Assembly (NCBI GenBank): GCA_963793205.1
Contig: CAWBZM010000003.1
Coordinates: 79,840-143,839 of the forward strand
Reading direction: 5' to 3'
DNA from: an uncultured Gemmatimonadales bacterium
Lineage (GTDB): Bacteria > Gemmatimonadota > Gemmatimonadetes > Gemmatimonadales > GWC2-71-9
DNA: 64,000 nt
Part shown: one piece after another, positions 1-64,000 of the stretch
How positions within the stretch are numbered: position 1 is the first letter of the stretch
Layout: the number at the start of each line of letters is the position of its first letter
Translations under genes and position numbers: made by a program
Notes under the pieces: model-generated
Seen by the model: the letters and a program-made list of their open reading frames with translations, nothing else
Told to the model about the DNA's origin: nothing
Databases searched by the model: none

Positions 1-354
1 GGCTTCGTACTGCCGGCGCAGCAGGGCCTGCTGCGGAGCTGCCCAGGCACTCCCACTGGCTCGGAGGCACAGCTCCGCCTGCTGGTGCTGACAGACCGTG
101 GGGATACGCTGCGATCCGCGAAAGTACAGCTCCGCACCGACGCGCGCGGGTCCATCTCCTCCGCCACGCGCGAGTGGGCCTCCGCCGGCCCCATGGGCAT
201 CTACGAAGTCGGCCCGCTGGAGGCAGCCACCTACGACATCACGGTGCAGGACACCGGTCGTCAGCCAGCGTACATGCGGGTCCGGTTCTGCGACAGCAGC
301 ACGCTCGAGGCACACGCCATTCTTCCCCCGACGCATTCGGTCACCCTGCCCTAG
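1..354 (+). CDS. 3' end of a larger ORF entering from upstream; carboxypeptidase-regulatory-like beta-sandwich tail (partial)
   Basis: Frame 1 is open from base 1 to TAG 352-354. The tail GIYEVGPLEAATYDITVQDTGRQPAYMRVRF has a CarboxypepD_reg-type strand pattern. No start lies in the window. Confidence 0.5.
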   Translation, partial: GFVLPAQQGLLRSCPGTPTGSEAQLRLLVLTDRGDTLRSAKVQLRTDARGSISSATREWASAGPMGIYEVGPLEAATYDITVQDTGRQPAYMRVRFCDSSTLEAHAILPPTHSVTLP

Positions 355-388
355 GCAGGCGGACCTCCCCGCTCCGGACAGCATCGCA

Positions 389-1036
389 ATGCTCCACCCT
401 TCGCGCGTGATACTGTTCCTCCTCGGCTGCCTGCTCCTGGGCGGCCGAGCCGGGGCCGCACAACAGCAGACCGCCACTCGTCACCTGATCTTCCTGCATG
501 GCAAGATCGTCGAGAATGAGGGCCGTCATCCCACCAGCCCGGACTTCGGGGTGTACGACTACGACGGCATCCTCGACAGCCTTCGCCACGCCGGGTTCGT
601 CGTGCTGAGCGAGCAACGCCCACCCGGCACCGATGCGGCCGCCTTTGCGGACCATGTAGCCCACCAGGTCGATAGTCTCCTCGCCCTCGGCATCCCGCCG
701 ACTGATGTGACGGTGGTCGGCTTTTCCAAGGGCGGGTGGATCGCGATTCTCGCTTCGGCCCGTCTGCAGAATCCCGCCCTTTCCTTTGTTTTCATGGGAG
801 CGTGCGGACCCTGGGCGTTCGAACCTGACCTGCACGTGGCGGGACGGCTTCTCTCACTGTACGAAACCAGCGATACCCTCGGGATCTCGTGCGACCGGAT
901 GTTTGCCCATGCCCGTCCCGGCACCCGGCATCAGGAGCTGGCCTTGAGCCTCGGCCTCGGGCATGGAACCTTTTTCCTGCCGCGACCGGACTGGCTGGTG
1001 CCGGCGATCGCCTGGGCCCGAGGGCGGGAACCGTAG
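389..1036 (+). CDS. secreted alpha/beta hydrolase
   Basis: ORF 98..1036 trimmed to ATG 389. MLHPSRVILFLLGCLLLGGRAGAAQQ is a signal peptide. GFSKGG is a G-x-S-x-G nucleophile elbow. The upstream part of the ORF is Pro/Arg-rich and looks non-coding. Confidence 0.8.
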   Translation: MLHPSRVILFLLGCLLLGGRAGAAQQQTATRHLIFLHGKIVENEGRHPTSPDFGVYDYDGILDSLRHAGFVVLSEQRPPGTDAAAFADHVAHQVDSLLALGIPPTDVTVVGFSKGGWIAILASARLQNPALSFVFMGACGPWAFEPDLHVAGRLLSLYETSDTLGISCDRMFAHARPGTRHQELALSLGLGHGTFFLPRPDWLVPAIAWARGREP

Positions 1037-1172
1037 GGGCGTACATCGACCTGTCGGTCCCGGCCCTCACCGGTCCGACCGGAACGGCCACGCGCCGCGC
1101 TACCATCCGCCCCGCCTCTCTCCTACCTTGGAGGAGCATGCTCAACCCGCCACTCCGACCGAGGCTCTGCCG

Positions 1173-1568
1173 ATGTCTCCTGATCGCCTCCGTACCCCGC
1201 CCGACGAGCGGCTCGCTGCCCCGGTGCAGCTGGTCGATCTCCCCGCCACCAGTGCCGCCCTGCAGGCCGAGCCCCATGCCGCAGTGGCGGGCCATCGCCA
1301 GATCGCGGTGTATCGCCGGGGCCCGGTGACGCTGGTGTCGTTTCTCTTCGAGACCGGGGGATCGATGCACGAGCACCAGACCGACGGGGTGGTCACCATC
1401 GACGTGCGATCCGGCCACCTCGCGGTCATCGCGAATGGCATGTCCTACGAGTTGATGGCCGGGCAACTGCTGGCCCTGGCGCCGAACGTCTCCCATACCG
1501 TCGAGGCACGGGCCCCGAGCGAAATGCTGCTCACCGTGCACCGGACCCCGGCGGACCGCTCGCTCTAA
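1173..1568 (+). CDS. cupin domain protein
   Basis: ORF 963..1568 trimmed to ATG 1173 (MSPDRLRTPPDE). Cupin barrel pattern is GSMHEHQTDGVVTIDV ... LAPNVSHTVEA. Confidence 0.7.
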   Translation: MSPDRLRTPPDERLAAPVQLVDLPATSAALQAEPHAAVAGHRQIAVYRRGPVTLVSFLFETGGSMHEHQTDGVVTIDVRSGHLAVIANGMSYELMAGQLLALAPNVSHTVEARAPSEMLLTVHRTPADRSL

Positions 1569-1633
1569 CTGCGGCGGCTTGCGGCGGGGCCGCGGCCGCA
1601 CCCTGATCTGCGACACCTGGACGAGGCGATGTC

Positions 1634-2281
1634 ATGATCCGATCCCCAGCGCTGAGCTCCTGCGTGCTGATCCTCGGGCTCGCGTGGTCATTACCGGCGC
1701 AGCAGGTCCCGGCGGGCCGAGCGGGAGTGGACGCCGCCATTGTCCGCCTCAGCGCCCGGTTGCAGGAGAGCCCGGAGTTCGTCACCTATGTCAGCGATCC
1801 GGCGAACCAGGCATCCGGCAACCCCCTTGCACCCACCGGATCGCTGAGCTTCCTGCCCCTCGACGACTCCACCACGATTGGGCTGCTCAGCCTGCTCAAT
1901 GACACGCTGGCGCAGTTGCCGGAGCCATCCTGTGCTGCCATCGTGAACGGGAAGGCGGGCCTCGAGGGCGACGGTTTCATGGACTGGCTGGGCGCAAGTG
2001 ACAGTGCCACCGTCGAACGCTGGGTCACCCTGCTCGGCGACGTGGCGCTGCTTACCGTCCGACGCGCGCCGCCCCATCCGAAGCCCTCGGCGGAAGAGGG
2101 CCAGCAGGTGCTGGTGGCGGCGCTCTCGACCCTGTCCGAGGCCGATCAGGCGCGCCTGGCCACCGCATTCGAATCCGGCCAGGCCAGCGAACAGTGCTGG
2201 GCGGCCCGTCAGCTCTTCGGCGGACTCGGCCGACAGCCCCCGGCCGACCAGGTCCGGGCCATGCGGTCGTTCTTCCCCTGA
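1634..2281 (+). CDS. secreted hypothetical protein
   Basis: ATG 1634. Signal peptide is SSCVLILGLAWSLPAQQ. Codon usage is typical. No domain recognised. Confidence 0.7.
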   Translation: MIRSPALSSCVLILGLAWSLPAQQVPAGRAGVDAAIVRLSARLQESPEFVTYVSDPANQASGNPLAPTGSLSFLPLDDSTTIGLLSLLNDTLAQLPEPSCAAIVNGKAGLEGDGFMDWLGASDSATVERWVTLLGDVALLTVRRAPPHPKPSAEEGQQVLVAALSTLSEADQARLATAFESGQASEQCWAARQLFGGLGRQPPADQVRAMRSFFP

Positions 2282-2345
2282 TGCCGCTCCAGCTGGGGCA
2301 TGCCCGGAGTCAGCGGGTGCATCGGTGACCCGACTCGACAGCTGG

Positions 2346-2912
2346 ATGCCGGAATCCGACGTGGCGGCGACCTACGCCACGACCATCAGGGCCTCCCCGG
2401 CACGGGTCTACGACGTGATCCTCTCGACCGATTTCGGCGCGCATCCCCTCGTGGCCCTCCTGATGGGACTCCGGGCAGTGCCCGCCCTGGTGGCGGCACC
2501 ACGCGCGACCCTTCGCCGGTGGCGAGCGAGCCGTGGTGGCACCTCGCTCCGGTTGAAGACACTGCTCAGTGACGATTTCGTCATCCTCGAAGAAGCGGTC
2601 CCGGCCGAACTGGTGCTGGGACTCACCGGTCGCTTCTGGACCCCCTCAGGCGGGCTGGTCCCGACCGATCCCACCACCTTTCGTGACACTCCCAGCCCGG
2701 GGCTGGCCCGGGCGGCGTGGAACTTCCACCTGGTCGCGCTGGATCCGGAACGCACCCGGCTAAGCACCGAAACTCGGGTGCGCTGCGGCGATCCGCGGAC
2801 GGCTCGGCGCTTCAAGGCGTACTGGCGCCTCGTCGCTCCTGGCAGCGGGCTGATTCGCTGGGCCATTCTGCGCCAGATTCGGCGCGCCGCCGAGCAGCCG
2901 GTTCCGGCCTGA
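2346..2912 (+). CDS. SRPBCC/START-like hypothetical protein (DUF2867-like)
   Basis: ORF 1998..2912 trimmed to ATG 2346 (MPESDVAATYATTIRASPARVYD). The fold assignment is from memory of the family pattern only. Confidence 0.6.
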   Translation: MPESDVAATYATTIRASPARVYDVILSTDFGAHPLVALLMGLRAVPALVAAPRATLRRWRASRGGTSLRLKTLLSDDFVILEEAVPAELVLGLTGRFWTPSGGLVPTDPTTFRDTPSPGLARAAWNFHLVALDPERTRLSTETRVRCGDPRTARRFKAYWRLVAPGSGLIRWAILRQIRRAAEQPVPA

Positions 2913-2963
2913 TGGGTGGGGCAACCGACAGGACGCCCGACCCACCTGGCTATATTCTGGCCC

Positions 2964-3326
2964 ATGTCAATCGACCGTAAGGAACTCCTGCATCAGTACA
3001 AGACCACGCCCCGCACCATGGGCGTCGCCCAGATTCGCCATGTGGCGAGTGGCAAGGCGCTGGTCTTTGCCCATCTCGACATCCATGCGCTGGTCAACCG
3101 CTACCGCACCCAGTTGCGGTTCGGTGGGCACCCCAACAAGGAGCTGCAACGGGACTGGCAGGCCCATGGCGAGGACGCCTTCACGATCGACATCCTCGAC
3201 ACTCTGGTACCACGGGACACGCCCGAGACCAACCCCGCCGAAGAGCTGGCGGTGCTGGAGCAGCTGTGGATGGAGAAGTTGAATCCGGTCACGCCGGCAG
3301 GTTATAACCGTCCGGCCAGGAAGTAG
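2964..3326 (+). CDS. small GIY-YIG nuclease family protein
   Basis: ATG 2964 (MSIDRKELLHQYK). GVAQIRH..GKALVFAH..NRYRTQLRFGGHPNKELQRDWQAHGEDAFTIDILD matches the stand-alone GIY-YIG family. Confidence 0.8.
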   Translation: MSIDRKELLHQYKTTPRTMGVAQIRHVASGKALVFAHLDIHALVNRYRTQLRFGGHPNKELQRDWQAHGEDAFTIDILDTLVPRDTPETNPAEELAVLEQLWMEKLNPVTPAGYNRPARK

Positions 3327-3440
3327 CTCCGCCTGACCGCTTCGGAGGTGACCATGCTCGGCCGACCGTTCATCGCGCGTTCCGACTGCCTCCCGCACCC
3401 GGGGATCCTGCCGGGTCCCGTCGCACAGTAGCCTCAACTC

Positions 3441-3845
3441 ATGTTCGCTTGGGTTCGGCGGCTGTTACGGCGCAGCGAGAGACGTGTCATCCCCACCATC
3501 GCGGCGGACACAACCGGGTTCTCCCTGACCCTCGGGCGCCACACCCACGCCTACCCCTGGGCGTCGGTGCGGAAGGTGGCCGCGTACAAGCAGGACCTGC
3601 ACACCCACGATGTCATCGTCCTGGTGCTGGAAGTATTTCGCGCCGCGAACCAGGTCCTCACCCTGCTCGAGGAAGACCCGGGCTTCGCCACGCTCTTCGC
3701 GCCCATGGAAGAGGCACTCGGCATCAACCCCAGCTGGTACCTCGAGATCATGACGCCGGTCTTCGCCGCCACTCCGGTGGTGCTGTATGTGCGGGACCCG
3801 GAAGGTGATGAGGTGCCACCGATCGGGAGTCAGACCGCTGGGTGA
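3441..3845 (+). CDS. hypothetical protein
   Basis: Clean 134-aa ORF with typical GC3-rich codons. No recognisable domain. Confidence 0.6.
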   Translation: MFAWVRRLLRRSERRVIPTIAADTTGFSLTLGRHTHAYPWASVRKVAAYKQDLHTHDVIVLVLEVFRAANQVLTLLEEDPGFATLFAPMEEALGINPSWYLEIMTPVFAATPVVLYVRDPEGDEVPPIGSQTAG

Positions 3846-4019
3846 GGTATCGAACCACGCCGCGCTGCGGCGGGCTATGACCACCCGCTGCGTTACGGTG
3901 CCTCCTCGGACAGTTGGTTGCGCGCTGGCGGCGCAACTGGGGCCTTCGGGGCGATAGCGGCGGGCGAGGATTTCCAGGCTGGTGTGGCGTTTTCCATTTT
4001 GGAGGAGTACCACAGTTCC

Positions 4020-5594
4020 ATGGACACCCATATCGCCCTGCGCCCGCCGGAACCTGTCGGCGCCGGTCCACGCAGGGCCACGCCGGGGCTTCCAACGGAT
4101 ATTGTCCGCCAGTCGGTGGTGCGCCTGCGCGCGCTGGCGCTACTCTACGCCATCACGTTTTTCCTGGCCGGTATCTTCCCCGCGTTCTTTACACCCGCCG
4201 ACCGCGCGCTCTTCCTGAGCAGTCCGGCGCAATGGCTCCCGTCCACCCTGTCCATCGTCGTCGCGCTCGGCCTGTGGGTCCTGCTCCGGAGCGGACGGGT
4301 ACCGTTGTCCGCCACCCTTTCCCTCGGACTCGGTTTCGAGGTGGTCAGCAGCTACGGGATTGCCACGGCAGAGTTGATGGGGGCCCCCGCGCTGCCCGAT
4401 GATCCGAACGCCCTGGCGCTGCATGGGCTCTCCTGGGTGGCGGTGTGGGTGCTGCTCTTTACGATTGTCCTGCCCGCGCGGCCAGGCCGAGTGTTGCTCG
4501 CCGCCCTCGCCTCCGTCGCTGCGGTACCCGTTACCCTGGTCACGCTGGAGGCACTCGGGCTCTCGCAGCTTCGGCTGGGGCCACTGCCGTTCTTCTTCGG
4601 CGAAGTCTTTCCCTATCTGCTGGTCGTCGGGATGGCGTATGCCGGCGCCCGGGTGGTGTACGCCCTCGGCACCGAGGTGCGGCGCGCGCGCGAGGTGGGC
4701 AGTTACCAGCTGGAGGAGAAACTCGGTCAAGGAGGGATGGGTGAGGTCTGGCGGGCGCGGCATCGTCTGCTGGCCCGGCCGGCCGCAATCAAGGTGATGC
4801 GGGCCCCACTGCAGCATACCGGGACCGGCGAGCACTCGGCCGCCAATCTCCTCCGCTTCGAACGCGAGGCCCAGGTGATTGCGAACCTCCGGTCGCCACA
4901 TACCGTCGACCTCTACGACTTCGGTGTGACGGAGGATGGCGCGTTCTACTATGCCATGGAGATTCTGGACGGTCTCGATGCGGATCATTTCGTGCGCCGG
5001 TTCGGCCCCCTCTCCGCCGCCCGAACGGTCTACCTGCTGCGGCAGATGTGCCACTCGATTTCCGAAGCGGAATCACTCGGGGTGGTACACCGCGATATCA
5101 AACCAGCCAACATCTTCCTCTGTCGGTACGGCAAGGATTGCGATTTCGTGAAGGTCCTGGACTTCGGCATTGCCAAGCTGAACCACGACCTGCCAGCGCC
5201 CGGCCTCACAGGTGAGAATGTGGTACAGGGGACGCCGGCGTTCATGGCACCGGAGCAGGCGCTGGGGCAGCCGGTCGATACCCGGACCGACATCTACGCC
5301 CTCGGGTGTGTCGGATACTGGCTGCTGACCGGTCACCTGGTGTTCGATGCGCCGTCACCCATGGCACTGCTGATGCAACATACGAGTAGCGCACCGGTGG
5401 CACCGTCCACGCGGTGCGAACTCCCGATCCCGCCGGATCTGGACCAACTCATGCTGGACTGCCTCGCCAAGGATCCGGCGCGGCGGCCCGCCAGTGCGGA
5501 TGAACTGGGCCGCCGGTTGGAGGCCATTCGATTGGATGAACCCTGGAACCAGGCCCAGGCGCGGGCATGGTGGATAAAGGCCGGACTGCCATGA
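4020..5594 (+). CDS. membrane-anchored Ser/Thr protein kinase (multi-TM N-terminus, C-terminal Hanks kinase)
   Basis: Kinase motifs are GQGGMGEVW G-loop, AAIKV Lys, HRDIKPANIF, DFG and APE. About six hydrophobic helices precede the kinase. Start taken at ATG 4020; 3918 is the alternative. Confidence 0.9.
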   Translation: MDTHIALRPPEPVGAGPRRATPGLPTDIVRQSVVRLRALALLYAITFFLAGIFPAFFTPADRALFLSSPAQWLPSTLSIVVALGLWVLLRSGRVPLSATLSLGLGFEVVSSYGIATAELMGAPALPDDPNALALHGLSWVAVWVLLFTIVLPARPGRVLLAALASVAAVPVTLVTLEALGLSQLRLGPLPFFFGEVFPYLLVVGMAYAGARVVYALGTEVRRAREVGSYQLEEKLGQGGMGEVWRARHRLLARPAAIKVMRAPLQHTGTGEHSAANLLRFEREAQVIANLRSPHTVDLYDFGVTEDGAFYYAMEILDGLDADHFVRRFGPLSAARTVYLLRQMCHSISEAESLGVVHRDIKPANIFLCRYGKDCDFVKVLDFGIAKLNHDLPAPGLTGENVVQGTPAFMAPEQALGQPVDTRTDIYALGCVGYWLLTGHLVFDAPSPMALLMQHTSSAPVAPSTRCELPIPPDLDQLMLDCLAKDPARRPASADELGRRLEAIRLDEPWNQAQARAWWIKAGLP

Positions 5595-6148
5595 GGACCC
5601 AGTATTACACCGCCGCGAGCCTCGATGGCTTCATCGCAACCATCGACGATTCCCTGGACTGGTTGTTTCCACTCGGGGACATCAGTGAGACCGGATACGA
5701 CAACTTCTACCGTGAAGTCGGCGCACTCGCCATGGGATCGACCACGTACGAGTGGATGCTGCGGCACGTGATCCACCCGAGTGATCGGGAGCCGCGACCC
5801 TGGCCATACGATAGGCCGACCTGGGTCTTCAGCTCCCGGACCCTCCCGATCGTCCCGGGAGCCGACCTCCGATTCGTCCGGGGTGATGTGCGACCGGTCC
5901 ATGCCGCGATGCGGGCCGCGGCGCGGGAGAAGAATATCTGGCTGGTCGGCGGCGGCGAACTCGTGGGCCAGTTCCACGATCATGGCCTGCTGGATGAGAT
6001 CTTCGTGCAGGTCGGCTCCGTGACGCTGGGCGCAGGCAAGCCTCTGCTTCCCCGGGTGATCACCGCGCCCCCGCTGCGCCTGCTCTCCGTGCGTCAGGCG
6101 GGGAATGGGTTCGCCGAACTGCACTACGAAGTGCCCCGCCCTGCCTGA
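5591..6148 (+). CDS. dihydrofolate reductase family protein (RibD C-terminal domain type)
   Basis: ATG 5591 overlaps the kinase stop (ATGA). Family pattern is MRTQYYTAASLDGFIA ... NIWLVGGGELVGQF. Confidence 0.85.
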   Translation: MRTQYYTAASLDGFIATIDDSLDWLFPLGDISETGYDNFYREVGALAMGSTTYEWMLRHVIHPSDREPRPWPYDRPTWVFSSRTLPIVPGADLRFVRGDVRPVHAAMRAAAREKNIWLVGGGELVGQFHDHGLLDEIFVQVGSVTLGAGKPLLPRVITAPPLRLLSVRQAGNGFAELHYEVPRPA

Positions 6149-6165
6149 CGTCCTCGGACCGGGAC

Positions 6166-6531
6166 CTACTTCGAGGACATGACGAACTGGTTGCCGTCCG
6201 GATCCCGGAAGATCGCCGCGCTCCCCCAGTCCGACTTCTCCGCCGGCTGGTCGAACACCACGCCGCGGCCCAGGAGTTCCTGATACGTCTTCTCCACATC
6301 ATCGGCCACGAAAGTGACGGTCGATGGCTTGCCGATCAGGTCGCGATGCGCCTCGGCAGTAAACAACACCACCCGGGTGTCGCTCCGCCCGATGCCCAGC
6401 TCGATCCAGCGCTGCGTGCCGTCGAAGGGCTGATCGGTGACGACGCGAAAGCCCAGTTTCTCAGTGTAGAAGGCGAGGGAGGCGTCCTGATCCCGGCACG
6501 GGATCGTCACGAACTTGATACCACGAATCAT
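6166..6531 (-). CDS. VOC/glyoxalase family protein
   Basis: ORF 6166..6609 trimmed to ATG 6531 (MIRGIKFVTIPCRDQDASLAFYTEKLGF). Ends DPDGNQFVMSSK. Confidence 0.85.
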   Translation of the reverse strand: MIRGIKFVTIPCRDQDASLAFYTEKLGFRVVTDQPFDGTQRWIELGIGRSDTRVVLFTAEAHRDLIGKPSTVTFVADDVEKTYQELLGRGVVFDQPAEKSDWGSAAIFRDPDGNQFVMSSK

Positions 6532-6645
6532 GGCAGCTCCTGAGATGGAATGGTGAACCCGCTGGGGGCACAATACCGCTGGTCCCATCTTGCGCCGCAA
6601 GGCGCGCATCCTTTACTATGGCAGCCGTTTCCATAGCGAGATGCC

Positions 6646-6949
6646 ATGCCCCCCATTCCGGTCGATCCCTACATCCTCGACACGCTGCTGCCGGACCTGG
6701 TCGGTCACGATCGGCAGCCGTCCGCGTTTCTCGTCTACCTGTACCTCTGGCGCCAGGCTCATCGAAGTGGCAGTGCCGAGCGTGCAGGTCAGCCTGCAGG
6801 ACATGACGGTCGGCACCGGACTGTCGAAGCGATCGGTGCAGTCGGCGCTGACCCTGCTGGCCCGGCGCCGCCTGATCGGCGTCACCCGCGCCAGCGTTAC
6901 CGCCATTCCCTGCTACGCCGTGCGACGGCCCTGGATCCGCTCCGGGTAA
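6646..6949 (+). pseudogene. helix-turn-helix protein split by an apparent +1 frameshift near 6770-6785
   Basis: The N-half MPPIPVDPYILDTLLPDLVGHDRQPSAFLVYLYLWRQA lies in the frame of ORF 6646. The C-half VQVSLQDMTVGTGLSKRSVQSALTLLARRRLIGV...YAVRRPW lies in the frame of ORF 6590. Removing one base joins them. Confidence 0.55.
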
Positions 6950-7040
6950 ACCCCGAGTCCCGTCCCGGTCCCCCTCTGGCGCGAGGCGGACCCTGGGCGT
7001 AACCTGGCGCACGGTCCAACCCCTCCCCACGTGGCCCCGC

Positions 7041-7418
7041 ATGGAATGGACGGTGGAGTTCGAAGCACACCCGAGACACGTCCGCGTCACCACCCGCGGG
7101 ATCTTCCTCGTGGTGGATCACCTCCGCATGATCGAAGACATACTGGGCCGGCCATTCTGGGCGCCGGACACCGCGGTGCTGTTCGACCACCGCCAGCTCG
7201 ACATGTCCGGTGCCACCTACGCCACCATGGAAGCAGCGAGCCGGAATCATCTGCAGCACGATGACCGGATCGGTTCAGGCAAGGCGGCGGTCGTCATGGC
7301 GTCTGCCGCCGATTTCGGAAGCGCCCGCCAGTTCGAAATGCTGGTCGATGGCCAGGTTGCGGCCAACCTGCGCGTCTTCCTCTCCCCCACGGAGGCGATG
7401 CGCTGGCTGCTCGACTGA
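7041..7418 (+). CDS. hypothetical protein (STAS/SpoIIAA-like fold suspected)
   Basis: Clean 125-aa ORF. Similar in style to 37418..37861. The fold call is weak. Confidence 0.65.
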   Translation: MEWTVEFEAHPRHVRVTTRGIFLVVDHLRMIEDILGRPFWAPDTAVLFDHRQLDMSGATYATMEAASRNHLQHDDRIGSGKAAVVMASAADFGSARQFEMLVDGQVAANLRVFLSPTEAMRWLLD

Positions 7419-7570
7419 TCCCAGGCGCCTCCCCGCCGGTTGCGACCGATTCTCTCCAGGTCCGCGACGGTTTCTATCTCTCGCTCGGCCTCGGCCCGGC
7501 GTATCTCCACTACGCCTGCCGAGGGTGTACCGCCGCCGGGGGTGACCTCGCCACCCACGGCCGCGCCAGA

Positions 7571-7957
7571 GTGGGGACGGTCGTCTCACCCCATCTGGCG
7601 GTCGGGGTGGACTTCGTCCTCTGGCGCCGACAGACGACCGATGATGGCGCGGTCTCTACGCTGGCGACGGTCATCTGGTATCCCCGCGCCCGTGGCGGAA
7701 GCTTTCTGCAGGGCTCAACTGGTATCACCCGGTTTCATGGGATCAGGTACGCGGACGGCCCGCAGGAGCAGGGGACCGGACCAGCCATCGCCCTCGCGGC
7801 CGGCTATGACGCGCGATTCAGCCGCGCGCTCTCCCTCACCCCGATGGTTTCGGCCATGTACAGCGACATCGGGACCACTCGTATCCTCTCCCAACCGGTG
7901 CGGCGCGCGACCAGGGCATGGCTGCTCGCATTCTCGGTGGGTTTCACCTGGCACTAG
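7571..7957 (+). CDS. outer-membrane beta-barrel-like ORF lacking start and signal peptide (possible 5'-truncated remnant)
   Basis: Alternating barrel pattern ending GFTWH. The frame is open from 7265 and reads RDGFYLSLGLGPAYLHY. There is no ATG/GTG/TTG before GTG 7571 and no signal peptide. Confidence 0.4.
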   Translation: MGTVVSPHLAVGVDFVLWRRQTTDDGAVSTLATVIWYPRARGGSFLQGSTGITRFHGIRYADGPQEQGTGPAIALAAGYDARFSRALSLTPMVSAMYSDIGTTRILSQPVRRATRAWLLAFSVGFTWH

Positions 7958-8065
7958 GGTATCCCGGCGAGCGGAATCTGGCGGACCGCCCCGCGCCAAC
8001 GTATCCTGAACCAGTTGGCGGGCCATTAGCGCGACCACACACTCCATTCCAGTCGAGCAGCACGG

Positions 8066-8512
8066 ATGCCCCTGCCCCTCGTCAGAAACTGCGCCCCCTT
8101 CCTCATCCTGCTGACGGCCTGCGCGCCTGCCGGTTCGACCTCAGTGTCCGAGGTCGTCATCCCGGCTACCGATTACGCATTTCAGGTTCCCACCAAAGTG
8201 TCGGCCGGCCCGACCCGCTTCCGGCTGGAGAACCGCGGTCAGGTTGTGCATGAGATGGCCATGGGCCAGCTGAAGCTCGGTGTGACCGCGGATTCAATGC
8301 TCACGTATGCCGCACAGGGGCATGACCCCGGCGATCTCACCGATGGGGTGGTGGGAATCCTGATCGCCGAGCCAGGGACGACGGCACTGGGCACGCTCAC
8401 GGCGGACCTGGTACCGGGCCGAACGTACGTGATGATCTGCCAGTTCCGGGATGCGGACTCCCTGCCACCGCACATCGCGATGGGCATGCAGGCCAGTTTC
8501 GTCGCCCAATAG
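8066..8512 (+). CDS. lipoprotein, cupredoxin-like
   Basis: Lipobox is LILLTAC. Possible copper ligands are HEM ... CQFRDADSLPPHIAMGM. The function call is tentative. Confidence 0.6.
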   Translation: MPLPLVRNCAPFLILLTACAPAGSTSVSEVVIPATDYAFQVPTKVSAGPTRFRLENRGQVVHEMAMGQLKLGVTADSMLTYAAQGHDPGDLTDGVVGILIAEPGTTALGTLTADLVPGRTYVMICQFRDADSLPPHIAMGMQASFVAQ

Positions 8513-8559
8513 ATGGTCCGCGAGGCGCCCCGATCAGCAGGCACCGGGCACCGATCTGC

Positions 8560-9258
8560 ATGCGCCTGACGACCTGGAATTGCTGCGCCGGGCCACTGAC
8601 CGGGAAACTGGCGGCGTTGCACCGGCTCAAGCCCGACATCGCGGTGATCCCGGAATGCCCGTACCTCCCGAGTGCATCGCAGACCTTCTGGCTCGGCCGC
8701 AATCGTCGGAAGGGGCTCGGGATCATCGCCCGCGCGCCATGGGTGGTCACACCCCTCGTCGTGCAAGGCACCCTGCCCCGGTACGTACAACCGCTGGCGG
8801 TCACCGGCCCTGCATCATTTCTGCTGATCGCGGTCTGGGCGATGAACGAAGGACGGGATCGGTACGTGCGCGGGATGCACCGGGCGTGCGATCTGCTGGA
8901 ACCGCTCGTGAAACGGGGAGCGAGTGTCTGGATGGGCGACTTCAACTCCAACGCCATCTGGGATCATGAGCACCCCGCCGGCCTGAGTCACTCCGCCCTG
9001 GTGGCCCGGCTCGCGGATTGGGGGCTGGTCAGCGCCTATCATGCGGTCCGGCGGCAGGCGCACGGGTCGGAAACGACGCCGACCTTCTACACCTACCGGC
9101 ACCGCCATCGCCCCTACCATCTCGACTATTGCTTCCTGCCGTCAGCCTGGGTGCCGCGGATCACCGGGGTCCATGTCGGTCGACACGCCACCTGGGCGGC
9201 CCGGAGCGATCATATGCCGCTTACCGTCACGCTCACACCACCGGGCGTGCTGTCATGA
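8560..9258 (+). CDS. endonuclease/exonuclease/phosphatase (EEP) family protein
   Basis: MRLTTWNCCAGP ... PDIAVIPEC ... GDFNSN ... SDHMPLTV are typical EEP motifs. Confidence 0.8.
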   Translation: MRLTTWNCCAGPLTGKLAALHRLKPDIAVIPECPYLPSASQTFWLGRNRRKGLGIIARAPWVVTPLVVQGTLPRYVQPLAVTGPASFLLIAVWAMNEGRDRYVRGMHRACDLLEPLVKRGASVWMGDFNSNAIWDHEHPAGLSHSALVARLADWGLVSAYHAVRRQAHGSETTPTFYTYRHRHRPYHLDYCFLPSAWVPRITGVHVGRHATWAARSDHMPLTVTLTPPGVLS

Positions 9259-9265
9259 ACCCGGG

Positions 9266-9793
9266 ATGACCGGAATGCTTCCGACCACCCTCACTTTCGA
9301 GATGACCGACGACCTTGCAAGCCGGGCGGCGCGGGAACAGTGGCGCGTGGCCAGTCGCCGGCTGTTCGCGCCCGGCGGGCTCATCGTGGTCGCATTGTCC
9401 ACCGCCCTGTTTGTTGCCGCCATCCGAGCCCACGCCTGGGGCTGGGCCGTCGCCGCGGGAATCAGCCCCTTTCTGCTGCTCGTGGTCCTGCTGATCTGGC
9501 TGGCGGGCTTCTGGTGGGTGCCCCGCTCCGTTCGACGGCGGGTCGCGCGCCTGCCTTCCCGTGAGGTGACCGTCAGGTTCGATGCAGCCGGCGTCGGGTT
9601 CTACACCGCACTGGAGCGACTCGATCTGGCATGGAGCGAGGTGATGGCGGTCGACGCGCTGCCCAGCTGCTGGGTATTCCGACTTCGCGCTGGGGCCCAG
9701 ATCCCGGTGCCGCGGAGCGCGATGACCCCCGATCTGCTGGCTGACCTGCGCGCGATCCTCCCACCGGCGGCCTCTCCCGGCGCTGACCTCTGA
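9266..9793 (+). CDS. YcxB-like membrane protein
   Basis: ORF 9041..9793 trimmed to ATG 9266. It has two central TM helices and a YcxB-like C-terminal pattern. Confidence 0.6.
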   Translation: MTGMLPTTLTFEMTDDLASRAAREQWRVASRRLFAPGGLIVVALSTALFVAAIRAHAWGWAVAAGISPFLLLVVLLIWLAGFWWVPRSVRRRVARLPSREVTVRFDAAGVGFYTALERLDLAWSEVMAVDALPSCWVFRLRAGAQIPVPRSAMTPDLLADLRAILPPAASPGADL

Positions 9794-9922
9794 GCGACGT
9801 CCCCTGACGGCCTGCGCACCACCCCGCCCAGACGCGATTCACCCCCGCCGGGAATCCAGAGTTTCCGCACTGCGTACGAGCGGGAGGTCCACCTCAGGCT
9901 CCCCGAAACCGGATGCGTCTCC

Positions 9923-10471
9923 ATGCTCTCTCCCGCCCTGCGGCTCGCCGCACTGCTGCTGGCCGTTCCACTGGCCCTGCCAGCCCAGACCTACAAGCCG
10001 CTGACGCAACTGCCCGGCACGCGCGCCGAAGATGTCGGGACCATCGACAGTCTGGTCACGGCCCTGTATGCCACCATCAGCGGTCCCGTGGGACAGCCGC
10101 GCCAGTGGGACCGGTTCCTCACCCTGTTCCACCCCAACGCCCACATGATTCCGACCCGGTGTGGCGAGACTCGCTGCATCGCCCAGTATATGACGCCACA
10201 GGAGTACCGGACCCGCGCCGATTCGCTGCTGACCACGCTGGGCTTCCGGGAACTGGAACTGGCGCGTCGCACCGACCGCTTCGGTGCCATCGCCCAGGCC
10301 TATAGCTCCTACGCCAGCTTCCGCCATGCGGAGACCGCGCCCTTCTCGCGCGGCATCAATGCGATCCAACTCTTCTGGGATGGGACGCGCTGGTGGATCC
10401 TGAGCATCGCCTGGGATGATGAGCGTCCCAACAATCCCCTGCCGGGTGACCTCGACGGGGCGAGCCACTAG
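9923..10471 (+). CDS. secreted NTF2/SnoaL-like protein (paralog of 18994..19533)
   Basis: Signal peptide is LAALLLAVPLALPAQT. The block ALYATISGPVGQPRQWDRF ... SRGINAIQLFWDGTRWWILSIAWDDERPNNPLP is shared with the second copy. Confidence 0.8.
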   Translation: MLSPALRLAALLLAVPLALPAQTYKPLTQLPGTRAEDVGTIDSLVTALYATISGPVGQPRQWDRFLTLFHPNAHMIPTRCGETRCIAQYMTPQEYRTRADSLLTTLGFRELELARRTDRFGAIAQAYSSYASFRHAETAPFSRGINAIQLFWDGTRWWILSIAWDDERPNNPLPGDLDGASH

Positions 10472-10568
10472 CCGACCCGTAGCCGCGCTGGCGCGGCGGA
10501 ACCCCGTGACGTATCGTCCCACAGGGAGTTCGGGCCGGTGCAGCGGACGACAGAGGGAGCTACCCAGG

Positions 10569-11147
10569 ATGGCTACGCAGGCCGACGTGCGTCGCATCGC
10601 ACTTTCGTTTCCCGAGGCGGCGGAATCAGAGGGGTACTTCTCCTTTACGGTCGCCAACAAGGGCAAGCCGAAAGGATTCGTCTGGGTCTGGCTGGAACGG
10701 ATTGATCCCAAAAAGGCGCGGATCCCGCAACCGAAAGTCATCGGAGTGCGGGTTGCGAGCCTGGACGACAAGGAATTTCTCCTCGGGATGGACCCGGAGA
10801 AATTCTTCACCGAGCCCCATTACAACGGGTACCCCGCCATCCTGGTCCGGCTGCCCGCCATCACCGTTCGCGAACTCCGCCCGCTGCTGCAGGAAGCGTG
10901 GCGGTGTGTGGCCCCGAAACAGCTCGAGATTGGCGACCCCGCCGCGCGCCGCACGCAACCAGCGGTAAAACCCTCCACCAGGAAACCCACCATGCGCAAA
11001 TCCAAATCGAGCAAGAGCGCACCTCAGGCCGGCAAGGCCAAGGCGGGCCTCAAGGACCTGGCCCCTGGCAAAGGTCGGCAGGGGACCGGAGCCATCAAGG
11101 GCGGCCGGAGGACGACGGTGAAAGACGCCCACGACAAGTACGCCTGA
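10569..11147 (+). CDS. MmcQ/YjbR family DNA-binding protein with Lys-rich C-terminal tail
   Basis: ORF 10416 trimmed to ATG 10569 (MATQADVRRIALSFPEA...). HYNGYPAILVRL is typical of YjbR. It carries a 51-aa basic tail. Confidence 0.75.
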   Translation: MATQADVRRIALSFPEAAESEGYFSFTVANKGKPKGFVWVWLERIDPKKARIPQPKVIGVRVASLDDKEFLLGMDPEKFFTEPHYNGYPAILVRLPAITVRELRPLLQEAWRCVAPKQLEIGDPAARRTQPAVKPSTRKPTMRKSKSSKSAPQAGKAKAGLKDLAPGKGRQGTGAIKGGRRTTVKDAHDKYA

Positions 11148-11248
11148 CCCGGTGCGGCACCCGCCCCGCCCGGCACCTCAGGGTGCCGAGGCGAGCACCT
11201 TGGTGTAAGGCGTCTTCCCGAATCACTTCATCCCTGAGGCCTTGGCCC

Positions 11249-11659
11249 ATGTCACTCCATGACTGGCCGCCGATCATCGGCGCCGCGGTCGCCGCGTGGC
11301 TGTTTGGAGCGCTGTGGTATTCCCCGCTGCTCTTCGCCAAAGTCTGGGTCCGGGCCCACGGATACACCCCGGAGAAACTGCAGGCCATGCAGGCCAATGC
11401 CGGCAAGGCCTACGCAGGCTCGTTCCTGGCGTTCCTGGTCATCGCCTCCGTCCTGCACATCTTCCTCAGTCACCTCGGTGCCACCTCGCTGGGCACCGGT
11501 GCCAGCTGGGGTTTTCATGCCTGGCTCGGGTTCGCCCTCCCCATCGGGTTCACCGCGAACCTCTACTCGGACAAACCCATCTCCACCTTTGCGATCGATG
11601 CCGGATACCAGCTGGTCTACCTTACACTGATGGGTGCAATCCTCGGTCGGTGGGGGTGA
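11249..11659 (+). CDS. DUF1761 membrane protein
   Basis: ATG 11249. IIGAAVAAWLFGALWYSPLLFAKVW is the signature start of the DUF1761 family. Confidence 0.8.
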   Translation: MSLHDWPPIIGAAVAAWLFGALWYSPLLFAKVWVRAHGYTPEKLQAMQANAGKAYAGSFLAFLVIASVLHIFLSHLGATSLGTGASWGFHAWLGFALPIGFTANLYSDKPISTFAIDAGYQLVYLTLMGAILGRWG

Positions 11660-11783
11660 GTCAGGTAGTGGCGTGGCGGTGAGATTCATCGGTTTCAGCC
11701 CAGTCTGGCGCGGGCAACGGAGGCCTGATATCCTGAACGTGCACGGCTTCGCACATCCCTTCCCTCCCGTCCCGGCGCACGCT

Positions 11784-12173
11784 GTGTCCGCACGCCGCGC
11801 CCACAGATACCTGACGCCGCTGCTGCTCGGGCTCATGGTCTCCTGCGCCACGGAGCAGTCCCAGATCGACGACTGCTTCGTAAACCTGGTGACGATCGTA
11901 CCCAATACCGTTACCGGGGAGATGGGCGACACGGTGCGTGCGACCGTTGCGCTGACCGGGCCGCCCGAATGCATGCCACCCGGGCTGTTTGGGAGCAATC
12001 AGTTGCGTTGGCGCATTGAGGACACCCTGGTCGCAACCGTCGATGCGGTGAAAGGGATTGTGGTTGCCCGGGGCGACGGCAGCACCACGCTGCAGGCCTA
12101 CCTTCCGAGCAGCCAGGACGGGTTGGGCCAGGTTCCCGTCGTGATCGGGCCCGTCATTCCGATTCAACCATAA
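11784..12173 (+). CDS. lipoprotein with bacterial Ig-like (Big_2-like) domain
   Basis: GTG 11784 gives VSARRAHRYLTPLLLGLMVSC (lipobox-like). It is followed by a TVTGEMGDTVRATV ... VVARGDGSTTLQA Ig-like pattern. The start is uncertain. Confidence 0.6.
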   Translation: MSARRAHRYLTPLLLGLMVSCATEQSQIDDCFVNLVTIVPNTVTGEMGDTVRATVALTGPPECMPPGLFGSNQLRWRIEDTLVATVDAVKGIVVARGDGSTTLQAYLPSSQDGLGQVPVVIGPVIPIQP

Positions 12174-12183
12174 TCCTTCTCCG

Positions 12184-12726
12184 ATGCCCTTCGACATTGC
12201 GCCCGCACTCGAGCTGCTCGGCCGAACGCCGGGGACGCTTGCGGCACTCCTCCGTGGACTGGATGCCTCCTGGACCTCGGCGCGGGAAGCGCCGGACAGC
12301 TTCAGTCCCTTCGACGTGGTCGGGCACCTGATCGACGGAGAAGAAACCGACTGGGTCCCCCGCGCCGCCCTGATCCTCGCGGGGAACCCCGACGCCGAGT
12401 TTGCCCCCTACGACCGGTTTCGCCACCGGACCCGCAACGCAGGGCGCTCCCTCGATGAGTTGCTGACCGAGTTTGCCGACCTGCGCGCTGCGAATCTTGC
12501 CCGCGTCCGCACCTGGAAACTCAGCCCGGAGCAGCTGGCGCTGCGGGCCCGGCACCCTTCGTTCGGCGTGGTGTCACTGCAGCAGCTCCTCGCCACCTGG
12601 GTGGCGCACGATCTCGGGCACCTCGCCCAGATCAGCCGAGTAATGGCCAAGCAGTATCGGGACGACGTGGGACCGTGGGCGGCATTCCTCCCGGTTCTGA
12701 CCGACCGATCCAGCACCCCCACCTGA
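12184..12726 (+). CDS. DinB family protein
   Basis: Four-helix DinB pattern with FDVVGHLIDGEE ... WVAHDLGHLAQI His motifs. Confidence 0.8.
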   Translation: MPFDIAPALELLGRTPGTLAALLRGLDASWTSAREAPDSFSPFDVVGHLIDGEETDWVPRAALILAGNPDAEFAPYDRFRHRTRNAGRSLDELLTEFADLRAANLARVRTWKLSPEQLALRARHPSFGVVSLQQLLATWVAHDLGHLAQISRVMAKQYRDDVGPWAAFLPVLTDRSSTPT

Positions 12727-12733
12727 CCCAGTC

Positions 12734-13228
12734 GTGCCGCCCCTGATGCCCCGACCCTCCCGAGGCTGGATCGATCTCGCGATGCGCCGACATGTGCTCT
12801 TGTACGGTTTGCTCTGTGGCGTCCTGATCGCGGTTCTCAAGATCATCGAGTATCGCTGGCTGGTGGTCGAACACTCCCTGGAGATTTATGGCGGGCTGGT
12901 GGCGGCCGTCTTCGCCGCGCTCGGGATCTGGCTCGGTCTCAAGCTGACGCGAACGAAGGAGACGGTCGTGGTCCGCGAGGTCCTGGTACCTGCCCCAGTC
13001 GATTTCACCCGGGATCAGGCAAAAGTGGAGTCCCTCGGCCTTACCCCGCGCGAGTTGACGATCCTGGAACTCATCGCCGCCGGCCTGAGCAACCGGGAAA
13101 TCGCCGAGCGGGAGCATGTCAGCGAGAATACCGTGAAGACCCATTCCAGCCGGATCTTCGCAAAACTGGGCGCGCGCCGCCGGACCCAGGCGGTACAGCT
13201 CGGCAAAGACCTCCGCCTGATCCCCTGA
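12734..13228 (+). CDS. LuxR-family transcription regulator with two N-terminal TM helices
   Basis: The C-terminal LTPRELTILELIAAGLSNREIAEREHVSENTVKTHSSRIFAKLG is a LuxR/GerE HTH. An alternative start is ATG 12782. Confidence 0.85.
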   Translation: MPPLMPRPSRGWIDLAMRRHVLLYGLLCGVLIAVLKIIEYRWLVVEHSLEIYGGLVAAVFAALGIWLGLKLTRTKETVVVREVLVPAPVDFTRDQAKVESLGLTPRELTILELIAAGLSNREIAEREHVSENTVKTHSSRIFAKLGARRRTQAVQLGKDLRLIP

Positions 13229-13375
13229 GCGACCGAACCCGGCCTGGTCTGGAGCTCCGAATCAGCAACTTTCAGGTGATTTCCCGCCGATTCCGCCACA
13301 ATCATTCGTTTGGGTGACGCGCTGGACCTCATGCCGCGCTAAGATCGGCCGTCCCTCAACCCCTTCGGAGTGGCT

Positions 13376-13915
13376 ATGCGAAAGATTGTCCTGACCTTCG
13401 GCCTCATCGCCGGTGCGGTGATGTCCGCGATGATGCTCCTGACCATGGCCGTCTCGGAACAGATCCGGCTCGATCACGGGGAGGTCATCGGCTACGCCAC
13501 GATGGTGCTCGCCTTTCTCATGGTCTTTTTCGGGGTGCGGACCTATCGCGACCAGGTGGCCGGTGGCCGGGTGACCTTCGGTCGGGCGTTCAAGGTGGGT
13601 CTGTTCATCACCCTCATCGCCACTGTCTGCTACGTCGCCACCTGGGAACTGGTGTACTACCAGTTCATGCCGGACTTCGGAAAGAAATACGCCGCCCATA
13701 TGCTGGAACGGGCGCGGGAGTCGGGCGCGACCGAGGCCGAGATGGCCGCGAAGACTCGACAGATGGAGCACTTTCAGGAGATCTATCGCAACCCGCTGAT
13801 CAACATCGCGTTCACCTTCCTCGAGCCGCTCCCGGTCGGGCTGCTCTTTGCCCTGGTCACGGCCGGGGTGCTCAGTCGCCGGCGGACCGAAGGGCTGGCG
13901 GCCACGCCGGGGTGA
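13376..13915 (+). CDS. DUF4199 membrane protein
   Basis: ATG 13376 follows a GGAG. It has four TM helices. The MRKIVLTFGLIAG ... YQFMPDFGKKYA pattern is typical of DUF4199. Confidence 0.75.
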   Translation: MRKIVLTFGLIAGAVMSAMMLLTMAVSEQIRLDHGEVIGYATMVLAFLMVFFGVRTYRDQVAGGRVTFGRAFKVGLFITLIATVCYVATWELVYYQFMPDFGKKYAAHMLERARESGATEAEMAAKTRQMEHFQEIYRNPLINIAFTFLEPLPVGLLFALVTAGVLSRRRTEGLAATPG

Positions 13916-14002
13916 GGCGGGCCGCTGGCGGCCCATGGTGCGGTTGGGTATGCTGCGCTGTGGGCCTCCTCGTCCGCCTCTCACCTTCTTCCGCTGGATC
14001 TC

Positions 14003-14548
14003 ATGTCACTCGCACTCGCTGACCATCTGTCCGACCCGGGTATCGACAAGTGGGTGGCCGAGCTCGGGTGTGTGAGCGCTCCAGTGCCTCGCGCCAACAT
14101 CCGCACCGCGCTGGCCTTCTTTGCCTCGGCCATGCCGCGGCTGTCCATCGCCGATGCCGTGGCGTTCATCGCCGCCATGGATCTGTCCAAACCGGTGCAG
14201 GAGGTGATGCTTCGGCCCGGCGAGCGGCTGATCGGGTTCCGCACCGGGTGGGAATCACCGTTCAAACTCTTCTTTGCCCGGCGCGGCGCGTCGCCGCACG
14301 CCTCCGGCATCAACGCGGCCGCCCGCGGCCCGGTGCACTTCGTGGTGCGGGCACCGGTCCGGGCACTGGAGTCGAGTACCACGGGCACCAAGGACACCTG
14401 GACCGCCATGGCCCCCGGGCAGCGGGTCGGCATGGCGCCACGGGCACAGAAATGGTTTGGGAAGGAGTTTGGCGTGATGGTACTGGGGGGCGGGGGCCAG
14501 CTGATCATTCCGGAGTCCTACAGCAACCTCCTGGTCGAAGCGCGGTAG
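14003..14548 (+). CDS. hypothetical protein; possible TNT/ADP-ribosyltransferase-like domain
   Basis: Motifs PGERLIGFRTG, ALESSTTG and KWFGKEFGVMVLGGGGQLIIPE recall the RxG / S-T / WFG..GGGxQ motifs of TNT (DUF4237)-type NAD-utilising toxin domains. This is from memory and not searched. Confidence 0.6.
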   Translation: MSLALADHLSDPGIDKWVAELGCVSAPVPRANIRTALAFFASAMPRLSIADAVAFIAAMDLSKPVQEVMLRPGERLIGFRTGWESPFKLFFARRGASPHASGINAAARGPVHFVVRAPVRALESSTTGTKDTWTAMAPGQRVGMAPRAQKWFGKEFGVMVLGGGGQLIIPESYSNLLVEAR

Positions 14549-15411
14549 GGGGCCGGCCGCAGCCGGCGCGCCTCGCGCGGCGTGCAGCCGTACTCAGCAC
14601 GGAACGCGTCGCTGAAATGGCTGTGGGAGGCGAATCCCACATCGAGGGCGATCCCCGAGACCATCTCCCCCGCATCGAGCAACCGTTCGAACCCTTCCCG
14701 CAGCCGCAGGCGTACCACCGCACCGTAGAGCGTCAGTCCGGTGGCCCGACGAAAGAGGCGACTGAGGTGAAAGGGAGAGCAACCGACCTCCCTCGCGATC
14801 CCCTCCACACTGAGGGGGCGGAGATAATCGCGGGCGATGATATCCCGCGCCGCATGCACCCGCCGACGACTCGCGGGCGCGAGATCGTTGCCGGTGACCG
14901 GCTCCGGTTCACTGGAAAGGCGCTGCAGGAGGTCGAGGGCCGGCTCTTCGATGGCCATCGAATCCGCGGGGCCGTTCGGCCCGCGAGCTGCCGCCAGTGC
15001 CCGTCGGTGTAACAGGTATCCCGGGCCATCAAGCGGGCTGGTGCGCCGGCCAAAGGTGCCGCGCGCCGCGCTGGCGGGTGCGCGCGTCGCCTCGTGCAGT
15101 AACTGGGTGCCGGCCGGTGTCAGGCGAAACAGGGTGCACTGGTCGCCTCCACCGACTGGGTGGCGTACCCGATACGGCGCCCCACGGTTCCAGAAGGTGG
15201 CCGTCATCGGGTCGGCCCGGCGCGGTTCCCCCGCGATCTCCAGTTCCCAGACCCCGCGCCGCGTCACCACCATCCGGTCATCCTCGCACCACTCTTCACC
15301 GGCCCCGGGGGTATCGTGGCCGGCACAACGCCAGTCATCCATAGACAGAAGCGCCCCGCGATAGAGCGGGGTCAGCCGAGAGCAGGATTCCGGAAGCGCA
15401 GGCGCTGACAT
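14518..15411 (-). CDS. AraC family transcription regulator
   Basis: ORF trimmed to ATG 15411 (MSAPALPES). The C-terminal IAREVGCSPFHLSRLFRRATGLTLY ... GFASHSHFSDAFRAEYG is the double AraC HTH. The 3' end overlaps 14003..14548 by 31 bp. Confidence 0.85.
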   Translation of the reverse strand: MSAPALPESCSRLTPLYRGALLSMDDWRCAGHDTPGAGEEWCEDDRMVVTRRGVWELEIAGEPRRADPMTATFWNRGAPYRVRHPVGGGDQCTLFRLTPAGTQLLHEATRAPASAARGTFGRRTSPLDGPGYLLHRRALAAARGPNGPADSMAIEEPALDLLQRLSSEPEPVTGNDLAPASRRRVHAARDIIARDYLRPLSVEGIAREVGCSPFHLSRLFRRATGLTLYGAVVRLRLREGFERLLDAGEMVSGIALDVGFASHSHFSDAFRAEYGCTPREARRLRPAPYRASTRRLL

Positions 15412-15445
15412 GGCTCCAATATACCGGTTCCACTCACCATAGAGG

Positions 15446-15925
15446 ATGTGCATGCGTGCCTTCGGTGTTACCCTGGCGGTCCTGCTGTGCCTGACAGCGA
15501 CCACCCTCGTCGCCCAGCATTTCGGACCCGAACCGGACGCCGCCACACGGCGGGAGATCCTCGCGACCCGTGAGGCGGCATGGCGGGCGTGGTTCACCAA
15601 CGATCGAGCGGCGTTTCAGCAGGTGGTCCCTGACGAACTGATCGCGCTGGGGTGGGGCGGCGGAACGTGGGACGACGCCACCGCCACCCAGACCCGGATG
15701 GCGGAGTTCGCGGCCAGCGGTCAGACCATCCAATCGCTGGAATTTCCCAGGAATGTCTTCCAGAAATACGACGATGTCATCATTCTCTATACGACCTTCC
15801 GCCTGGTACTGACGGACCGGGCCGGTCAGGCGACGGAAACAACCGGTCGAGGGACGGAGGTCTTCGTGCACCGTCACGGCCGCTGGATCCACACCGCCTG
15901 GCATCTCGATACCGTCGGCGACTGA
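15446..15925 (+). CDS. secreted SnoaL-like/DUF4440 (NTF2 fold) protein
   Basis: Signal peptide is FGVTLAVLLCLTATTLVAQ. The tail VFVHRHGRWIHTAWHLD is typical of DUF4440. An alternative start is ATG 15452. Confidence 0.75.
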   Translation: MCMRAFGVTLAVLLCLTATTLVAQHFGPEPDAATRREILATREAAWRAWFTNDRAAFQQVVPDELIALGWGGGTWDDATATQTRMAEFAASGQTIQSLEFPRNVFQKYDDVIILYTTFRLVLTDRAGQATETTGRGTEVFVHRHGRWIHTAWHLDTVGD

Positions 15926-16065
15926 ACGCGATGCCGACCCAACGTACGGAGAAACGAACGATGCGCCGACCCATCGTCACCGGCCGACGCGGAGGCCTGT
16001 TGCATACTGGAACCACACCGGGACTCGGCGCGTAGGGAGACTCACCTCTCTCCGCCGAGTGCCCC

Positions 16066-16491
16066 ATGGCAATCCGAACCTGGTCCTTCACCAAACTGTG
16101 GGCGATGTCCTTCGTGATCTGGCTGCTGGCGACCGTCCTGTTTCGGGCCGTCAACTACGCGGATGCCGATGGTCTCCAGCTCTTTGTACTGGCCTTTGCG
16201 CTTTCGCCCGCCTTTCTGGCCGGGGCGTGGGCCGGGTCGCACCCGGAGATCGCAGGGTGGCCCACCTTCCGGATCGGGGCCATGTGGGGATTGGCTGGCG
16301 CGGTCTGCCTGATCATCAGCGATACGATTCACTGGTGGCGGCTGCCTATCGGACTCATCGCTGCGCCACTGATCATGGTGACGTTGCGGTGGTACGAGTT
16401 GACCCATCCCACCCGGAAGGCGCTGCCGCCGGCACCGGATCACTCAAGCGTCGGGCCGCACACCCCAACCGGCACACCGCTGGCGGGGTAG
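16066..16491 (+). CDS. membrane protein, hypothetical
   Basis: Four predicted TM helices. No known domain. Confidence 0.6.
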   Translation: MAIRTWSFTKLWAMSFVIWLLATVLFRAVNYADADGLQLFVLAFALSPAFLAGAWAGSHPEIAGWPTFRIGAMWGLAGAVCLIISDTIHWWRLPIGLIAAPLIMVTLRWYELTHPTRKALPPAPDHSSVGPHTPTGTPLAG

Positions 16492-16528
16492 CCCCGCCCC
16501 GTTCGCCACCTCTCACCCCGATGCGCCT

Positions 16529-17404
16529 GTGACCGCACACTCCGGTATCGAGAATATCGCCGACACGGCGCGCTGGGTCGCACTCTATCGTGCCGCCGAA
16601 TCCGAGCGGCCGGATGCCCTGTTCCGGGATGTGCATGCCCGCCGACTGGCCGGAGCCAGGGGAGCGCAAATCCTGGCGACCCTGCCCCGGCCGATGCGCA
16701 ACGCGGCCTGGTCGGTCACGGCCCGCACGGTGCTGTTTGACCGGCTGATCCTGCAGCAGATGGCGGAGGGTGTCACGCTGGTCGTGAACCTGGCGGCAGG
16801 GCTGGACACTCGGCCCTATCGCCTGGCCTTCCCCGCCGGGGTCACCTGGGTCGAAGTGGATCAGGCGGCGCTGCTCGAGGAGAAAACCGCTCTCCTGACC
16901 GATGCGGAGCCCCAGTGCCGGCTGGAGCGGATTCCGGTGGACCTGGCGCAGGATGGGCCGCGCCGCGCCCTGTTCCAGCAGCTGGGCCAGCGGGCCGAGC
17001 GGACGCTCATCCTGACGGAAGGGCTGGTGATGTATCTCCCCGTCTCGACCGTCGCGGCACTGGCGGATGACCTGGCGGCGATCCCAACCGTGCAGTCGTG
17101 GATCACCGATCTCATCTCACCTGGGCTGCTGCGGATGATCGACAAGAGTTGGGGCGCGGCCCTCCGGAGCGGCGGCGCGGCCATGCACTTTGCCCCGCCT
17201 GAAGGCGCCGCCTTTTTTGCGCCCCATGGCTGGCGGACAGCGGAGACGCACGCCACCTTCACAGCCGCCCGTCAGCTGCGCCGCCTCCCCTGGCTGCTGC
17301 ACCTCTTCTCCTTCCTGCCGGGCAGCGACCGCTACCACCCGGACCGCCCCTGGTCCGGGGTCGTCCTGCTGCAGCCCGATCGGCAGCCTGGCGGAGTCGA
17401 CTGA
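16529..17404 (+). CDS. class I SAM-dependent methyltransferase (LCMT / TIGR00027-like O-methyltransferase)
   Basis: GTG start. ADTARWVALYRAAESERPDALFRD ... VVNLAAGLDTRPYRL is the signature of this family. Confidence 0.85.
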   Translation: MTAHSGIENIADTARWVALYRAAESERPDALFRDVHARRLAGARGAQILATLPRPMRNAAWSVTARTVLFDRLILQQMAEGVTLVVNLAAGLDTRPYRLAFPAGVTWVEVDQAALLEEKTALLTDAEPQCRLERIPVDLAQDGPRRALFQQLGQRAERTLILTEGLVMYLPVSTVAALADDLAAIPTVQSWITDLISPGLLRMIDKSWGAALRSGGAAMHFAPPEGAAFFAPHGWRTAETHATFTAARQLRRLPWLLHLFSFLPGSDRYHPDRPWSGVVLLQPDRQPGGVD

Positions 17405-17424
17405 GCGACCCCGAAAGTGGCGCC

Positions 17425-18867
17425 CTACCGCTGCAGGAAGGCCGGGGCGCACGCGGGGGTGGAACAATTGTTGGCGAAGCGGACATACACCTCATCCGCG
17501 GTGAAACCCGTCAGCTCCAGCCCCACCGCACCGAGCCGTTCCACGAGCGCATCCCAGGTGAGCCCGTCGTTGACGGCATTGAAGGCCTGCGTGGCCGCCC
17601 CGCCGGTATGCTGATCCAGCCGAGCCAGCAACGCCTGCTGGGAATAGGGGACATCGGCGTGGTCGTTCAGATCGCGCATCGCCGCCTGAAAGGCCGACGG
17701 ATTCTCCGCATCGAGGAGAAACGCAACCATCGCCCCCCCACCGTAGATCCGCTCCCAGTTCTGGTTCTTCTCGGTGCCCGCCTCCACCAGTCCGACACCG
17801 GGTGAGAGCCGCGGAGCCAGGCGGACGCGCCGAACGATGTTCGCGAGGCGTTGCTGCACCATCGCTTCATCGGTAACACCGGCCTGATAGAGCAGCTTGA
17901 CCGCGAGGTAGTCGGTGAACCCCTCAGTGAACCAGTAGGTCTCCTCTGGCACCGACCCCCGGATATGGTTGCCAATCCACAGGTGCAGCATCTCGTGCCC
18001 GAGGCCGTGCGACCAGACCAGCGCGTCCACTTCGCGCACCGGCGCGGAGAGCTGCAGCGTGAAGCTCTGCCGGAAGGCACCGCCATCCATGTACGGTCCC
18101 TGGAACACCACCACTGCGTACCGGTCCGCGGGGGTGCTCCCGAAGTAGGCGGCCAGGCGCTGTGGCAGCGAGGTCATGAGATCGACAATCCGCGCCGAGA
18201 CCGCCGCGAGGCGTTCATCAATTACCCACTCCAGTGCCATCGCACCGGCCTGGGAGTGGCCTGCCGTGAAGCGCCCAATGGCAAAGGCGTTCTTGTCGAG
18301 AAAGGCCGGCGCCGCGGCCTGGAACCGCCGGCCATGGCCCGACCAGGGGGAGAGCACCGACCAGTCGGCCGGCAGATCGAAGGTCACGTCGAGCGGGCAT
18401 GCTGGCCAGCTGTCATCGATCAGGAAAAAGGCGTTGCCGACAAAGAAGTAGGTATTGCCGAAGTGGGACCCGACTTCGTCCATCCCACCACCGGTCCACC
18501 GCACGGCATCGTGGTCGGCCCGCAGCAGGTAGCTGATCCGGGTGAGCGGCGCCGGCGCGTCCCACGCCCCTTCACCAGTGTATCGCACCGGAACTTCCCG
18601 GGTCCCCTCCCATCCTTTGAGGTCGCGGACGGACTCGGCCTGAGCCTCCGGTCGTCCTTCGACTTCCGAAAACCGCACCGCCAGCGCTCGAGTGGGAGTT
18701 CGGAACTCCGCGCGCACTCGGAACTGGTCCGTCCCTTCGAGGGAGACGCGATACGATGCGATCGGGGTGGCGGGACAACCTTGCGCCAGCACGAAGGCGG
18801 GAATGGTGAGGAGCGCGAGGGCAGCGAGGAGAGGTGCCCCTTTGACGGGCGATAAGATTGGTTGCAT
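17425..18867 (-). CDS. secreted zinc metallopeptidase (M61/M1-like, HExxH)
   Basis: ORF trimmed to ATG 18867 (MQPILSPVKGAPLLAALALLTIPAFVLAQG signal peptide). The zinc site is GLGHEMLHLWIG ... WFTEGFTDY. Confidence 0.8.
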   Translation of the reverse strand: MQPILSPVKGAPLLAALALLTIPAFVLAQGCPATPIASYRVSLEGTDQFRVRAEFRTPTRALAVRFSEVEGRPEAQAESVRDLKGWEGTREVPVRYTGEGAWDAPAPLTRISYLLRADHDAVRWTGGGMDEVGSHFGNTYFFVGNAFFLIDDSWPACPLDVTFDLPADWSVLSPWSGHGRRFQAAAPAFLDKNAFAIGRFTAGHSQAGAMALEWVIDERLAAVSARIVDLMTSLPQRLAAYFGSTPADRYAVVVFQGPYMDGGAFRQSFTLQLSAPVREVDALVWSHGLGHEMLHLWIGNHIRGSVPEETYWFTEGFTDYLAVKLLYQAGVTDEAMVQQRLANIVRRVRLAPRLSPGVGLVEAGTEKNQNWERIYGGGAMVAFLLDAENPSAFQAAMRDLNDHADVPYSQQALLARLDQHTGGAATQAFNAVNDGLTWDALVERLGAVGLELTGFTADEVYVRFANNCSTPACAPAFLQR

Positions 18868-18993
18868 GGTGTGTTGTACGCTGTCGCTTCGAGTATGTTT
18901 CACCCTGCACCGGCTTCCCACCGCTCCACGGGACTCCCGGCTTCATACCTCGCTCGCGGACACCTGGAAGCCCACCCCCAACCCCCTGTCCTC

Positions 18994-19533
18994 ATGCGCC
19001 GCTCCACCCGCGTGCTCCCGCTCCTGTTCCTCGTCCTGACGGGTTCGCTCCAGGCACAGGCGACCCCTTCCATCGTCGCGCGGACCTCCGATGTGAGCTC
19101 GATCGACAGCATCATCACGGCCCTCTATGCCACGATCAGCGGGCCGGTGGGGCAGCCGCGCGACTGGCAGCGATTCGCCACCCTCCTTCACCCCGAGGCG
19201 CGACTGATCCCGACCCGCTGCCCCACCGCGGGTCCCTGCACCCTCCGGATCCTCACGCCCCAGGGCTATCGCGAAGTCGCCGATTCATTCCTGGTGTCCG
19301 TGGGCTTTCAGGAGCGGGAACTGGTGCGCCGGACCGAACGCTACGGATCCATCGCGCATGCCTTCAGCTCCTATGCGAGCTATCGCCGGGGTGAGACCGA
19401 GCCCTTCAGCCGCGGCATCAACAGCATTCAGCTGTTCTGGGACGGCACCCGCTGGTGGGTGCTGCAGATCTACTGGGATGCCGAGCGCCCGGGGAACCCG
19501 CTGCCGGCCGAGTTCGCCGCACCGCCGTCCTGA
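18994..19533 (+). CDS. secreted NTF2/SnoaL-like protein (paralog of 9923..10471)
   Basis: ORF 18862 trimmed to ATG 18994 (MRRSTRVLPLLFLVLTGSLQAQA). It contains ALYATISGPVGQPRDWQRF ... SRGINSIQLFWDGTRWWVLQIYWDAERPGNPLP. Confidence 0.8.
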   Translation: MRRSTRVLPLLFLVLTGSLQAQATPSIVARTSDVSSIDSIITALYATISGPVGQPRDWQRFATLLHPEARLIPTRCPTAGPCTLRILTPQGYREVADSFLVSVGFQERELVRRTERYGSIAHAFSSYASYRRGETEPFSRGINSIQLFWDGTRWWVLQIYWDAERPGNPLPAEFAAPPS

Positions 19534-19542
19534 CGCGGGCAC

Positions 19543-19989
19543 GTGAGCGCGCAAATCATCCCCGGGGCCATCTGCTCGCTGCTGGGCGGCCTCGCGGTGG
19601 TCTTCGGTACCCGGGTCCTCCGGCGGGCGAAAGCCACCGAGCGCTGGCCCTCCTGCGAGGGCGTTATCACCGCCTCACACGTCGATGAGTACCGCGATTC
19701 TGATGGCGACCAGATGTATCGTCCCATCGTGCGCTACGAGTATGCCATCGGGGCGCGTCCCTATCAGGGCGACACCATCGCCATCGGTGGCGTGTTCAGT
19801 ACCAGCTGGAAAGGCCCGGCAGAGCGCATGGTCGCTTCCTGTCCCGAGGGCGGCCGCTGCGCGGTCTACTATGATCCGACCGCGCCGGACCAGTCGTGCC
19901 TCCGACAGGGCGTCCGCTGGCATCTGTACCTGGCGCCCGGGATCGGATACATCCTGTCCGGCGTGGGCGCATATTTCCTGTTGCAGTGA
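19543..19989 (+). CDS. DUF3592 membrane protein
   Basis: GTG start. Terminal TM helices flank the WPSCEGVITASHV ... YRPIVRYEY ... VYYDPTAP pattern. Confidence 0.75.
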   Translation: MSAQIIPGAICSLLGGLAVVFGTRVLRRAKATERWPSCEGVITASHVDEYRDSDGDQMYRPIVRYEYAIGARPYQGDTIAIGGVFSTSWKGPAERMVASCPEGGRCAVYYDPTAPDQSCLRQGVRWHLYLAPGIGYILSGVGAYFLLQ

Positions 19990-20088
19990 GCGTGTGGCTG
20001 ACGATGATGTTCGCCCGGTGCTCGTCCCAGTCGCTCCTCGCGACTCCCAAGGTCTCCACCACCCCGCCCCCCTGAACGAGTCTACCTG

Positions 20089-21783
20089 ATGACCTCCCGA
20101 CGGCGGTTCCTGCAGCAGACGGCCACCACCGCTGCCGGCCTCAGCATGGCACCCGGCGTGATCCACCCGGGAGCTCTGCCTCGCAGGGGCCTGCCGCTCC
20201 CCGGCATACTCGATATCCTGCGCCCGCCGGACAGCGTTGCGCTCCAGTCGGAGGATTCGCTGCGCGACATGCGCGCATCCGGCACCGACCGCTGGACCCT
20301 CGAAGGCGCGGAAGTCACCACGACGCCCCAGCGTGGCGGCCTCGCCGTCGACCTGACGAGCCACGTCCCCGTGCGCCGCGTGCGCCTCCGCTGGCGGGGC
20401 ACCCTTCCCGCCACGCTCCGGGTGCTGGGCGATGCGTGGGAACGGGGCTACGGAGACCTCGAGTGGCGCGGCATCGTCCCCGACCGTCTCATGCCCTGGT
20501 ACCTCGCCACCCACGATGGCCGGGCCACCCATGCCTATGGGGTGCAGACCAGCCCGGCGGCGTTCTGCGCCTGGCAGCTCGACGAGGGTGGGCTCACCCT
20601 CTGGGCCGATGTCCGGAGCGGCGGGGTGGGCGTGCAGCTGTCGGGCCGGAGCCTCGCCGTCTGCCGGGTGCTCAGCCGCGCCGGGCACGCTGGCGAATCG
20701 GCCTATGCCGCGCTCCACGCCTTCTGCCGCCAGATGTGTCCCGACCCCCTGGCCCCGACGGAGCCGGTCTACGGCAGCAACGACTGGTACTGGGCCTACG
20801 GCAACAACAGCGCGGCATCGGTGCGCATCGATGCCGCGCGGATCGTCGAGCTCTCACCGACCGGAGGCAACCGCCCCTTTGCGGTGATCGACGATGGCTG
20901 GCAGCCGGGCCGAGGTGCCACCGCCGTGGGCGCCGGGACCTGGGACCGGGGCAACGACAAATTTCCCGATATGGCCGGCCTGGCCGCGGATGTTCTGCGC
21001 GCCGGGGCCAGGCCGGGGATCTGGATCCGGCCGCTGGAGGCCGCGAGCGATGTGCCCGACAGCTGGCGCCTCACCCGGGAACGGAGCGCCCTCGATCCGA
21101 CCGTCCCCGAGGTTACCGCCAAGGTGCACGAGGACATCGCCCGGCTGCGCGCCTGGGGCTACGACCTCATCAAGCACGACTATTCCACCTGGGACATCTT
21201 CGGGCGGTGGGGATTCCAGATGGGCGCGGCGATGACAAAGGAGGGATGGACCTTCGCGGCCGGTCCGGCTCGCACCACCGCGGAAGTCATCACCGAGCTG
21301 TATCGCACTATCCGGGAGGCCGCCGGCGACAAGCTCGTCATCGGCTGCAACACCGTCAGCCACCTCTCGGCCGGTCAGTTCGCCATTTGCCGGGTGGGCG
21401 ATGATACCAGCGGCACCAGCTGGTCCCGCACCCGGAAGATGGGAGTGAATTCACTCGCGTTCCGCGGCGTCCAGCATGGCGCGTTCTATACCGCTGATGC
21501 CGACTGCGTCGGGGTGACCACGGAGCAGCCGTGGTCGCTGAACCGGCAGTGGCTGGACCTGCTGGCACGGAGTGGGACGATGCTGATGGTTTCGCTCGCC
21601 ACCGACGCACTCGGCGCCGAGCAGCGCCGCGATCTCACCAGCGCGCTGCGGCTGGCCGCCACACCCCATCCCCTCGCGGAACCACTCGACTGGGGAACGA
21701 TGATGTACCCGGACCGCTGGCGGCTGATGGGGCATGCGACCACCTACGACTGGGTCGGCCCCGAGGGATCGGACCTCCCCTGA
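20089..21783 (+). CDS. Tat-exported alpha-galactosidase-like glycoside hydrolase (GH36/melibiase-like)
   Basis: Twin-arginine signal is MTSRRRFLQQTATTAAGL. FAVIDDGWQ ... KFPDMAGLAADV..GARPGIWIRP ... LIKHDY ... RVGDDT are the TIM-barrel catalytic motifs. Confidence 0.75.
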   Translation: MTSRRRFLQQTATTAAGLSMAPGVIHPGALPRRGLPLPGILDILRPPDSVALQSEDSLRDMRASGTDRWTLEGAEVTTTPQRGGLAVDLTSHVPVRRVRLRWRGTLPATLRVLGDAWERGYGDLEWRGIVPDRLMPWYLATHDGRATHAYGVQTSPAAFCAWQLDEGGLTLWADVRSGGVGVQLSGRSLAVCRVLSRAGHAGESAYAALHAFCRQMCPDPLAPTEPVYGSNDWYWAYGNNSAASVRIDAARIVELSPTGGNRPFAVIDDGWQPGRGATAVGAGTWDRGNDKFPDMAGLAADVLRAGARPGIWIRPLEAASDVPDSWRLTRERSALDPTVPEVTAKVHEDIARLRAWGYDLIKHDYSTWDIFGRWGFQMGAAMTKEGWTFAAGPARTTAEVITELYRTIREAAGDKLVIGCNTVSHLSAGQFAICRVGDDTSGTSWSRTRKMGVNSLAFRGVQHGAFYTADADCVGVTTEQPWSLNRQWLDLLARSGTMLMVSLATDALGAEQRRDLTSALRLAATPHPLAEPLDWGTMMYPDRWRLMGHATTYDWVGPEGSDLP

Positions 21784-21800
21784 AGCGCGCCGGCGGCGCC

Positions 21801-22370
21801 TCAGCCGTCACCGGTCGCCGGGAGTCGTGGCCCGCGCACTTCCGGGTGCGAATCCACGATCCGGGTCTCGAGTGCGATGCGGCCAGAGGCCAGGCTCGAC
21901 CACCCCGCGACCTGGGCCAGCGCCCGATTCATCCAGCGCTTGTCGCCCACCGCCGCGTGGAAGGTGGAGAACCCAATCACCGGAAAGAGCGCCCGGGGCC
22001 ACTGAAACTCCGGAGCAAGGAACTCCTCCAGCGGCGGCAGTGTCAGGCCCACCGGCGGCAGACAATAGCCTCGGAGATGCTCCAGCAGTTGATCCGATGG
22101 ACCGACGAGACGCTTTTGCGCGTCGATGACGCCGACACCATCATCCCGCAGGAGGAGGCTGTCGGTCCCTTCAATCCGATAGCCGGTGAGTGCCCCTTCG
22201 ACCACCATACCATCGAAGGGCAGGATGATGCGCAGCCCCTCGGGCACCATCACCATCCGCGGCCGACCCAGGTGACCTTCAAACCGGTACAGGAATCCGC
22301 CTCGGTGCCAACGCTCGGCCGGAATCCCGGAGAGTTCGGGAGAGGACGTGCTCGTCGGTGTGGATCGCAT
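21801..22370 (-). CDS. hypothetical protein
   Basis: ORF 21801..22787 trimmed to ATG 22370 (MRSTPTS...). Only the C-terminal 189 aa look protein-like. Confidence 0.55.
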   Translation of the reverse strand: MRSTPTSTSSPELSGIPAERWHRGGFLYRFEGHLGRPRMVMVPEGLRIILPFDGMVVEGALTGYRIEGTDSLLLRDDGVGVIDAQKRLVGPSDQLLEHLRGYCLPPVGLTLPPLEEFLAPEFQWPRALFPVIGFSTFHAAVGDKRWMNRALAQVAGWSSLASGRIALETRIVDSHPEVRGPRLPATGDG

Positions 22371-22521
22371 GGGCACCTTCACGTGCGGGGGAGGTCGACG
22401 TCCCGATGAGGCCCGGGACGATGGGCTACCTTCTTCCATGCGCAGGTCGGCAGCGATACCCGACAGGGCAGGACTGGCGGCAGGCGCATGACCCCATCGA
22501 CAGACAGGCGGAGGCATTTCC

Positions 22522-23382
22522 GTGGAGCCGAAAACTGTTCTCGTGACGGGAGCCAGTTCCGGAATCGGGCTGGCCCTGGTGGAAGCGTTGGCGGCGCGCG
22601 GGACACGGATCTGGGCGGCTGGCCGTTCGCCGGAACGCACCCAGGCAGCGCTGCGGGGAGTGCGGGAGCGGCACCCTGAGGCTGCGGTGACCTTTCTGCA
22701 GCTCGACGTGGCCGATTGTTCGTCGGTCCGCCGGGCCGCGGACGAGGTCCTGACCAGTGGCCTGCCGCTGGATGTCCTGGTCAACAATGCCGGTGTCGCC
22801 GTGACCGCGGGGCTGAGTCGCGATGGGTTCGACCTGACCTACGCCACCAACCACCTCGGCCCCTTCCTGCTCACCAACCTGCTGCTGCCGCGCCTGACGG
22901 AGGCGCCACATGGCCGCATCGTCAACGTGGCGAGTGCCGCGCACCTCCAGCCGCGTCGCCTCGACTGGACGGTCCTGGAACGACCCGCGGCGCCGACCAG
23001 GGGAACGTTTCGGGATTATGCGGCGTCGAAATTGATGAACGTGATCCATGCGAAGGAGCTGGCCCGCCGCCTGACGGGCACCCGCGTACGGACCTCCTCG
23101 CTGCATCCCGGCGTGGTGGCATCGAACGTCTGGCGCTCGGCCCCGAGACCGCTCCAGTGGTTCTTCAAGCTATTCATGCTGTCGAACGAGGAGGGAGCGA
23201 AGACCCCACTCTACTGTGCCACTGCTCCCGAACTGGACGACGTCTCGGGCCGGTACTACGTGCGGTGCCGGGAAGCGCCGTGCAATCCCCTGGCGGACGA
23301 TCCCGCCGAGGGAACGGCGCTCTGGGAACACAGCATCCGGGCGACCGGCCTGGATCCCGGCTTCCCTCGGACGGCAGCATGA
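22522..23382 (+). CDS. SDR family oxidoreductase (retinol-dehydrogenase-like)
   Basis: GTG start. Motifs are TGASSGIG, NNAG and the YAASK catalytic Y-x-x-x-K. Confidence 0.9.
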   Translation: MEPKTVLVTGASSGIGLALVEALAARGTRIWAAGRSPERTQAALRGVRERHPEAAVTFLQLDVADCSSVRRAADEVLTSGLPLDVLVNNAGVAVTAGLSRDGFDLTYATNHLGPFLLTNLLLPRLTEAPHGRIVNVASAAHLQPRRLDWTVLERPAAPTRGTFRDYAASKLMNVIHAKELARRLTGTRVRTSSLHPGVVASNVWRSAPRPLQWFFKLFMLSNEEGAKTPLYCATAPELDDVSGRYYVRCREAPCNPLADDPAEGTALWEHSIRATGLDPGFPRTAA

Positions 23383-23428
23383 TCTCCCTGCGATCGGCGG
23401 CGCCTCACAGTGTCAGCCGCATATGAAA

Positions 23429-23455
23429 CGCCACCACGGGAGGACCGTGGTGGCG
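23429..23455. terminator. perfect 11-bp GC-rich hairpin between convergent genes (candidate bidirectional terminator)
   Basis: CGCCACCACGG-gagga-CCGTGGTGGCG. It lies between the SDR stop (23382) and the minus-strand gene stop (23490). The minus-strand side is followed by TTTCATAT. Confidence 0.5.
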
Positions 23456-23489
23456 GCAGGCAAAGCGATGCCCCGAAGGCTTGGGTGCC

Positions 23490-23948
23490 CTACGATTGTC
23501 GTGTGCCGCTGACCGGCTGCGGATCCTGCGCCGCCACCGGGAACCCGTCGATCCGGCGTTCGACCGTCCCCGACAGGGAGTCCCCCGCAGCCGTCAACGT
23601 CCAGGTGCTGACGGCCGTGGCCTCCCGCTCTTCGCCGTTCAGGTTCAGGGTGGCCTTGGTCCGCGCCACAAAGGTCCGGCTCCCACTCCCCATGGGGGCG
23701 GACATCCGCGCCGGTGGCCGAGGCGGTGCGTCGGGCATGGGCTCGGAGACGAGCGTCCCGACCAGGGAGTCGCCCTCGATCGCGACGGTCAGCCGTCCCT
23801 TCCCCATCATCACGGTGCGGGCGCCATTCTCCATGCGAATCCCGGCCGGGTAGGACAGCTGCCAGACACCGACCAGGGGGGATTGCTGCGCCCTGGCGGG
23901 AACAGCGAACGCGAGGCCTGACAACAGTAAGGCGATCGTACGTTTCAT
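23490..23948 (-). CDS. secreted hypothetical protein (lipocalin-like beta pattern)
   Basis: ORF trimmed to ATG 23948 (MKRTIALLLSGLAFAVPARAQQ signal peptide). Confidence 0.7.
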   Translation of the reverse strand: MKRTIALLLSGLAFAVPARAQQSPLVGVWQLSYPAGIRMENGARTVMMGKGRLTVAIEGDSLVGTLVSEPMPDAPPRPPARMSAPMGSGSRTFVARTKATLNLNGEEREATAVSTWTLTAAGDSLSGTVERRIDGFPVAAQDPQPVSGTRQS

Positions 23949-24124
23949 TCCGGGTCGCTCCTGTGAGTGATGGTGGGGTACCTTCGCCTGGCGCACCGGT
24001 GATGATGCGTGACCCCAGCCCCTGGTCGCGGCCCTCCGCCTTTGCTTGATACCGCCCGTACCGCGACCTATCTTGGGCACAGCCCCCTCCCGCCAGGAGC
24101 ATCCGATGCTCAAACGCATCCTCG

Positions 24125-24532
24125 TTGCTGACCCCCGTTCTCGCCTCAGTGCTCGGTGCGCAACTGGCGAGTGCTCAGGCTCGCCTGAGCCCCGACACCA
24201 CGCTGCTCATCGCCCAATCGGCTGGCCCGCTCAAGACCGTGGAATGGGTCGAGGACGGTACCGAACACAATCACCGATTGTTCATCCACAACCGCACCGA
24301 TCACGCGGTCGCCATCGACAGCTATGTGATCGAAGGCTGCGTCGGCCTCCTGCTGACGGAATGCCGGGAGCACTCCGCACCGCGAGTACTGGCTCCGCAT
24401 GGTACCGCGGTGCTGGGCGAGGTCCGCCTCCGGGGTGGTCCGAGCCTGGGATTGCGGTACGTCTACGCGGTAGATCTCCGCGATCCGGAGACCGCGGTCC
24501 GGTGGCGCGCGGATCACAGTATCGGGCAGTAG
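24125..24532 (+). CDS. secreted hypothetical protein; N-terminus probably disrupted at a C5 run
   Basis: A TTG start gives LTPVLASVLGAQLASAQA without a charged n-region. ATG 24106 (MLKRILVA) lies one frame away and would join if one C of 24132-24136 were removed. Confidence 0.6.
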   Translation: MLTPVLASVLGAQLASAQARLSPDTTLLIAQSAGPLKTVEWVEDGTEHNHRLFIHNRTDHAVAIDSYVIEGCVGLLLTECREHSAPRVLAPHGTAVLGEVRLRGGPSLGLRYVYAVDLRDPETAVRWRADHSIGQ

Positions 24533-24550
24533 CCTCTCCGCCAGGCCGGG

Positions 24551-24922
24551 ATGCCGTTTCAGGTATTCATCGACGACAATTTCCATTATATGGATGCGTC
24601 GGCCCGATACGCCCTGAAGACATGTGCGACCCTGGCCGAAGCGATCGAGGCAGCGCAGCTGGTCGTGGACGAATACCTGCAGTCCGCCTACCGGCCCGGC
24701 ATGAGCGCGGACGACCTCCTCACCAGTTATCTCTCATTCGGTGAGGATCCGTTCATCGTCGAGATTGATGCGACACCCTCCACGGCCGGCGATCGTCGGC
24801 CGTTCTCCGCCCGGGACTACGCCAGAATCCGCATCGATGCGATGTGCGACCAGGTGGAAATCCTCCCGGAGTTCCTGTCGCCGCCATCGGACCTGCCCCC
24901 TTCGACACCCAGTGAACAGTAG
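24551..24922 (+). CDS. hypothetical protein
   Basis: Clean 123-aa ORF (MPFQVFIDDNFHYMD...). No known domain. Confidence 0.6.
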   Translation: MPFQVFIDDNFHYMDASARYALKTCATLAEAIEAAQLVVDEYLQSAYRPGMSADDLLTSYLSFGEDPFIVEIDATPSTAGDRRPFSARDYARIRIDAMCDQVEILPEFLSPPSDLPPSTPSEQ

Positions 24923-24967
24923 GACGCCTGGCTTCCCGCGAGGCAACGCACCATCAAGAGGCATACC

Positions 24968-25387
24968 GTGGCCAACCCCATGTACGAGGCCTTCTACGAA
25001 AGCCTGGATCGCTGCCTGTTGGCACCCCATTTCCTCACCCGGTTCTATGAGCTCTTCCTGGGGTCCTCCGCCGAGGTGCGCGAAAAGTTCCAGGGCACCG
25101 AATTCACCCGCCTGACCGGGATGCTCCGCGCCTCACTCCAGATGACGCTCGCAACCGGGTACGGCTCTCCCGAGTCTGCTGCACATCTCGAGCGCCTGGC
25201 GACCCTGCACGGCCCGGGGGGACATAACATTCAACCGCACCTGTACGGGTTCTGGGTAGAGGCCCTCATCTGCGCGGCCCAGGAGCATGATCCGGAGTTC
25301 TCCCCCGCCCTGGAAGCGGAATGGCGGGCGATGCTCGCTCCCGGGGTTCGGATCCTGACGGCCGGTTTTCGCCAGCCACCGGATTGA
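24968..25387 (+). CDS. single-domain globin (sensor/protoglobin-like)
   Basis: FYESLDRCLLAPHFLTRFYELFLGSSAEVREKF ... LERLATLHGPGGHNIQPHLYGFW is a globin pattern with a candidate proximal His. GTG start; ATG 24980 is the alternative. Confidence 0.75.
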   Translation: MANPMYEAFYESLDRCLLAPHFLTRFYELFLGSSAEVREKFQGTEFTRLTGMLRASLQMTLATGYGSPESAAHLERLATLHGPGGHNIQPHLYGFWVEALICAAQEHDPEFSPALEAEWRAMLAPGVRILTAGFRQPPD

Positions 25388-25389
25388 GG

Positions 25390-26085
25390 ATGCCCGGCGA
25401 CGATCACCGTGGCACCGACTACGTTTCCCCCATGTCCACCCGCCGAGTCCAGTCCCGGGCCGAAGAACTCGCCAACGCCCTCACCCACGGTTCCGGCCTG
25501 GCTGCGAGCCTGATCGGTCTGCCGTTCCTCGTATGGGTGGCGCGGGCCCATGGCGACCGGCTCCAGATCATCGCCTGCGCCATCTTCGCCGTGACCCTGG
25601 TCCTGCTCTACGGCGCATCGACGCTGTACCACGCGCTCCCGGTCTCCCCTACCAAACAGCTGCTGCGCACCGTGGACCATGTGGCGATCTACCTGGTCAT
25701 TGCGGGCAGCTACACGCCATTTGTGCTCGGGCTGCTGCGTGGGGCGTGGGGATGGACGCTGTTCGGTCTGGTGTGGGGTCTGGCGGTGGCCGGCACCCTC
25801 TACAAGCTGTTGCTCGGGTTCCGCTTTCCCCGATTCTCGACCTGGCTCTATCTCGGGATGGGCTGGCTGGCAGTCGTGGCGGTCGGGCCACTGACCCGGG
25901 TACTGCCGCCGGCGGGGCTGGCGTGGATCGTGGCCGGTGGGCTCTGCTATACCGCGGGGGTCGTGTTTTACGTGCGGGATCATCGGCCGTACCACCACGC
26001 CGCCTGGCACCTGTTTGTGGTGGCCGGCAGTGCGTGTCACTACATCGCGGTCTGGCGCTACGCGACCGGCGCGGTGGTTGGATGA
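25390..26085 (+). CDS. hemolysin III / PAQR family membrane protein
   Basis: Seven TM helices. Motifs are NALTHG, STLYH, DHVAIY and HLFVVAGSACHY. ATG 25390 lies 2 nt after the globin stop; ATG 25432 is the alternative. Confidence 0.9.
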   Translation: MPGDDHRGTDYVSPMSTRRVQSRAEELANALTHGSGLAASLIGLPFLVWVARAHGDRLQIIACAIFAVTLVLLYGASTLYHALPVSPTKQLLRTVDHVAIYLVIAGSYTPFVLGLLRGAWGWTLFGLVWGLAVAGTLYKLLLGFRFPRFSTWLYLGMGWLAVVAVGPLTRVLPPAGLAWIVAGGLCYTAGVVFYVRDHRPYHHAAWHLFVVAGSACHYIAVWRYATGAVVG

Positions 26086-26132
26086 GGCGGGAGTTGGCCG
26101 GGCGCCAACGGGCGCACGGCCATCGATTGCGG

Positions 26133-26654
26133 TCAGGCCCGGCGCTGCTCACCGTCCTGCGTCCGGGTATCGCTCGACCGTCCCAGCACCGCCCGGATGC
26201 GTGCCATGTGGTGCCAGCTGTGACGCACCGGATGATCTTCCAGGACAAACTGCGCTGTCATCGGCGCGTCGAAGCTCAGGGAGAAGGGCGCGGCGCTGTC
26301 CAGCTGCGCATCGGTAAACGTCCGGATTTCCGCGGCCGCCGCCTGGCTGTTGCGCGTGAGCAGGGCCACGGTCGCGGCCTTGCTGATATCGGCGAACTCA
26401 AGGGCGTGCTTGGCGTTCATGTCCGCCACAGCCTCCCAGGTGACGCCGGTGACCGCCTGGCCGGAGGCGATCGAGCGCGCCAGGTCCATTTCCACCGGGT
26501 AGACGCTGGCCACGTGATGAATCACCACGCCCACCGTTCTCCCATCCCGCACCCGAATACGCCATTCCTCATGGCTCAGGCTGTTGGCCAACTGGGTAAG
26601 AAGCGCTGCGCCGGCTTCCAGGCGGCTCGCGAGCTGTTCGGCCCGAGTACTCAT
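26133..26654 (-). CDS. DinB family protein
   Basis: ORF trimmed to ATG 26654 (MSTRAEQLASRLEAG). It shows the VVIHHVASVYP ... VRHSWHHMARI His pattern. Confidence 0.75.
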   Translation of the reverse strand: MSTRAEQLASRLEAGAALLTQLANSLSHEEWRIRVRDGRTVGVVIHHVASVYPVEMDLARSIASGQAVTGVTWEAVADMNAKHALEFADISKAATVALLTRNSQAAAAEIRTFTDAQLDSAAPFSLSFDAPMTAQFVLEDHPVRHSWHHMARIRAVLGRSSDTRTQDGEQRRA

Positions 26655-26818
26655 GATATCCTCAGCTTTCCTGTCGAAGTGTGCGCATGGGCTCGCCATG
26701 CAGCTCAACAGTACCGTCCGGACGCTCCGCAGGATGCCGGTGGGTGGCTGATGCTCGTGTCAGACGTGTGCCTACAGGAAATGTCCGGTACCGCTTCAGC
26801 GTCGCGGCCGGAGGCAGC

Positions 26819-27586
26819 ATGTTAGGGCTCAGCCAACTGGCTCAGCCCGAGCGGACCATCGGCCGGGATCGCGGCCTCGGGGCCATGCTCGCGTTCGTGG
26901 CCGGCGCCACCAATGCCGGCGGCTTCCTGGCGGTCGGACAGTACACCTCCCACATGACCGGGATCGTCTCGACGATGGCGGACGCCGTCGTGCTGGGTCG
27001 CGGCGCCCTGGCACTCAGCGCGCTCGCCGCCCTCGGCGCCTTCGTCACCGGCGCCATGACCACGGCGATCTGCGTGAACTGGGCCCGCCGGCATCAACAC
27101 CGCAGTCTGTTTGCCTTCCCCATCCTGCTCGAGGCCACCCTGCTGCTCGCCTTCGGCTTCATGGGAGCGACGCTCTCCGCCCGGACGGCGATGTTTCTTC
27201 CCCTGACGGTCCTGACCCTCTGTTTCCTCATGGGACTGCAGAACGCCGTGATCACCAAGGTGTCCCACGCCGTGATTCGGACCACCCACGTCACCGGGCT
27301 GGTCACCGACATCGGGATCGAACTGGGGCGTCTGATCTATGTGAACCGGACCGCAGGCCCGCCGCGGGTCGTGGCGAACCGTAAGCGGCTCGCCGTCCAC
27401 CTGCTGCTGCTCAGTGCCTTCATTGGAGGAAGTCTCACGGGCGCACTGGGCTTCAAGACGCTCGGGTACATCGCCACCCTGCCCCTTGCCGGCCTGCTGC
27501 TGGCCATTGCCTGGCGACCGATCGTCCAGGACCTGCGCCGCTGGATGCGCGTCGCCCAACCCGAGACACCACCCGCACCGAAGTAG
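26819..27586 (+). CDS. YoaK/DUF1275 family membrane protein
   Basis: ATG 26819 follows GGAGG. Motifs are LAFVAGATNAGGFLAVGQYTSHMTG and MGLQNAVITK. Confidence 0.85.
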   Translation: MLGLSQLAQPERTIGRDRGLGAMLAFVAGATNAGGFLAVGQYTSHMTGIVSTMADAVVLGRGALALSALAALGAFVTGAMTTAICVNWARRHQHRSLFAFPILLEATLLLAFGFMGATLSARTAMFLPLTVLTLCFLMGLQNAVITKVSHAVIRTTHVTGLVTDIGIELGRLIYVNRTAGPPRVVANRKRLAVHLLLLSAFIGGSLTGALGFKTLGYIATLPLAGLLLAIAWRPIVQDLRRWMRVAQPETPPAPK

Positions 27587-27611
27587 CAGGCCACCCTTGA
27601 GAGGATCCCGC

Positions 27612-28094
27612 ATGGCCCCCCGCATCGCCACCCACGATGACATTCCTGATCTGGTGCGGATCATCAATGCCGCCTACCGGGTCGAGACCTTCTTCATCCG
27701 GGGAGAGCGCACCTCGGCCGATGAGGTGGCCGCGCTCATCGACGCTCCGGGCGCGGCGTTCCTCGTATTCGATGGTGATGATGGCGGCGCCATGGCGGGT
27801 ACGGTGTACGTCGATACCCATGGCACCCGGGGGCACTTCGCCCTGCTCGCGGTGGACCCGAAGCACCAGGGGAAGGGGCTGGGACGGAAGCTGGTGGCCG
27901 CCGTGGAAGCGTACTGTCGCGCGGCGGGGTGTACGGTGGTCGAACTGGAGGTGTTCAACGTGCGGGAGGAACTGCCTCCGTTCTACGGGTCCTGCGGCTT
28001 TGTTGCCGCAGGCGTCACCGATTTTGCCAGGGCGGATCTCCTGCTGCAACCGGCGCATCTCATTTGCATGCGCAAGCCGGTGCCGGTCGGCTGA
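27612..28094 (+). CDS. GNAT family N-acetyltransferase
   Basis: ATG 27612. LLAVDPKHQGKGLGRKLVAAVEAY is the acetyl-CoA binding motif. Confidence 0.85.
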   Translation: MAPRIATHDDIPDLVRIINAAYRVETFFIRGERTSADEVAALIDAPGAAFLVFDGDDGGAMAGTVYVDTHGTRGHFALLAVDPKHQGKGLGRKLVAAVEAYCRAAGCTVVELEVFNVREELPPFYGSCGFVAAGVTDFARADLLLQPAHLICMRKPVPVG

Positions 28095-28128
28095 CGCACC
28101 GCCAGCGGTGGGGCGTTACCATTGCCGC

Positions 28129-28710
28129 ATGGCCGCAAAAACCTTTCGCTTCGCGCTTGGCACACCCACCCTCCCCATGTCCGGCATCTGGCGGCTGTGG
28201 GTCGAGGAGGATGACGTACATCTCGAAGTCCAGGCGGCCCGGGAGCGGGTCGCCCTCACCGCCTATCGGACCGGCCGCTGGCGGATCGAGGCCGGCGGCG
28301 CCGTCAGTCGCTGGAATCGGCCCCGGGAATTCCGGCCGGGATGGATTCGTGGGCCGGACATCGTAATCCCCTCCGCGCCGGCTGGAGTCCGGCCCCCGGA
28401 CGTCGATCCCTACCCCGCTGAGCCCATTGCCTGGCTCCCGCCACCGCCGGTGGGGCAGCAGGCACGGGTCGCGTTGCTGTTCGCGGCCGTGCGCTCCAGC
28501 GAGTATCCCTGGCGTCCCCTCGATACGGCAGGCACAGTGGAACTCGTGGTGCTGAACCTGCGGTCCATTGGCCGACTCCACCTCTGTCGCACCGACGAAC
28601 CGGATGACGAGCGCTCCCAACGGACTTCCGCGGGAGCAGCAAGCCTCCAGATGATCGTCAGCGCCGATCCTGCGGGACGCCCTTCATTCCGGGAATCGCA
28701 CGACGACTGA
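28129..28710 (+). CDS. hypothetical protein
   Basis: ORF 27637 trimmed to ATG 28129 (MAAKTFRFALGTP...). No known domain. Confidence 0.55.
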   Translation: MAAKTFRFALGTPTLPMSGIWRLWVEEDDVHLEVQAARERVALTAYRTGRWRIEAGGAVSRWNRPREFRPGWIRGPDIVIPSAPAGVRPPDVDPYPAEPIAWLPPPPVGQQARVALLFAAVRSSEYPWRPLDTAGTVELVVLNLRSIGRLHLCRTDEPDDERSQRTSAGAASLQMIVSADPAGRPSFRESHDD

Positions 28711-28809
28711 TCGGTCCAGAGGTGGTGGCTTGCTTGCGCGAGTGGACTGCGGCTGGCACTTTTTCTCTGGTCGTCCCCTGTCACCTCCCTCCGATCGAGG
28801 TCATGCGCC

Positions 28810-29043
28810 ATGGATGCCGCCACCAAGACGAAGCTGAAGACCCAGATCACCACGATGAGCGCGATGAACTCCGCATTCAAGAGCGCCATGAGTATGCAGC
28901 CGCCGCCGGTGATGGGCGGGATGCCCCCGATGCCGATCATCCTCCAGCCCGCGCTCGCCCCCTATCTCGCGGCGTTGAAGACCCACGCCGACGAGTACGA
29001 GAAGCTGCTGAAGATGCTGGACGAACTCGTCGCCAAGCTCTAG
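28810..29043 (+). CDS. small Met/Pro-rich helical protein, hypothetical
   Basis: 77 aa with good codon usage. Two helical ends flank the stretch MSMQPPPVMGGMPPMP. Confidence 0.55.
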   Translation: MDAATKTKLKTQITTMSAMNSAFKSAMSMQPPPVMGGMPPMPIILQPALAPYLAALKTHADEYEKLLKMLDELVAKL

Positions 29044-29086
29044 TGGCCCGGCGACAGCTGCGCACCCAGGGCCAGGAATCGCGGGA

Positions 29087-29386
29087 ATGACCGAGTGGCG
29101 CCACCGGCTCCGGTGGCTGTGGCCCTTCGGCCGCCGGGATGGGGTCCGCATGCTCGGGCGGGAGTCCTTCTCGGTTGAGTTGGAGGGCGGCACCTACTGG
29201 GTGCACGCCGAGCGGCAGGAATCCGGACGGGGAGGGTGGGTATTCTGGACATCGGATGTGCGCGATCTCACGGCCGCCCCGACCAGTATCGCGGCGCCGC
29301 CCGCGCCGGACACGGTGATTCCCGAGGTGCAGCGCCGGCTCGCGGCCTACTGTGCCCGGATGGGCACACCCTGCATCTTTCGGTAG
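29087..29386 (+). CDS. hypothetical protein
   Basis: 99-aa ORF. No known domain. Confidence 0.45.
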   Translation: MTEWRHRLRWLWPFGRRDGVRMLGRESFSVELEGGTYWVHAERQESGRGGWVFWTSDVRDLTAAPTSIAAPPAPDTVIPEVQRRLAAYCARMGTPCIFR

Positions 29387-29399
29387 AACAACCAGCGTA

Positions 29400-29807
29400 C
29401 TACCCTTTCGACTGCATGTACGCGATCCCCTCTGCGGTGGCCTCCCGCCAGGCCGCTTCTACCTGTGGGCTGAACTCGGGATCGAGGACCGCGACGGTAC
29501 GGACCAGGCTGGACACGAAATCGGGGTACAGCGCGGGATCAATCTTCAGGTCGCTGCGCCCATGGCGATCCGCCACCCGGGTCAGGATGTTGGGTTCATC
29601 CGCGGACTGGTGATGATACGACAGCAGCAGCCCGATCGCATGGCGCAACAACTTCCGCTGTCGCTCGAAGTTCGTGGTCGCGAACATCGGCCGGACCGAT
29701 GGGCTCTCCTCGAAGAACCGGGCATAGAACGCCTCGAAGAACTCGGGTGCCTGCTGGCATCGATCGTAACTCGCCCGGGCCAGGGCGACCGCCTCATCGC
29801 GCGACAT
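29400..29807 (-). CDS. single-domain globin (second copy)
   Basis: ORF 29400..30383 trimmed to ATG 29807 (MSRDEAVALARASYDRCQQAPEFFEAFYARFFEESPSVRPMF ... VADRHGRSDLKIDPALYPDF). Confidence 0.75.
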   Translation of the reverse strand: MSRDEAVALARASYDRCQQAPEFFEAFYARFFEESPSVRPMFATTNFERQRKLLRHAIGLLLSYHHQSADEPNILTRVADRHGRSDLKIDPALYPDFVSSLVRTVAVLDPEFSPQVEAAWREATAEGIAYMQSKG

Positions 29808-29924
29808 CGATGGATCCTTCGGGAAAGGAAGTAGGGTGGACCACGCCGGTCTGCGCAGCCCCGGAACGCAAACTACCCCGCGACGCGATGAGCGGGAAGA
29901 CTCCCTTCGCCCACGAGTCCTTGC

Positions 29925-30587
29925 ATGCTGGCCTACCAGCAACTGACCATCACCGGCGGCGCCCCCGCGCTGGAGGCCTATGTCGCCAGCCTGACCGATT
30001 CCCCGCCGGCGGGATGGTGGCGGGACCACGCCACCGAGTCTCGCCTGCTGGATCCCGAGACGGAGGACCCCGCCCCGCACTACTGCTTCAGCTGTGCCGC
30101 CACCGACACCCGCCCGACGGCTCACGTCGTCCTGATCCATGCGCCGGCCAGTTGCCTCTCCGTCAGCGCCATTTTTCCGCCCACGCGGGAGCGGCTGGAG
30201 ATTGCGGCCTACAACGGGATTCTGCTGGCGTTTCACGATGAGGTCGTGGCACCCGGCCTGGCAGGCCACGGCCTGCACATCGAACTGACGTCCTCGACCC
30301 CCGTCCCCGAAGACTGGATGTCGTCCAGGGCGGTCGCCCGGCTGCGGGCCTTTTCCGCCGAGGGGAGGCGGTCGGCGGCGCACCTCAGCATGCTCGATCA
30401 GGTCCGCTGGCAGGCCTTCGTGATCGCGGCCTGGAGAGATCGGGCTGACGCAACCACCGAGGACCTGCGGCTATGGCTGACGGAGGAAGGCTGGCGTCCC
30501 GACATCGCCCTGCGACTCGCCGAACAGTACACCTTTGGCTATCGCCTGCTGCGGGCCTTCGAGGACGCCCCGCACCGCATCAGCTGA
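29925..30587 (+). CDS. hypothetical protein
   Basis: 220-aa clean ORF. No known domain. Confidence 0.55.
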   Translation: MLAYQQLTITGGAPALEAYVASLTDSPPAGWWRDHATESRLLDPETEDPAPHYCFSCAATDTRPTAHVVLIHAPASCLSVSAIFPPTRERLEIAAYNGILLAFHDEVVAPGLAGHGLHIELTSSTPVPEDWMSSRAVARLRAFSAEGRRSAAHLSMLDQVRWQAFVIAAWRDRADATTEDLRLWLTEEGWRPDIALRLAEQYTFGYRLLRAFEDAPHRIS

Positions 30588-30692
30588 CGGCCGGGGCGGG
30601 CGCAACACCAGACGGTACACTCGATTACATTGCATGGTCCGCCTGATTCCTGAATCGAGGCGGCCCAGGTTTCTGCCACCGAGCAGGTCCCC

Positions 30693-31073
30693 ATGGCACC
30701 AGATTCATCCGCTTCGCTGGACTCGGCCACTCCCCGCATCCCCCTCACCGAACGCATGGCTGTCCGGCTGGACCACGCCGGTAAGGCCTTCGACCGCCGC
30801 CATGGCGCGGTCCGGCCAGGGAAGCGCCGTGGCACAACGATTTCCCTTGCCTCCATGCACGAGACGGATACCCTGAGCCAGCGTGAAATGGCCTGCCTGC
30901 GCTCGGTCTTCTCGGAACTGGGCGATGCCCATCGTCGGTACCGGCAGCAGACGGGTCAGGCCGGGACTCCCGCCCTCCGGGCGGCCGCGCATGCCTTCAA
31001 GCAGGCCCCGAGCGCTGATTCCCTCCTTCCCGTCGCCGTCATGCTCGACGATCTGGAGATCCTGGCCTGGTAA
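30693..31073 (+). CDS. hypothetical protein
   Basis: 126-aa ORF. An internal ATG (MHETDTLSQ) is an alternative start. The stop overlaps the next ATG (TAATG). Confidence 0.45.
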   Translation: MAPDSSASLDSATPRIPLTERMAVRLDHAGKAFDRRHGAVRPGKRRGTTISLASMHETDTLSQREMACLRSVFSELGDAHRRYRQQTGQAGTPALRAAAHAFKQAPSADSLLPVAVMLDDLEILAW

Positions 31074-31396
31074 TGGACCCCCAGCTCAGCGGCTTCGCCC
31101 TCGGCCTCCTCTTTGGCGCGGCCAAAGTCGGGTTCATTGGGACCATCGGCTTCGCGATCGCCTGGTGGCGGGCCCGCAAGAAGCTGGCGGTCCTCGAGGC
31201 AACACTGCCGGATCCCGGGCTGGTCGAGCAGCGACTTGCCAGCCTGGAGCAGGCGGCCGACTATTCCGCCAGTCAGCTCGACCGACTGCTCGAAGGGCAA
31301 GTCGGGTTGCTGCGGGGTCTGGGATCCCCCGGACTCATCGCCCCACCCGCGGAGCGGGCCGAACACCCTGCCCAGGAGCGAAACACCCCGCACTGA
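31073..31396 (+). CDS. single-pass/two-helix membrane protein with coiled-coil tail, hypothetical
   Basis: A hydrophobic N-terminus (FALGLLFGAAKVGFIGTIGFAIAWW) is followed by a heptad-like segment. Translationally coupled to 30693..31073. Confidence 0.5.
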   Translation: MDPQLSGFALGLLFGAAKVGFIGTIGFAIAWWRARKKLAVLEATLPDPGLVEQRLASLEQAADYSASQLDRLLEGQVGLLRGLGSPGLIAPPAERAEHPAQERNTPH

Positions 31397-31606
31397 GCAG
31401 GCCGCAGCTCCGACAGATTCCCCGCCGCATTGCCTCCGCAGTATCCACCCAGCCGTGCATCCAACTGCCATGCCGTTCGTCTTCAGCTCACACTGGTGAG
31501 TGCGACGCCGCATGTCTGGTGGCGCGCAGAGATTACGCATTCAACAGCAGGAGCCGGATTCCGCCGTGGACCGGCCGAACCACGATCACCCTGGCCGACC
31601 TTACTC

Positions 31607-32161
31607 GTGAACCTGCTCTTCCGACTCTGCTGGTTGCTGCTCATCAGTCGCCGCCATCCCGCGTCCACCGCGCTCGGTCCCTGCCAGACCCCGTTCCGGG
31701 TGCTGCCGACGGATCTCGATATCCTCCGGCACGTGAATAACGGCAAGTACTTCTCGCTCATGGATCTGGCCCGGGTAGACATGATCACCCGGGGCGGCCT
31801 GACCCCGCACCTGCGGCGCGAGGGATGGTTCCCCGTCGTCACGGCAGAGACCATCCAGCTGCGGCGTTCCCTGCGCCTGTTCCAGGCTTTTCACATCGAG
31901 ACCAGGGTCGTCGGATGGGATGATCTCGAGTTTGTGCTGGAGCAGCGTTTCACCCGAAACACGAAGGTCGTGGCCACCGCAGTGGTCCGAACCCGCTTTC
32001 TGTCGCGCACCGGCCTGACCATCGCGCCGCGCACCATCCTCGAGGTCCTGGATCTCCCCCTTGAGTCACCGACCCTGCCACCTCACATCGCCCGCTGGAA
32101 CGCCGATCAGGCGCGGCGGCCGGGACGCGCCGAGCCGAGCCAGGCCTCCAGTGCCGCGTAG
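31607..32161 (+). CDS. thioesterase family protein (hotdog fold)
   Basis: GTG 31607. FRVLPTDLDILRHVNNGKYFSLMDLARVD is typical of the 4HBT-like acyl-CoA thioesterase subfamily. The upstream part of ORF 31430 looks non-coding. Confidence 0.75.
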   Translation: MNLLFRLCWLLLISRRHPASTALGPCQTPFRVLPTDLDILRHVNNGKYFSLMDLARVDMITRGGLTPHLRREGWFPVVTAETIQLRRSLRLFQAFHIETRVVGWDDLEFVLEQRFTRNTKVVATAVVRTRFLSRTGLTIAPRTILEVLDLPLESPTLPPHIARWNADQARRPGRAEPSQASSAA

Positions 32162-32199
32162 GTGGTGGCCGGTATGACGCCCTCTGCATACCATTCAGT

Positions 32200-32508
32200 A
32201 TGTCCTCCTTCCTCCCGGCCCTTCGTCGCCTCCGTCCGGCGATCCAGTGCACCTCCATGCTGCTGGTGATGCTGGGCGGGACCCTCGCGCTGCTGATCGT
32301 GCTGGTGGCGTGGATGCGGACCCCGGAACCGTTGTTCACCTTCGAGGTCAGCCCGGGCACGGTCCTGGTCCATGGTGGCGATTCCTATAGCGCCGCTGCC
32401 GGCCAGCTGCTCCGCAGCATTCTCAGAGCGGGCCTGCTACTGCTCGCCGGTTTCGCCGGCCTGGTGGCGTGCCGCCGCGATGACCATCCCGACCCCGGAT
32501 GCGCCTGA
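32200..32508 (+). CDS. membrane protein, hypothetical
   Basis: Two TM helices. 102 aa. Confidence 0.5.
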   Translation: MSSFLPALRRLRPAIQCTSMLLVMLGGTLALLIVLVAWMRTPEPLFTFEVSPGTVLVHGGDSYSAAAGQLLRSILRAGLLLLAGFAGLVACRRDDHPDPGCA

Positions 32509-32558
32509 CACGCGCGTTGGCCCCTTGCACGATCGTACGTCCTTCACCCCCATCTGCC

Positions 32559-32801
32559 ATGCCGAAGCGGCTTCAGGTCTACGAGACACCGGAGATCACG
32601 GTGACCTTTGATCCCCAGCTCTGCATTCATTCAGGGGTGTGCGTGCGCGGACTTCCCGAGGTCTTCGATGTCGGGCGCAAGCGTTGGATCCGACCGGAGC
32701 TCGCCTCGGCGGATGCGGTGGCGAGTCAGGTCGCCCGCTGCCCCTCCGGCGCGCTGCAGATTCGCCCGCCTGAGGCCAGCTCTGCCTCAACGACTCCCTG
32801 A
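32559..32801 (+). CDS. divergent 4Fe-4S mono-cluster protein (Fer4_19-like)
   Basis: ATG 32559. ITVTFDPQLCIHSGVCVRGLPEVFD ... CPSGALQI matches this family. Confidence 0.85.
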   Translation: MPKRLQVYETPEITVTFDPQLCIHSGVCVRGLPEVFDVGRKRWIRPELASADAVASQVARCPSGALQIRPPEASSASTTP

Positions 32802-32807
32802 CTCTCC

Positions 32808-33212
32808 ATGCCTGAGCTGACGGCGCTCTCCCCGCTTCTACTGCTGCTCACCGGCCTGACCATCGGCCTGGTGATCGCCCTGCTGCTGGGCCTGATCTGG
32901 AAGGCGACCTATACGCGTCGCATTCGACAGGAGGCGATCGCGCGCAGCCAGGCAACGATCTCCGGTCAGGTCCACGAGCAATTGCTGCCCCTGCTCCCGT
33001 CCTTCCCCTTCAACCCCAAGGATGTCCGCTTCCTCGGCTCCCCGGTGGATCTGGTCGTCTTTGACGGCCTCGATGCCGGGGCGCTGCGCCAGGTCGTCTT
33101 TGTCGAGGTCAAGACCGGCCGGTCCACCCTGTCCCGCCGGGAACGCCAGTTGCGCGACGTGATACTTTCCGGTCAGGTGCGCTGGGAAGAAATGCGCCTC
33201 GCCACCAACTGA
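32808..33212 (+). CDS. membrane-anchored endonuclease related to archaeal Holliday junction resolvase (COG4741-like)
   Basis: An N-terminal TM helix is followed by DVRFLGSPVDLVVFDG ... VVFVEVKTGRSTLSRRERQLRD, a PD-(D/E)xK-like core. Confidence 0.75.
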   Translation: MPELTALSPLLLLLTGLTIGLVIALLLGLIWKATYTRRIRQEAIARSQATISGQVHEQLLPLLPSFPFNPKDVRFLGSPVDLVVFDGLDAGALRQVVFVEVKTGRSTLSRRERQLRDVILSGQVRWEEMRLATN

Positions 33213-33251
33213 CACGCCAACCTGAACCCTGCCCCGCTGACGGATCCGACG

Positions 33252-33776
33252 ATGCGCCTGTACCACCGCTTGTTGACGCCGACCCTCGCCGTCGCCGCCC
33301 TGGGCTGTGCCAGCACCGTGGTCACCACCACCGTGCTCCCGCCCCACCGTCTCGAAAACCCGATCTGTCCCCTCGCGGTCCTGATTGCCGATGCGCCGGG
33401 TGAAATTCCGCAGGGCGGCCGGATCCTGGCCCAACTGCGGGTGGAAGGCGGCGACTTCAGTACCACCAGCGACAAGATCCGGCGTCGTCTCCGTGAGGAG
33501 GCGGCCAAGCTGGGCGCCAACCGGGTGCTCGCCATGGAGGTCACCACCCCGGGAACGTTCGCGGCCCTCGGCATGACGGTCATCAGCGGCATCAACGCCC
33601 AGGAACGGACCGATGCGCAAACCGACGCGATGACGCACCAGAATCAGGCGACACAGGCCGCGGCCCCGATCCCGACCGACCCCAGTTTTTACGGACGCGG
33701 CCTGGCCTACGCCATCTTCGTACCGGATGACACCATCCGCACCAAGCTCGAGTGCGCCCAGCCTCGCTCTCCCTGA
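33252..33776 (+). CDS. lipoprotein, hypothetical
   Basis: Signal and lipobox are TLAVAALGCAS. Confidence 0.65.
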   Translation: MRLYHRLLTPTLAVAALGCASTVVTTTVLPPHRLENPICPLAVLIADAPGEIPQGGRILAQLRVEGGDFSTTSDKIRRRLREEAAKLGANRVLAMEVTTPGTFAALGMTVISGINAQERTDAQTDAMTHQNQATQAAAPIPTDPSFYGRGLAYAIFVPDDTIRTKLECAQPRSP

Positions 33777-34262
33777 CGCGCCCAACGGCTGCCCTCTGGC
33801 CACTGCTGTCCCATCTCAGGCACTTCTCGCTGCTGGTGTGGCGACACGAAGGCGCTGAGGTGCCAGTGCGGCTGGCTGGCAGCGGAGAGATCGCGGTGGA
33901 GCACGACCCGTCCGGCGCCATCGTCTGGCGCGAGCGGGGCCGCTGGAACGATGGCCCCCTGGCCGGCGCCACCTTTTTCAACGCGACCTCGTGGAGCCCC
34001 GGTGCCGATGGCGGTGGAATCCTGCTGAGCCACCTCCGTCGGGGCACCGGCGCGCCGACCCCGCTCGTGACCCTGACGGAAGCCACTGACGGGCGGTGGA
34101 CCACCGTGACCCCGCACCAGTGCGGTGCGGATCGATACGCCGCCACCGTGACACCGGCGGCTCGCCAGGTGACCCTGCAATGGGATGTCGGACAGCCCGA
34201 CGGATCCCTATCGGATGGTGATGACCGCCACGGTTGCCCCTGCCGAGTCCATTCAGGGCTAG
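33752..34262 (+). pseudogene. DUF6314-like protein with apparent +1 frameshift near 34188-34192
   Basis: The body ...HLRRGTGAPTPLVTL...PHQCGADRYAATV...LQWDV lies in the frame of ORF 33752. The plausible end DSPTDPYRMVMTATVAPAESIQG-stop (34260-34262) is in the next frame. The in-frame continuation is Arg-rich junk overlapping the EamA gene. Confidence 0.55.
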
Positions 34263-34286
34263 CCTCCCGCCATCGAGGATCGCGTC

Positions 34287-35126
34287 GTGCCGATCGCTGT
34301 CTACACCGCCCTGGCGCTGATCGCCTTTGCGGCGAACTCCCTGCTCTGCCGCCTGGCGCTGGCCCAGGGGAGCATTGACCCCGCCACCTTCACCGCGATC
34401 CGGCTCGGGGCGGGCGCGGTGACGCTGTGGCTGCTGGTTCGGTTTCGCCGCCAGCCTGCCGCCGCGGCGACACCATCCTGGGGAGCCGCCGTCCTCCTCT
34501 GTCTGTACGCGGTGCCCTTTTCGTTTGGCTATCGACAGCTGACCACCGGGACCGGGGCACTGCTGCTCTTCGGGGCCGTCCAGATCACCATGATTCTTGG
34601 TGGCCTTCGGCAGGGTCGCTCCCCAGCGGCCGGGCAATGGCTCGGACTGGTCATGGCCGGCGGCGGCCTGGTATACCTCGTCCTTCCCGGCCTCGCGGCT
34701 CCGCCGGTGGGTGCCGCCGCCCTGATGCTCATTGCCGGCATGTCCTGGGGGCTGTACTCGCTCCGCGGCCGAGCGGTGGCCGACCCGCTGGGCCAGACCG
34801 CCGCGAACTTTCTCCGGTCCATTCCGCTGGTGCTCCTCGTCCTGCTGGTGTCGTGGGGCTCCCTGACCTTCGAGCCAGGCGGTGCCCTGCTCGCCATCCT
34901 CTCCGGTGCGCTCGCGTCGGGAGTCGGCTACGTCCTCTGGTACCGGGCGCTCCCGGGCCTTCCACCCATCGTGGCCTCACTGGTCCAATTGGCCGTCCCA
35001 CCGCTGGCGGCCGCGGGTGGTATCGCCGCCCTGGGCGAGCCGCTGACCAGCCGCCTGATGGCTGCGAGTGCCCTGATCCTGGGGGGCATCGCGGTGGCGC
35101 TGATCCGTCACACACATCCCAGTTAG
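34287..35126 (+). CDS. EamA/DMT family transporter
   Basis: GTG start. Ten TM helices with a duplicated EamA pattern. Confidence 0.9.
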   Translation: MPIAVYTALALIAFAANSLLCRLALAQGSIDPATFTAIRLGAGAVTLWLLVRFRRQPAAAATPSWGAAVLLCLYAVPFSFGYRQLTTGTGALLLFGAVQITMILGGLRQGRSPAAGQWLGLVMAGGGLVYLVLPGLAAPPVGAAALMLIAGMSWGLYSLRGRAVADPLGQTAANFLRSIPLVLLVLLVSWGSLTFEPGGALLAILSGALASGVGYVLWYRALPGLPPIVASLVQLAVPPLAAAGGIAALGEPLTSRLMAASALILGGIAVALIRHTHPS

Positions 35127-35217
35127 CGTCGCGCGGTCCCTTGCCGACCCCTCGGTCGGGGGTCCACCTTTCCAGCATTCCGCGCCTGGCCAACACCTCA
35201 ACTCGGGAAGTCCAATC

Positions 35218-35889
35218 ATGCCCGATGTGCCGCCACAGTTCGTTCCGCTGTCGACCTACCAGGAGCGGGATCCGGCCGAGATGATCGATCGCAGCCGACG
35301 CTTTGCGTCGCTGATGCAGCGGCGGCGTACGGTGCGCCAGTTCAGCGACCGCCCGGTGCCGCGCGAGGTCATCGATGCCTGCCTGGAAGCGGCCGGCACT
35401 GCACCCAGCGGCGCCAACCTGCAACCATGGCACTTTGTGGTCATCACCGATCCTGCCATCAAACAGCAGGTGCGTCAGGCCGCTGAGGTGGAGGAGCAGC
35501 GGTTCTATGCCAACGCACCCGCCGAGTGGCTCGCTGCGCTGGAGCCCCTTGGCACCGATGCGCAGAAGCCCTACCTGGAACAGGCACCCTATCTCATTGC
35601 GATCTTCGCCCAGCGCCATGGGATGACCGAGGACGGCGGCCGGGTGCCGCACTACTACGTCATGGAATCGGTCGGGATCGCCACCGGAATTCTGATCACC
35701 GCGCTGCACAACGCCGGGCTGGTAACCCTGACGCACACGCCGAACCCGATGACCTTCCTGAGCCACCTGCTCGGTCGACCGGCATCGGAGCGGCCGATCA
35801 TGCTGCTGGTGGCCGGTTACCCCGCCGCCGATGCCACCGTTCCCCAGATCCATCGCAAGCCGCTGGCCGAAATCGTCACCTACCGATGA
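35218..35889 (+). CDS. nitroreductase family protein (iodotyrosine-deiodinase/BluB-like subgroup)
   Basis: Contains RRTVRQFSDRPVPREVIDACLEAAGTAPSGANLQPWHFVVI. Confidence 0.85.
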   Translation: MPDVPPQFVPLSTYQERDPAEMIDRSRRFASLMQRRRTVRQFSDRPVPREVIDACLEAAGTAPSGANLQPWHFVVITDPAIKQQVRQAAEVEEQRFYANAPAEWLAALEPLGTDAQKPYLEQAPYLIAIFAQRHGMTEDGGRVPHYYVMESVGIATGILITALHNAGLVTLTHTPNPMTFLSHLLGRPASERPIMLLVAGYPAADATVPQIHRKPLAEIVTYR

Positions 35890-36449
35890 GGGCGCCGTTC
35901 GGGGTGGTCCTGCGGTTCGTCGTACCGGCGGCGCTCCTGCTGCAGCTCGGCCCGGCAGCCCAACGCGCCGTGGCGCAGCAGTCCGCCGCCGGGGTCGAAC
36001 TCCGCGCGTATCCCGCCGGCCTCATTCCCACCGTTCGCGGTGAATGGTCTCTCGCCCCGCGCACCGCCCTGCTGGTCTCCGTCGGCTATAACGCGACCAA
36101 CCGGCGCTCGTGGGGCGAGCACGATCATGAGCGTGGCGGGGGACCCGGGATCGGCCTGGGGCTGGACTATACCCGCCGACACGATCGGCTCGGCTGGCGG
36201 TTCGGTGTCCGGGCTGATCTGTGGACGCTCGGCATTCACTGGCGGGAGGACGGGGGGTCCAGCGGGACCACGCGGGTCTGGGTCTTTCAACCGACCGCCC
36301 GAGTGGCACACGCGTGGCCCATCGGTGGGGGATGGGCCATCGAGGGGAGTTCCGCACTCGGTGCGGAGCTGAACATCCGGACCCGGGGTGAGGCCGTGGG
36401 GCACGGCGCCATCCTGCTGCTGGGGGTCGCGGTCCTCGGCCACTTCTGA
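35886..36449 (+). CDS. outer-membrane beta-barrel protein
   Basis: ATG 35886 overlaps the nitroreductase stop (ATGA). It has a signal peptide, an alternating strand pattern and a C-terminal Phe. Confidence 0.7.
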   Translation: MRAPFGVVLRFVVPAALLLQLGPAAQRAVAQQSAAGVELRAYPAGLIPTVRGEWSLAPRTALLVSVGYNATNRRSWGEHDHERGGGPGIGLGLDYTRRHDRLGWRFGVRADLWTLGIHWREDGGSSGTTRVWVFQPTARVAHAWPIGGGWAIEGSSALGAELNIRTRGEAVGHGAILLLGVAVLGHF

Positions 36450-36477
36450 CAGCCGGGACCGCGCCCAGTCACTGCGA

Positions 36478-37227
36478 TCAGGGGGTCTGGCCGATCTCCC
36501 GCAACCGGCCGCGCGCCTCCCCATTCTTCGGATCCCGGCGCAGTGCCTCGCGGTACGCCGTCGCGGCCCCAGTCGTATCGCCGCCGAGCAGCAGGACGTT
36601 GCCGCGCACGATGTACATCCCGGAGGAGCCGGGGTAGAACTCTTCGTTCAGCGTCAGCAGGGCCAGCGCCTCCGCCGGCCGGTGTTCCCGACCCAGCCGC
36701 AGCGCCGCCGCATTCAAGGAGCCTTCGCCGAAATCGTAGGCATCCCGGCCCAGGTACTGCTCCCGCAGGCGGCGGTACGTCCCGACGGCAGAATCGGCAC
36801 CACCCGACATCGCGGCTTCCTGAATCAGCGCGGAGAGCGGGACGGGACGGCTGACCCCGCGGTGACAGGTGCGACAGGTCACCTCCACCGAGGGTGACGG
36901 GCGCTCCGGCAGGGTGTCCAGACGGTGATTGATCTCCTGCACCATCCGCATCATCTGGCGGGCGACCAGCTTGGTCCGTTTGTCATCCTTCGGAAAGTCG
37001 AACTGGTCCAGCGGCTTGCCTTCCTCACCGACATGGCAGAACTGGCACCGCACCCCGAGTCCGCCAGCGAAGTCCCGCATCTGCCCCACGACCTGCATGA
37101 CGGGGGTCGACTTGGGAATGACCTTGGTATTGATGAGGCTGTCGGGAGGAAATTTGCGAACGGTTTGCCCGCTGAGCCCGACAGGGATGGCGAGCACCAG
37201 CAACACCGCGACCAGCTCTCGCGACAT
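36478..37227 (-). CDS. c-type cytochrome (reaction-centre cytochrome c subunit-like fold) with TPR-like C-terminus
   Basis: ORF trimmed to ATG 37227. It has a signal peptide and two heme sites, CQFCH and CRTCH. Confidence 0.8.
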   Translation of the reverse strand: MSRELVAVLLVLAIPVGLSGQTVRKFPPDSLINTKVIPKSTPVMQVVGQMRDFAGGLGVRCQFCHVGEEGKPLDQFDFPKDDKRTKLVARQMMRMVQEINHRLDTLPERPSPSVEVTCRTCHRGVSRPVPLSALIQEAAMSGGADSAVGTYRRLREQYLGRDAYDFGEGSLNAAALRLGREHRPAEALALLTLNEEFYPGSSGMYIVRGNVLLLGGDTTGAATAYREALRRDPKNGEARGRLREIGQTP

Positions 37228-37417
37228 GGGACCTCCTGGATGGATAGGGATAGATCCGCCCATACGTTGGTCAGTGCCGGCAAGTTGCGCCGTTCCCTTT
37301 GCGCCACCATCTACGCCTTGCCAGAACCGGGCAGGCTCCGCACCTTGGAATCAGCCGTTCGCCGCGCCTTCATCGGCTCCTCCGCACTAACCCTATACAA
37401 CTCCATCGGTCGCGTTC

Positions 37418-37861
37418 ATGCCAGGTGGATACCTGATTCACCCTGATCTCCCCCTGGTCCTTTCGCGGGCGTGGGGACAGGCGACTGACCAGCAACTGTT
37501 GGAACACGCCCGCCAGCTCGCCGTCGATCCACGCTTCCTGCCATCCATGGCTCAGCTGGCGGACCTGCGCGCCGTCGAGGACTACGAGTTACGGATTGAA
37601 ACGCTGCGGCAGCTGGCCTCCCTGAGTCCGTTCGGGGCAGGGTCGCGGCGGGCCATTGTGGTCGGCAGTGTCGCTGCCTACGGGCTCGCCCGGATGTTCC
37701 AGGTGTTGCGCGAAGGATCCCCCGATGTCCTGCGCATATTCCGGAACATGGAGGCGGCCCTCGAATGGCTGGAACTGGCCGAGGAAGCGGAGTCCCTCCT
37801 GCACCTGCTCACCACCGTGCCGCCGCTGGTGCTGCCCAGCACCGAGCAGAATGCGACCTGA
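37418..37861 (+). CDS. hypothetical protein (STAS-like fold suspected)
   Basis: Clean 147-aa ORF. Resembles 7041..7418 in organisation. Confidence 0.6.
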   Translation: MPGGYLIHPDLPLVLSRAWGQATDQQLLEHARQLAVDPRFLPSMAQLADLRAVEDYELRIETLRQLASLSPFGAGSRRAIVVGSVAAYGLARMFQVLREGSPDVLRIFRNMEAALEWLELAEEAESLLHLLTTVPPLVLPSTEQNAT

Positions 37862-38013
37862 GGAATCAGGAGGCCGCTTCTGACGGGCTGCCTGGAGACC
37901 CACCAGGCGCTCCGCGCACGCCATCCCCTGCCTCCTCCGCGGCTCCCCACTCCCGCGCGAAAAACCGAATCAGCGCCGGTGACGTTGCTTGCGGTCCCCT
38001 TCCCGGAGCCCCC

Positions 38014-38616
38014 GTGCGCCATTCCCATACCCTGTCGCTGCTGGCCGTCGTGCTGGCGCCCTTCCACCTCCAGGCACAGGCCATCAGTGGGGACCTTTCG
38101 GTGGGCGCCACCGACCGCGCCCGTCGTGTCTCGGTCGGCATCGCATGGTCGCACCCGGTCGGGAGCCGGATACGCTTCGGGCTGGGGCCGCGGCTGACAC
38201 TGTATGGGGGAGACGCAGCCTCGTATCGGCGCGTCGGGGGTGGGAACACCTTCCCGGACCACCTGGTCCTCACCCCCGCGATTGCGGCTGTGGCGCTGGC
38301 GGTGTCGGGCGACGTGCGGTTGACGGGATCACTCGCACTCGGCGCCAACCTCGATCTCCTGGGTCTCACCGCGGGGCCGAGCCGGCAGCAGGACGGCGTC
38401 GACCTGGCCCCGGGCCGCGGTGCCATTTTCCTGTATGGGAACCGCGACCGTGGCTCACTCACCTCGGAGTTCTTCGCCCGCTGGCGGCTCACCCCTCGGT
38501 GGGCGGTGCGCGGCGGACTCAGCCACTATGTCACCGGCTACCAGCAGCGCCATGGCGAGGGACGGTACCTCCGCTTCGAGACCGTCCCCTTTGCCGCGGT
38601 GCAGTGGCGTCCGTAA
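38014..38616 (+). CDS. outer-membrane beta-barrel protein
   Basis: GTG 38014 gives VRHSHTLSLLAVVLAPFHLQAQA (signal peptide). An alternating barrel pattern follows. Confidence 0.65.
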   Translation: MRHSHTLSLLAVVLAPFHLQAQAISGDLSVGATDRARRVSVGIAWSHPVGSRIRFGLGPRLTLYGGDAASYRRVGGGNTFPDHLVLTPAIAAVALAVSGDVRLTGSLALGANLDLLGLTAGPSRQQDGVDLAPGRGAIFLYGNRDRGSLTSEFFARWRLTPRWAVRGGLSHYVTGYQQRHGEGRYLRFETVPFAAVQWRP

Positions 38617-39120
38617 TCAGGTCGGACGGCCCTGCAGTTTTGCCAGCAGCTCGGCCAGGCGATCGAAGGTCTCGGCCGCGCCGGTCTTCATGTCCGACTG
38701 GAGCAGGCCATCCCGCGCCTCCAGGCTGGGGAAGAGCATCGTTTCCACCAGCGAGGTTCCTTCCCCGTCTTCCGAGAACACATCCGTCACCAGCCCGGGA
38801 TGCTCGCGGGCGCCCGGCACATCATACACCAGGGTGAAGACCAGCCGTTCCGGTGGCGTGATCTCCCGATACTCGCCACAGAACGGGTTCTCGTGCCCCG
38901 TGGCACCCCGGGTCACGAAGCGCCAGCCCCCGCCCGGTCGCAGATCCACGTCGCAGACCGTCAAGGTGGATCCCCGCAGCCCCCACCACTGCCGCAGATG
39001 TTCTGGCCGGGTAAACGCCTCGAAGACCAGGCTGCGTGGCGCATCAAACGAACGCTGCAGCACGATCTCCCGGTCCGATGGCACCGACATGGTCATGGCA
39101 CCGATGGTTTCGATCATCAT
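38617..39120 (-). CDS. SRPBCC / AHSA1 (Aha1-like) domain protein
   Basis: Contains REIVLQRSFDAPRSLVFEAFTRPEHLRQWWG. The start overlaps the ArsR stop (ATGA). Confidence 0.85.
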   Translation of the reverse strand: MMIETIGAMTMSVPSDREIVLQRSFDAPRSLVFEAFTRPEHLRQWWGLRGSTLTVCDVDLRPGGGWRFVTRGATGHENPFCGEYREITPPERLVFTLVYDVPGAREHPGLVTDVFSEDGEGTSLVETMLFPSLEARDGLLQSDMKTGAAETFDRLAELLAKLQGRPT

Positions 39121-39485
39121 GATTTCGGCTTCCTGCCCTGAAGGGTTTGAAGATAGGAATCGAGGCGGTCAAAGCTCTCGCCCCGGAACCGCGCGAAGGA
39201 CATGATCCAGTCGTGCATCGGCTGGAGCCCCTCGCTGTTCAACGCGTACATGCGCTGCTGGCCTTCCCCACGCACCCGGACCAGCCCCACCTCCTTGAGC
39301 ACCCGCAGATGCTTCGATGCCTGCGGCTGCTGCACCCGGAGGGAATGCGCCAGCTCGTTGACGGAGCACTCCCGTTGCTGCAGCAGGGTCAGGATCTGAC
39401 GGCGCCGGGGTTCGGCAACGGCATTGAAGACATCGGAGGTGGTAGCGGCTCGAGCCATGGCAGCAATGTATTCCCATATCGGCAT
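39117..39485 (-). CDS. ArsR/SmtB family transcription regulator
   Basis: Contains VAEPRRRQILTLLQQRECSVNELAHSLRVQQPQASKHLRVLKEVGLV. An alternative start is ATG 39458. Confidence 0.9.
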   Translation of the reverse strand: MPIWEYIAAMARAATTSDVFNAVAEPRRRQILTLLQQRECSVNELAHSLRVQQPQASKHLRVLKEVGLVRVRGEGQQRMYALNSEGLQPMHDWIMSFARFRGESFDRLDSYLQTLQGRKPKS

Positions 39486-39566
39486 ATGTCAAGATCCGCC
39501 ACTCTCACCGGCGAAACCGGACCTGTGTCCTCGCCGTCCGACCCCCATCCACCACCTGGAGCTGCC

Positions 39567-40004
39567 ATGCGCGCCTTCGCCGTTACCGCTGCCCTGCTCT
39601 GCTGCACTGTTGCCCTCCCCGCCCGCGCCCAGGGGACGCCGGGCACCGCCGAGACCGCGGCGGTCCGCAGCGTCGTCGAGCGCTACCTGCATGGCCTCAA
39701 GTTCAATGACACCGTGAGTTTCCACGACGCCTTCCTGCCCGACGCGAAGCTCTATTTCCGCCGACGGGATGGTCAGCTCGGCGCCCTGTCGCAGCATGAC
39801 TGGTATGCCGGGTTCGCCAAGACCGCGGGGCAGGAGGAAGCGGGCGAACTGCGGATCACGGCGCTCGAGGTCACCGGGGACATCGCCTCGGCCAAGGTCG
39901 AGGAGGAGTACGCGAAGGTCCGGTACACCGACTACCTCGCCCTGGTCCGGATCGGGGACCGCTGGCAGATCGTCAACAAGGTGTTCACCGCCGCGCCCCG
40001 ATAG
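39567..40004 (+). CDS. secreted NTF2-fold protein (putative lumazine-binding family)
   Basis: ATG 39567. It has a signal peptide, then VVERYLHGLKFNDTVSFHDAF ... YLALVRIGDRWQIVNKVF. Confidence 0.75.
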   Translation: MRAFAVTAALLCCTVALPARAQGTPGTAETAAVRSVVERYLHGLKFNDTVSFHDAFLPDAKLYFRRRDGQLGALSQHDWYAGFAKTAGQEEAGELRITALEVTGDIASAKVEEEYAKVRYTDYLALVRIGDRWQIVNKVFTAAPR

Positions 40005-40057
40005 GCGGCTCCCCGGCACTGCTTGACGCCGCATCCAGTATACTGGATATTGTTTCC

Positions 40058-40657
40058 ATGTCTTTGGATATGGCGTCCGACCTGACCCACCGCATCGCCG
40101 GTCGCGTGCAGCGGCTGCGCGCCAGCCAGGGACTCTCGCTGGAGGCGCTGGCGGACCGGAGCGGTGTCAGCCGCTCCATGATCTCCCTGATTGAGCGCGG
40201 TGAGACCAGCCCGACCGCCGTCGTCCTCGAACGCCTCGCCACCGGACTCGGCGTGGTCCTGGCCACCCTGTTCGATGCCCCGGATGCGGACCGGGCACCG
40301 GATCCCCTCTCCCGCCGGACCGACCAGGACTCCTGGACTGATCCCGATTCGGGCTACACCCGGCGGAATATTTCTCCCCCGGGGGCCGGGCAGCCGATGC
40401 AAATCGTCGAGGTCCGGTTCCCGCCCGGACGACGGGTGACGTTCGAGCGGCTGACTCCGGGCCCGGTCGCCTGCCAGCAGGTCTGGGTGTTGAGCGGCAC
40501 CCTCGACATCACCCTCGGCCGCACCCGCACCCGCCTCGCTGAGGGAGACTGCCTCGCCATGCAGCTCGATCGGCCGATCACCTTTCACAATCCTTCACGC
40601 CGCACCACCCGATACTGCGTCGTGATCGCGCCGAGCCCGGCAGGGAAGCGGACATGA
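40058..40657 (+). CDS. XRE-family HTH regulator with C-terminal cupin domain
   Basis: The HTH is LRASQGLSLEALADRSGVSRSMISLIERGETSPT. A cupin tail follows. Confidence 0.9.
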   Translation: MSLDMASDLTHRIAGRVQRLRASQGLSLEALADRSGVSRSMISLIERGETSPTAVVLERLATGLGVVLATLFDAPDADRAPDPLSRRTDQDSWTDPDSGYTRRNISPPGAGQPMQIVEVRFPPGRRVTFERLTPGPVACQQVWVLSGTLDITLGRTRTRLAEGDCLAMQLDRPITFHNPSRRTTRYCVVIAPSPAGKRT

Positions 40658-41178
40658 CCACCATCCTCCCGCCCCGGCGCCTTCGCACCGTCACCGAGGC
40701 CCAGATCGCCCAGCTGGCGGAGGTGCTGATCGATGCGGTGGACGGCGGGGCCTCGGTCAGCTTCATGAGCCCCCTGCCCTTCCCACGGGCGGAGGCCTTC
40801 TGGCGGGGAGTGGCGCAGGCGGTCGCGACCGAAGCGGTGGCCCTGCTGGTGGTGGAGGACGACGCAGGCATATGCGGGACGGTACAGCTGGGGTTGGCCC
40901 AGCCCGACAACCAGCCGCACCGGGCGGACCTGTCCAAAATGCTGGTCCATCGCCGCGTGCGGCGACAGGGAGTGGGAGAGGCGCTGATGCGCGCAGCAGA
41001 GGCGACCGCTCGGGAATGCGGGAAGCGGCTGCTGGTTCTGGATACCGCGAGTGATGTGGCGGAGCGGCTCTATGCCCGCACCGGCTGGACCCGAGTCGGC
41101 GTCATCCCGGATTACGCTCTGCTGCCGGACGGGGCGCCGTGCAGTACTACGATCTTCTACCGCACCCTCACGCCGTAA
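40654..41178 (+). CDS. GNAT family N-acetyltransferase
   Basis: ATG overlaps the upstream stop (ATGA). Contains KMLVHRRVRRQGVGEALM. Confidence 0.85.
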   Translation: MTTILPPRRLRTVTEAQIAQLAEVLIDAVDGGASVSFMSPLPFPRAEAFWRGVAQAVATEAVALLVVEDDAGICGTVQLGLAQPDNQPHRADLSKMLVHRRVRRQGVGEALMRAAEATARECGKRLLVLDTASDVAERLYARTGWTRVGVIPDYALLPDGAPCSTTIFYRTLTP

Positions 41179-41192
41179 CCGTCTCACCGCGC

Positions 41193-41323
41193 GACCGCCC
41201 GACCGCCTGACCGCCCGTCCGGCTACCCACGTACCCTCGTACACCCACGCACCCACGTACCCACGCACCCACGCACCCACGCACCCACGTACCCACGTAC
41301 CCACGTACCCCTACCCACCGTCC
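41193..41323. repeat. tandem octamer array: GACCGCCY x3-4 then ACCCACGY x about 10 plus degenerate ends
   Basis: Read directly: gaccgccc gaccgcct gaccgccc gtccggct acccacgt accctcgt (ac) acccacgc acccacgt acccacgc x3 acccacgt x3 accccta cccaccgtccc. It is intergenic. Confidence 0.9.
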
Positions 41324-41392
41324 CTAACACTAAGCAAATAATGAAAACAGCCTGAAGCTCTCCCCGCCTTGACGCCTACTCCCGGCAGGCCA

Positions 41393-44341
41393 ATGTTGAA
41401 GCGTCTTTCATTGGGCCCGCTTAGCACCCATTCACTTTTCGTTCACGATAGCACTTCCCATGGAGCCTCGCGGGGATCCCCCCCGTCGCCCCCGGACGAT
41501 CCCCCGGTCTCCAGACCGGAGGCCGGCAGACTGCCTCACGTCAGCTCAATATCACCACACGGGATCCTTGTGAGCTCTGGCTCCACCGTGCCTTCCCCTC
41601 CCCCGGAGGGAGCCCTGGCTCCTTCCCTGACCGCCGCGGATCCGCGCGCCCTGCAGCTGACATTTACGGTGTCCGGCTATCTGGCGATGGCGGGGATTGT
41701 CGTGGGTCTGGTGGTGCTGCTGGGCGGGTGGGTGATCGGGATTGAATGGATCAAGGGTCTCCTGCCCGGTATGGCCACCATGAAGCCGGCCACCGCCATT
41801 TGCATTGCGCTGGTCGGTGCCGGCCTCTGGTTGGAACGCCGTGACACGGATCGGGCGCACCGCTGGGCAGCAGGCGTGGGGATCCTGTCGATCGCCGTCT
41901 CGCTGCTCACGGTCTCCGCCTATCTTGTCGACGCTGGCGCCCCCCTGCTGGCGGCCAGGCTCATGCCGCCGCCGCAGCGGATGTCCCTGGCGACCTCCGT
42001 CGGGCTCCTGTTGCTGGGCATCGCGGTGGTGTTGTTGCGCTGGGCCCGGTTCCGCACCCGTCCGGCGGACTTCGTCGCGCTCGGGGCGATCCTGGTCGGG
42101 CTGGTCGGTATCGAAGGCTATCTCTTCGGCACCGTCGGACTGTACCGCTTCCTGCCTTACGGCAGCATGGCCCTGCACACCGCGGCCCTGATCTTCCTGC
42201 TCGGCCTCGGCGTGCTCACTGTCCGGCCGGAGAGGGGCGTCCTGGCGCCGTTCGTCAGCCGCTACGATGGCGGGAAAACGGCACGACTGGTGCTGCCCAC
42301 CGTGGTGACAGCCATCCTGCTGGTGGCGTGGCTGCGGCTGCAGGGGGAACGGGCCGGCTGGTACGGCACCGAGGTGGGGCTCGCCATCTTTTCGTCCGCC
42401 AATATCGTCCTGATCACGACCGTCACCTGGATGGCGGCCAGCCGGGTCAACCGGGCCGACCTGGAGCGGCGCGATGCCGAAGTCCGTGCCCTGGCGGATG
42501 TCGAGCGCCTGCGGCTGCTCTCGGCGGTGGTGGAAAGCTCCGATGATGCGATTCTCACGAAAAGCACCGACGGGACGATCCAATCCTGGAATCGTTCCGC
42601 CGAGCTGCTCTATGGCTATCGCCCGGAGGAGGCGATTGGGCAGAACATTGCCCTCATCGTTCCGGCGGACCGTCGGGCCGAACTCGCCGATCTGATCGGG
42701 CGAGTGCAGCGCGGCGAGTCCGTGCACCACCTGGAGACGGTCCGGCAGACCAGGGACGGGCGGCGGATCGACGTGTCCCTCTCCCTCTCCCCGGTGACCC
42801 TCGGGCCGGGTCGCTCGACCGGAATCGCAGCAATCGCCCGAGATATCACCGACCGGCGACGCCAGGCCGAACGGTTGCAGGCGGTGGTGGAGTCCGCACC
42901 CAACGGCATGATGATGGTGACGGAGGACGGTCGGATCGAACTGGTGAACCGGGCCGCCGAGGTGCTCTTCGGCTATCGCCGGAAGGAAATGCTCGGCCAG
43001 ACGGTGGACATGTTGCTGCCGGAGAAGGCCCGTGCCCGCCATCCCGCCTTTCGCGCCGACTTCGGTCGCGACCCGACGCCGCGCGCGATGGGGGCAGGCC
43101 GGGAACTCTTCGCCCGGCGAAAGGACGGGAGCGAGGTACCGGTTGAAATCGGCCTGAACCCGATCGAGATCGATCAGGCGCGTTACGTCCTCGCCTCGAT
43201 TGTTGATGTGAGCGCACGGAAGCTGGCGGATGAACGGACCCGGCTGGTGGTGGAAGCGAGTCCGAGTGGTCTGGTCGTGGTGGACCCCGCGGGCATCATC
43301 ACCATGGTCAACCAGGAGATGGTACGGATGTTCGACTGGCCGCGGGAGCAGCTGGTCGGCCAGCCGATCGACCGTCTGCTGCCCGAGCAGGCGCGCCCCA
43401 GCCACGATGGGCTGCGGCGGGCCTACATGGAGGCGCCTGGCCGACGGGCCATGGGGGTCGGTCGCGAATTGTTCGGCCGCCGGCGGGATGGCACCGAGTT
43501 CCCGGTGGAGATCGGGCTCAATCCGTTGCGGCAGGGAAATGAGGTCGCGGTGCTGGCCGTCGTCACCGACATCACCGAGCGCCGGGCCGCGGAACAGGCC
43601 CTGGCACGGCATCAGCGGGAACTGGAGCGCTCCAACAAGGAGCTGGCCCATTTCGCTTACGTCGCCTCGCATGATCTGCAGGAACCGCTGCGCATGGTGA
43701 GCAGCTATGCCGAGCTCTTCTCGGAGCGCTACCAGTTCACCCTGGACGAGCGAGGGAGCAAGTATCTGGGATACATGGTGGATGGCGCCCGCCGGATGCA
43801 GGCGCTGGTCCGTGACCTGTTGGCCTATGCCCGGGTGGATTCCCAGGGACGGCCACTCGAGGCCACCGGTGTGGCCAGGGTCCTGACCGCCACGCTGCAC
43901 GACCTGTCGGGCGCCATCACGGAGGCGGAGGGCACAATCGAGCATGGCGAGATGCCCACGGTATGGGCCGATCCCGTACAACTGCAGCAGCTGCTGCAGA
44001 ACCTCATTGGCAATGCCGTGAAGTTCCGCAGCGGCATGCCGCCCAGGGTGCGACTCACGGTGGAGCGGCAGGGCCCCATGCTGGCGTTCGCGGTGAGCGA
44101 CAACGGGATCGGCATCGCGCCGGAGTTTGCCGAGCGGGTCTTCGGCATGTTCCAGCGGCTGCATACCCGGGAGGAATTCGCGGGGAGTGGCATCGGGCTT
44201 TCGATTGCTCGAAAGATCGTGGAGCGCCATGAAGGCCGGATCTGGGTCGACACGACGGTCAATGGCGGCACGACGATTCGCTTCACCTTATGGCCCGCCG
44301 ACGGCCCCCGTCCGCCCGGGACCCCTGGAAGTGCACCATGA
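41393..44341 (+). CDS. membrane sensor histidine kinase: multi-TM N-terminal domain, three PAS domains, HisKA, HATPase_c
   Basis: About eight TM helices. The H-box is FAYVASHDLQEPLRMV and the ATPase motifs are NLIGNAVKF, DNGIGI and GSGIGLS. The start is uncertain (ATG 41393, TTG 41369, GTG 41570). Confidence 0.9.
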   Translation: MLKRLSLGPLSTHSLFVHDSTSHGASRGSPPSPPDDPPVSRPEAGRLPHVSSISPHGILVSSGSTVPSPPPEGALAPSLTAADPRALQLTFTVSGYLAMAGIVVGLVVLLGGWVIGIEWIKGLLPGMATMKPATAICIALVGAGLWLERRDTDRAHRWAAGVGILSIAVSLLTVSAYLVDAGAPLLAARLMPPPQRMSLATSVGLLLLGIAVVLLRWARFRTRPADFVALGAILVGLVGIEGYLFGTVGLYRFLPYGSMALHTAALIFLLGLGVLTVRPERGVLAPFVSRYDGGKTARLVLPTVVTAILLVAWLRLQGERAGWYGTEVGLAIFSSANIVLITTVTWMAASRVNRADLERRDAEVRALADVERLRLLSAVVESSDDAILTKSTDGTIQSWNRSAELLYGYRPEEAIGQNIALIVPADRRAELADLIGRVQRGESVHHLETVRQTRDGRRIDVSLSLSPVTLGPGRSTGIAAIARDITDRRRQAERLQAVVESAPNGMMMVTEDGRIELVNRAAEVLFGYRRKEMLGQTVDMLLPEKARARHPAFRADFGRDPTPRAMGAGRELFARRKDGSEVPVEIGLNPIEIDQARYVLASIVDVSARKLADERTRLVVEASPSGLVVVDPAGIITMVNQEMVRMFDWPREQLVGQPIDRLLPEQARPSHDGLRRAYMEAPGRRAMGVGRELFGRRRDGTEFPVEIGLNPLRQGNEVAVLAVVTDITERRAAEQALARHQRELERSNKELAHFAYVASHDLQEPLRMVSSYAELFSERYQFTLDERGSKYLGYMVDGARRMQALVRDLLAYARVDSQGRPLEATGVARVLTATLHDLSGAITEAEGTIEHGEMPTVWADPVQLQQLLQNLIGNAVKFRSGMPPRVRLTVERQGPMLAFAVSDNGIGIAPEFAERVFGMFQRLHTREEFAGSGIGLSIARKIVERHEGRIWVDTTVNGGTTIRFTLWPADGPRPPGTPGSAP

Positions 44342-45507
44342 CGGGGACACCCATCGTCGTCGTCAGCGGGCTGGCCGATGAGAACCTGGCGCTGCATGTC
44401 GTGCAGCTCGGCGCCCAGGATTTCCTCGTCAAGGGAGCGCTGACGGTACCCAGCCTCGGACGCGCGCTGCGGCACGCCCGCGAGCGCAAGCGGACGGAGC
44501 AGCGCCTGATGCAGTTGGCCCACGACGACCAGCTCACCGGCCTGGCCAACCGCACCACGTTTCATGAGCGGATCTCCCAGGCCGCCACACGCGCTCGCCG
44601 GCGAGGCACCCGCTTCGCCGTGATGTACCTCGATCTCGACAAGTTCAAGAACGTCAACGACACCCTGGGGCATGATGCGGGGGACACCCTGCTGTTCGAT
44701 TCGTCACTGAACGGGGACGGGATCGTACAATCCGCCCTCGCCGCCGACGTGAACGTTGCGCTCAAGCGGGGGGAATTCAGCCTGCATTTCCGGCCGCAGG
44801 TCACCATCGACGGGTATCGGCTGGAAGGATTCGAGGGGCTGCTCCGCTGGAACCGGGGGGACGAGGTGATCCCGCCGTCGGTCTTCGTCCCCCTGCTCGA
44901 AGAGGCCGGCGGGATCATTGCGGCCGGTCACTGGGCCATCCGGGAAGGGTGCCGCCGGCTGGCGGACTGGCGCCGGCCCACCGCGGCGGGGATCCGGCTC
45001 GCGATCAACATGTCCCCGACCCAGATCGAAGAGCCCGGGTTGGCCGAAACGATCGCCTCGGTGCTGCAGGAATTCAGTCTGCCGCCCTCCGCCCTGGAAC
45101 TTGAGGTCACCGAACAGGTGATCATGCGGGATACCGTCCGCATCAACCTGGCACTCACGGAGCTCAAGAGACTCGGCGTTCGACTGGCGGTGAAGAGCTT
45201 CGGGACTGGCTTCTCCTCCGCCGCGTTCCTTTCCCGCTTCAAGATCGACTGCCTGAAGATTGCGCGGGTCTTCGTCTCCACCACTCCTGATGATCCCGAA
45301 AGCGCCGGCGTGATCCGGGCCATCGTCGCCCTCGGCTCCTCCCTGAGCATCCGGGTCCTGGCGGACGGCGTGGAAACCTTTGACCAGCTCATGGCGGCCC
45401 AGCGGGCCGGCTGTGTGCTGGCACAGGGCGATCTCTTCGGCCGGCCGATGCCGAACTGGAGCCTGCCCCCCACCTGGGAGCCACATCGTGATGACCACAA
45501 ACCCTAA
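44338..45507 (+). CDS. eroded c-di-GMP protein: C-terminal half of a REC domain, N-terminal half of a GGDEF domain, degenerate EAL domain
   Basis: ATG overlaps the kinase stop (ATGA). The order is [29 protein letters not shown], then DQLTGLANR...[23 protein letters not shown], then directly the EAL start (EFSLHFRPQ). There is no GGDEF motif. The EAL signature reads KSFGTGFSS and LKIA. Confidence 0.85.
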
Positions 45508-45958
45508 TCGGAATCGTCCGTTCGAAATCCTCCTGGTCGAGGACAACCCGGCGGATGTGGATCTCATCCGCGACCGGCTGGAGGTCAGCACGATCCCCAT
45601 CCATCTCTCGGTCGCGACCGACGGCGTGCGGGCCGAAGGCTTTCTGCGTCAGGAGGGGGAATACCACTCCGCTCCCCGACCCGACCTGGTGATGCTCGAT
45701 CTCAACCTGCCCCGCCGGAATGGCTCCGAGGTCCTCGCCAGCATCAAGGCGAGTCCTTCGCTGCGCTCCATCCCCATCGTGGTGTTGACCTCCTCCGATG
45801 CGGAGACGGATATCGTGCGGAGCTATACCGACGGCGCCAACTGCTACCTCACCAAGCCGGTGACCCTGGCCGGCCTGAGTGAGGTGGTCGGCACCGTGGA
45901 GCGCTTCTGGTTCTCCACCGTACGCCTCCCACCCAGCGTCCCCGGGAGCATCGTGTGA
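45491..45958 (+). CDS. single-domain response regulator (CheY/Rcp1-like)
   Basis: ATG 45491. Contains [13 protein letters not shown] ... [13 protein letters not shown] ... IVVLTSS ... CYLTKP. Overlaps the preceding gene by 17 nt. Confidence 0.9.
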
Positions 45959-46103
45959 CCGCGGTCCATGGCCTCAGTCCTACCGTTATCGGCAAACCGT
46001 TCCGCGGCATGCACGGCATCCTCTCCGGCGCCCCCAGCTGCTCCTTCTCGCAGGAGCAGGAGCGGATGGATGACATGTTCGGCGATCAGCCCCGGGAGGG
46101 CTG

Positions 46104-47942
46104 ATGCACGCGGCCGAACCACTCCGGGTGCTCCTGGTCGAGGACAACGCCGCCGATGCCGACCTGGCGCGGGAGCACCTGTGCGACCTGCAGGATGCGC
46201 CGCTCGATCTGGTCCATGTGACGACGCTGCGCGAGGCGGTGGAGCGGCTGCACGGCCCGCTGCCCGACGCCATCATCCTGGACCTCACCCTTCCCGATTG
46301 TGCCGGGCTCGCCACCTATCAGCAGATCCGCCTGCTCTCCCCCGACGTCCCGATCCTGGTGCTGGCTGGTGAGTTGACCGAAACGATGCGGCAGCAGATC
46401 CTGAGCGCCGGGGCAACCGACTGTCTCGGCAAATCCCCCCCACCCTTCGAAATCCTGCATCGCGGTCTCCGGCTCTCGACGGCGCTCCGCCGGGCCGAGG
46501 GCCAGCAGCGGCAGATGGAACGCCTGGTCGGGGCCAGCCCGGATGCCGTCTTCGTGGCGGACGCGGCGGGCGTTGTCCGGTTCGTGAACCAGTCGGCGCT
46601 CGAACTGTTCGGCAAGCGCCGGGAGGATTTTGTCGGGGAGCTGCTCACCTTTGCGGTCGAACCCGGCAAGGTCGCTGAACTCGAGGTCCTGCGGGGAACC
46701 GAGCGGCGTACGGCCGAAATGCGTTCCGTCGATGTGGAGTGGGAGGGCCACGCGGCGGTCATGGTGAACATCCGGGACACCACCGATTCCCAGCGGCTGA
46801 GCGAGCAGTTACTGCAGGCCCAGAAGATGGAGGCGGTGGGACACCTCGCAGGTGGCGTGGCCCACGATTTCAATAACCTGATCACCGTGATCCTGGCCTA
46901 CGGCAGCTCCATCAAGGACACACTGCAGGAGGACGACCCGCGGCGCGAGGACCTGTCCCAGATCATGGCGGCCGCGGATCGGGCCAAGTCGCTGACCCGC
47001 CAGCTACTGGCCTTTGCGCGCCGCCAACCGATCCAGGTGCAGTCGGTACAGTTCGATACACTCGCCGAGGGCATTCAGCAGTTGCTGCGTCGTACCCTGC
47101 CGGAGCACACCACGCTTCACGTCCACTGCGCCCCGGACATCTGGCCGGTGCTGGCCGATCCCGGCCAACTGGAGCAGGTACTGATCAACCTCGCGGTGAA
47201 CGCCAGCGACGCGATGCCGCGCGGCGGCCTGATCACGGTTTCGGTGGAGAATATCGGCCGCACCGAGCACGAGGCGGGCTGGGAGGGCGGTGACGCCATT
47301 CGCGTGCAGATGCGTGACTCCGGCGAGGGCATCCCGGCCGAACATCTGCGTCGGATCTTCGATCCGTTCTTCACCACCAAGGCGCCCGGCAAGGGTACCG
47401 GGCTCGGGCTGGCCACCTGCTACGGCATCGTGCAGCAGGCCGGTGGTACCATCACCGTGGCGAGCACCCTGGGTGAGGGCACCACCTTCACCATCATGCT
47501 CCCCCGGGCGGTCGGGGAGGCGCCGCCACGGCAGGAGCCGCGCCGGGCGTTGATGGAACGACTGGATGGACACGAAACGATCGTGCTGGTGGAAGATGAC
47601 GACAGCCTGCGGCGATCGATCGTCCGCGTGCTGCGCCGCTACGGGTACGCCGTCCTCACCGCGACCAACGGCGAAGAGGGCCAGCACCTGATCGAGGGAT
47701 ACGACGGTGTCGTCGACCTGATCATCACCGATCTGATCATGCCCAAGATGGGAGGCGGTGCCCTGGTCGATTTCCTCCGGCGCACTCGGCCCTCGGCCCG
47801 GGTGCTCTGCATGACCGGGTATGCCGCGCGCCCCGGCGATCCGACGACCGGGCTGCGGGAGGGCGTCGAAGTCCTCTATAAGCCGTTCGAGCCCACGGAA
47901 CTGCTACGGCGCATCCGCGAAATGCTCACGCCGGTCGGCTGA
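46104..47942 (+). CDS. hybrid sensor histidine kinase: REC-PAS-HisKA-HATPase_c-REC
   Basis: GGGAGGG lies before ATG 46104. Motifs are [10 protein letters not shown] ... IILDLTLPD, the H-box [15 protein letters not shown], and [11 protein letters not shown]. The C-terminal REC contains [13 protein letters not shown]. Confidence 0.9.
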
Positions 47943-47992
47943 CGCCCCGCCGGCGGTCCCGCTTGTCCCATCGCCGGTCCCCCGGCACCTTT

Positions 47993-48017
47993 CCCCCCCG
48001 TTAGTCCCGCCCCCCCC
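47993..48017. repeat. two homopolymeric C tracts (C7 at 47993-47999, C8 at 48010-48017) in an intergenic region
   Basis: Read directly: tttcccccccgttagtcccgcccccccctcttgcacg. It lies 23-47 nt upstream of ATG 48040. Confidence 0.85.
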
Positions 48018-48039
48018 TCTTGCACGACCTGAGGAAGCC

Positions 48040-48369
48040 ATGCGTCTGGCCGAGATTCCCTTTGGTACCACTGCCTGGTCCGAGATGCCGCCCACCGAGC
48101 ATCCCGGGGAGTGCGGCCACGCCACGTGGCGCACCCGCGAGTTCGGCGGGGTCCGCGTCCGCATGGTGGAGTATTCGCCGGGCTATCGCGCCAACCACTG
48201 GTGTACCAAAGGACATATCCTGCTGTGCCTCGACGGCGAGTTGCACACCGAGCTGGCGGATGGGCGACAGTTCGTCCTGACTCCCGGGACCAGCTATCAG
48301 GTGGCCGATGACGCCGAGCCCCATCGATCCTCGACCAGCACCGGCGCACGCCTGTTTATCGTGGACTGA
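48040..48369 (+). CDS. cupin fold protein (DHCW-motif type)
   Basis: GAGGAAG lies before ATG 48040. Contains VRMVEYSPGYRANHWCTKGHILLCLDGEL. Confidence 0.8.
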   Translation: MRLAEIPFGTTAWSEMPPTEHPGECGHATWRTREFGGVRVRMVEYSPGYRANHWCTKGHILLCLDGELHTELADGRQFVLTPGTSYQVADDAEPHRSSTSTGARLFIVD

Positions 48370-48375
48370 GGATCC

Positions 48376-49041
48376 ATGTCTGCCGTTCTCTCACTCACGC
48401 GCCGGGAGCCCCCCCTGCCCCGCGCCCTTTCCCGGCAGGCGCTGCACCGGGGCGCGCGCATCCTCGCGCGCCGGCATCCCGCCTTTGCGAGACTCCTTCA
48501 CGAGCATGGCCCACCACCCGTCTGGGGGCGCCGACCCGGTTTCGCCACCCTGGTGCGGATCATCCTCGAGCAACAGGTCTCGCTGGCGGCGGCACGCACG
48601 ATGTATCGCAGGGTGGAACTGGCGCTGGGAGGGATGACACCGGTAACGGTGATGGGAGCGGGTGGAACGGGGCTGCGTCAGCTGGGCCTGACGCGACAGA
48701 AGTCGGGCTATCTCACCGCGTTGGCGGGCGCGCTGCAGGGTGGAGCGCTTGACCTGACGGCGGTGGCGCGGGCCCCGGATGCGATCGGCCGGCAGGCGCT
48801 GCTGGCGCTGCCGGGCGTGGGGCCGTGGACGGTCGACATCTACTATCTGATGGCCCTGCGCCGGCCGGATATCTGGCCGCAGGGTGACCTCGCCCTGGCA
48901 AGCGCGATGCACCGGGTGTTCCGTCTGCCCGCCAGACCGGACGCCGCCACCCAGCAGGCGCTCGCCAGCCGGTGGAGTCCGTGGCGCTCGGTGGCGGCGC
49001 GGATGTTGTGGCAATCCTACCTCGCGACCCCGCGATCCTGA
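48376..49041 (+). CDS. DNA-3-methyladenine glycosylase II-like (HhH-GPD, AlkA family)
   Basis: Contains LVRIILEQQVSLAAART ... LPGVGPWTVDIYYLMAL..PDIWPQGDLAL. Confidence 0.85.
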   Translation: MSAVLSLTRREPPLPRALSRQALHRGARILARRHPAFARLLHEHGPPPVWGRRPGFATLVRIILEQQVSLAAARTMYRRVELALGGMTPVTVMGAGGTGLRQLGLTRQKSGYLTALAGALQGGALDLTAVARAPDAIGRQALLALPGVGPWTVDIYYLMALRRPDIWPQGDLALASAMHRVFRLPARPDAATQQALASRWSPWRSVAARMLWQSYLATPRS

Positions 49042-49051
49042 CGGCGTCGAC

Positions 49052-52000
49052 CTAGCGGCCCGCCGATCCGCGACTCATTACCAGGTCCACAATCCCCGCC
49101 AGCGGCACGCTCACCCAGTCGGGCCGGTTGCCCAGTTCGTAGGCCAGCTCGTACAGCGCCTTGTCCAGCACATAGGCATCGAGCAGCTCTCGCCGCGCCG
49201 CGGGGTCGGTCGGCACCAGCGCGGACCCTGCAACGGTACGGAGGTAGGAATCGAGGAACACGGTCGAGGTCGAGGCATCCCACAACCGGGCCCAGGGATC
49301 GAGCCGCACCAGATCGCCCGCACCGCGGGCCGCATTGTCCTGCAGGGCAAATCGTGCCGCGTAACTGAAGGACCGGAGCATCCCCGCGACATCCTTGAGC
49401 GGTGAATGCTTCGCGCGCCGCTCCGCCAGGCTCCGGGCGGGTTCGCCCTCGAAATCGAGGATCACAAAATCCGAACCGACCCGCAGCACCTGGCCAAGGT
49501 GGTAATCGCCGTGGATGCGGGTCTTGACGCCGTCGGTGGTGAGGCCCCCCAGCCGAGTCAGCCGGGCCAGGATCTGAGTCCGGCAACTCATCACCCGACT
49601 CGCCAGCTCCACGACATCGTTGGGGAGGCGTGGGAGCGCCATCTTGAGCTGCTCGAAGGCATAGGCCGCGTGCTCCCGCACACCCAGGGCGAGCCCGTCG
49701 ATATCGGCGGCAGTCAGCGGTTCCGGAGCGAGCGCGGGATCCGGGATCGGTTCGGCCAATGCGAGATGCAGCGCACCGGTGCGCCGGCCCAGCACCGCGG
49801 CTGCCTCCCACGAGACCGCGAGCAAATCCTCGACCTCCTTGGAGAGTGGCCGACCGCGGTCCAGGCTGCCATCCGGGCCCAGCGCCGGTGTGAGTTCGGC
49901 GGGAAGGGTCATGGTCCGTTCGTAGTAGCGACCCAGCTCGGCGACTATCCAGCTCCAGCCATCGCCCTGGTTCGGAACGAATCGCTGCACCAGGGCCAGC
50001 GCGGCGGGCGCCACACCTGGCTGGGCATACTCGAGGCACCCCGCAAAGGCCGGCACACCGGGGAAGTGCCGTTCAGTGGTGAGATACCGGGTCAGTTCGG
50101 CATCGGGGTTGGGACCGTACTCGATGCGACGGAACAGCTTGAGGATGAACTGGCCGCCGAAGATGATCGAGCTGTTGCTCTGCTCGCCACCGATGCGGGT
50201 CACGCTCAAGTCGGCCAGCTGGTCCTTCGCGTCCGCCAGCGGCGCGGCCGGGAGGCCGGTCACCGTGCCCAGCGTCCCCGCCTGAGTGGCGGCCTGTCCA
50301 GCGAACAGCAGCAGCGTGCGACAGAACTCGTCGGAGACCAGCGCATCGTGCAGGACACCGGGGGTCCCCCCGACGGTGAGGTTGCCGATGATCGCTGCCG
50401 GCCGCTCCTCCCGCATGCGGGTGGCGGCCCCGCCCAGGGTGATCGCAACGGTCACCACGTATCGCTCGCTGGCCCCTTCCTTATACTGTAGCGCGAGTAC
50501 CAGCAGCCCGGCGTCCGGGGCAATCCGGATCGTATCCTCGATCTGGCAGGAGACGATTACCCGGGCTTTACCGCCGTACCAGCGCTGGCGGGTGAGGAAT
50601 TCGGGTAGAAAGCGCGACTCGAGCACCCGCCGCGGGTTCCCCTGCAGCAAGCCGGCGAGGGGATCCCCGGCCGCCACGACCAGGGCCGGCTCCTCGACCG
50701 CCGGGCTGGCCGGCTCCTCCCGGTTCTGCAGCTCCAGCCAGAGGAAGCCGTACGGCCCGAGCGTCAGGGGATAGGGGGTCTTACCGATGCGGGGGAACTC
50801 CACATAGCCGCGCATCTCCACCGGCGTCATTCCCGCCAGCTCGGCGAGATCCAGCTCGAACGGCTGGGCGAACCGCGACAGGTTGGCGACGCACAGCACC
50901 GTCTCGCCTTCATAACGGCGCAGGTATGCCAGGATCTTGCGATTGTTCGGCGCGAAGAACTCGATGGTGCCCCGCCCGAAGACGTGGAACAGCTTCCGGA
51001 TCGCAATCATGTGCCGGATCCAGTTGAGCAGGCTGGACGGCTCGCTCTGCCGTGCCTCCACATTCACCGATTCGTAACCGTACACCGGGTCCATCACCAC
51101 CGGGCTGTACAGTCGCGCCGGATTCGCCCGGGAGAACCCGGCGTTGCGGTCGCCGCTCCACTGCATCGGCGTGCGGACCCCGTGCCGGTCGCCAAGATAG
51201 ATATTGTCCCCCATCCCGATTTCGTCACCGTAGTACAGCACCGGTGTCCCGGGGAACGACAGCAGGATGCTGTGCAGCAGCTCGATCCGGTCCCGGTCGT
51301 TCTCCAGCAGCGGCGCCAGTCGCCGACGGATGCCGACATTCACCCGCATGCGCGGATCGGCGCTGTAGGCGAAGTACATGTAATCCCGTTCTTCATCGGT
51401 GACCATCTCCAGCGTCAGCTCGTCGTGGTTGCGCAGGAAGAGGCCCCACTGACAGCTGTCGGGAATGGCCGGGGTCTGCCGCATGATTTCGGTGACCGGA
51501 TGGCGATCTTCCAGCCGGAGCGCCATGAACAACCTCGGCATCAGCGGGAAGTGGAACGCCATCTGGCATTCGTCCTCGTCCCCGAAATAGGCTCGCACAT
51601 CCGATGGCCATTGATTGGCCTCGGCCAGCAGCAGGCGCCCGCTGTACCCCTCGTCCATGGCCGCCCGGAGGCGTTTGATCAGATGGTGGGTCTCCGGCAG
51701 GTTTTCGTTGTTGGTCCCTTCCCGTTCGATCAGGTAGGGAATGGCATCCAGTCGGAGGGCATCGACGCCGAGGTCGAGCCAGAACCGCATGACCTTGATG
51801 ACCTCCTGTTCAACCACCGGATTGTCGAAGTTGAGGTCCGGCTGGTGGGAGAAGAACCGGTGCCAGTAGTACGCCTTCGCTTCCGGGTCCCAGGTCCAGT
51901 TCGAGGTGTGGGTGTCGGTGAAGATGACCCGGGTGCCAGCGTACTTCTGATCAGTCTCGCTCCAGACGTAGAAGTCCCGCTCCGGTGAACCGGGCGGCGC

Positions 52001-52372
52001 GTGGCGTGCGGCCTGAAACCAGGGATGCTGATCCGAGGTGTGATTGATGATCAGTTCGATCAGGACCTGCATCCCGCGGTCGTGCGCTGCCGCGAGAAAC
52101 TCGGTGAAGTCCTCCATGGTCCCGTAGCTGGGATGCACGCTGGTATAGTCGGCGATATCGTAGCCGTCATCCCGCAGGGGCGAGGGGAAGAAGGGCAGCA
52201 CCCACAGACAGGTGACCCCCAGTTCCTGCAGGTAGTCGAGCTTCTGGATCAGTCCGCGAAAGTCGCCAATCCCATCACCGTTGGCGTCATGGAAGCAGCG
52301 GACGTGGACTTCATAGATGATGGCGTCCTTGTACCAGAGCGGATCGGACGCGCTGCCAGGCTGTTGACTCAC
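49052..52372 (-). CDS. treS: trehalose synthase fused to maltokinase (TreS-Pep2/Mak)
   Basis: The N-terminus is [26 protein letters not shown] ... RLDAIPYL ... [11 protein letters not shown]. The C-terminus is [23 protein letters not shown] 52372 follows GGAGG and overlaps the treY stop (GTGA). Confidence 0.9.
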
Positions 52373-55285
52373 ATCACCTCCATCGTGGGGATCTTCCCCG
52401 TGGATGCCATCGCCGCGCTCGCATAGAGCCCCCACGGCAGGGTTCGGAGTGCGTCCGCCGCGGCGAGGTGGCCATCCACCGGGATCACGGTCTCTCCTGT
52501 CAGTCGGTTGCCCCAGGCGACACGGGCCAGATCGGGGGGCAGCACGATCCGGGTCTCCTGCCACGCGGCGCTTCCGAGCGGGGGATCCTCTCCATGGGTC
52601 CACCCGCAAAGTCGGGCGGGCCGGCGCGGAACCATCGCGAGCACCGTCGCCGGACCCTCCCCACGCGCCACGGCGATCAGGTGTGAGGCGCCGGCGCCGG
52701 TAACCTCGAGCGGACGGTAGGCGCCCGCCAGCAAGATCTCGGGCTGCGCCCGACGGAGTCGCAGGGCCGCCGCCGTCACCAGCAGCTTGATGTCACCGGT
52801 GCGCCACCCCCGTAACAGCCGCACGCAGCGCCCGGCGGACTCCGGTGCCGGCTCGTCCAGAAGCAGACCGCGCAGCCCCGCGAGACGCTCCTGCCGTTCG
52901 CTGAAGTCTACCGGACGGCGGTTGTCGGGATCGACCAGGCTCAGGTCCCACAGCTCGCTTCCCTGATAGATATCGGGCACCCCGGGTGAGATCACCTTCA
53001 GGAGGAGCTGCGACACCGAGTTGAGCATCCCCAGCCACGCGACCCGGCTGGCCACCGGGAGGAACGAACGCAGGAATTCGGCGGCGGGCGATCCGAGGAG
53101 CAAATCCGCCACAAACTGATCCACCGCCGATTCATACGCCGCGTCCGGATTGAGCCAGCTGGTGTGCTGCTTCGCTTCGCGCGTGGCCTTCCGCATATAG
53201 CCCTGCAGCCGGGCCACCAGCGCCTCGTCCGGGACCGCCGTCTCCGCCATGGGCCAGGCCGCTACCAGCGCCTGATAGAATCGATATTCGTCTTCCGGAG
53301 CGGGCGCGGTCCCATCCGCCAGCTCCGTGCGCGCGGCCCGGGCAGTGCGGTGCCAGCGCGCGACCAGCGCCTGCCATTGTCGCGGCACCTCGGAGAGGAC
53401 TGCCAGGCGGGCGCGGGCGTCCTCGCCCCATTTGGTATCGTGCGTTCCGGTGGCCAGCATGGTCAAGGGCGAGTGGGCCAGTCGGGCCTGGTTCGCCGCG
53501 TGGAACGCTGCCACCGGATCGCCGTGGACCGCGGGCTCGCCCCCGACCTCATTGAGCGACGCCAGCGGCGCATACCGATAGAAGGCGGTGTCCTCCACTC
53601 CCTTCGCCTGGACCGGCGCGGTGTACTGCTGGAATTTGAGGGCAAACCGCACCCGTCGATCGTGGGTATCCCTCTCGTCCGCCGAGGCGGGTGGCGGCAG
53701 CAGCATCTCGCGGATGAATCCGAAGATGGTGGGCTCCAGCGCCGGGTTCCGCCGCAGCGCTTCGGCGATCACCCGATCCACCATCGCCGCGTCCGCCGCC
53801 GTCCATCCATCGGTGCGCACATAGGTGCGGTACGCCGGGAAACAGGCGACAACTTCCTCCAGCGCCTCCTGCAGACTGTCGAGGGTGAAGTCCCGGCACC
53901 GCCGGTCCCGTTCCGACATGCGGTTGAGCGCCGCCGCCAGCACGTTGAGCTCCGCCGCCATCGACGTTGCGATGATGGTCTTCTTGCTGGCGTACGCCAC
54001 CTCGTCGAACGGGTCATCCCGTCCGGTGAAGCGGGTGTAGAACCGGCTCAGCGCCTCGACCCCGGGAGGATCCACCAGCACCGTGTTCACCTGGTTCAGG
54101 AAGTCGTATCCGGTGGTTCCGTGCACCGGCCAGGCGGGGCTCAACCGCTCACCCGGGGCGAGAATCTTCTCGACCACCGTCCACACCGGACCGCGCGGCG
54201 CACACAGCTCGGCCAGATGGGTGAGATACGTTCCCGGCTCGAAGAGACCATCCACATGGTCCAGCCGGATCCCGGTCACGATGCCCTCCTCGACCAGCCG
54301 GGCCAGCAGCCGGTGACTGGCCTCGAACACCACCGGCTCCTCCTGCCGGATCCCCGCAAGGTCGTTCACATCGAAGAAGCGCCGGTAGTTGATCTCGTGC
54401 ATCGCGGTGCGCCACGAGGCGAGCCGATACGGCTGCGCCTCCAGCAGCTGGTGCAACCGATCAAACGAGGCCGGATTCCCCGGTGTCCCGTTGAAGCGGG
54501 CCACACTCGTGGGCATACTCGGCGCTCACCGCGGTGGAGCGCGCCAGCAGTGCCTGGAGTCGACCGAGCGCCACCTCTTTTTCCCGCCCGCGCTCCGCCA
54601 TCTCGACCGGCGCGGTCGAGGTGTAGACCGGAAGATGCTCCAGGTGAAAGACCACACTCTGCAGCTCGATCAGATCGGCGTCGTCGGCCGGAAGCCGGGT
54701 CTGCAGCCCTTCAAGGGCCAGCGCCAGCACCAGGCGGAGCTGACGGGGATTGAGCGGCAGGTCCCGTTCGTAGTACCGCAGCGTCAGGCCGGCCGCATCG
54801 AGCACCAGCCGGAGCTGTCCGTCCTCGAGGGTGACTCCATACTGGTCACCGAGGATCGGCAGCAGCAGCCGTCCCTTGAGCTCCGGCTTGACCGGATCCC
54901 AGTCGATATCGAAGCAGGTCGCGTAGGGGGACGACGGACCATTCTCCAGCATGCTGCGCCACCAGGGGTTCGCCGCCGAATCGGCCGCCATATGATTCGG
55001 CACGAAATCCACCAGCAGACCGATCCCGTGGGCCCGTACCGACTCGGCCAGCACCGCGAACCCCTCGGCGCCACCCAGTTCGGGGTTCAGCTGCTGGTGA
55101 TCGCAGACATCGTAGCCGTGGGGGCTGCCCGGACGGGCGGTGAGAATGGGGGAGCAGTAGAGCTCGGTGATGCCGAGCTCGGCGAGGTAGGGGACCAGGC
55201 GGGCCGCCTGGGGGAAATCAAAATCCCGGTTGAGCTGGATGCGGTAACTGCTGAGCGGGCGGCGCGCCGGCGGAGCGGTCGCCAT
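52369..55285 (-). pseudogene. treY: maltooligosyl trehalose synthase TreY, split by an apparent +1 frameshift between 54464 and 54516
   Basis: The N-part is ORF 54461..55285 (SSYRIQLNRDFDF...VDFVPNHMA). The C-part is ORF 52369..54516 (VARFNGTPGNPASFDRLHQLLEAQPYRLASWR...). The two frames overlap, and removing one base (for example in the CCC at 54511-54513) fuses them. Confidence 0.8.
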
Positions 55286-55287
55286 CG

Positions 55288-57166
55288 TCAGCCCAGTCCG
55301 CCATCAAGGCTGAAGAGCACGGCACCCGGTTCGCCAAACGCGACCATCGGTCCGGCGGGGTCCACGGTGGTGATGGACCCCGGCATCGGCGTACGCGGCA
55401 TCCGCGGTGGACAGCAGGAGGCGCCACTGGGCGCCGGCGGGATGTCGCGCCAGGTCGTGGCCGCGCAAGGCCACCGGTCCCGATCCACGTAGACGGACGA
55501 CAGCCAGCAAGGCCACCGGTCCTGCCTCGCGCCGCAGCAGGAGGACGTCGTCGGAGAAGGCGGCGACGGCGAGGCCAGTCCCCGGTCCCCGGAGGGCGGG
55601 GTGCTGCCGCCGGAGTTCGAGCAGGCGCTGATACAGGGCGAGGACCTGCCGGTGCGGAGCCTGGTCCCGCTCGCCCCATGGGAGCCGACTGGAAGTGAAG
55701 GTTGTCGGCGCCTGGGGATCGGGAATCCGCTCCCGCGCGGCGGGATCACTGAAGGCCGCGAAGCGCGCGAACTCCTGCCGCCGTCCCCGCCGGACCATCT
55801 CACCCAGGTCGGCGTGATGGTCGGTGAAATAGAGCCACGGAGTGGAGGCCGCCCATTCCTGACCCATGAACAGCAGGGGCGTCTCCGGGAGGCAGAGCAA
55901 CAGGGCGGATGCGGCACGGTACGCTGCCGCGGTGATCTGGTGGTGCAACCGTTCCCCGAGGGCGCGGTTGCCGATCTGATCGTGATTCTGCAGGCAACAG
56001 ACAAACCGTGACAGCGGAACCCCGGCAGGATCACTCCCGCGCGGTGCACCGGCGTACCCAGACTGCTGTCCGTGGTAATACCACCCTTGCCGGATGGTCT
56101 CGGCGAGGTCGGCGGTTGACCCGGAATAGTCCTGGAAGTAGCCGTCCCGATCTCCGGCCAGCGCCCGCCGCATCTGGTGGTGAAAATCATCGGACCAGAC
56201 ACCATCGAGCCCCATCCCTCCCGCACTCACCGGTCGGACCAGCGCCGACAGGTTCCGGCCATCCTCCGCAATGACAAGGACCGTCCGATCCTCGGCCGCA
56301 GCGAGGCGATGCACCGCCTCGGCGATCTCCGTCAGGATATGGACCGGGCTATCGTCGATGATTGCGTGGGTCGCGTCGAGACGGAGCCCATCGAGGTGAT
56401 ACTCGCGAACCCAGGTGAGTGCGCTCTGAATCACCAGTGCCCGGACCGGCCCGCTGTCGGGACCGTCGAAGTTGAGCGCGGCGCCCCACGGCGTGCGGTG
56501 CGTGGTGGAGAAGTAGGCCGACGCAAAGGCGCCCTGATACGCGCCATCGGGGCCAAAATGGTTGTAGACCACATCGAGGTGCACCGCGAGACCGAGCCCG
56601 TGTGCGGCATCCACCAGGGCCCGCAGATCCTCGGGGCGGCCGTACGCACGGGCCGGCGCGTTGAGCGCCACGCCATCGTAGCCCCAGTTGCGCTCGCCCG
56701 GAAAATCCCCCACCGGCATCAGCTCAATCGCCGTGACGCCCAGGGCGACCAGGTCGGGCAGCCGCTCAATCGCCGCGCGGAACGTCCCCTCCGGCGTGAA
56801 GCTCCCGATGTGCAGCTCGTACAGGACGAGGCGATCGAGCGGGACACCACTCCAGGCGCTGTCGGTCCAGCGAAAGGCGGGATCGATGACTTCCGACGGC
56901 CCGTGCACTCCGCGGATCTGGCAGCGCGATGCCGGATCGGGAAAGGGCCCGCGACCATCGAGGTAGAAGCTGTACCGCGTCCCGGGCGGGGCCGAGGGGT
57001 GCAGCAGCTCGAACCAGCCGTCGCCCACGGCGACCATCGTGGTCCGGATCCCGCGAATGTGCGGGTCGAGCACCACCTCGACCTGGGTAGAGCCGGGTGC
57101 CCAGACCCGGAACCGGGTCCCGTCAGCTCCCAGCCAGGTGGCGCCGATCGGCGCTGGTGCGGTCAC
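55288..57166 (-). pseudogene. treZ: malto-oligosyltrehalose trehalohydrolase TreZ; the last ~30 codons switch frame at a G4 run (55378-55381)
   Basis: Contains GATWLGADGTRFRVWAP ... YELHIGSFT ... DVVYNHFGP ... RLDATHAI. The expected end SITTVDPAGPMVAFGEPGAVLFSL is in the next frame (stop 55288). GTG 57166 overlaps the glgB stop (GTGA). Confidence 0.8.
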
Positions 57167-59070
57167 GCGGTCCCTCCCCGGGGCGCCCGGAAGGCCACGA
57201 CCGCGAGCGGCGGCAGCGTCAGTGTGAGCGACCATGGACGTCCATGCACCTGCGCTGGGGCCGCCTCGACCCCGCCGAGGTTGCCCTGTCCACTGCCCCC
57301 GTAGAGGGGAGCATCGCTGTTGAGAATCTCGGTCCAGTACCCGCCGCCGGGCACCCCGACCCGATAGTCGGTGCGCAACACCGGGGTGAAATTGCAGACG
57401 AACAGGATAACGTCCTCCGGATCACGGGCGCGGCGCAGGAAACTGACCACGCTACGCAGGTTATCGTTGCAGTCGACCCACTCGAATCCTGCCGCCTCGA
57501 AATCCACCTGGTGCATCGCGGGTTCCGCCCGGTAGCAGGTGTTGAGATCACGGACCCAGCGCTGCAGGCCCTTGTGCTCCGGCTCGCTCGAGCAGGTGCC
57601 AGTCGAGACTGGACTCATGGTTCCATTCCCGCACCTGGCCGAACTCCCCGCCCATGAAGAGCAGCTTCTTGCCCGGATGGCCGAACATGAACCCATAGAG
57701 GGCACGCAGGTTGGCAAACTGCTGCCACCGGTCGCCCGGCATCCGGCCGAGCATCGATCCCTTGCCGTGCACCACTTCGTCGTGCGAAAACGGCAGCACA
57801 AAATTCTCACTGAACGCATACAGCAGCGAGAAGGTGATCAGCGCCTGATGGTGTACGCGATAGACCGGATCCTTCGCCATGTAGTCCAGCATGTCGTGCA
57901 TCCAGCCCATGTTCCACTTGAAGCCGAAACCGAGGCCACCCAGGTAGGTAGGTCGCGAGACCATGGGCCAGCTGGTGGATTCCTCGGCGATGACGGTGGC
58001 ACCGGGGTACTCCTGATGCAACTGTTCGTTGAGCACTCGGAGGAAGTCGACCGCCTCGAGATTCTCCCGGCCACCGAAACGGTTGGGAATCCACTCCCCT
58101 TCCTTGCGGCCGTAGTCGAGATACAGCATCGAGGCCACGGCATCGACCCGGAGGGCATCGATATGATACCGGTCCAGCCAGAACATGGCGTTGCTCAGCA
58201 GGAAACTGCGTACCTCCATCCGGCCGAAGTTGAAGACGAAGGTATCCCAGTCGGGGTGGAGGCCCTGCCGCGGATCGGCGTGCTCGTAGAGGTGGGTACC
58301 GTCGAAGTAGGCCAGGCCGAGTTCGTCGCGCGGGAAGTGGGCGGGAACCCAGTCGAGAATCACCCCGATCCCGCGCTGGTGGCAGGCATCCACCAGATAC
58401 ATCAGGTCTTCCGGATCTCCGTAGCGCGACGTGGGGGCAAAATAGCCGGTGACCTGATAGCCCCACGAGCCGTAGAACGGATGCTCCGCCAGCGGCAGCA
58501 GTTCGACGTGGGTGAAGCCCTGCTCTGCCACGTAATCCACCAACTGGACGGCCGCCTCGCGATAGGTGAGCGATCGGTTGCCCGCCTCCGGCACCCGGCG
58601 CCACGAGCCGAGGTGAACCTCATAAATGGAAAGCGGCGCCTGATGGATCTGACCGGCCTGGCGCGCCGCGATCCACGCCTGGTCCTGCCACTGGTAGGTG
58701 GGCGGTGCGAGCACCCGTGATGCCGTCAGCGGTGGCACCTCGGTGGCAAAGGCGTAGGGATCGGCCTTGTCGGCTGAAAAGCTTCCGTCGCGCGACACGA
58801 CCCGGAACTTGTAGCGGGCGCCGGGCTGGACACCGGGGATGAAGCATTGCCAGATGCCATAGTCAGTGGGCGACATCGGGTGGCGCGCGGGATCCCAGCC
58901 ATTGAATTCCCCGATGACCGACACCCGGCTGGCATTGGGTGCGACCACTGCGAAGCGGACCCCGGGGCCCTGGGGGCCGGAGACCGGATGCGCACCGAGA
59001 ATACGATAGGCCCGACAGGCCGAGGGGTGGCTCACCTCGGCGAGCTCCTCGGGCCGTAATGCGATGGTCA

Positions 59071-59074
<4 letters not shown>
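57163..59074 (-). pseudogene. glgB: 1,4-alpha-glucan branching enzyme GlgB, split by an apparent +1 frameshift near 57575-57595
   Basis: The body is in ORF 57548..59206 ([11 protein letters not shown] ... [13 protein letters not shown] ... AEESTSWP). The C-terminus [30 protein letters not shown]... is in ORF 57163..57819. ATG 59074 overlaps the glgX stop (ATGA). Confidence 0.8.
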
Positions 59075-61212
<2,138 letters not shown>

Positions 61213-61326
61213 CGGTGCCTCAAGGTGAACGCAGCCCGGCCAGCGGGCGAAGAGTGCGATAGCATGGACGCATACCCGCGGCGTCCGACGCAAACTATCC
61301 CGGCATTCTCCCGCGTAACAGGGTAG

Positions 61327-61380
61327 GATGTGAAGCGACACACGTGTAAGATGTGAAGGGATGGGTGACGCGAGCGCGTC
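61327..61380. promoter_or_regulatory. candidate operator region in the glgX / glycosyltransferase-like divergent intergenic
   Basis: Direct repeat GATGTGAAG at 61327-61335 and 61350-61358 (23-bp phase). It flanks the perfect palindrome ACACGTGT (61340-61347). The inverted repeat GACGCG-ag-CGCGTC follows at 61367-61380. Confidence 0.35.
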
Positions 61381-61418
61381 GCCGAGACGTCCCACTTCCA
61401 ACGAACCCGGAGTCCTGG

Positions 61419-62663
61419 ATGGCGGAGAAGTTCACGCTCACCCCGGAAGTTGACGCCGCCCTCAAGGCGCTGGGACACGTGGACCTGACGGTCGGAGTCA
61501 CCGCCGTGGATCGGCTGGAGGACACCCGCGATGCGATTGCCACGGCCCAGGCCGGCCTGGCCCAGCGGTTCCCCGGACGCAGCGTGGCCGTGCTGCATGT
61601 GCATGCGGGTGCCGCCCCCGATGCCGGCGGACGGACGGGCACCATCCCCGTGCTGGACCTGGCCATGCGGCCTGCGGCGCCGGGTGGCGCCACCCGGACC
61701 GCCGCCCTGCGGGTGGTGTTGGAGGCGAGTCACCGGCTGGGAGCGCGCGGGTGCGCGGTGATCGGATCGGAAGTGGCCAGTCTGACCCCGGACTGGATCG
61801 GTCGTTTGCTGGCGCCGGTCGACGAACAGGAAGACGACCTGGTGATGCCCTACTACCTGCGCCATCCTTATAGTGGCGCAATCATCACGGGAATCGCCTA
61901 CCCGCTTGTCCGGGCTCTGTACGGCAGGCGGGTCCGCTATCCCCTCGGTACCGAGTTCGCCTGCTCCGCTCGATTGATCTCCAAATACCTGCAGCGCGAT
62001 CCGTCCCGTCCCCCGCCTGGCCCCCAGTCACTGGAACTGCAGCTGCAGACCGACGCCGTCGGCGCCGGTCTGCGGATCTGTCAGGCGGTGCTGGGGCCAC
62101 GCACCATCGCCGCCAGCGACAATGCCACCGGCCTGCCGGCGCTGCTCCTCGAGGTCCTGTCGCAGCTCTTCGGTGAGATGGAGCGCACCATCCCGATGTG
62201 GCAGAAGGTGCGGGGCTCCGTGCCGGTCGAACTCAGTGGCAGCCTCGATGCCGCGCTCATCGAGCCGACGGCGATCGATCCCCGACGCCTGATTGAAGGC
62301 TTCCGGCTCGGCCAGCGGAACCTGCGGGACGTGTGGGGCCTGATGCACTCGCCGGCCACGCTGGTGGACCTCAAGCGGCTGGCCGGATTGGCGGAACCGC
62401 AGTTCGCCATGCCGGACGCCCTCTGGGCCCGGATCGTGTATGACTGCTCCCTGGCCTACCATACGCGGGTAATGAACCGCGAGCATCTCATGGGCGCGCT
62501 CGCCCCGCTCTACCTCGGATGGCTGGGATCCCTGAACACCGAAATGGGCGACGCCGAGCCCGCCCGGCTGGAAGAACGGCTGGAACAGTTGTGCCTGCGC
62601 TTCGAGGCGGAAAAGCCCTATCTGATCACCCGGTGGCGGTGGCCCGATCGCTTCAATCCCTGA
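61419..62663 (+). CDS. glycosyltransferase-like protein (GT-A-like; glucosylglycerate-synthase-like pattern, tentative)
   Basis: ORF 61353 trimmed to ATG 61419. [45 protein letters not shown] resembles a family I recall annotated as glycosyltransferase. Not searched. Confidence 0.55.
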
Positions 62664-62692
62664 CCGGAGCAGCTGCCGGAGGAGGAGACTGT

Positions 62693-63394
62693 ATGTGGAA
62701 CCAGATCAACTATGCCCTGCGCGACTCGCTGAGCCGGGTCTTGAGCAGTCTCGCCAGCCTGGTCCCGGGACTGCTGGCACTGCTGGTGTCGGTGCTGCTC
62801 GCGGTCCTGCTGGGCGCTCTCGCCCGGTGGATCGTGGTGCGGATACTCAGTGTGTTCAAGTTCGACCAGCGGCTGGAACGGTGGGGCGCCTCGGCGCTCG
62901 CGGACTGGTCGCCCCGGAATAGTCCCACCCTGCTGGTGGGGCGCCTGGTCCACTGGATGTTCGTGCTGCTGGGTGCCATGGTGGGGCTGGCCGCCTTTGA
63001 TGCCACCCTGATGACCACCCTGCTGGGCCGGCTCGGGACCTACCTGCCCAACGTCTTCATCGCGGTCATCCTGATCATCGCCGGCACCGTGCTGGCCCGG
63101 TTCCTGTCCCGTGGCGTACTGATCAGCGCCGTCAACATGCAGCTCCAGTCGGCCCGGCTCATCAGCCTGGGGGTAAAATGGCTGGTGCTCCTGCTGACGA
63201 TCGCGATGGCGCTGGACCACCTGAGCATCGGCGGCGCCATTCTCGACCTGGCCTTTGGGGCGGTGTTCGGCGGAATCGTGCTGGCGCTCGCCCTCGCCGT
63301 CGGGCTGGGATCGAAGGATCTCGTGAGCCGCTCGTGGGAGCGGCAGGCCGATCGGGAGGCGGAGCCGTCCGAGCCGCCCATCGAACACCTCTGA
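62693..63394 (+). CDS. membrane protein with conserved-TM-helix repeats (mechanosensitive-channel N-terminal type)
   Basis: GGAGGAGGAG lies before ATG 62693. It has four to five TM helices of the LVPGLLALLVSVLLAVLLGALARWIV type and no MscS beta domain. Confidence 0.65.
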   Translation: MWNQINYALRDSLSRVLSSLASLVPGLLALLVSVLLAVLLGALARWIVVRILSVFKFDQRLERWGASALADWSPRNSPTLLVGRLVHWMFVLLGAMVGLAAFDATLMTTLLGRLGTYLPNVFIAVILIIAGTVLARFLSRGVLISAVNMQLQSARLISLGVKWLVLLLTIAMALDHLSIGGAILDLAFGAVFGGIVLALALAVGLGSKDLVSRSWERQADREAEPSEPPIEHL

Positions 63395-63408
63395 GCCGGA
63401 GCAAGACC

Positions 63409-64000
63409 ATGGCCCGACCAGACGGACGCCGCCGCGTCGTCATCGAGGATGTGCAGCCGGCGATCGACGACGGGCGCTACCCGGTCAAGCGGGTGGTGGG
63501 AGACGTCGTGCAGGTCGAGGCGGATGTGTTCGGGGACGGGCACGACGCCGTCGCCTGCGTCCTGCGCTATCGCGGACCGGATGCGAGCTGGACCGAAGTC
63601 CCGATGGCGCCGCTCGGCAATGATCGCTGGCGGGCCACCTTCCCGGTCGACACGCTCGGGATCTACACCTTCACGGTCGAAGGATGGACCGACCATTTCC
63701 TGACCTGGGTCCGGGAGATGGGCCGGCGCGCGGTGGCCCCCGACCAGGACCTGGAACCGGAACTGGAGCGGGGGGCGAGGCTCCTCGAAGCGGCCGCGGG
63801 CCGGGCGGGCAAGGCGGACGCGGCCCGTCTCCGCGGCTGGGCCAGGGCGCTCCGGGGGCCGGGGCCGCTGCCGCCCCGGGTGGCGCTCGCGCTGGAGCCC
63901 GAACTCGAAAGCGTCGCGGGTCGCTGGCCCGATCGAGAGCTGGCCACCCTCTACCAGAAGGAGCTGACGGTGCGGGCCGAGCGGGTGCGGGCCCGCTACA
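63409..64000 (+). CDS. glgE: alpha-1,4-glucan:maltose-1-phosphate maltosyltransferase GlgE, N-terminal part (runs off window)
   Basis: My own translation from ATG 63409 gives MARPDGRRRVVIEDVQPAIDDGRYPVKRVVGDVVQVEADVFGDGHDAV...PLGNDRWRATFPVDTLGIYTFTVEGWTDHFLTW. This is the GlgE N-domain signature. There is no stop before 64000. Confidence 0.85.
   Translation, partial: MARPDGRRRVVIEDVQPAIDDGRYPVKRVVGDVVQVEADVFGDGHDAVACVLRYRGPDASWTEVPMAPLGNDRWRATFPVDTLGIYTFTVEGWTDHFLTWVREMGRRAVAPDQDLEPELERGARLLEAAAGRAGKADAARLRGWARALRGPGPLPPRVALALEPELESVAGRWPDRELATLYQKELTVRAERVRARY

Follow-up and report, generated by a model that had tools for sequence, protein, structure and literature searches.

The tandem octamer array at positions 41193-41323 of the window (the whole stretch of DNA that was analyzed, 64,000 nucleotides in length) was real but imperfect. 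It was very probably a compound imperfect octanucleotide slippage repeat of the long simple-sequence repeat (LSSR) or VNTR kind, located in non-coding DNA. As far as the letters of the DNA can tell, the array more likely matters as C-rich, unstructured RNA than as a G-quadruplex (G4) switch. The explanation that we tentatively prefer, which as a whole statement is possible rather than probable, is that this slippage-generated non-coding octamer repeat may act as a rut-like Rho-loading insulator. An earlier sequence-only reading of the same DNA had described the array as a possible phase- or structure-dependent switch in front of a sensor-kinase operon.

Structure and Composition of the Octamer Array

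The repeat structure was evaluated via Tandem Repeats Finder (TRF), and the array was resolved into two blocks as follows.

41186-41221, + strand: array block 1, (ACCGCCCG)x4.5 (TRF period 8, 85% matches, score 51)
41224-41323, + strand: array block 2, (TACCCACG)x11.9 (TRF 41224-41318, period 8, score 123)

The 4.5 and 11.9 copies confirmed the earlier count of about 16 octamer units. Block 2 (41224-41318) had 85% matches and 7% indels, and its score of 123 was the best of any tandem repeat in the 64-kb window, with the runner-up at 73. The octamer register was shown by a repeat search, in which a single 10-nt step resulted from an extra AC at 41240-41241. When block 2 was written in this register, it consisted of ACCCACGT, ACCCTCGT, the inserted AC, and ACCCACG units that were followed by C, T, C, C, C, T, T and T in turn. 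The last unit decayed over 41306-41323 (ACCCCTACCCACCGTCCC). The C/T variants at the eighth position were grouped in blocks, and ACCCTCGT was the one other variant. The number of C3+ tracts in 41193-41325 was 15, all of which were C3 except one C4.

The abundance of the unit was compared with that in shuffled sequences. ACCCACGY occurred 14 times in the 64-kb window versus 6.4 ± 2.6 times in the shuffles, and none of the 100 shuffles reached 14. Nine of the 14 copies fell inside the array. The five copies outside it were single octamers and matched the chance expectation, and the idea of a dispersed octamer family, which had been raised for the genome at large, found no backing within the window. 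LSSRs and VNTRs are recognized by a head-to-tail unit of 1-11 nt and by a length beyond chance, both of which were present in the array. The blocks of C/T variants and the decayed edge indicated stepwise duplication together with point mutation, and we infer that the array originated by replication slippage.

The array was non-coding, as had been claimed, and the open reading frames (ORFs) that cross it were mere translations of the repeat. These ORFs were open because the unit has no stop codon in any of the six frames. A coding repeat was considered and rejected, since no frame-specific GC3 was found across the array and an 8-nt unit cannot hold a reading frame. A stable hairpin or cruciform in the array was also rejected because neither strand folded better than its shuffles.

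Genomic Context of the Array

The array was located between a probable acetyltransferase operon and a sensor-kinase gene. The features of this region are listed below.

40058-40657, + strand: HTH (XRE-type) and cupin regulator gene (Pfam HTH_3 7e-14, Cupin_2 1e-4)
40654-41178, + strand: GNAT acetyltransferase gene (Pfam Acetyltransf_1 7e-12)
41179-41614, + strand: non-coding spacer from the GNAT stop to the probable kinase start, C-rich on the sense strand throughout
41325-41349, no strand assigned: AT-rich 25-mer TAACACTAAGCAAATAATGAAAACA, 76% AT, abutting the 3' end of the array
41605-41626, + strand: hairpin GGAGGGAGC-CCTG-GCTCCTTCC (5-bp core in the hairpin scan; 9-bp stem in the MFE and centroid folds)
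41615-44341, + strand: membrane sensor histidine kinase gene (N-terminal membrane domain, three PAS domains, HisKA and HATPase_c by Pfam)

The HTH-cupin regulator gene overlapped the GNAT start by 4 nt, and hence the two genes probably form one operon. The GNAT protein was 100% identical to one database entry (P0001), and the next relative was 77% identical. The HTH-GNAT pair was kept at loci L001 and L118. The gene downstream of it differed in L001, L118 and L119, in other words, the junction was not conserved. The position of the GNAT stop at 41178 was supported by the Pfam match to the ORF that ends there. The array had been placed 15 nt past this stop, which needed correction, since the first degenerate unit lay only 8 nt past it.

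The spacer had a length of approximately 430-500 nt, of which the array occupied the first third, and its GC skew ranged from -0.25 to -0.65. No Rfam family, tRNA or tmRNA was found at the spacer or the array. Furthermore, neither a sigma-70 consensus promoter nor an intrinsic terminator was found in 40600-42000. The only strong promoter-like feature was the AT-rich 25-mer at 41325-41349. No other 25-mer in the 64 kb had as high an AT content, which bore out the earlier remark that the patch at the end of the array was unusual. This 25-mer is a candidate DNA-melting or -10 region, with AATAAT at 41337-41342. The AT-rich junction of the array had no match in the metagenome scan.

The kinase gene was followed by GGDEF-EAL, response-regulator and hybrid-kinase genes according to Pfam. 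The kinase ORF had been listed as starting with TTG at 41369, but the true start is almost certainly elsewhere. The homologues P0121 and P0123, from the only N-terminal matches that were detected, aligned only from ORF residue 78-87, which corresponded to their own residue 2, and the frame-specific GC3 for the kinase began only at approximately 41609-41669. Both observations made TTG 41369 not credible. Judged from these two signals, the start is probably near 41615-41687, for which CTG 41615, GTG 41669 and ATG 41687 are the candidates. The nearest relative of the kinase N-terminus had 35% identity. With the coding start probably past 41369, the array would be approximately 290-370 nt upstream of the kinase CDS. 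Thus, the array was indeed upstream of the sensor kinase, but not "just" upstream as the sequence-only reading had it. In the hairpin at 41605-41626, the Shine-Dalgarno-like GGAGGGAG (41605-41612) paired with CTCCTTCC in the 9-bp stem, and the in-frame CTG (41615) was located in the loop.

G-Quadruplex and i-Motif Potential

The minus strand of block 2 read (RCGTGGGT)n, that is, G3N5. The oligonucleotide unit of this G-rich strand is ACGTGGGT. The minus strand carried a continuous G3N1-7 motif at 41226-41324 (99 nt), whose 13 tracts were separated mostly by 5-nt loops, and the earlier statement that ten or more GGG tracts with 5-nt spacing follow the G3N1-7 rule was correct. It was the longest of the 18 G3N1-7 motifs in the window, the remainder of which were 39 nt or shorter. 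The mean G4Hunter value was -1.28 over 41224-41318. The negative sign denotes the G-rich minus strand, and the thresholds of 1.2 and 1.5 are loose and stringent, respectively. An average of 1.5 was reached only at the 3' end of the array (41284-41334). An absolute value of 1.2 was reached by 2.4% of the 25-nt windows in this 67% GC window, and a stronger tract (-1.8) was found at 47971-48034. The array was exceptional in the length of its G4 motif, not in its G4Hunter score.

The G-rich strand was the template strand of both flanking genes, and therefore no G4 is possible in the mRNA. The minus strand gained little from the G-quadruplex option of ViennaRNA, with an energy of -52.5 without it and -55.0 with it. 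Moreover, 5-nt loops weaken G3 quadruplexes. The G4 potential claimed for the array thus stood as far as the motif rule was concerned, but it was unexceptional in score and absent from the mRNA. An i-motif at neutral or physiological pH needs long C tracts of approximately five or more. The C3 tracts of the plus strand, with their single C4, are too short for this structure at neutral pH, and the proposed plus-strand i-motif was not upheld.

In GC-rich bacteria, the G4PromFinder method regards a site as promoter-like if it combines an AT-rich element with a G4 motif that lies no more than 50 bp upstream of it, whichever strand carries the motif (PMC5801747). This layout was present at the array, where the 76% AT element at 41325-41349 was preceded by 11 overlapping C-strand motifs. 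In the control of that study, the F1 value was 0.61 versus 0.535 with random motifs, which represents a small gain from the G4 term (PMC5801747). The rule was unspecific here because 27% of the 25-mers in the window passed its AT threshold of 40%.

RNA-Level Properties of the Sense Strand

The base composition and folding of the sense strand set the array apart from the rest of the window. The sense strand at 41242-41319 contained 46 C and 8 G, which gave a C/G ratio of 5.75. This value was the maximum of all 78-nt windows on both strands of the 64 kb, for which the 99.9th percentile was 3.2. The next-best place in the window had a ratio of 3.9, and the 78-nt windows with a ratio greater than 1.5 spanned 41110-41407. 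C exceeded G on the sense strand in 18 of the 21 co-directional intergenic gaps of the window. The plus-strand RNA of the array had a folding energy of -20.6 kcal/mol per 140 nt, whereas the 140-nt segments of the window had a median of -55.3, with their 5-95% range running from -69 to -42. Of the 914 segments, the array was the least structured, and the adjacent one at 41301-41440 was the second. The folding z-score of the array RNA relative to its shuffles was +0.36. Furthermore, the array contained a chain of seven C residues spaced 11-13 nt apart and 40 YC dimers. A GGN8YG pause consensus was found at 41384, within 150 nt downstream of the array, and GC-rich hairpins occurred only at 41471-41485 and 41504-41519, at least 150 nt downstream, which is a point against the Rho model.

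The rut criteria were taken from RhoTermPredict (PMC6407284), whose rules are of low specificity; under these rules, the array offered a C-rich, G-poor stretch of RNA of 70-80 nt or more, in which the C residues were regularly spaced and which was unstructured and ribosome-free. The array looks like a Rho loading site because its sense RNA was the most C-rich, G-poor and least structured in the 64 kb. The RhoTermPredict rules derive from E. coli, Salmonella and Bacillus (PMC6407284). In GC-rich Mycobacterium, Rho-dependent termination has been reported to be dominant, and canonical hairpin/U-tract terminators are scarce. According to a mycobacterial review, the RNA preferences of Mtb Rho differ from those of E. 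coli Rho, and hence the rut rules derived from E. coli may not transfer.

The preferred mechanism assumes transcription across the array, loading of Rho and a kinase promoter beyond the array, all three of which we infer. The tract begins where ribosomes leave the GNAT message. Read-through transcription from GNAT would therefore expose approximately 140 nt of C-rich, G-poor, unstructured and ribosome-free RNA, which would be extended by approximately 100 nt of further C-rich spacer. Rho would load on the C-rich RNA of the array. The array would then serve as a rut-like insulator, in that the upstream transcript would be ended before the kinase promoter region that putatively starts at 41325-41349. 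Drift in copy number would gradually lengthen or shorten the Rho-loading platform without an on/off flip.

Octamer Arrays in Other Genomes

The distribution of the octamer was explored by a scan for three perfect ACCCACGY units in 185,579 genomes, with one genome per species. (ACCCACGY)n was found at at least 114 intergenic sites with unrelated flanks in other genomes, which agreed in part with the alternative offered in the sequence-only reading, namely a common neutral intergenic microsatellite across the source genome. The matches listed were mostly from Streptomyces, Micromonospora, Actinoplanes, Nocardia and other Actinomycetota, and they also included Gemmatimonadota, Acidobacteriota, Proteobacteria and others; the source genome was absent among them. 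In the matches listed, the arrays had 3-17 units and were intergenic or in an open stretch just 5' of a gene start. In several of those listed, a ribosome-binding site and start codon followed the array after 10-40 nt, and many arrays directly preceded a ribosome-binding site within likely operons. A terminator would be harmful at such places inside operons, which speaks against the Rho model. Several of the assemblies listed carried the octamer at two or more unrelated loci. Viral contigs gave only two matches to the octamer motif, and the array sequence was not found in the published literature that was searched. With approximately 8,000 octamer necklaces and 185,579 genomes, some 100 matches for one octamer are not remarkable alone.

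The arrays arose independently, since their flanks were unrelated. A shared mobile element was rejected for the same reason; the flanks were unrelated in all cases except one orthologous Micromonospora pair and one repeat-rich Bacteroidales MAG. The two Micromonospora species had an orthologous array with flanks that were 94% and 85% identical, and an 18-nt indel was located at its edge.

The orientation of the arrays relative to the neighbouring genes was counted among the matches listed. The counts are approximate, as genes were called by a crude GC1 > GC2 < GC3 rule and no motif-matched control was included. Among the matches listed, the 5'-side gene was on the C-rich strand in 46 cases versus 23 (p = 0.008), and the C-rich strand was sense in 24 co-directional contexts versus antisense in 8 (p = 0.007). 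The 3'-side gene had no significant bias (39 versus 28 among the matches listed). The listed arrays occupied 15 convergent gaps and 10 divergent gaps. The orientation bias was moderate and could just as well reflect selection against G-rich mRNA. A broader proposal, which is speculative and unlikely to hold as stated, is that (ACCCACGY)n and related octamers are recurrent, convergent, sense-oriented and length-tunable Rho-loading or insulator spacers, or unstructured leaders, in GC-rich bacteria. The corollary is just as doubtful: slippage would tune heritable read-through into the next gene, in this case the sensor-kinase/c-di-GMP cluster. The counts behind an orientation-biased class of Rho spacers were small and uncontrolled.

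Alternative Explanations

A neutral repeat was nearly as likely as the Rho-loading model, and it is a possibility to be taken seriously. The array would in that case be a neutral slippage product in a dispensable spacer at a synteny breakpoint, held in the least harmful orientation and with no effect on its neighbours. The imperfect match of 85%, the non-conserved junction with its different downstream genes, the 18-nt indel between the Micromonospora arrays and the occurrence at no fewer than 114 unrelated sites without shared flanks are all consistent with neutrality, as is the lack of an Rfam match and of a promoter or terminator consensus at the locus. A neutral repeat also accounts equally well for every DNA-level observation, which is a further point against the Rho model. 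The 46:23 and 24:8 biases among the matches listed are unexpected under neutrality, though counter-selection of the G-rich orientation suffices to produce them. The RNA properties of the array, which were extreme for the window, are harder to reconcile with the absence of any effect, because an interaction with Rho or an RNase would be hard to avoid if the array is transcribed. The explanation that transcription of the kinase is modulated by G4 folding of the G-rich template strand just ahead of the kinase promoter, with the copy number setting the number of G4 units, is unlikely. It draws on the 13-tract G3N5 motif, which was the longest in the window, and on the AT-richest 25-mer directly behind that motif, in the layout used by G4PromFinder. 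These points are offset by the moderate G4Hunter score of 1.28, the small contribution of the G4 term in G4PromFinder, the lax AT threshold, the small energy shift in ViennaRNA, the 5-nt loops and the lack of a -35/-10 consensus in 40600-42000. Moreover, the listed arrays in other genomes were not commoner in divergent than in convergent gaps.

A phase-variable contingency locus, in which gain or loss of 8-nt units toggles the kinase operon through promoter or leader geometry, is very improbable. Slippage does act on tandem short units, and a change of one unit would rotate an upstream site because 8 bp does not make up a whole number of helical turns. In addition, repeats in the 5' UTR modulate expression in known cases such as the AGAT tract of UspA2, according to PMC4679880. 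The array was nevertheless interrupted and heterogeneous (85% matches and 7% indels), which would lower the slippage rate, and it was outside the CDS and not between -35 and -10. Only the GNAT 3' end is upstream of it. Contingency loci cluster in host-adapted pathogens, and the organism instead appears to be a GC-rich bacterium of the soil type. The proposed change of promoter spacing by slippage did not hold up either: since the tract is periodic and abuts the AT-rich element, the spacing beside this element would be unchanged by gain or loss of units. Such changes would affect nothing but how many G tracts there are and how far away the GNAT 3' end lies. The phase switch put forward in the sequence-only reading thus found no supporting evidence. 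Long-range pairing, in which the C-rich array masks translation initiation in read-through transcripts by binding the G-rich kinase start at 41701-41750, has the least credibility of the four. When 5098 windows of 50 nt from both strands were compared as partners of the array, this segment ranked first at -57.1 kcal/mol. Its sequence includes CGTGGGT, which complements the unit core exactly. Mononucleotide-shuffled arrays equalled this energy (-46 to -61 kcal/mol), and the G-richness of the target came from Gly, Val and Trp codons for a transmembrane helix conserved among the homologues. Since shuffled arrays paired equally well, the match is compositional, and specific pairing with the kinase start was rejected on this ground.

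Comparison with Known Systems

LSSRs and VNTRs are the closest known kind for the array. LSSRs in prokaryotes were described by Mrazek et al. 2007, as related in PMC4679880 and PMC11868660. According to these accounts, they have units of 5-11 nt that are arranged head to tail beyond the chance length, they are non-coding if their unit length is not divisible by three, and they are scattered phylogenetically and abundant in, among others, Actinobacteria, Burkholderia and Xanthomonas. The array shared all of these traits, and indels between orthologous LSSR loci have their counterpart in the Micromonospora pair. The present array differed in that it was an interrupted compound of two octamer motifs. 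The array resembled rut sites (PMC6407284) in its stretch of at least 78 nt with C > G (5.75), its spaced C residues, its unstructured and untranslated RNA, its location directly past a stop codon and the pause consensus within 150 nt downstream. Natural rut sites are not tandem repeats, and the role of Rho at the array is predicted.

The promoters sought by G4PromFinder (PMC5801747) were similar in having an antisense G4 motif no more than 50 bp upstream of an AT-rich 25-mer. They differed in that the G4 tract of the array was 99-138 nt versus 30 nt or less, and the predictor is of low specificity. The TAACTGA heptamer arrays of Beggiatoaceae, cyanobacteria and Bacteroidetes (PMC4679880) also have one unit at many unrelated intergenic sites in several phyla, an orientation bias to the neighbouring genes and, in several genomes, two or more loci with the unit. 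They differ from the array in unit, base composition and taxa. Furthermore, the TAACTGA sets have 2-6 copies and number hundreds per genome, whereas one array was found here in 64 kb of the source genome. Contingency loci such as the poly-G tract of UspA1 and the AGAT tract of UspA2, as cited in PMC4679880, likewise place a short-unit tract in non-coding DNA upstream of a gene. The array is unlike them in being interrupted, far from the coding start, not between -35 and -10, and in an organism that does not appear to be a host-adapted pathogen. Classical contingency loci are pure tracts, whereas in the array C and T variants are mixed, an AC is inserted and the 3' end has decayed.

If the array is only a VNTR, then it may be useful as a typing marker for the lineage, and it is a warning that ordinary repeats are picked up when GC-rich genomes are scanned for G4 motifs. 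If the RNA-level explanation is true, then slippage repeats could be a means by which Rho-dependent insulation of neighbouring transcription units is created or tuned in GC-rich bacteria, which have few canonical terminators. The orientation bias among the matches listed (46:23 and 24:8) is a small but testable lead. Another C-rich tract was observed in the window behind the hybrid-kinase stop, at 47943-48040.

Sequence Elements Downstream of the Array

The repeat array immediately adjoined an AT-rich patch, and the elements located 3' of the array were as follows.

41325-41349, AT-rich 25-mer TAACACTAAGCAAATAATGAAAACA, 76% AT
41341-41355, mini-ORF ATGAAAACAGCCTGA, 4 codons, following the 25-mer
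41605-41626, hairpin GGAGGGAGC-CCTG-GCTCCTTCC, containing a strong Shine-Dalgarno-like sequence
41722-41740, sense strand, G3N1-7 motif within the stretch that encodes the kinase's first transmembrane helix

The AT content of the 25-mer was the highest of any 25-mer in the whole 64-kb window, and AATAAT was located within it at 41337-41342. This segment is a candidate promoter-melting region for either strand.

The listed start of the kinase ORF (41369) was approximately 80-100 codons too early. The Shine-Dalgarno-like sequence was locked in the hairpin at the point where the kinase homologues start, and an in-frame CTG (41615) was positioned in the loop. The hairpin could exert translational control on the kinase. 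Alternatively, the true start of the kinase may be GTG 41669 or ATG 41687. The first transmembrane helix was encoded by 41680-41757, which was the most G-rich stretch of the plus strand, with a G/C of 3.9 in 78 nt. Of all segments in the window, this stretch formed the strongest predicted duplex with the array; specific pairing between them was rejected because shuffled arrays paired equally well, which indicated that the match was compositional.

C-rich sequence also occurred in other intergenic gaps of the window. C exceeded G on the sense strand in 18 of the 21 co-directional gaps, and the G4Hunter extreme of the window (-1.8, at 47971-48034) was located inside a second tract.

47943-48040, C-rich, G-poor intergenic tract directly after the hybrid-kinase stop codon, ahead of the RBS and ATG at 48041

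Gene Neighbourhood of the Array

The HTH-cupin/GNAT pair (40058-41178) was kept in distant relatives (loci L001, L118, and L119). The gene after GNAT differed at each of them, namely, a second GNAT, a short-chain dehydrogenase, and, on the opposite strand, an unknown protein. Hence, the array was located at a synteny breakpoint. No relative with more than 35% identity was found for the N-terminal sensor domain of the kinase. Other genes in the window included the following.

36478-37263, CytoC_RC-like cytochrome ORF
49052-61401, minus strand, alpha-glucan and trehalose gene cluster, with a TreS-maltokinase fusion (minus strand, 1185 aa; Alpha-amylase, Malt_amylase_C, and Mak_N_cap) and GlgB-like, isoamylase-like, and further alpha-amylase-family ORFs

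Octamer Arrays in Other Genomes

Several assemblies carried one octamer array at two unrelated loci among the matches listed: L057/L061 (Streptomyces sp. I6), L055/L098 (S. zagrosensis), L056/L082, L080/L094, L043/L084, and L015/L087. Such pairs would not be expected from a random draw of array motifs. One Bacteroidales MAG had nine array loci among the matches listed, some with related flanks, and may contain a repeat-carrying element. The Metamycoplasmataceae MAG CBDHHR01 (L017, L028, L033, L046, and L078) carried (ACCCACGY)n satellites that reached the kilobase scale, with as many as approximately 200 units; since such satellites are implausible in a mycoplasma genome, these contigs probably entered the bin as host or eukaryotic contaminants.

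Inverted adjacent arrays, (GCGTGGGT)n then (ACCCACGY)n, were present in Acidobacteriota, Thermoanaerobaculia, Bacteroidota, and Prevotellaceae MAGs (L079 5530-5653, L084 1281-1379, L008 5379-5454, L099 6093-6228, and L112 4323-4434), and would form long perfect hairpins. The actinomycete arrays and that of the window, in contrast, had one orientation only. In Gemmatimonadota/Longimicrobium (L056, L080, L082, L091, and L094), the ACCCACGC arrays were bordered by other arrays built from related octamers (ACTCACGC, CGCACTAA, CCGCACTC, and CGTACTTT), which suggests an octamer family with a CGCAC-like core that mutates and then re-expands.

Orthologous arrays in two Micromonospora species (L048 2500-2760 and L069 2126-2394) differed by an 18-nt indel. 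Shortly downstream of both, a 10-bp inverted repeat, GATCTTGCAC...GTGCAAGATC, was conserved around approximately 50 nt.

Follow-up and report, generated by a model that had tools for sequence, protein, structure and literature searches.

A truncated REC-REC-GGDEF-EAL gene as a probable frame-preserving remnant in an eroded KaiBC-linked operon of a Gemmatimonadales bacterium

Background

The window analyzed in this study, a stretch of 64,000 nucleotides from an uncultured Gemmatimonadales bacterium, contains on its forward strand a gene (44338-45507) whose predicted product of 389 amino acids consists of a fragment of a receiver (REC) domain, a fragment of a GGDEF domain and a degenerate EAL domain. 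How did a protein of this composition arise, and why has its reading frame remained open? Degenerate and truncated genes of c-di-GMP signalling are already documented, and the gene described here is one more of them; partial domains within an intact open reading frame can be dated and explained only through comparison with orthologues.

Results and discussion

An open frame built from domain fragments

The open reading frame extends from an ATG at 44338 to a TAA at 45505-45507. Its first codon overlaps the stop codon (TGA, 44339-44341) of the upstream sensor histidine kinase gene in the sequence ATGA, as the first-pass annotation had noted. A further in-frame ATG is located upstream at 44290; the ATGA start is the one used in the orthologues and in the 389-residue database copy (P0001, a singleton cluster), and a Shine-Dalgarno-like GGAAG can be read directly from the sequence 6 nt 5' of it. 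None of the hallmarks of a pseudogene (frameshift, premature stop, lost start) was found in the gene, whose frame runs uninterrupted from the ATG of the ancestor to the region of its stop codon.

Mapping of the domain boundaries with Pfam agrees with the initial reading of a receiver fragment without phospho-acceptor, a GGDEF domain that breaks off and an EAL domain. Residues 4 to 32 (44347-44433) match positions 71-99 of the 111 positions of the Response_reg profile (E 0.005), at 17.4 bits and thus below the gathering cut-off of 30.2; Pfam, AlphaFold2 (AF2) secondary structure and orthologue alignment identify this segment as beta4-alpha4-beta5 of a second receiver domain (REC2), followed by alpha5 and a linker helix up to about residue 60. 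This weak match is not due to chance, because the REC2-to-GGDEF stretch of the orthologue at locus L006 aligns with 44347-44694 at 85% identity over 116 amino acids (tblastn, E 9e-48). With no acidic pocket, no phospho-acceptor aspartate and an incomplete fold, the protein does not qualify as a receiver. Residues 61 to 120 correspond to positions 1-60 of 161 of the GGDEF profile (E 3e-19), and by comparison with L006 the GGDEF remnant (44518-44694) ends with GHDAGDTLL at codon 119 (nt 44694). Neither the RxxD inhibitory site nor the GGDEF loop was found by motif inspection of the protein, which is therefore no diguanylate cyclase. Residues 137 to 370 (44746-45447) cover positions 3-236 of the 236 positions of the EAL profile (PF00563; E 4e-58; 197 bits, cut-off 31.3), so the EAL domain matches this family over the full length of the profile. 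The AF2 model shows the EAL fold at high confidence and superposes on known EAL structures with a TM score of about 0.9 and an rmsd of 1.4 to 1.9 Å; confidence falls to 53-63 over residues 101-130.

Two in-frame deletions specific to the window lineage

Ten Gemmatimonadales proteins (P0122-P0131; loci L006, L166, L167 and L168) are 61 to 82% identical to the window protein, and the genes around it (kinase, REC gene and hybrid kinase) recur in the same order, so that sequence and gene order identify the group as orthologous. The full-length versions for which the first-pass annotation proposed to look thus exist: all ten measure 703 to 706 amino acids and have the architecture REC-REC-GGDEF-EAL, and the window copy alone is short. 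In a neighbour-joining tree P0123 is its sister. A second protein with the architecture of the window gene was not present among the homologues retrieved.

Breakpoints were placed at the DNA and codon level against these orthologues. Compared with an orthologue of 705 amino acids, codons 3-216 and 334-435 are missing, which accounts exactly for the length of the window protein (705 - 214 - 102 = 389). The first deletion (214 codons or 642 nt; junction at 44343/44344) removed REC1 entirely and REC2 to just before beta4, including both phospho-acceptor sites. The second (102 codons or 306 nt; junction at 44694/44695, in the region of low model confidence) removed the inhibitory site and the cyclase loop. 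The absence of phospho-Asp, RxxD and GGDEF motifs is thus a direct consequence of the missing codons, and the origin by two in-frame deletions, with some 100 residues lost from the GGDEF domain and the frame kept, was correctly recognized at the outset.

The window protein is a singleton known from one contig, and the paralogous repeats REC1 and REC2 could in principle have collapsed during assembly, the true gene then being of full length. We consider such an assembly or sequencing artefact highly improbable: the junctions are clean and codon-exact in all three deletions of this locus (the third is described below), the second deletion lies in unique sequence, and the contig is 495 kb long. 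Moreover, one endpoint of the first deletion precedes beta1 of REC1 and the other precedes beta4 of REC2; these positions are not equivalent, which argues against repeat collapse. Given the codon-exact absence of both segments relative to ten full-length orthologues, the two deletions are real and specific to the window lineage.

The front end of the ancestral protein (REC-REC-GGDEF) is that of PleD-type diguanylate cyclases, including an RxxD site five residues upstream of GGDEF, to which the ancestral protein adds a degenerate EAL domain. Of this front end, nothing but beta4-alpha5 of REC2 and the initial third of GGDEF is left in the window protein, so it is not a PleD-like enzyme. Natural truncation alleles are known from Escherichia coli, where YcgG/PdeG can lack its CSS domain and YciR can be cut after GGDEF (PMC10333796). 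There, too, the loss of regulatory or catalytic domains by deletion leaves an open frame of reduced length; the catalytic domain that remains in the E. coli alleles is, however, whole and active, whereas in the window gene two internal cuts run through domains and a dead one is left.

The EAL active site degenerated before the truncation

In the EAL domain the motif changes listed in the first-pass annotation are all present: codons AAG AGC (45193-45198; K286 S287 FGTGFSS) replace the metal-binding DD of DDFGTGYSS, KID reads KIA (LK307 I A309), and EGVE reads DGVE (D343). In RocR numbering (offset of 9 residues, taken from the alignment with 3sy8) these are D295K, D296S, D318A and E352D. In addition, YQP reads FRP (Q161 = R152), EAL reads EGL and QGY reads QGD.

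An active EAL site needs seven residues at the Mg site, namely E175, N233, E265, E268, D295, K316 and E352 (PMC2952852). Two of them are replaced in the window protein (D295 by K286, E352 by D343) and the remaining five are kept. One could argue from these five, from the conservative nature of E352D and from the fact that the domain is closest to those of active phosphodiesterases (e.g. MorA, BifA, MucR and PdeA; 38 to 44% identity) that the domain is still active and that the deletions created a constitutive, unregulated phosphodiesterase. This is very unlikely, as the metal-bridging D295 is a lysine, D296 and D318 are lost as well, and all seven catalytic residues are required (PMC2952852). 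The degenerate site is also shared by all ten orthologues, and in this group even E265 can be exchanged for Q, L or A. By these published residue criteria the product is predicted to be unable to hydrolyse c-di-GMP, and its sequence likewise indicates that it can neither be phosphorylated nor make c-di-GMP; the earlier description as enzymatically dead was thus appropriate at the sequence level.

The orthologues tell a different story from the first-pass annotation with respect to timing, which had read an enzymatically dead protein as the product of the two deletions. The motifs K[GS]FGTGF, LK[IV][AS]R and DGVE (EGVE in two members), identical to the degenerate motifs of the window copy, occur in 10 of 10 full-length orthologues, in which RxxD and GGDEF are intact; both are also present in nearly all members of more distant tiers. 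The homologues form a stepwise series from DD/KxD/E over DG/KxA/D to K[GS]/Kx[AS]/D (E in two members). As read from these alignments, the EAL degeneracy is ancestral and predates the truncation.

Loss of metal ligands is shared with LapD and FimX, and the window EAL is catalytically degenerate in the same sense; LapD has KVL in place of EAL, with a lysine for a metal-coordinating acidic residue (PMC3032553). The window protein keeps, as R170, the arginine of the EALxR motif that plays a central part in the binding of c-di-GMP by LapD. It is possible on these grounds that the truncated product works as a c-di-GMP receptor or scaffold without enzymatic activity, i.e. as a degenerate EAL domain that stands alone, carries a helical extension at its N-terminus and is selected for its own activity. 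The confident prediction of the EAL fold, the in-frame nature of both deletions and the lysine at a metal-ligand position as in LapD favour this possibility. So does the pocket of the degenerate clade: although the metal ligands are lost, all ten close orthologues and nearly all more distant ones retain Q161, E175, R179, N233, E268, K316 and Q372, which suggests that the EAL domain of this family may still bind something. We nevertheless consider a receptor the less likely reading for the window copy. [quoted passage not shown] In all of 15 relatives, Q161 and the QGY aromatic are unchanged; they differ only in the window copy (R and D), which is also alone in having EGL for EAL. The domain is only 21 to 24% identical to the FimX EAL and thus closer to active phosphodiesterases, and unlike LapD and FimX the protein has no HAMP, PAS or intact GGDEF partner domain. 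The partial REC and GGDEF folds are unlikely to be stable, consistent with the low model confidence at the junction, and the architecture has no second example among the homologues retrieved. A role as c-di-GMP receptor of the FimX/LapD type, as initially proposed, is thus at most a candidate function.

A third deletion removed the kai genes

In other Gemmatimonadales the full-length gene is the second of a conserved operon of seven genes encoding a PAS kinase, the REC-REC-GGDEF-EAL protein with its degenerate EAL domain, a REC protein, REC27x, KaiB, KaiC and a hybrid kinase. The complete operon was found at L006, L166, L167 and L168, and a part of it at L001, where the contig is cut at both ends. 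The window gene occupies the same place, between the PAS kinase gene and the single-domain REC gene. The upstream kinase (41369-44341; start codon uncertain) has a multi-TM N-terminus, three PAS domains, HisKA and HATPase_c, and in its C-terminal part it is an orthologue of the kinases at L006, L166 and L167. Downstream, an intact single-domain response regulator gene (45491-45958) shares its first 17 nt with the end of the truncated gene, and an intact gene for a hybrid histidine kinase (REC-PAS-HisKA-HATPase-REC; 46104-47942) closes the operon; all these genes are on the forward strand.

Between the latter two genes, in contrast to the other loci, REC27x, kaiB and most of kaiC are missing owing to a third deletion of about 2.5 kb (junction at about 45985). 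What is left is an open frame of 49 codons (45955-46104, forward strand), whose GTG overlaps the REC stop codon (GTGA) and whose TGA overlaps the ATG of the hybrid kinase gene (TGATG), so that both overlaps are kept. It includes the last approximately 41 codons of kaiC (45988-46098; 63% identical to KaiC residues 472-512, E 2e-10); the homology of its first approximately 10 codons to REC27x is weak. All three deletions fit a frame-preserving pattern, including the one that left a scar peptide without possible use. The third deletion bears on the proposed receptor, too: its product cannot be functional, although its frame was preserved as well, so an open frame in this operon is no proof of a useful protein.

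At the junction of kinase and truncated gene, ATGA is also found in L006, whereas L166 has an overlap of 8 nt and L167 a gap of 12 nt. The ATGA overlap is ancestral in part, and as the first deletion begins at codon 3, inside the gene, the junction with the kinase is not its product.

That a GGDEF-EAL protein can be linked to a Kai system is known from Synechococcus, where KidA (PAS-GGDEF-EAL) binds KaiB (PMC9478674); the ancestral Gemmatimonadales operon likewise encodes a GGDEF-EAL protein beside kaiB and kaiC. Unlike the Gemmatimonadales protein, KidA receives input through PAS domains, its catalytic residues are conserved, and its gene is not part of a kaiBC operon. The window locus has lost both kai genes.

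Selection on the truncated gene

The window gene has evolved mostly under purifying selection, with modest relaxation. Branch dN/dS is about 0.21 for the window copy and 0.08 for its sister P0123; for neighbouring genes the ratio between the window and sister branches is only 1.3 to 1.5 fold. None of the relative-rate tests was significant (25:17, p = 0.28; 8:6; 31:17, p = 0.059), and the last of these splits, 31 derived changes in the window copy and 17 in the sister, is similar to that of neighbouring genes (Fisher p = 0.34). The window copy has changed at positions where the family shows no or hardly any variation (Q152R, V196A, L219I, A316T, Q19L, L262I, Y365D), and no change at such positions was found in P0123. 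The GGDEF remnant is the best-conserved part, with 90% amino acid identity over 71 codons and a dN/dS of 0.086 in comparison with L006. The low branch value and this high conservation of the remnant would be expected of a selected receptor; taken together, the rate data fit continued selection on the protein equally well as a recent truncation. Preservation of the frame in three of three events would occur by chance in about 1 of 27 cases, which is only suggestive.

A remnant in a chain of coupled genes

The explanation we favour, with a probability of roughly 0.55, is that the gene is a lineage-specific, frame-preserving remnant of the conserved REC-REC-GGDEF-EAL gene in a dismantled operon and is kept open mainly through coupling to its neighbours. 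The ancestor would have been a diguanylate cyclase controlled by phosphorylation, with an already non-catalytic EAL domain, encoded by the second gene of a KaiBC-linked operon. Three deletions have taken this operon apart in the window lineage: the first took the phospho-acceptor sites of the receivers, the second the active and inhibitory sites of the cyclase, and the third REC27x, kaiB and most of kaiC. Because control elements, catalytic parts and clock genes were taken and a dead domain was left, this is operon erosion and not a new system. The frame would have stayed open mainly because the gene belongs to a series of overlapping genes coupled in translation, perhaps also on account of the recency of the deletions, and a need for the hybrid protein would not be required. 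Coupling as the reason for the kept frame is plausible, and the argument is strengthened by the frame-preserving scar of the third deletion. Any residual activity would go back to the binding of a ligand or a partner by the non-catalytic EAL domain of the ancestor, a role that looks weakened in the window copy by Q161R and QGD.

The first-pass annotation, which interpreted the gene as a scaffold or sensor retained under translational coupling, was right about the two deletions and missed the third as well as the KaiBC operon context; with these, an operon being dismantled becomes a strong alternative to a retained protein. More speculatively, coupling might act as a filter through which the operon can erode only by frame-preserving deletions, and the truncated protein might be re-used as a stand-alone EAL adaptor after the loss of KaiBC; we regard this combination as rather unlikely.

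Conclusions

A conserved operon of the Gemmatimonadales couples a response-regulator diguanylate cyclase, whose EAL domain is progressively degenerating, to KaiB and KaiC, and may represent a clock-to-c-di-GMP output outside the cyanobacteria. The genome from which the window derives is a natural knockout of this KaiBC-linked module. With three frame-preserving deletions and every overlap of start and stop codons kept, it offers a testable case of translational coupling constraining operon decay.

Domain remnants in the truncated gene

The truncated gene runs on the forward strand from an ATG at 44338 to a TAA at 45505-45507 (389 codons), and its start shares the sequence ATGA with the stop codon of the upstream sensor kinase gene on the same strand (41369-44341, 990 codons; TGA 44339-44341). 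Pfam profiles place positions 71-99 of the 111 in Response_reg on residues 4-32 (E 0.005, under the curated cut-off), positions 1-60 of the 161 in GGDEF on residues 61-120 (E 3e-19), and a complete EAL domain on residues 137-370 (E 4e-58). The first-pass annotation had described these three pieces and the overlapping start codon accurately, and its EAL motif readings ([13 protein letters not shown] and DGVE, alongside unchanged EVTE, N, K and QG) were all found in the sequence; three further departures, F-R-PQ for Y/F-Q-PQ, EGL for EAL and QGD for QGY, had been overlooked. The missing N-terminus of the receiver could not be located in another frame under the 3' end of the kinase gene: receiver similarity is absent from the other frames of 44127-44381 and from an extension starting at an ATG at 44290. 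No second, full-length paralogue was found in the 64-kb window.

In 40000-49000, many very long antisense or off-frame ORFs (up to 892 aa), for example at 41552-44230 on the reverse strand, lie over real genes. Such spurious ORFs are expected in very GC-rich DNA, and an open frame alone is thus weak coding evidence here. An AF2 model built on a 71-sequence alignment reached a mean pLDDT of 87.8 with a confident EAL barrel, dropping to 53-63 at residues 101-130 around the junction between GGDEF remnant and EAL domain. The helices predicted locally with confidence in the remnants were probably carried over from full-length homologues in the alignment and are not evidence for a stable new fold.

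The intact operon of relatives

With the truncated protein as query we recovered, besides its own database copy (P0001, a singleton on one 495-kb contig), only a contig-cut relative with 64% identity (P0002) and generic REC-GGDEF-EAL proteins with at most 47% identity; the true orthologues were all missed, and a metagenome scan returned distant relatives only. Scanning of species-representative genomes revealed an orthologous locus, L006, in a Gemmatimonadales MAG, and the orthologues surfaced only when its full-length protein served as query. These ten proteins (P0122-P0131) are 703-706 aa long, 61-82% identical to the window protein and without exception full length. In a neighbor-joining tree P0123, encoded at locus L166, is the sister of the window protein, with the L006 protein branching next.

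At L006 (3504-12494) seven genes form an operon encoding a PAS kinase, a 705-aa protein that combines two canonical receivers and a complete GGDEF domain (Pfam 1-161/161, RDYD...RLGGDEF) with a degenerate EAL domain, then a single-domain REC, REC27x (a REC protein of 277 aa), KaiB, KaiC and a hybrid kinase. The same operon is found at L166 (612-8670) and at L167 and L168 (7190-17099), and in part at L001 (1-3899, contig cut at both ends); it is conserved among Gemmatimonadales MAGs and metagenomes. REC27x consists of a receiver-like N-terminus and a C-terminus of roughly 150 aa without Pfam match, and its gene occupies the place of kaiA in cyanobacteria; the identification as KaiA that this position suggests was rejected, as Pfam detects no KaiA domain.

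Three frame-preserving deletions

When L006 and L166 were aligned with the window (blastn), the matches fell into four collinear blocks with three gaps between them. The first deletion removed codons 3-216 (214 codons), including both phospho-Asp sites. Orthologues begin with M-x-x-x-D-P-I-H-R-I-L-Y and read P-S-T-P-I-L-V-V-S-G at beta4 of the second receiver; the window sequence at the junction is [11 protein letters not shown]. The ancestral start codon has been kept, and the boundary with the kinase gene is an ATGA in L006, an 8-nt overlap in L166 and a short gap in L167. At the second deletion GDTLL abuts FDSSLNGD; codons 334-435 (102 codons, 306 nt) were lost; the inhibitory RxxD and the GGDEF loop went with them, as did the rest of the domain to its end. 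The two deletions account for the length of the gene (705-214-102 = 389). Two independent metagenome contigs of a 64% relative (L001 1-30 and L002 1-35) end at most 5 nt apart within a stretch of 7-8 G that lies in the last GGDEF helix, about 30 nt upstream of the equivalent of the second junction; this shared end is probably an assembly break caused by the poly-G run or by strain variation.

The third deletion lies further downstream, where the REC stop (45958) and the hybrid kinase start (46104) are separated by 145 nt in the window versus about 2.7 kb in the orthologues. A scar ORF of 49 codons (45955-46104) fills this gap: its GTG overlaps the stop of REC in a GTGA that L006 also has, its first ~10 codons show weak homology to the start of REC27x, its last ~41 codons are what is left of kaiC at its 3' end (45988-46098; 63% identity to residues 472-512 of the L006 KaiC, E 2e-10), and its TGA overlaps the kinase ATG (TGATG). 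About 2.5 kb were thus removed, comprising the REC27x gene, kaiB and the bulk of kaiC. Neither kaiB nor kaiC occurs elsewhere in the 64-kb window. A GCTCC direct repeat flanks the first deletion in L006 and is absent in L166, and there is no convincing microhomology at the flanks of the second. An artefact behind the missing segments is extremely improbable; collapse of the two receiver repeats during assembly, one form it might take, is argued against by the endpoints of the first deletion, which lie at non-equivalent positions of these repeats.

Judged by sequence and comparison, the truncated protein can no longer accept a phosphoryl group, its cyclase site is gone, and the window operon has lost REC27x, KaiB and KaiC. 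The locus appears to be what is left of a phosphorelay that was linked to KaiBC and had a diguanylate cyclase as its output. Frame and start/stop overlaps survive each of the three deletions, and the product left by one deletion is presumably of no use. The most economical shared explanation would therefore be selection on downstream expression via translational coupling; the alternative is chance, at about 1 in 27. Selection for the hybrid protein itself seems unnecessary to explain its open frame. In a speculative order of events, a cyclase left unregulated once its receivers or Kai control had gone may have done harm, and removal of the GGDEF core would then have been favoured.

Degeneracy of the EAL domain

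For residue numbering we used an alignment with RocR (3sy8), which gives a constant offset of 9. By published criteria (PMC2952852), catalysis requires E175, N233, E265, E268, D295, K316 and E352, and c-di-GMP recognition Q161, R179, D296 and D318. In the window EAL domain two catalytic residues (D295 to K, E352 to D) and three recognition residues (Q161 to R, D296 to S, D318 to A) are changed; it fails on both counts, and the protein would thus lack a phosphodiesterase site. The known active phosphodiesterases MorA, BifA, MucR and PdeA resemble this domain in sequence (38-44% identity) and predicted fold (TM about 0.9); with these residues changed, an EAL domain that is still an active phosphodiesterase is nevertheless very unlikely.

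The degeneracy is no by-product of the truncation, since full-length orthologues are already degenerate and the active site decays stepwise across the family (P0122-P0145). Distant members (P0140-P0145, 41-47% identity to the window protein) have DD, KxD and E at E352, a 692-aa group (e.g. P0132-P0136, 47-50%) DG, KxA and D, and the ten close orthologues K[GS], Kx[AS] and D (E in two). A single 111,124-bp contig bears both a 704-aa and a 692-aa version, and these tiers are therefore paralogues. RxxD and GGDEF are kept in all ten close orthologues and in nearly all more distant members. In the degenerate groups Q161, E175, R179, N233, E268, K316 and Q372 are invariant, and E265 drifts to Q, L or A; this pattern of conserved residues suggests that the EAL domain of the family keeps a metal-independent ligand or partner site. 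The pattern is reminiscent of LapD, in which a lysine likewise replaces a metal ligand (PMC3032553). FimX (21-24% identity to the window EAL domain) is not close.

Selection on the truncated gene and its neighbours

Between the window and L006 (Nei-Gojobori), dN is lower for the truncated gene (0.158) than for the rest of the operon (0.42 for the kinase, 0.25 for REC and 0.23 for the hybrid kinase), and the overall dN/dS of the truncated gene is 0.18; the GGDEF remnant is its most conserved part (90% amino acid identity, dN/dS 0.086). In relative rate comparisons with L006, window-derived versus other changes numbered 25 to 17 in the EAL domain (L001 as outgroup, p 0.28) and 8 to 6 in the remnant (14 distant outgroups). 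Compared with the sister P0123 (outgroups P0122 and P0124), the counts were 31 to 17 for the whole gene (p 0.059) and, for its neighbours at the corresponding loci, 112 to 66 for the kinase (p = 0.0007), 18 to 28 for REC (p 0.18) and 20 to 20 for the hybrid kinase (p 1.0); the excess in the truncated gene does not differ from that of the neighbouring genes pooled (Fisher p = 0.34). Six window-derived changes (Q19L, Q152R, V196A, L219I, L262I, A316T) affect positions that are invariant or nearly so in 15 relatives, with Y365D as a further window-derived change, and no sister-derived change falls on such a site. Three-taxon estimates of branch dN/dS, which are rough because dS is near saturation, are 0.21 (window) and 0.08 (sister) for the truncated gene, 0.37 and 0.29 for REC, 0.39 and 0.29 for the hybrid kinase, and 0.35 and 0.23 for the kinase.

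We read these values as mainly purifying selection on the window branch with modest added relaxation; full neutrality of the truncated gene, if any, would be confined to about the last 10% of the branch. A gene that was recently truncated and is decaying and one that is still used under weaker constraint fit the rate data alike. The functional c-di-GMP receptor or scaffold proposed in the first-pass annotation is a less likely alternative; the low dN/dS and the conserved family site speak for it, and the changes at otherwise invariant positions against it. We favour, with a probability of roughly 0.55, a remnant that is dead in signalling, whose frame stays open through coupling and because the truncation is recent, and which retains at most a weakened form of the ancestral EAL role.

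The faster evolution of the upstream kinase in the window lineage might be due to the loss of the receiver it partnered or to PAS-region sequences that align poorly; its N-terminus is variable (990 aa in the window, with a multi-TM region of roughly 370 aa, versus 636, 813 and 932 aa in relatives). The operon is directly preceded by an XRE/cupin-like regulator ORF (40058-40657) and, overlapping it by 4 nt, a GNAT-like ORF (40654-41178), both identified from translation only; this flank is unlike those at L006 and L167, and the operon is thus in a different neighbourhood here. A scan of 41000-48400 revealed neither a sigma-70-like promoter nor a terminator at gene junctions; its three terminator-like matches equal the shuffle expectation and are all inside genes, and this outcome carries no information.

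Significance of the locus

Degenerate EAL domains have been documented before. Deletions are likewise known to have produced truncated alleles of c-di-GMP genes (YcgG, YciR; PMC10333796), and cyanobacterial KidA (PMC9478674) is a precedent for a Kai-linked GGDEF-EAL protein. The window gene is therefore of a known kind, although this example is so far unique. More interest attaches to the operon that relatives have kept intact and that survives in the window only as a wreck.
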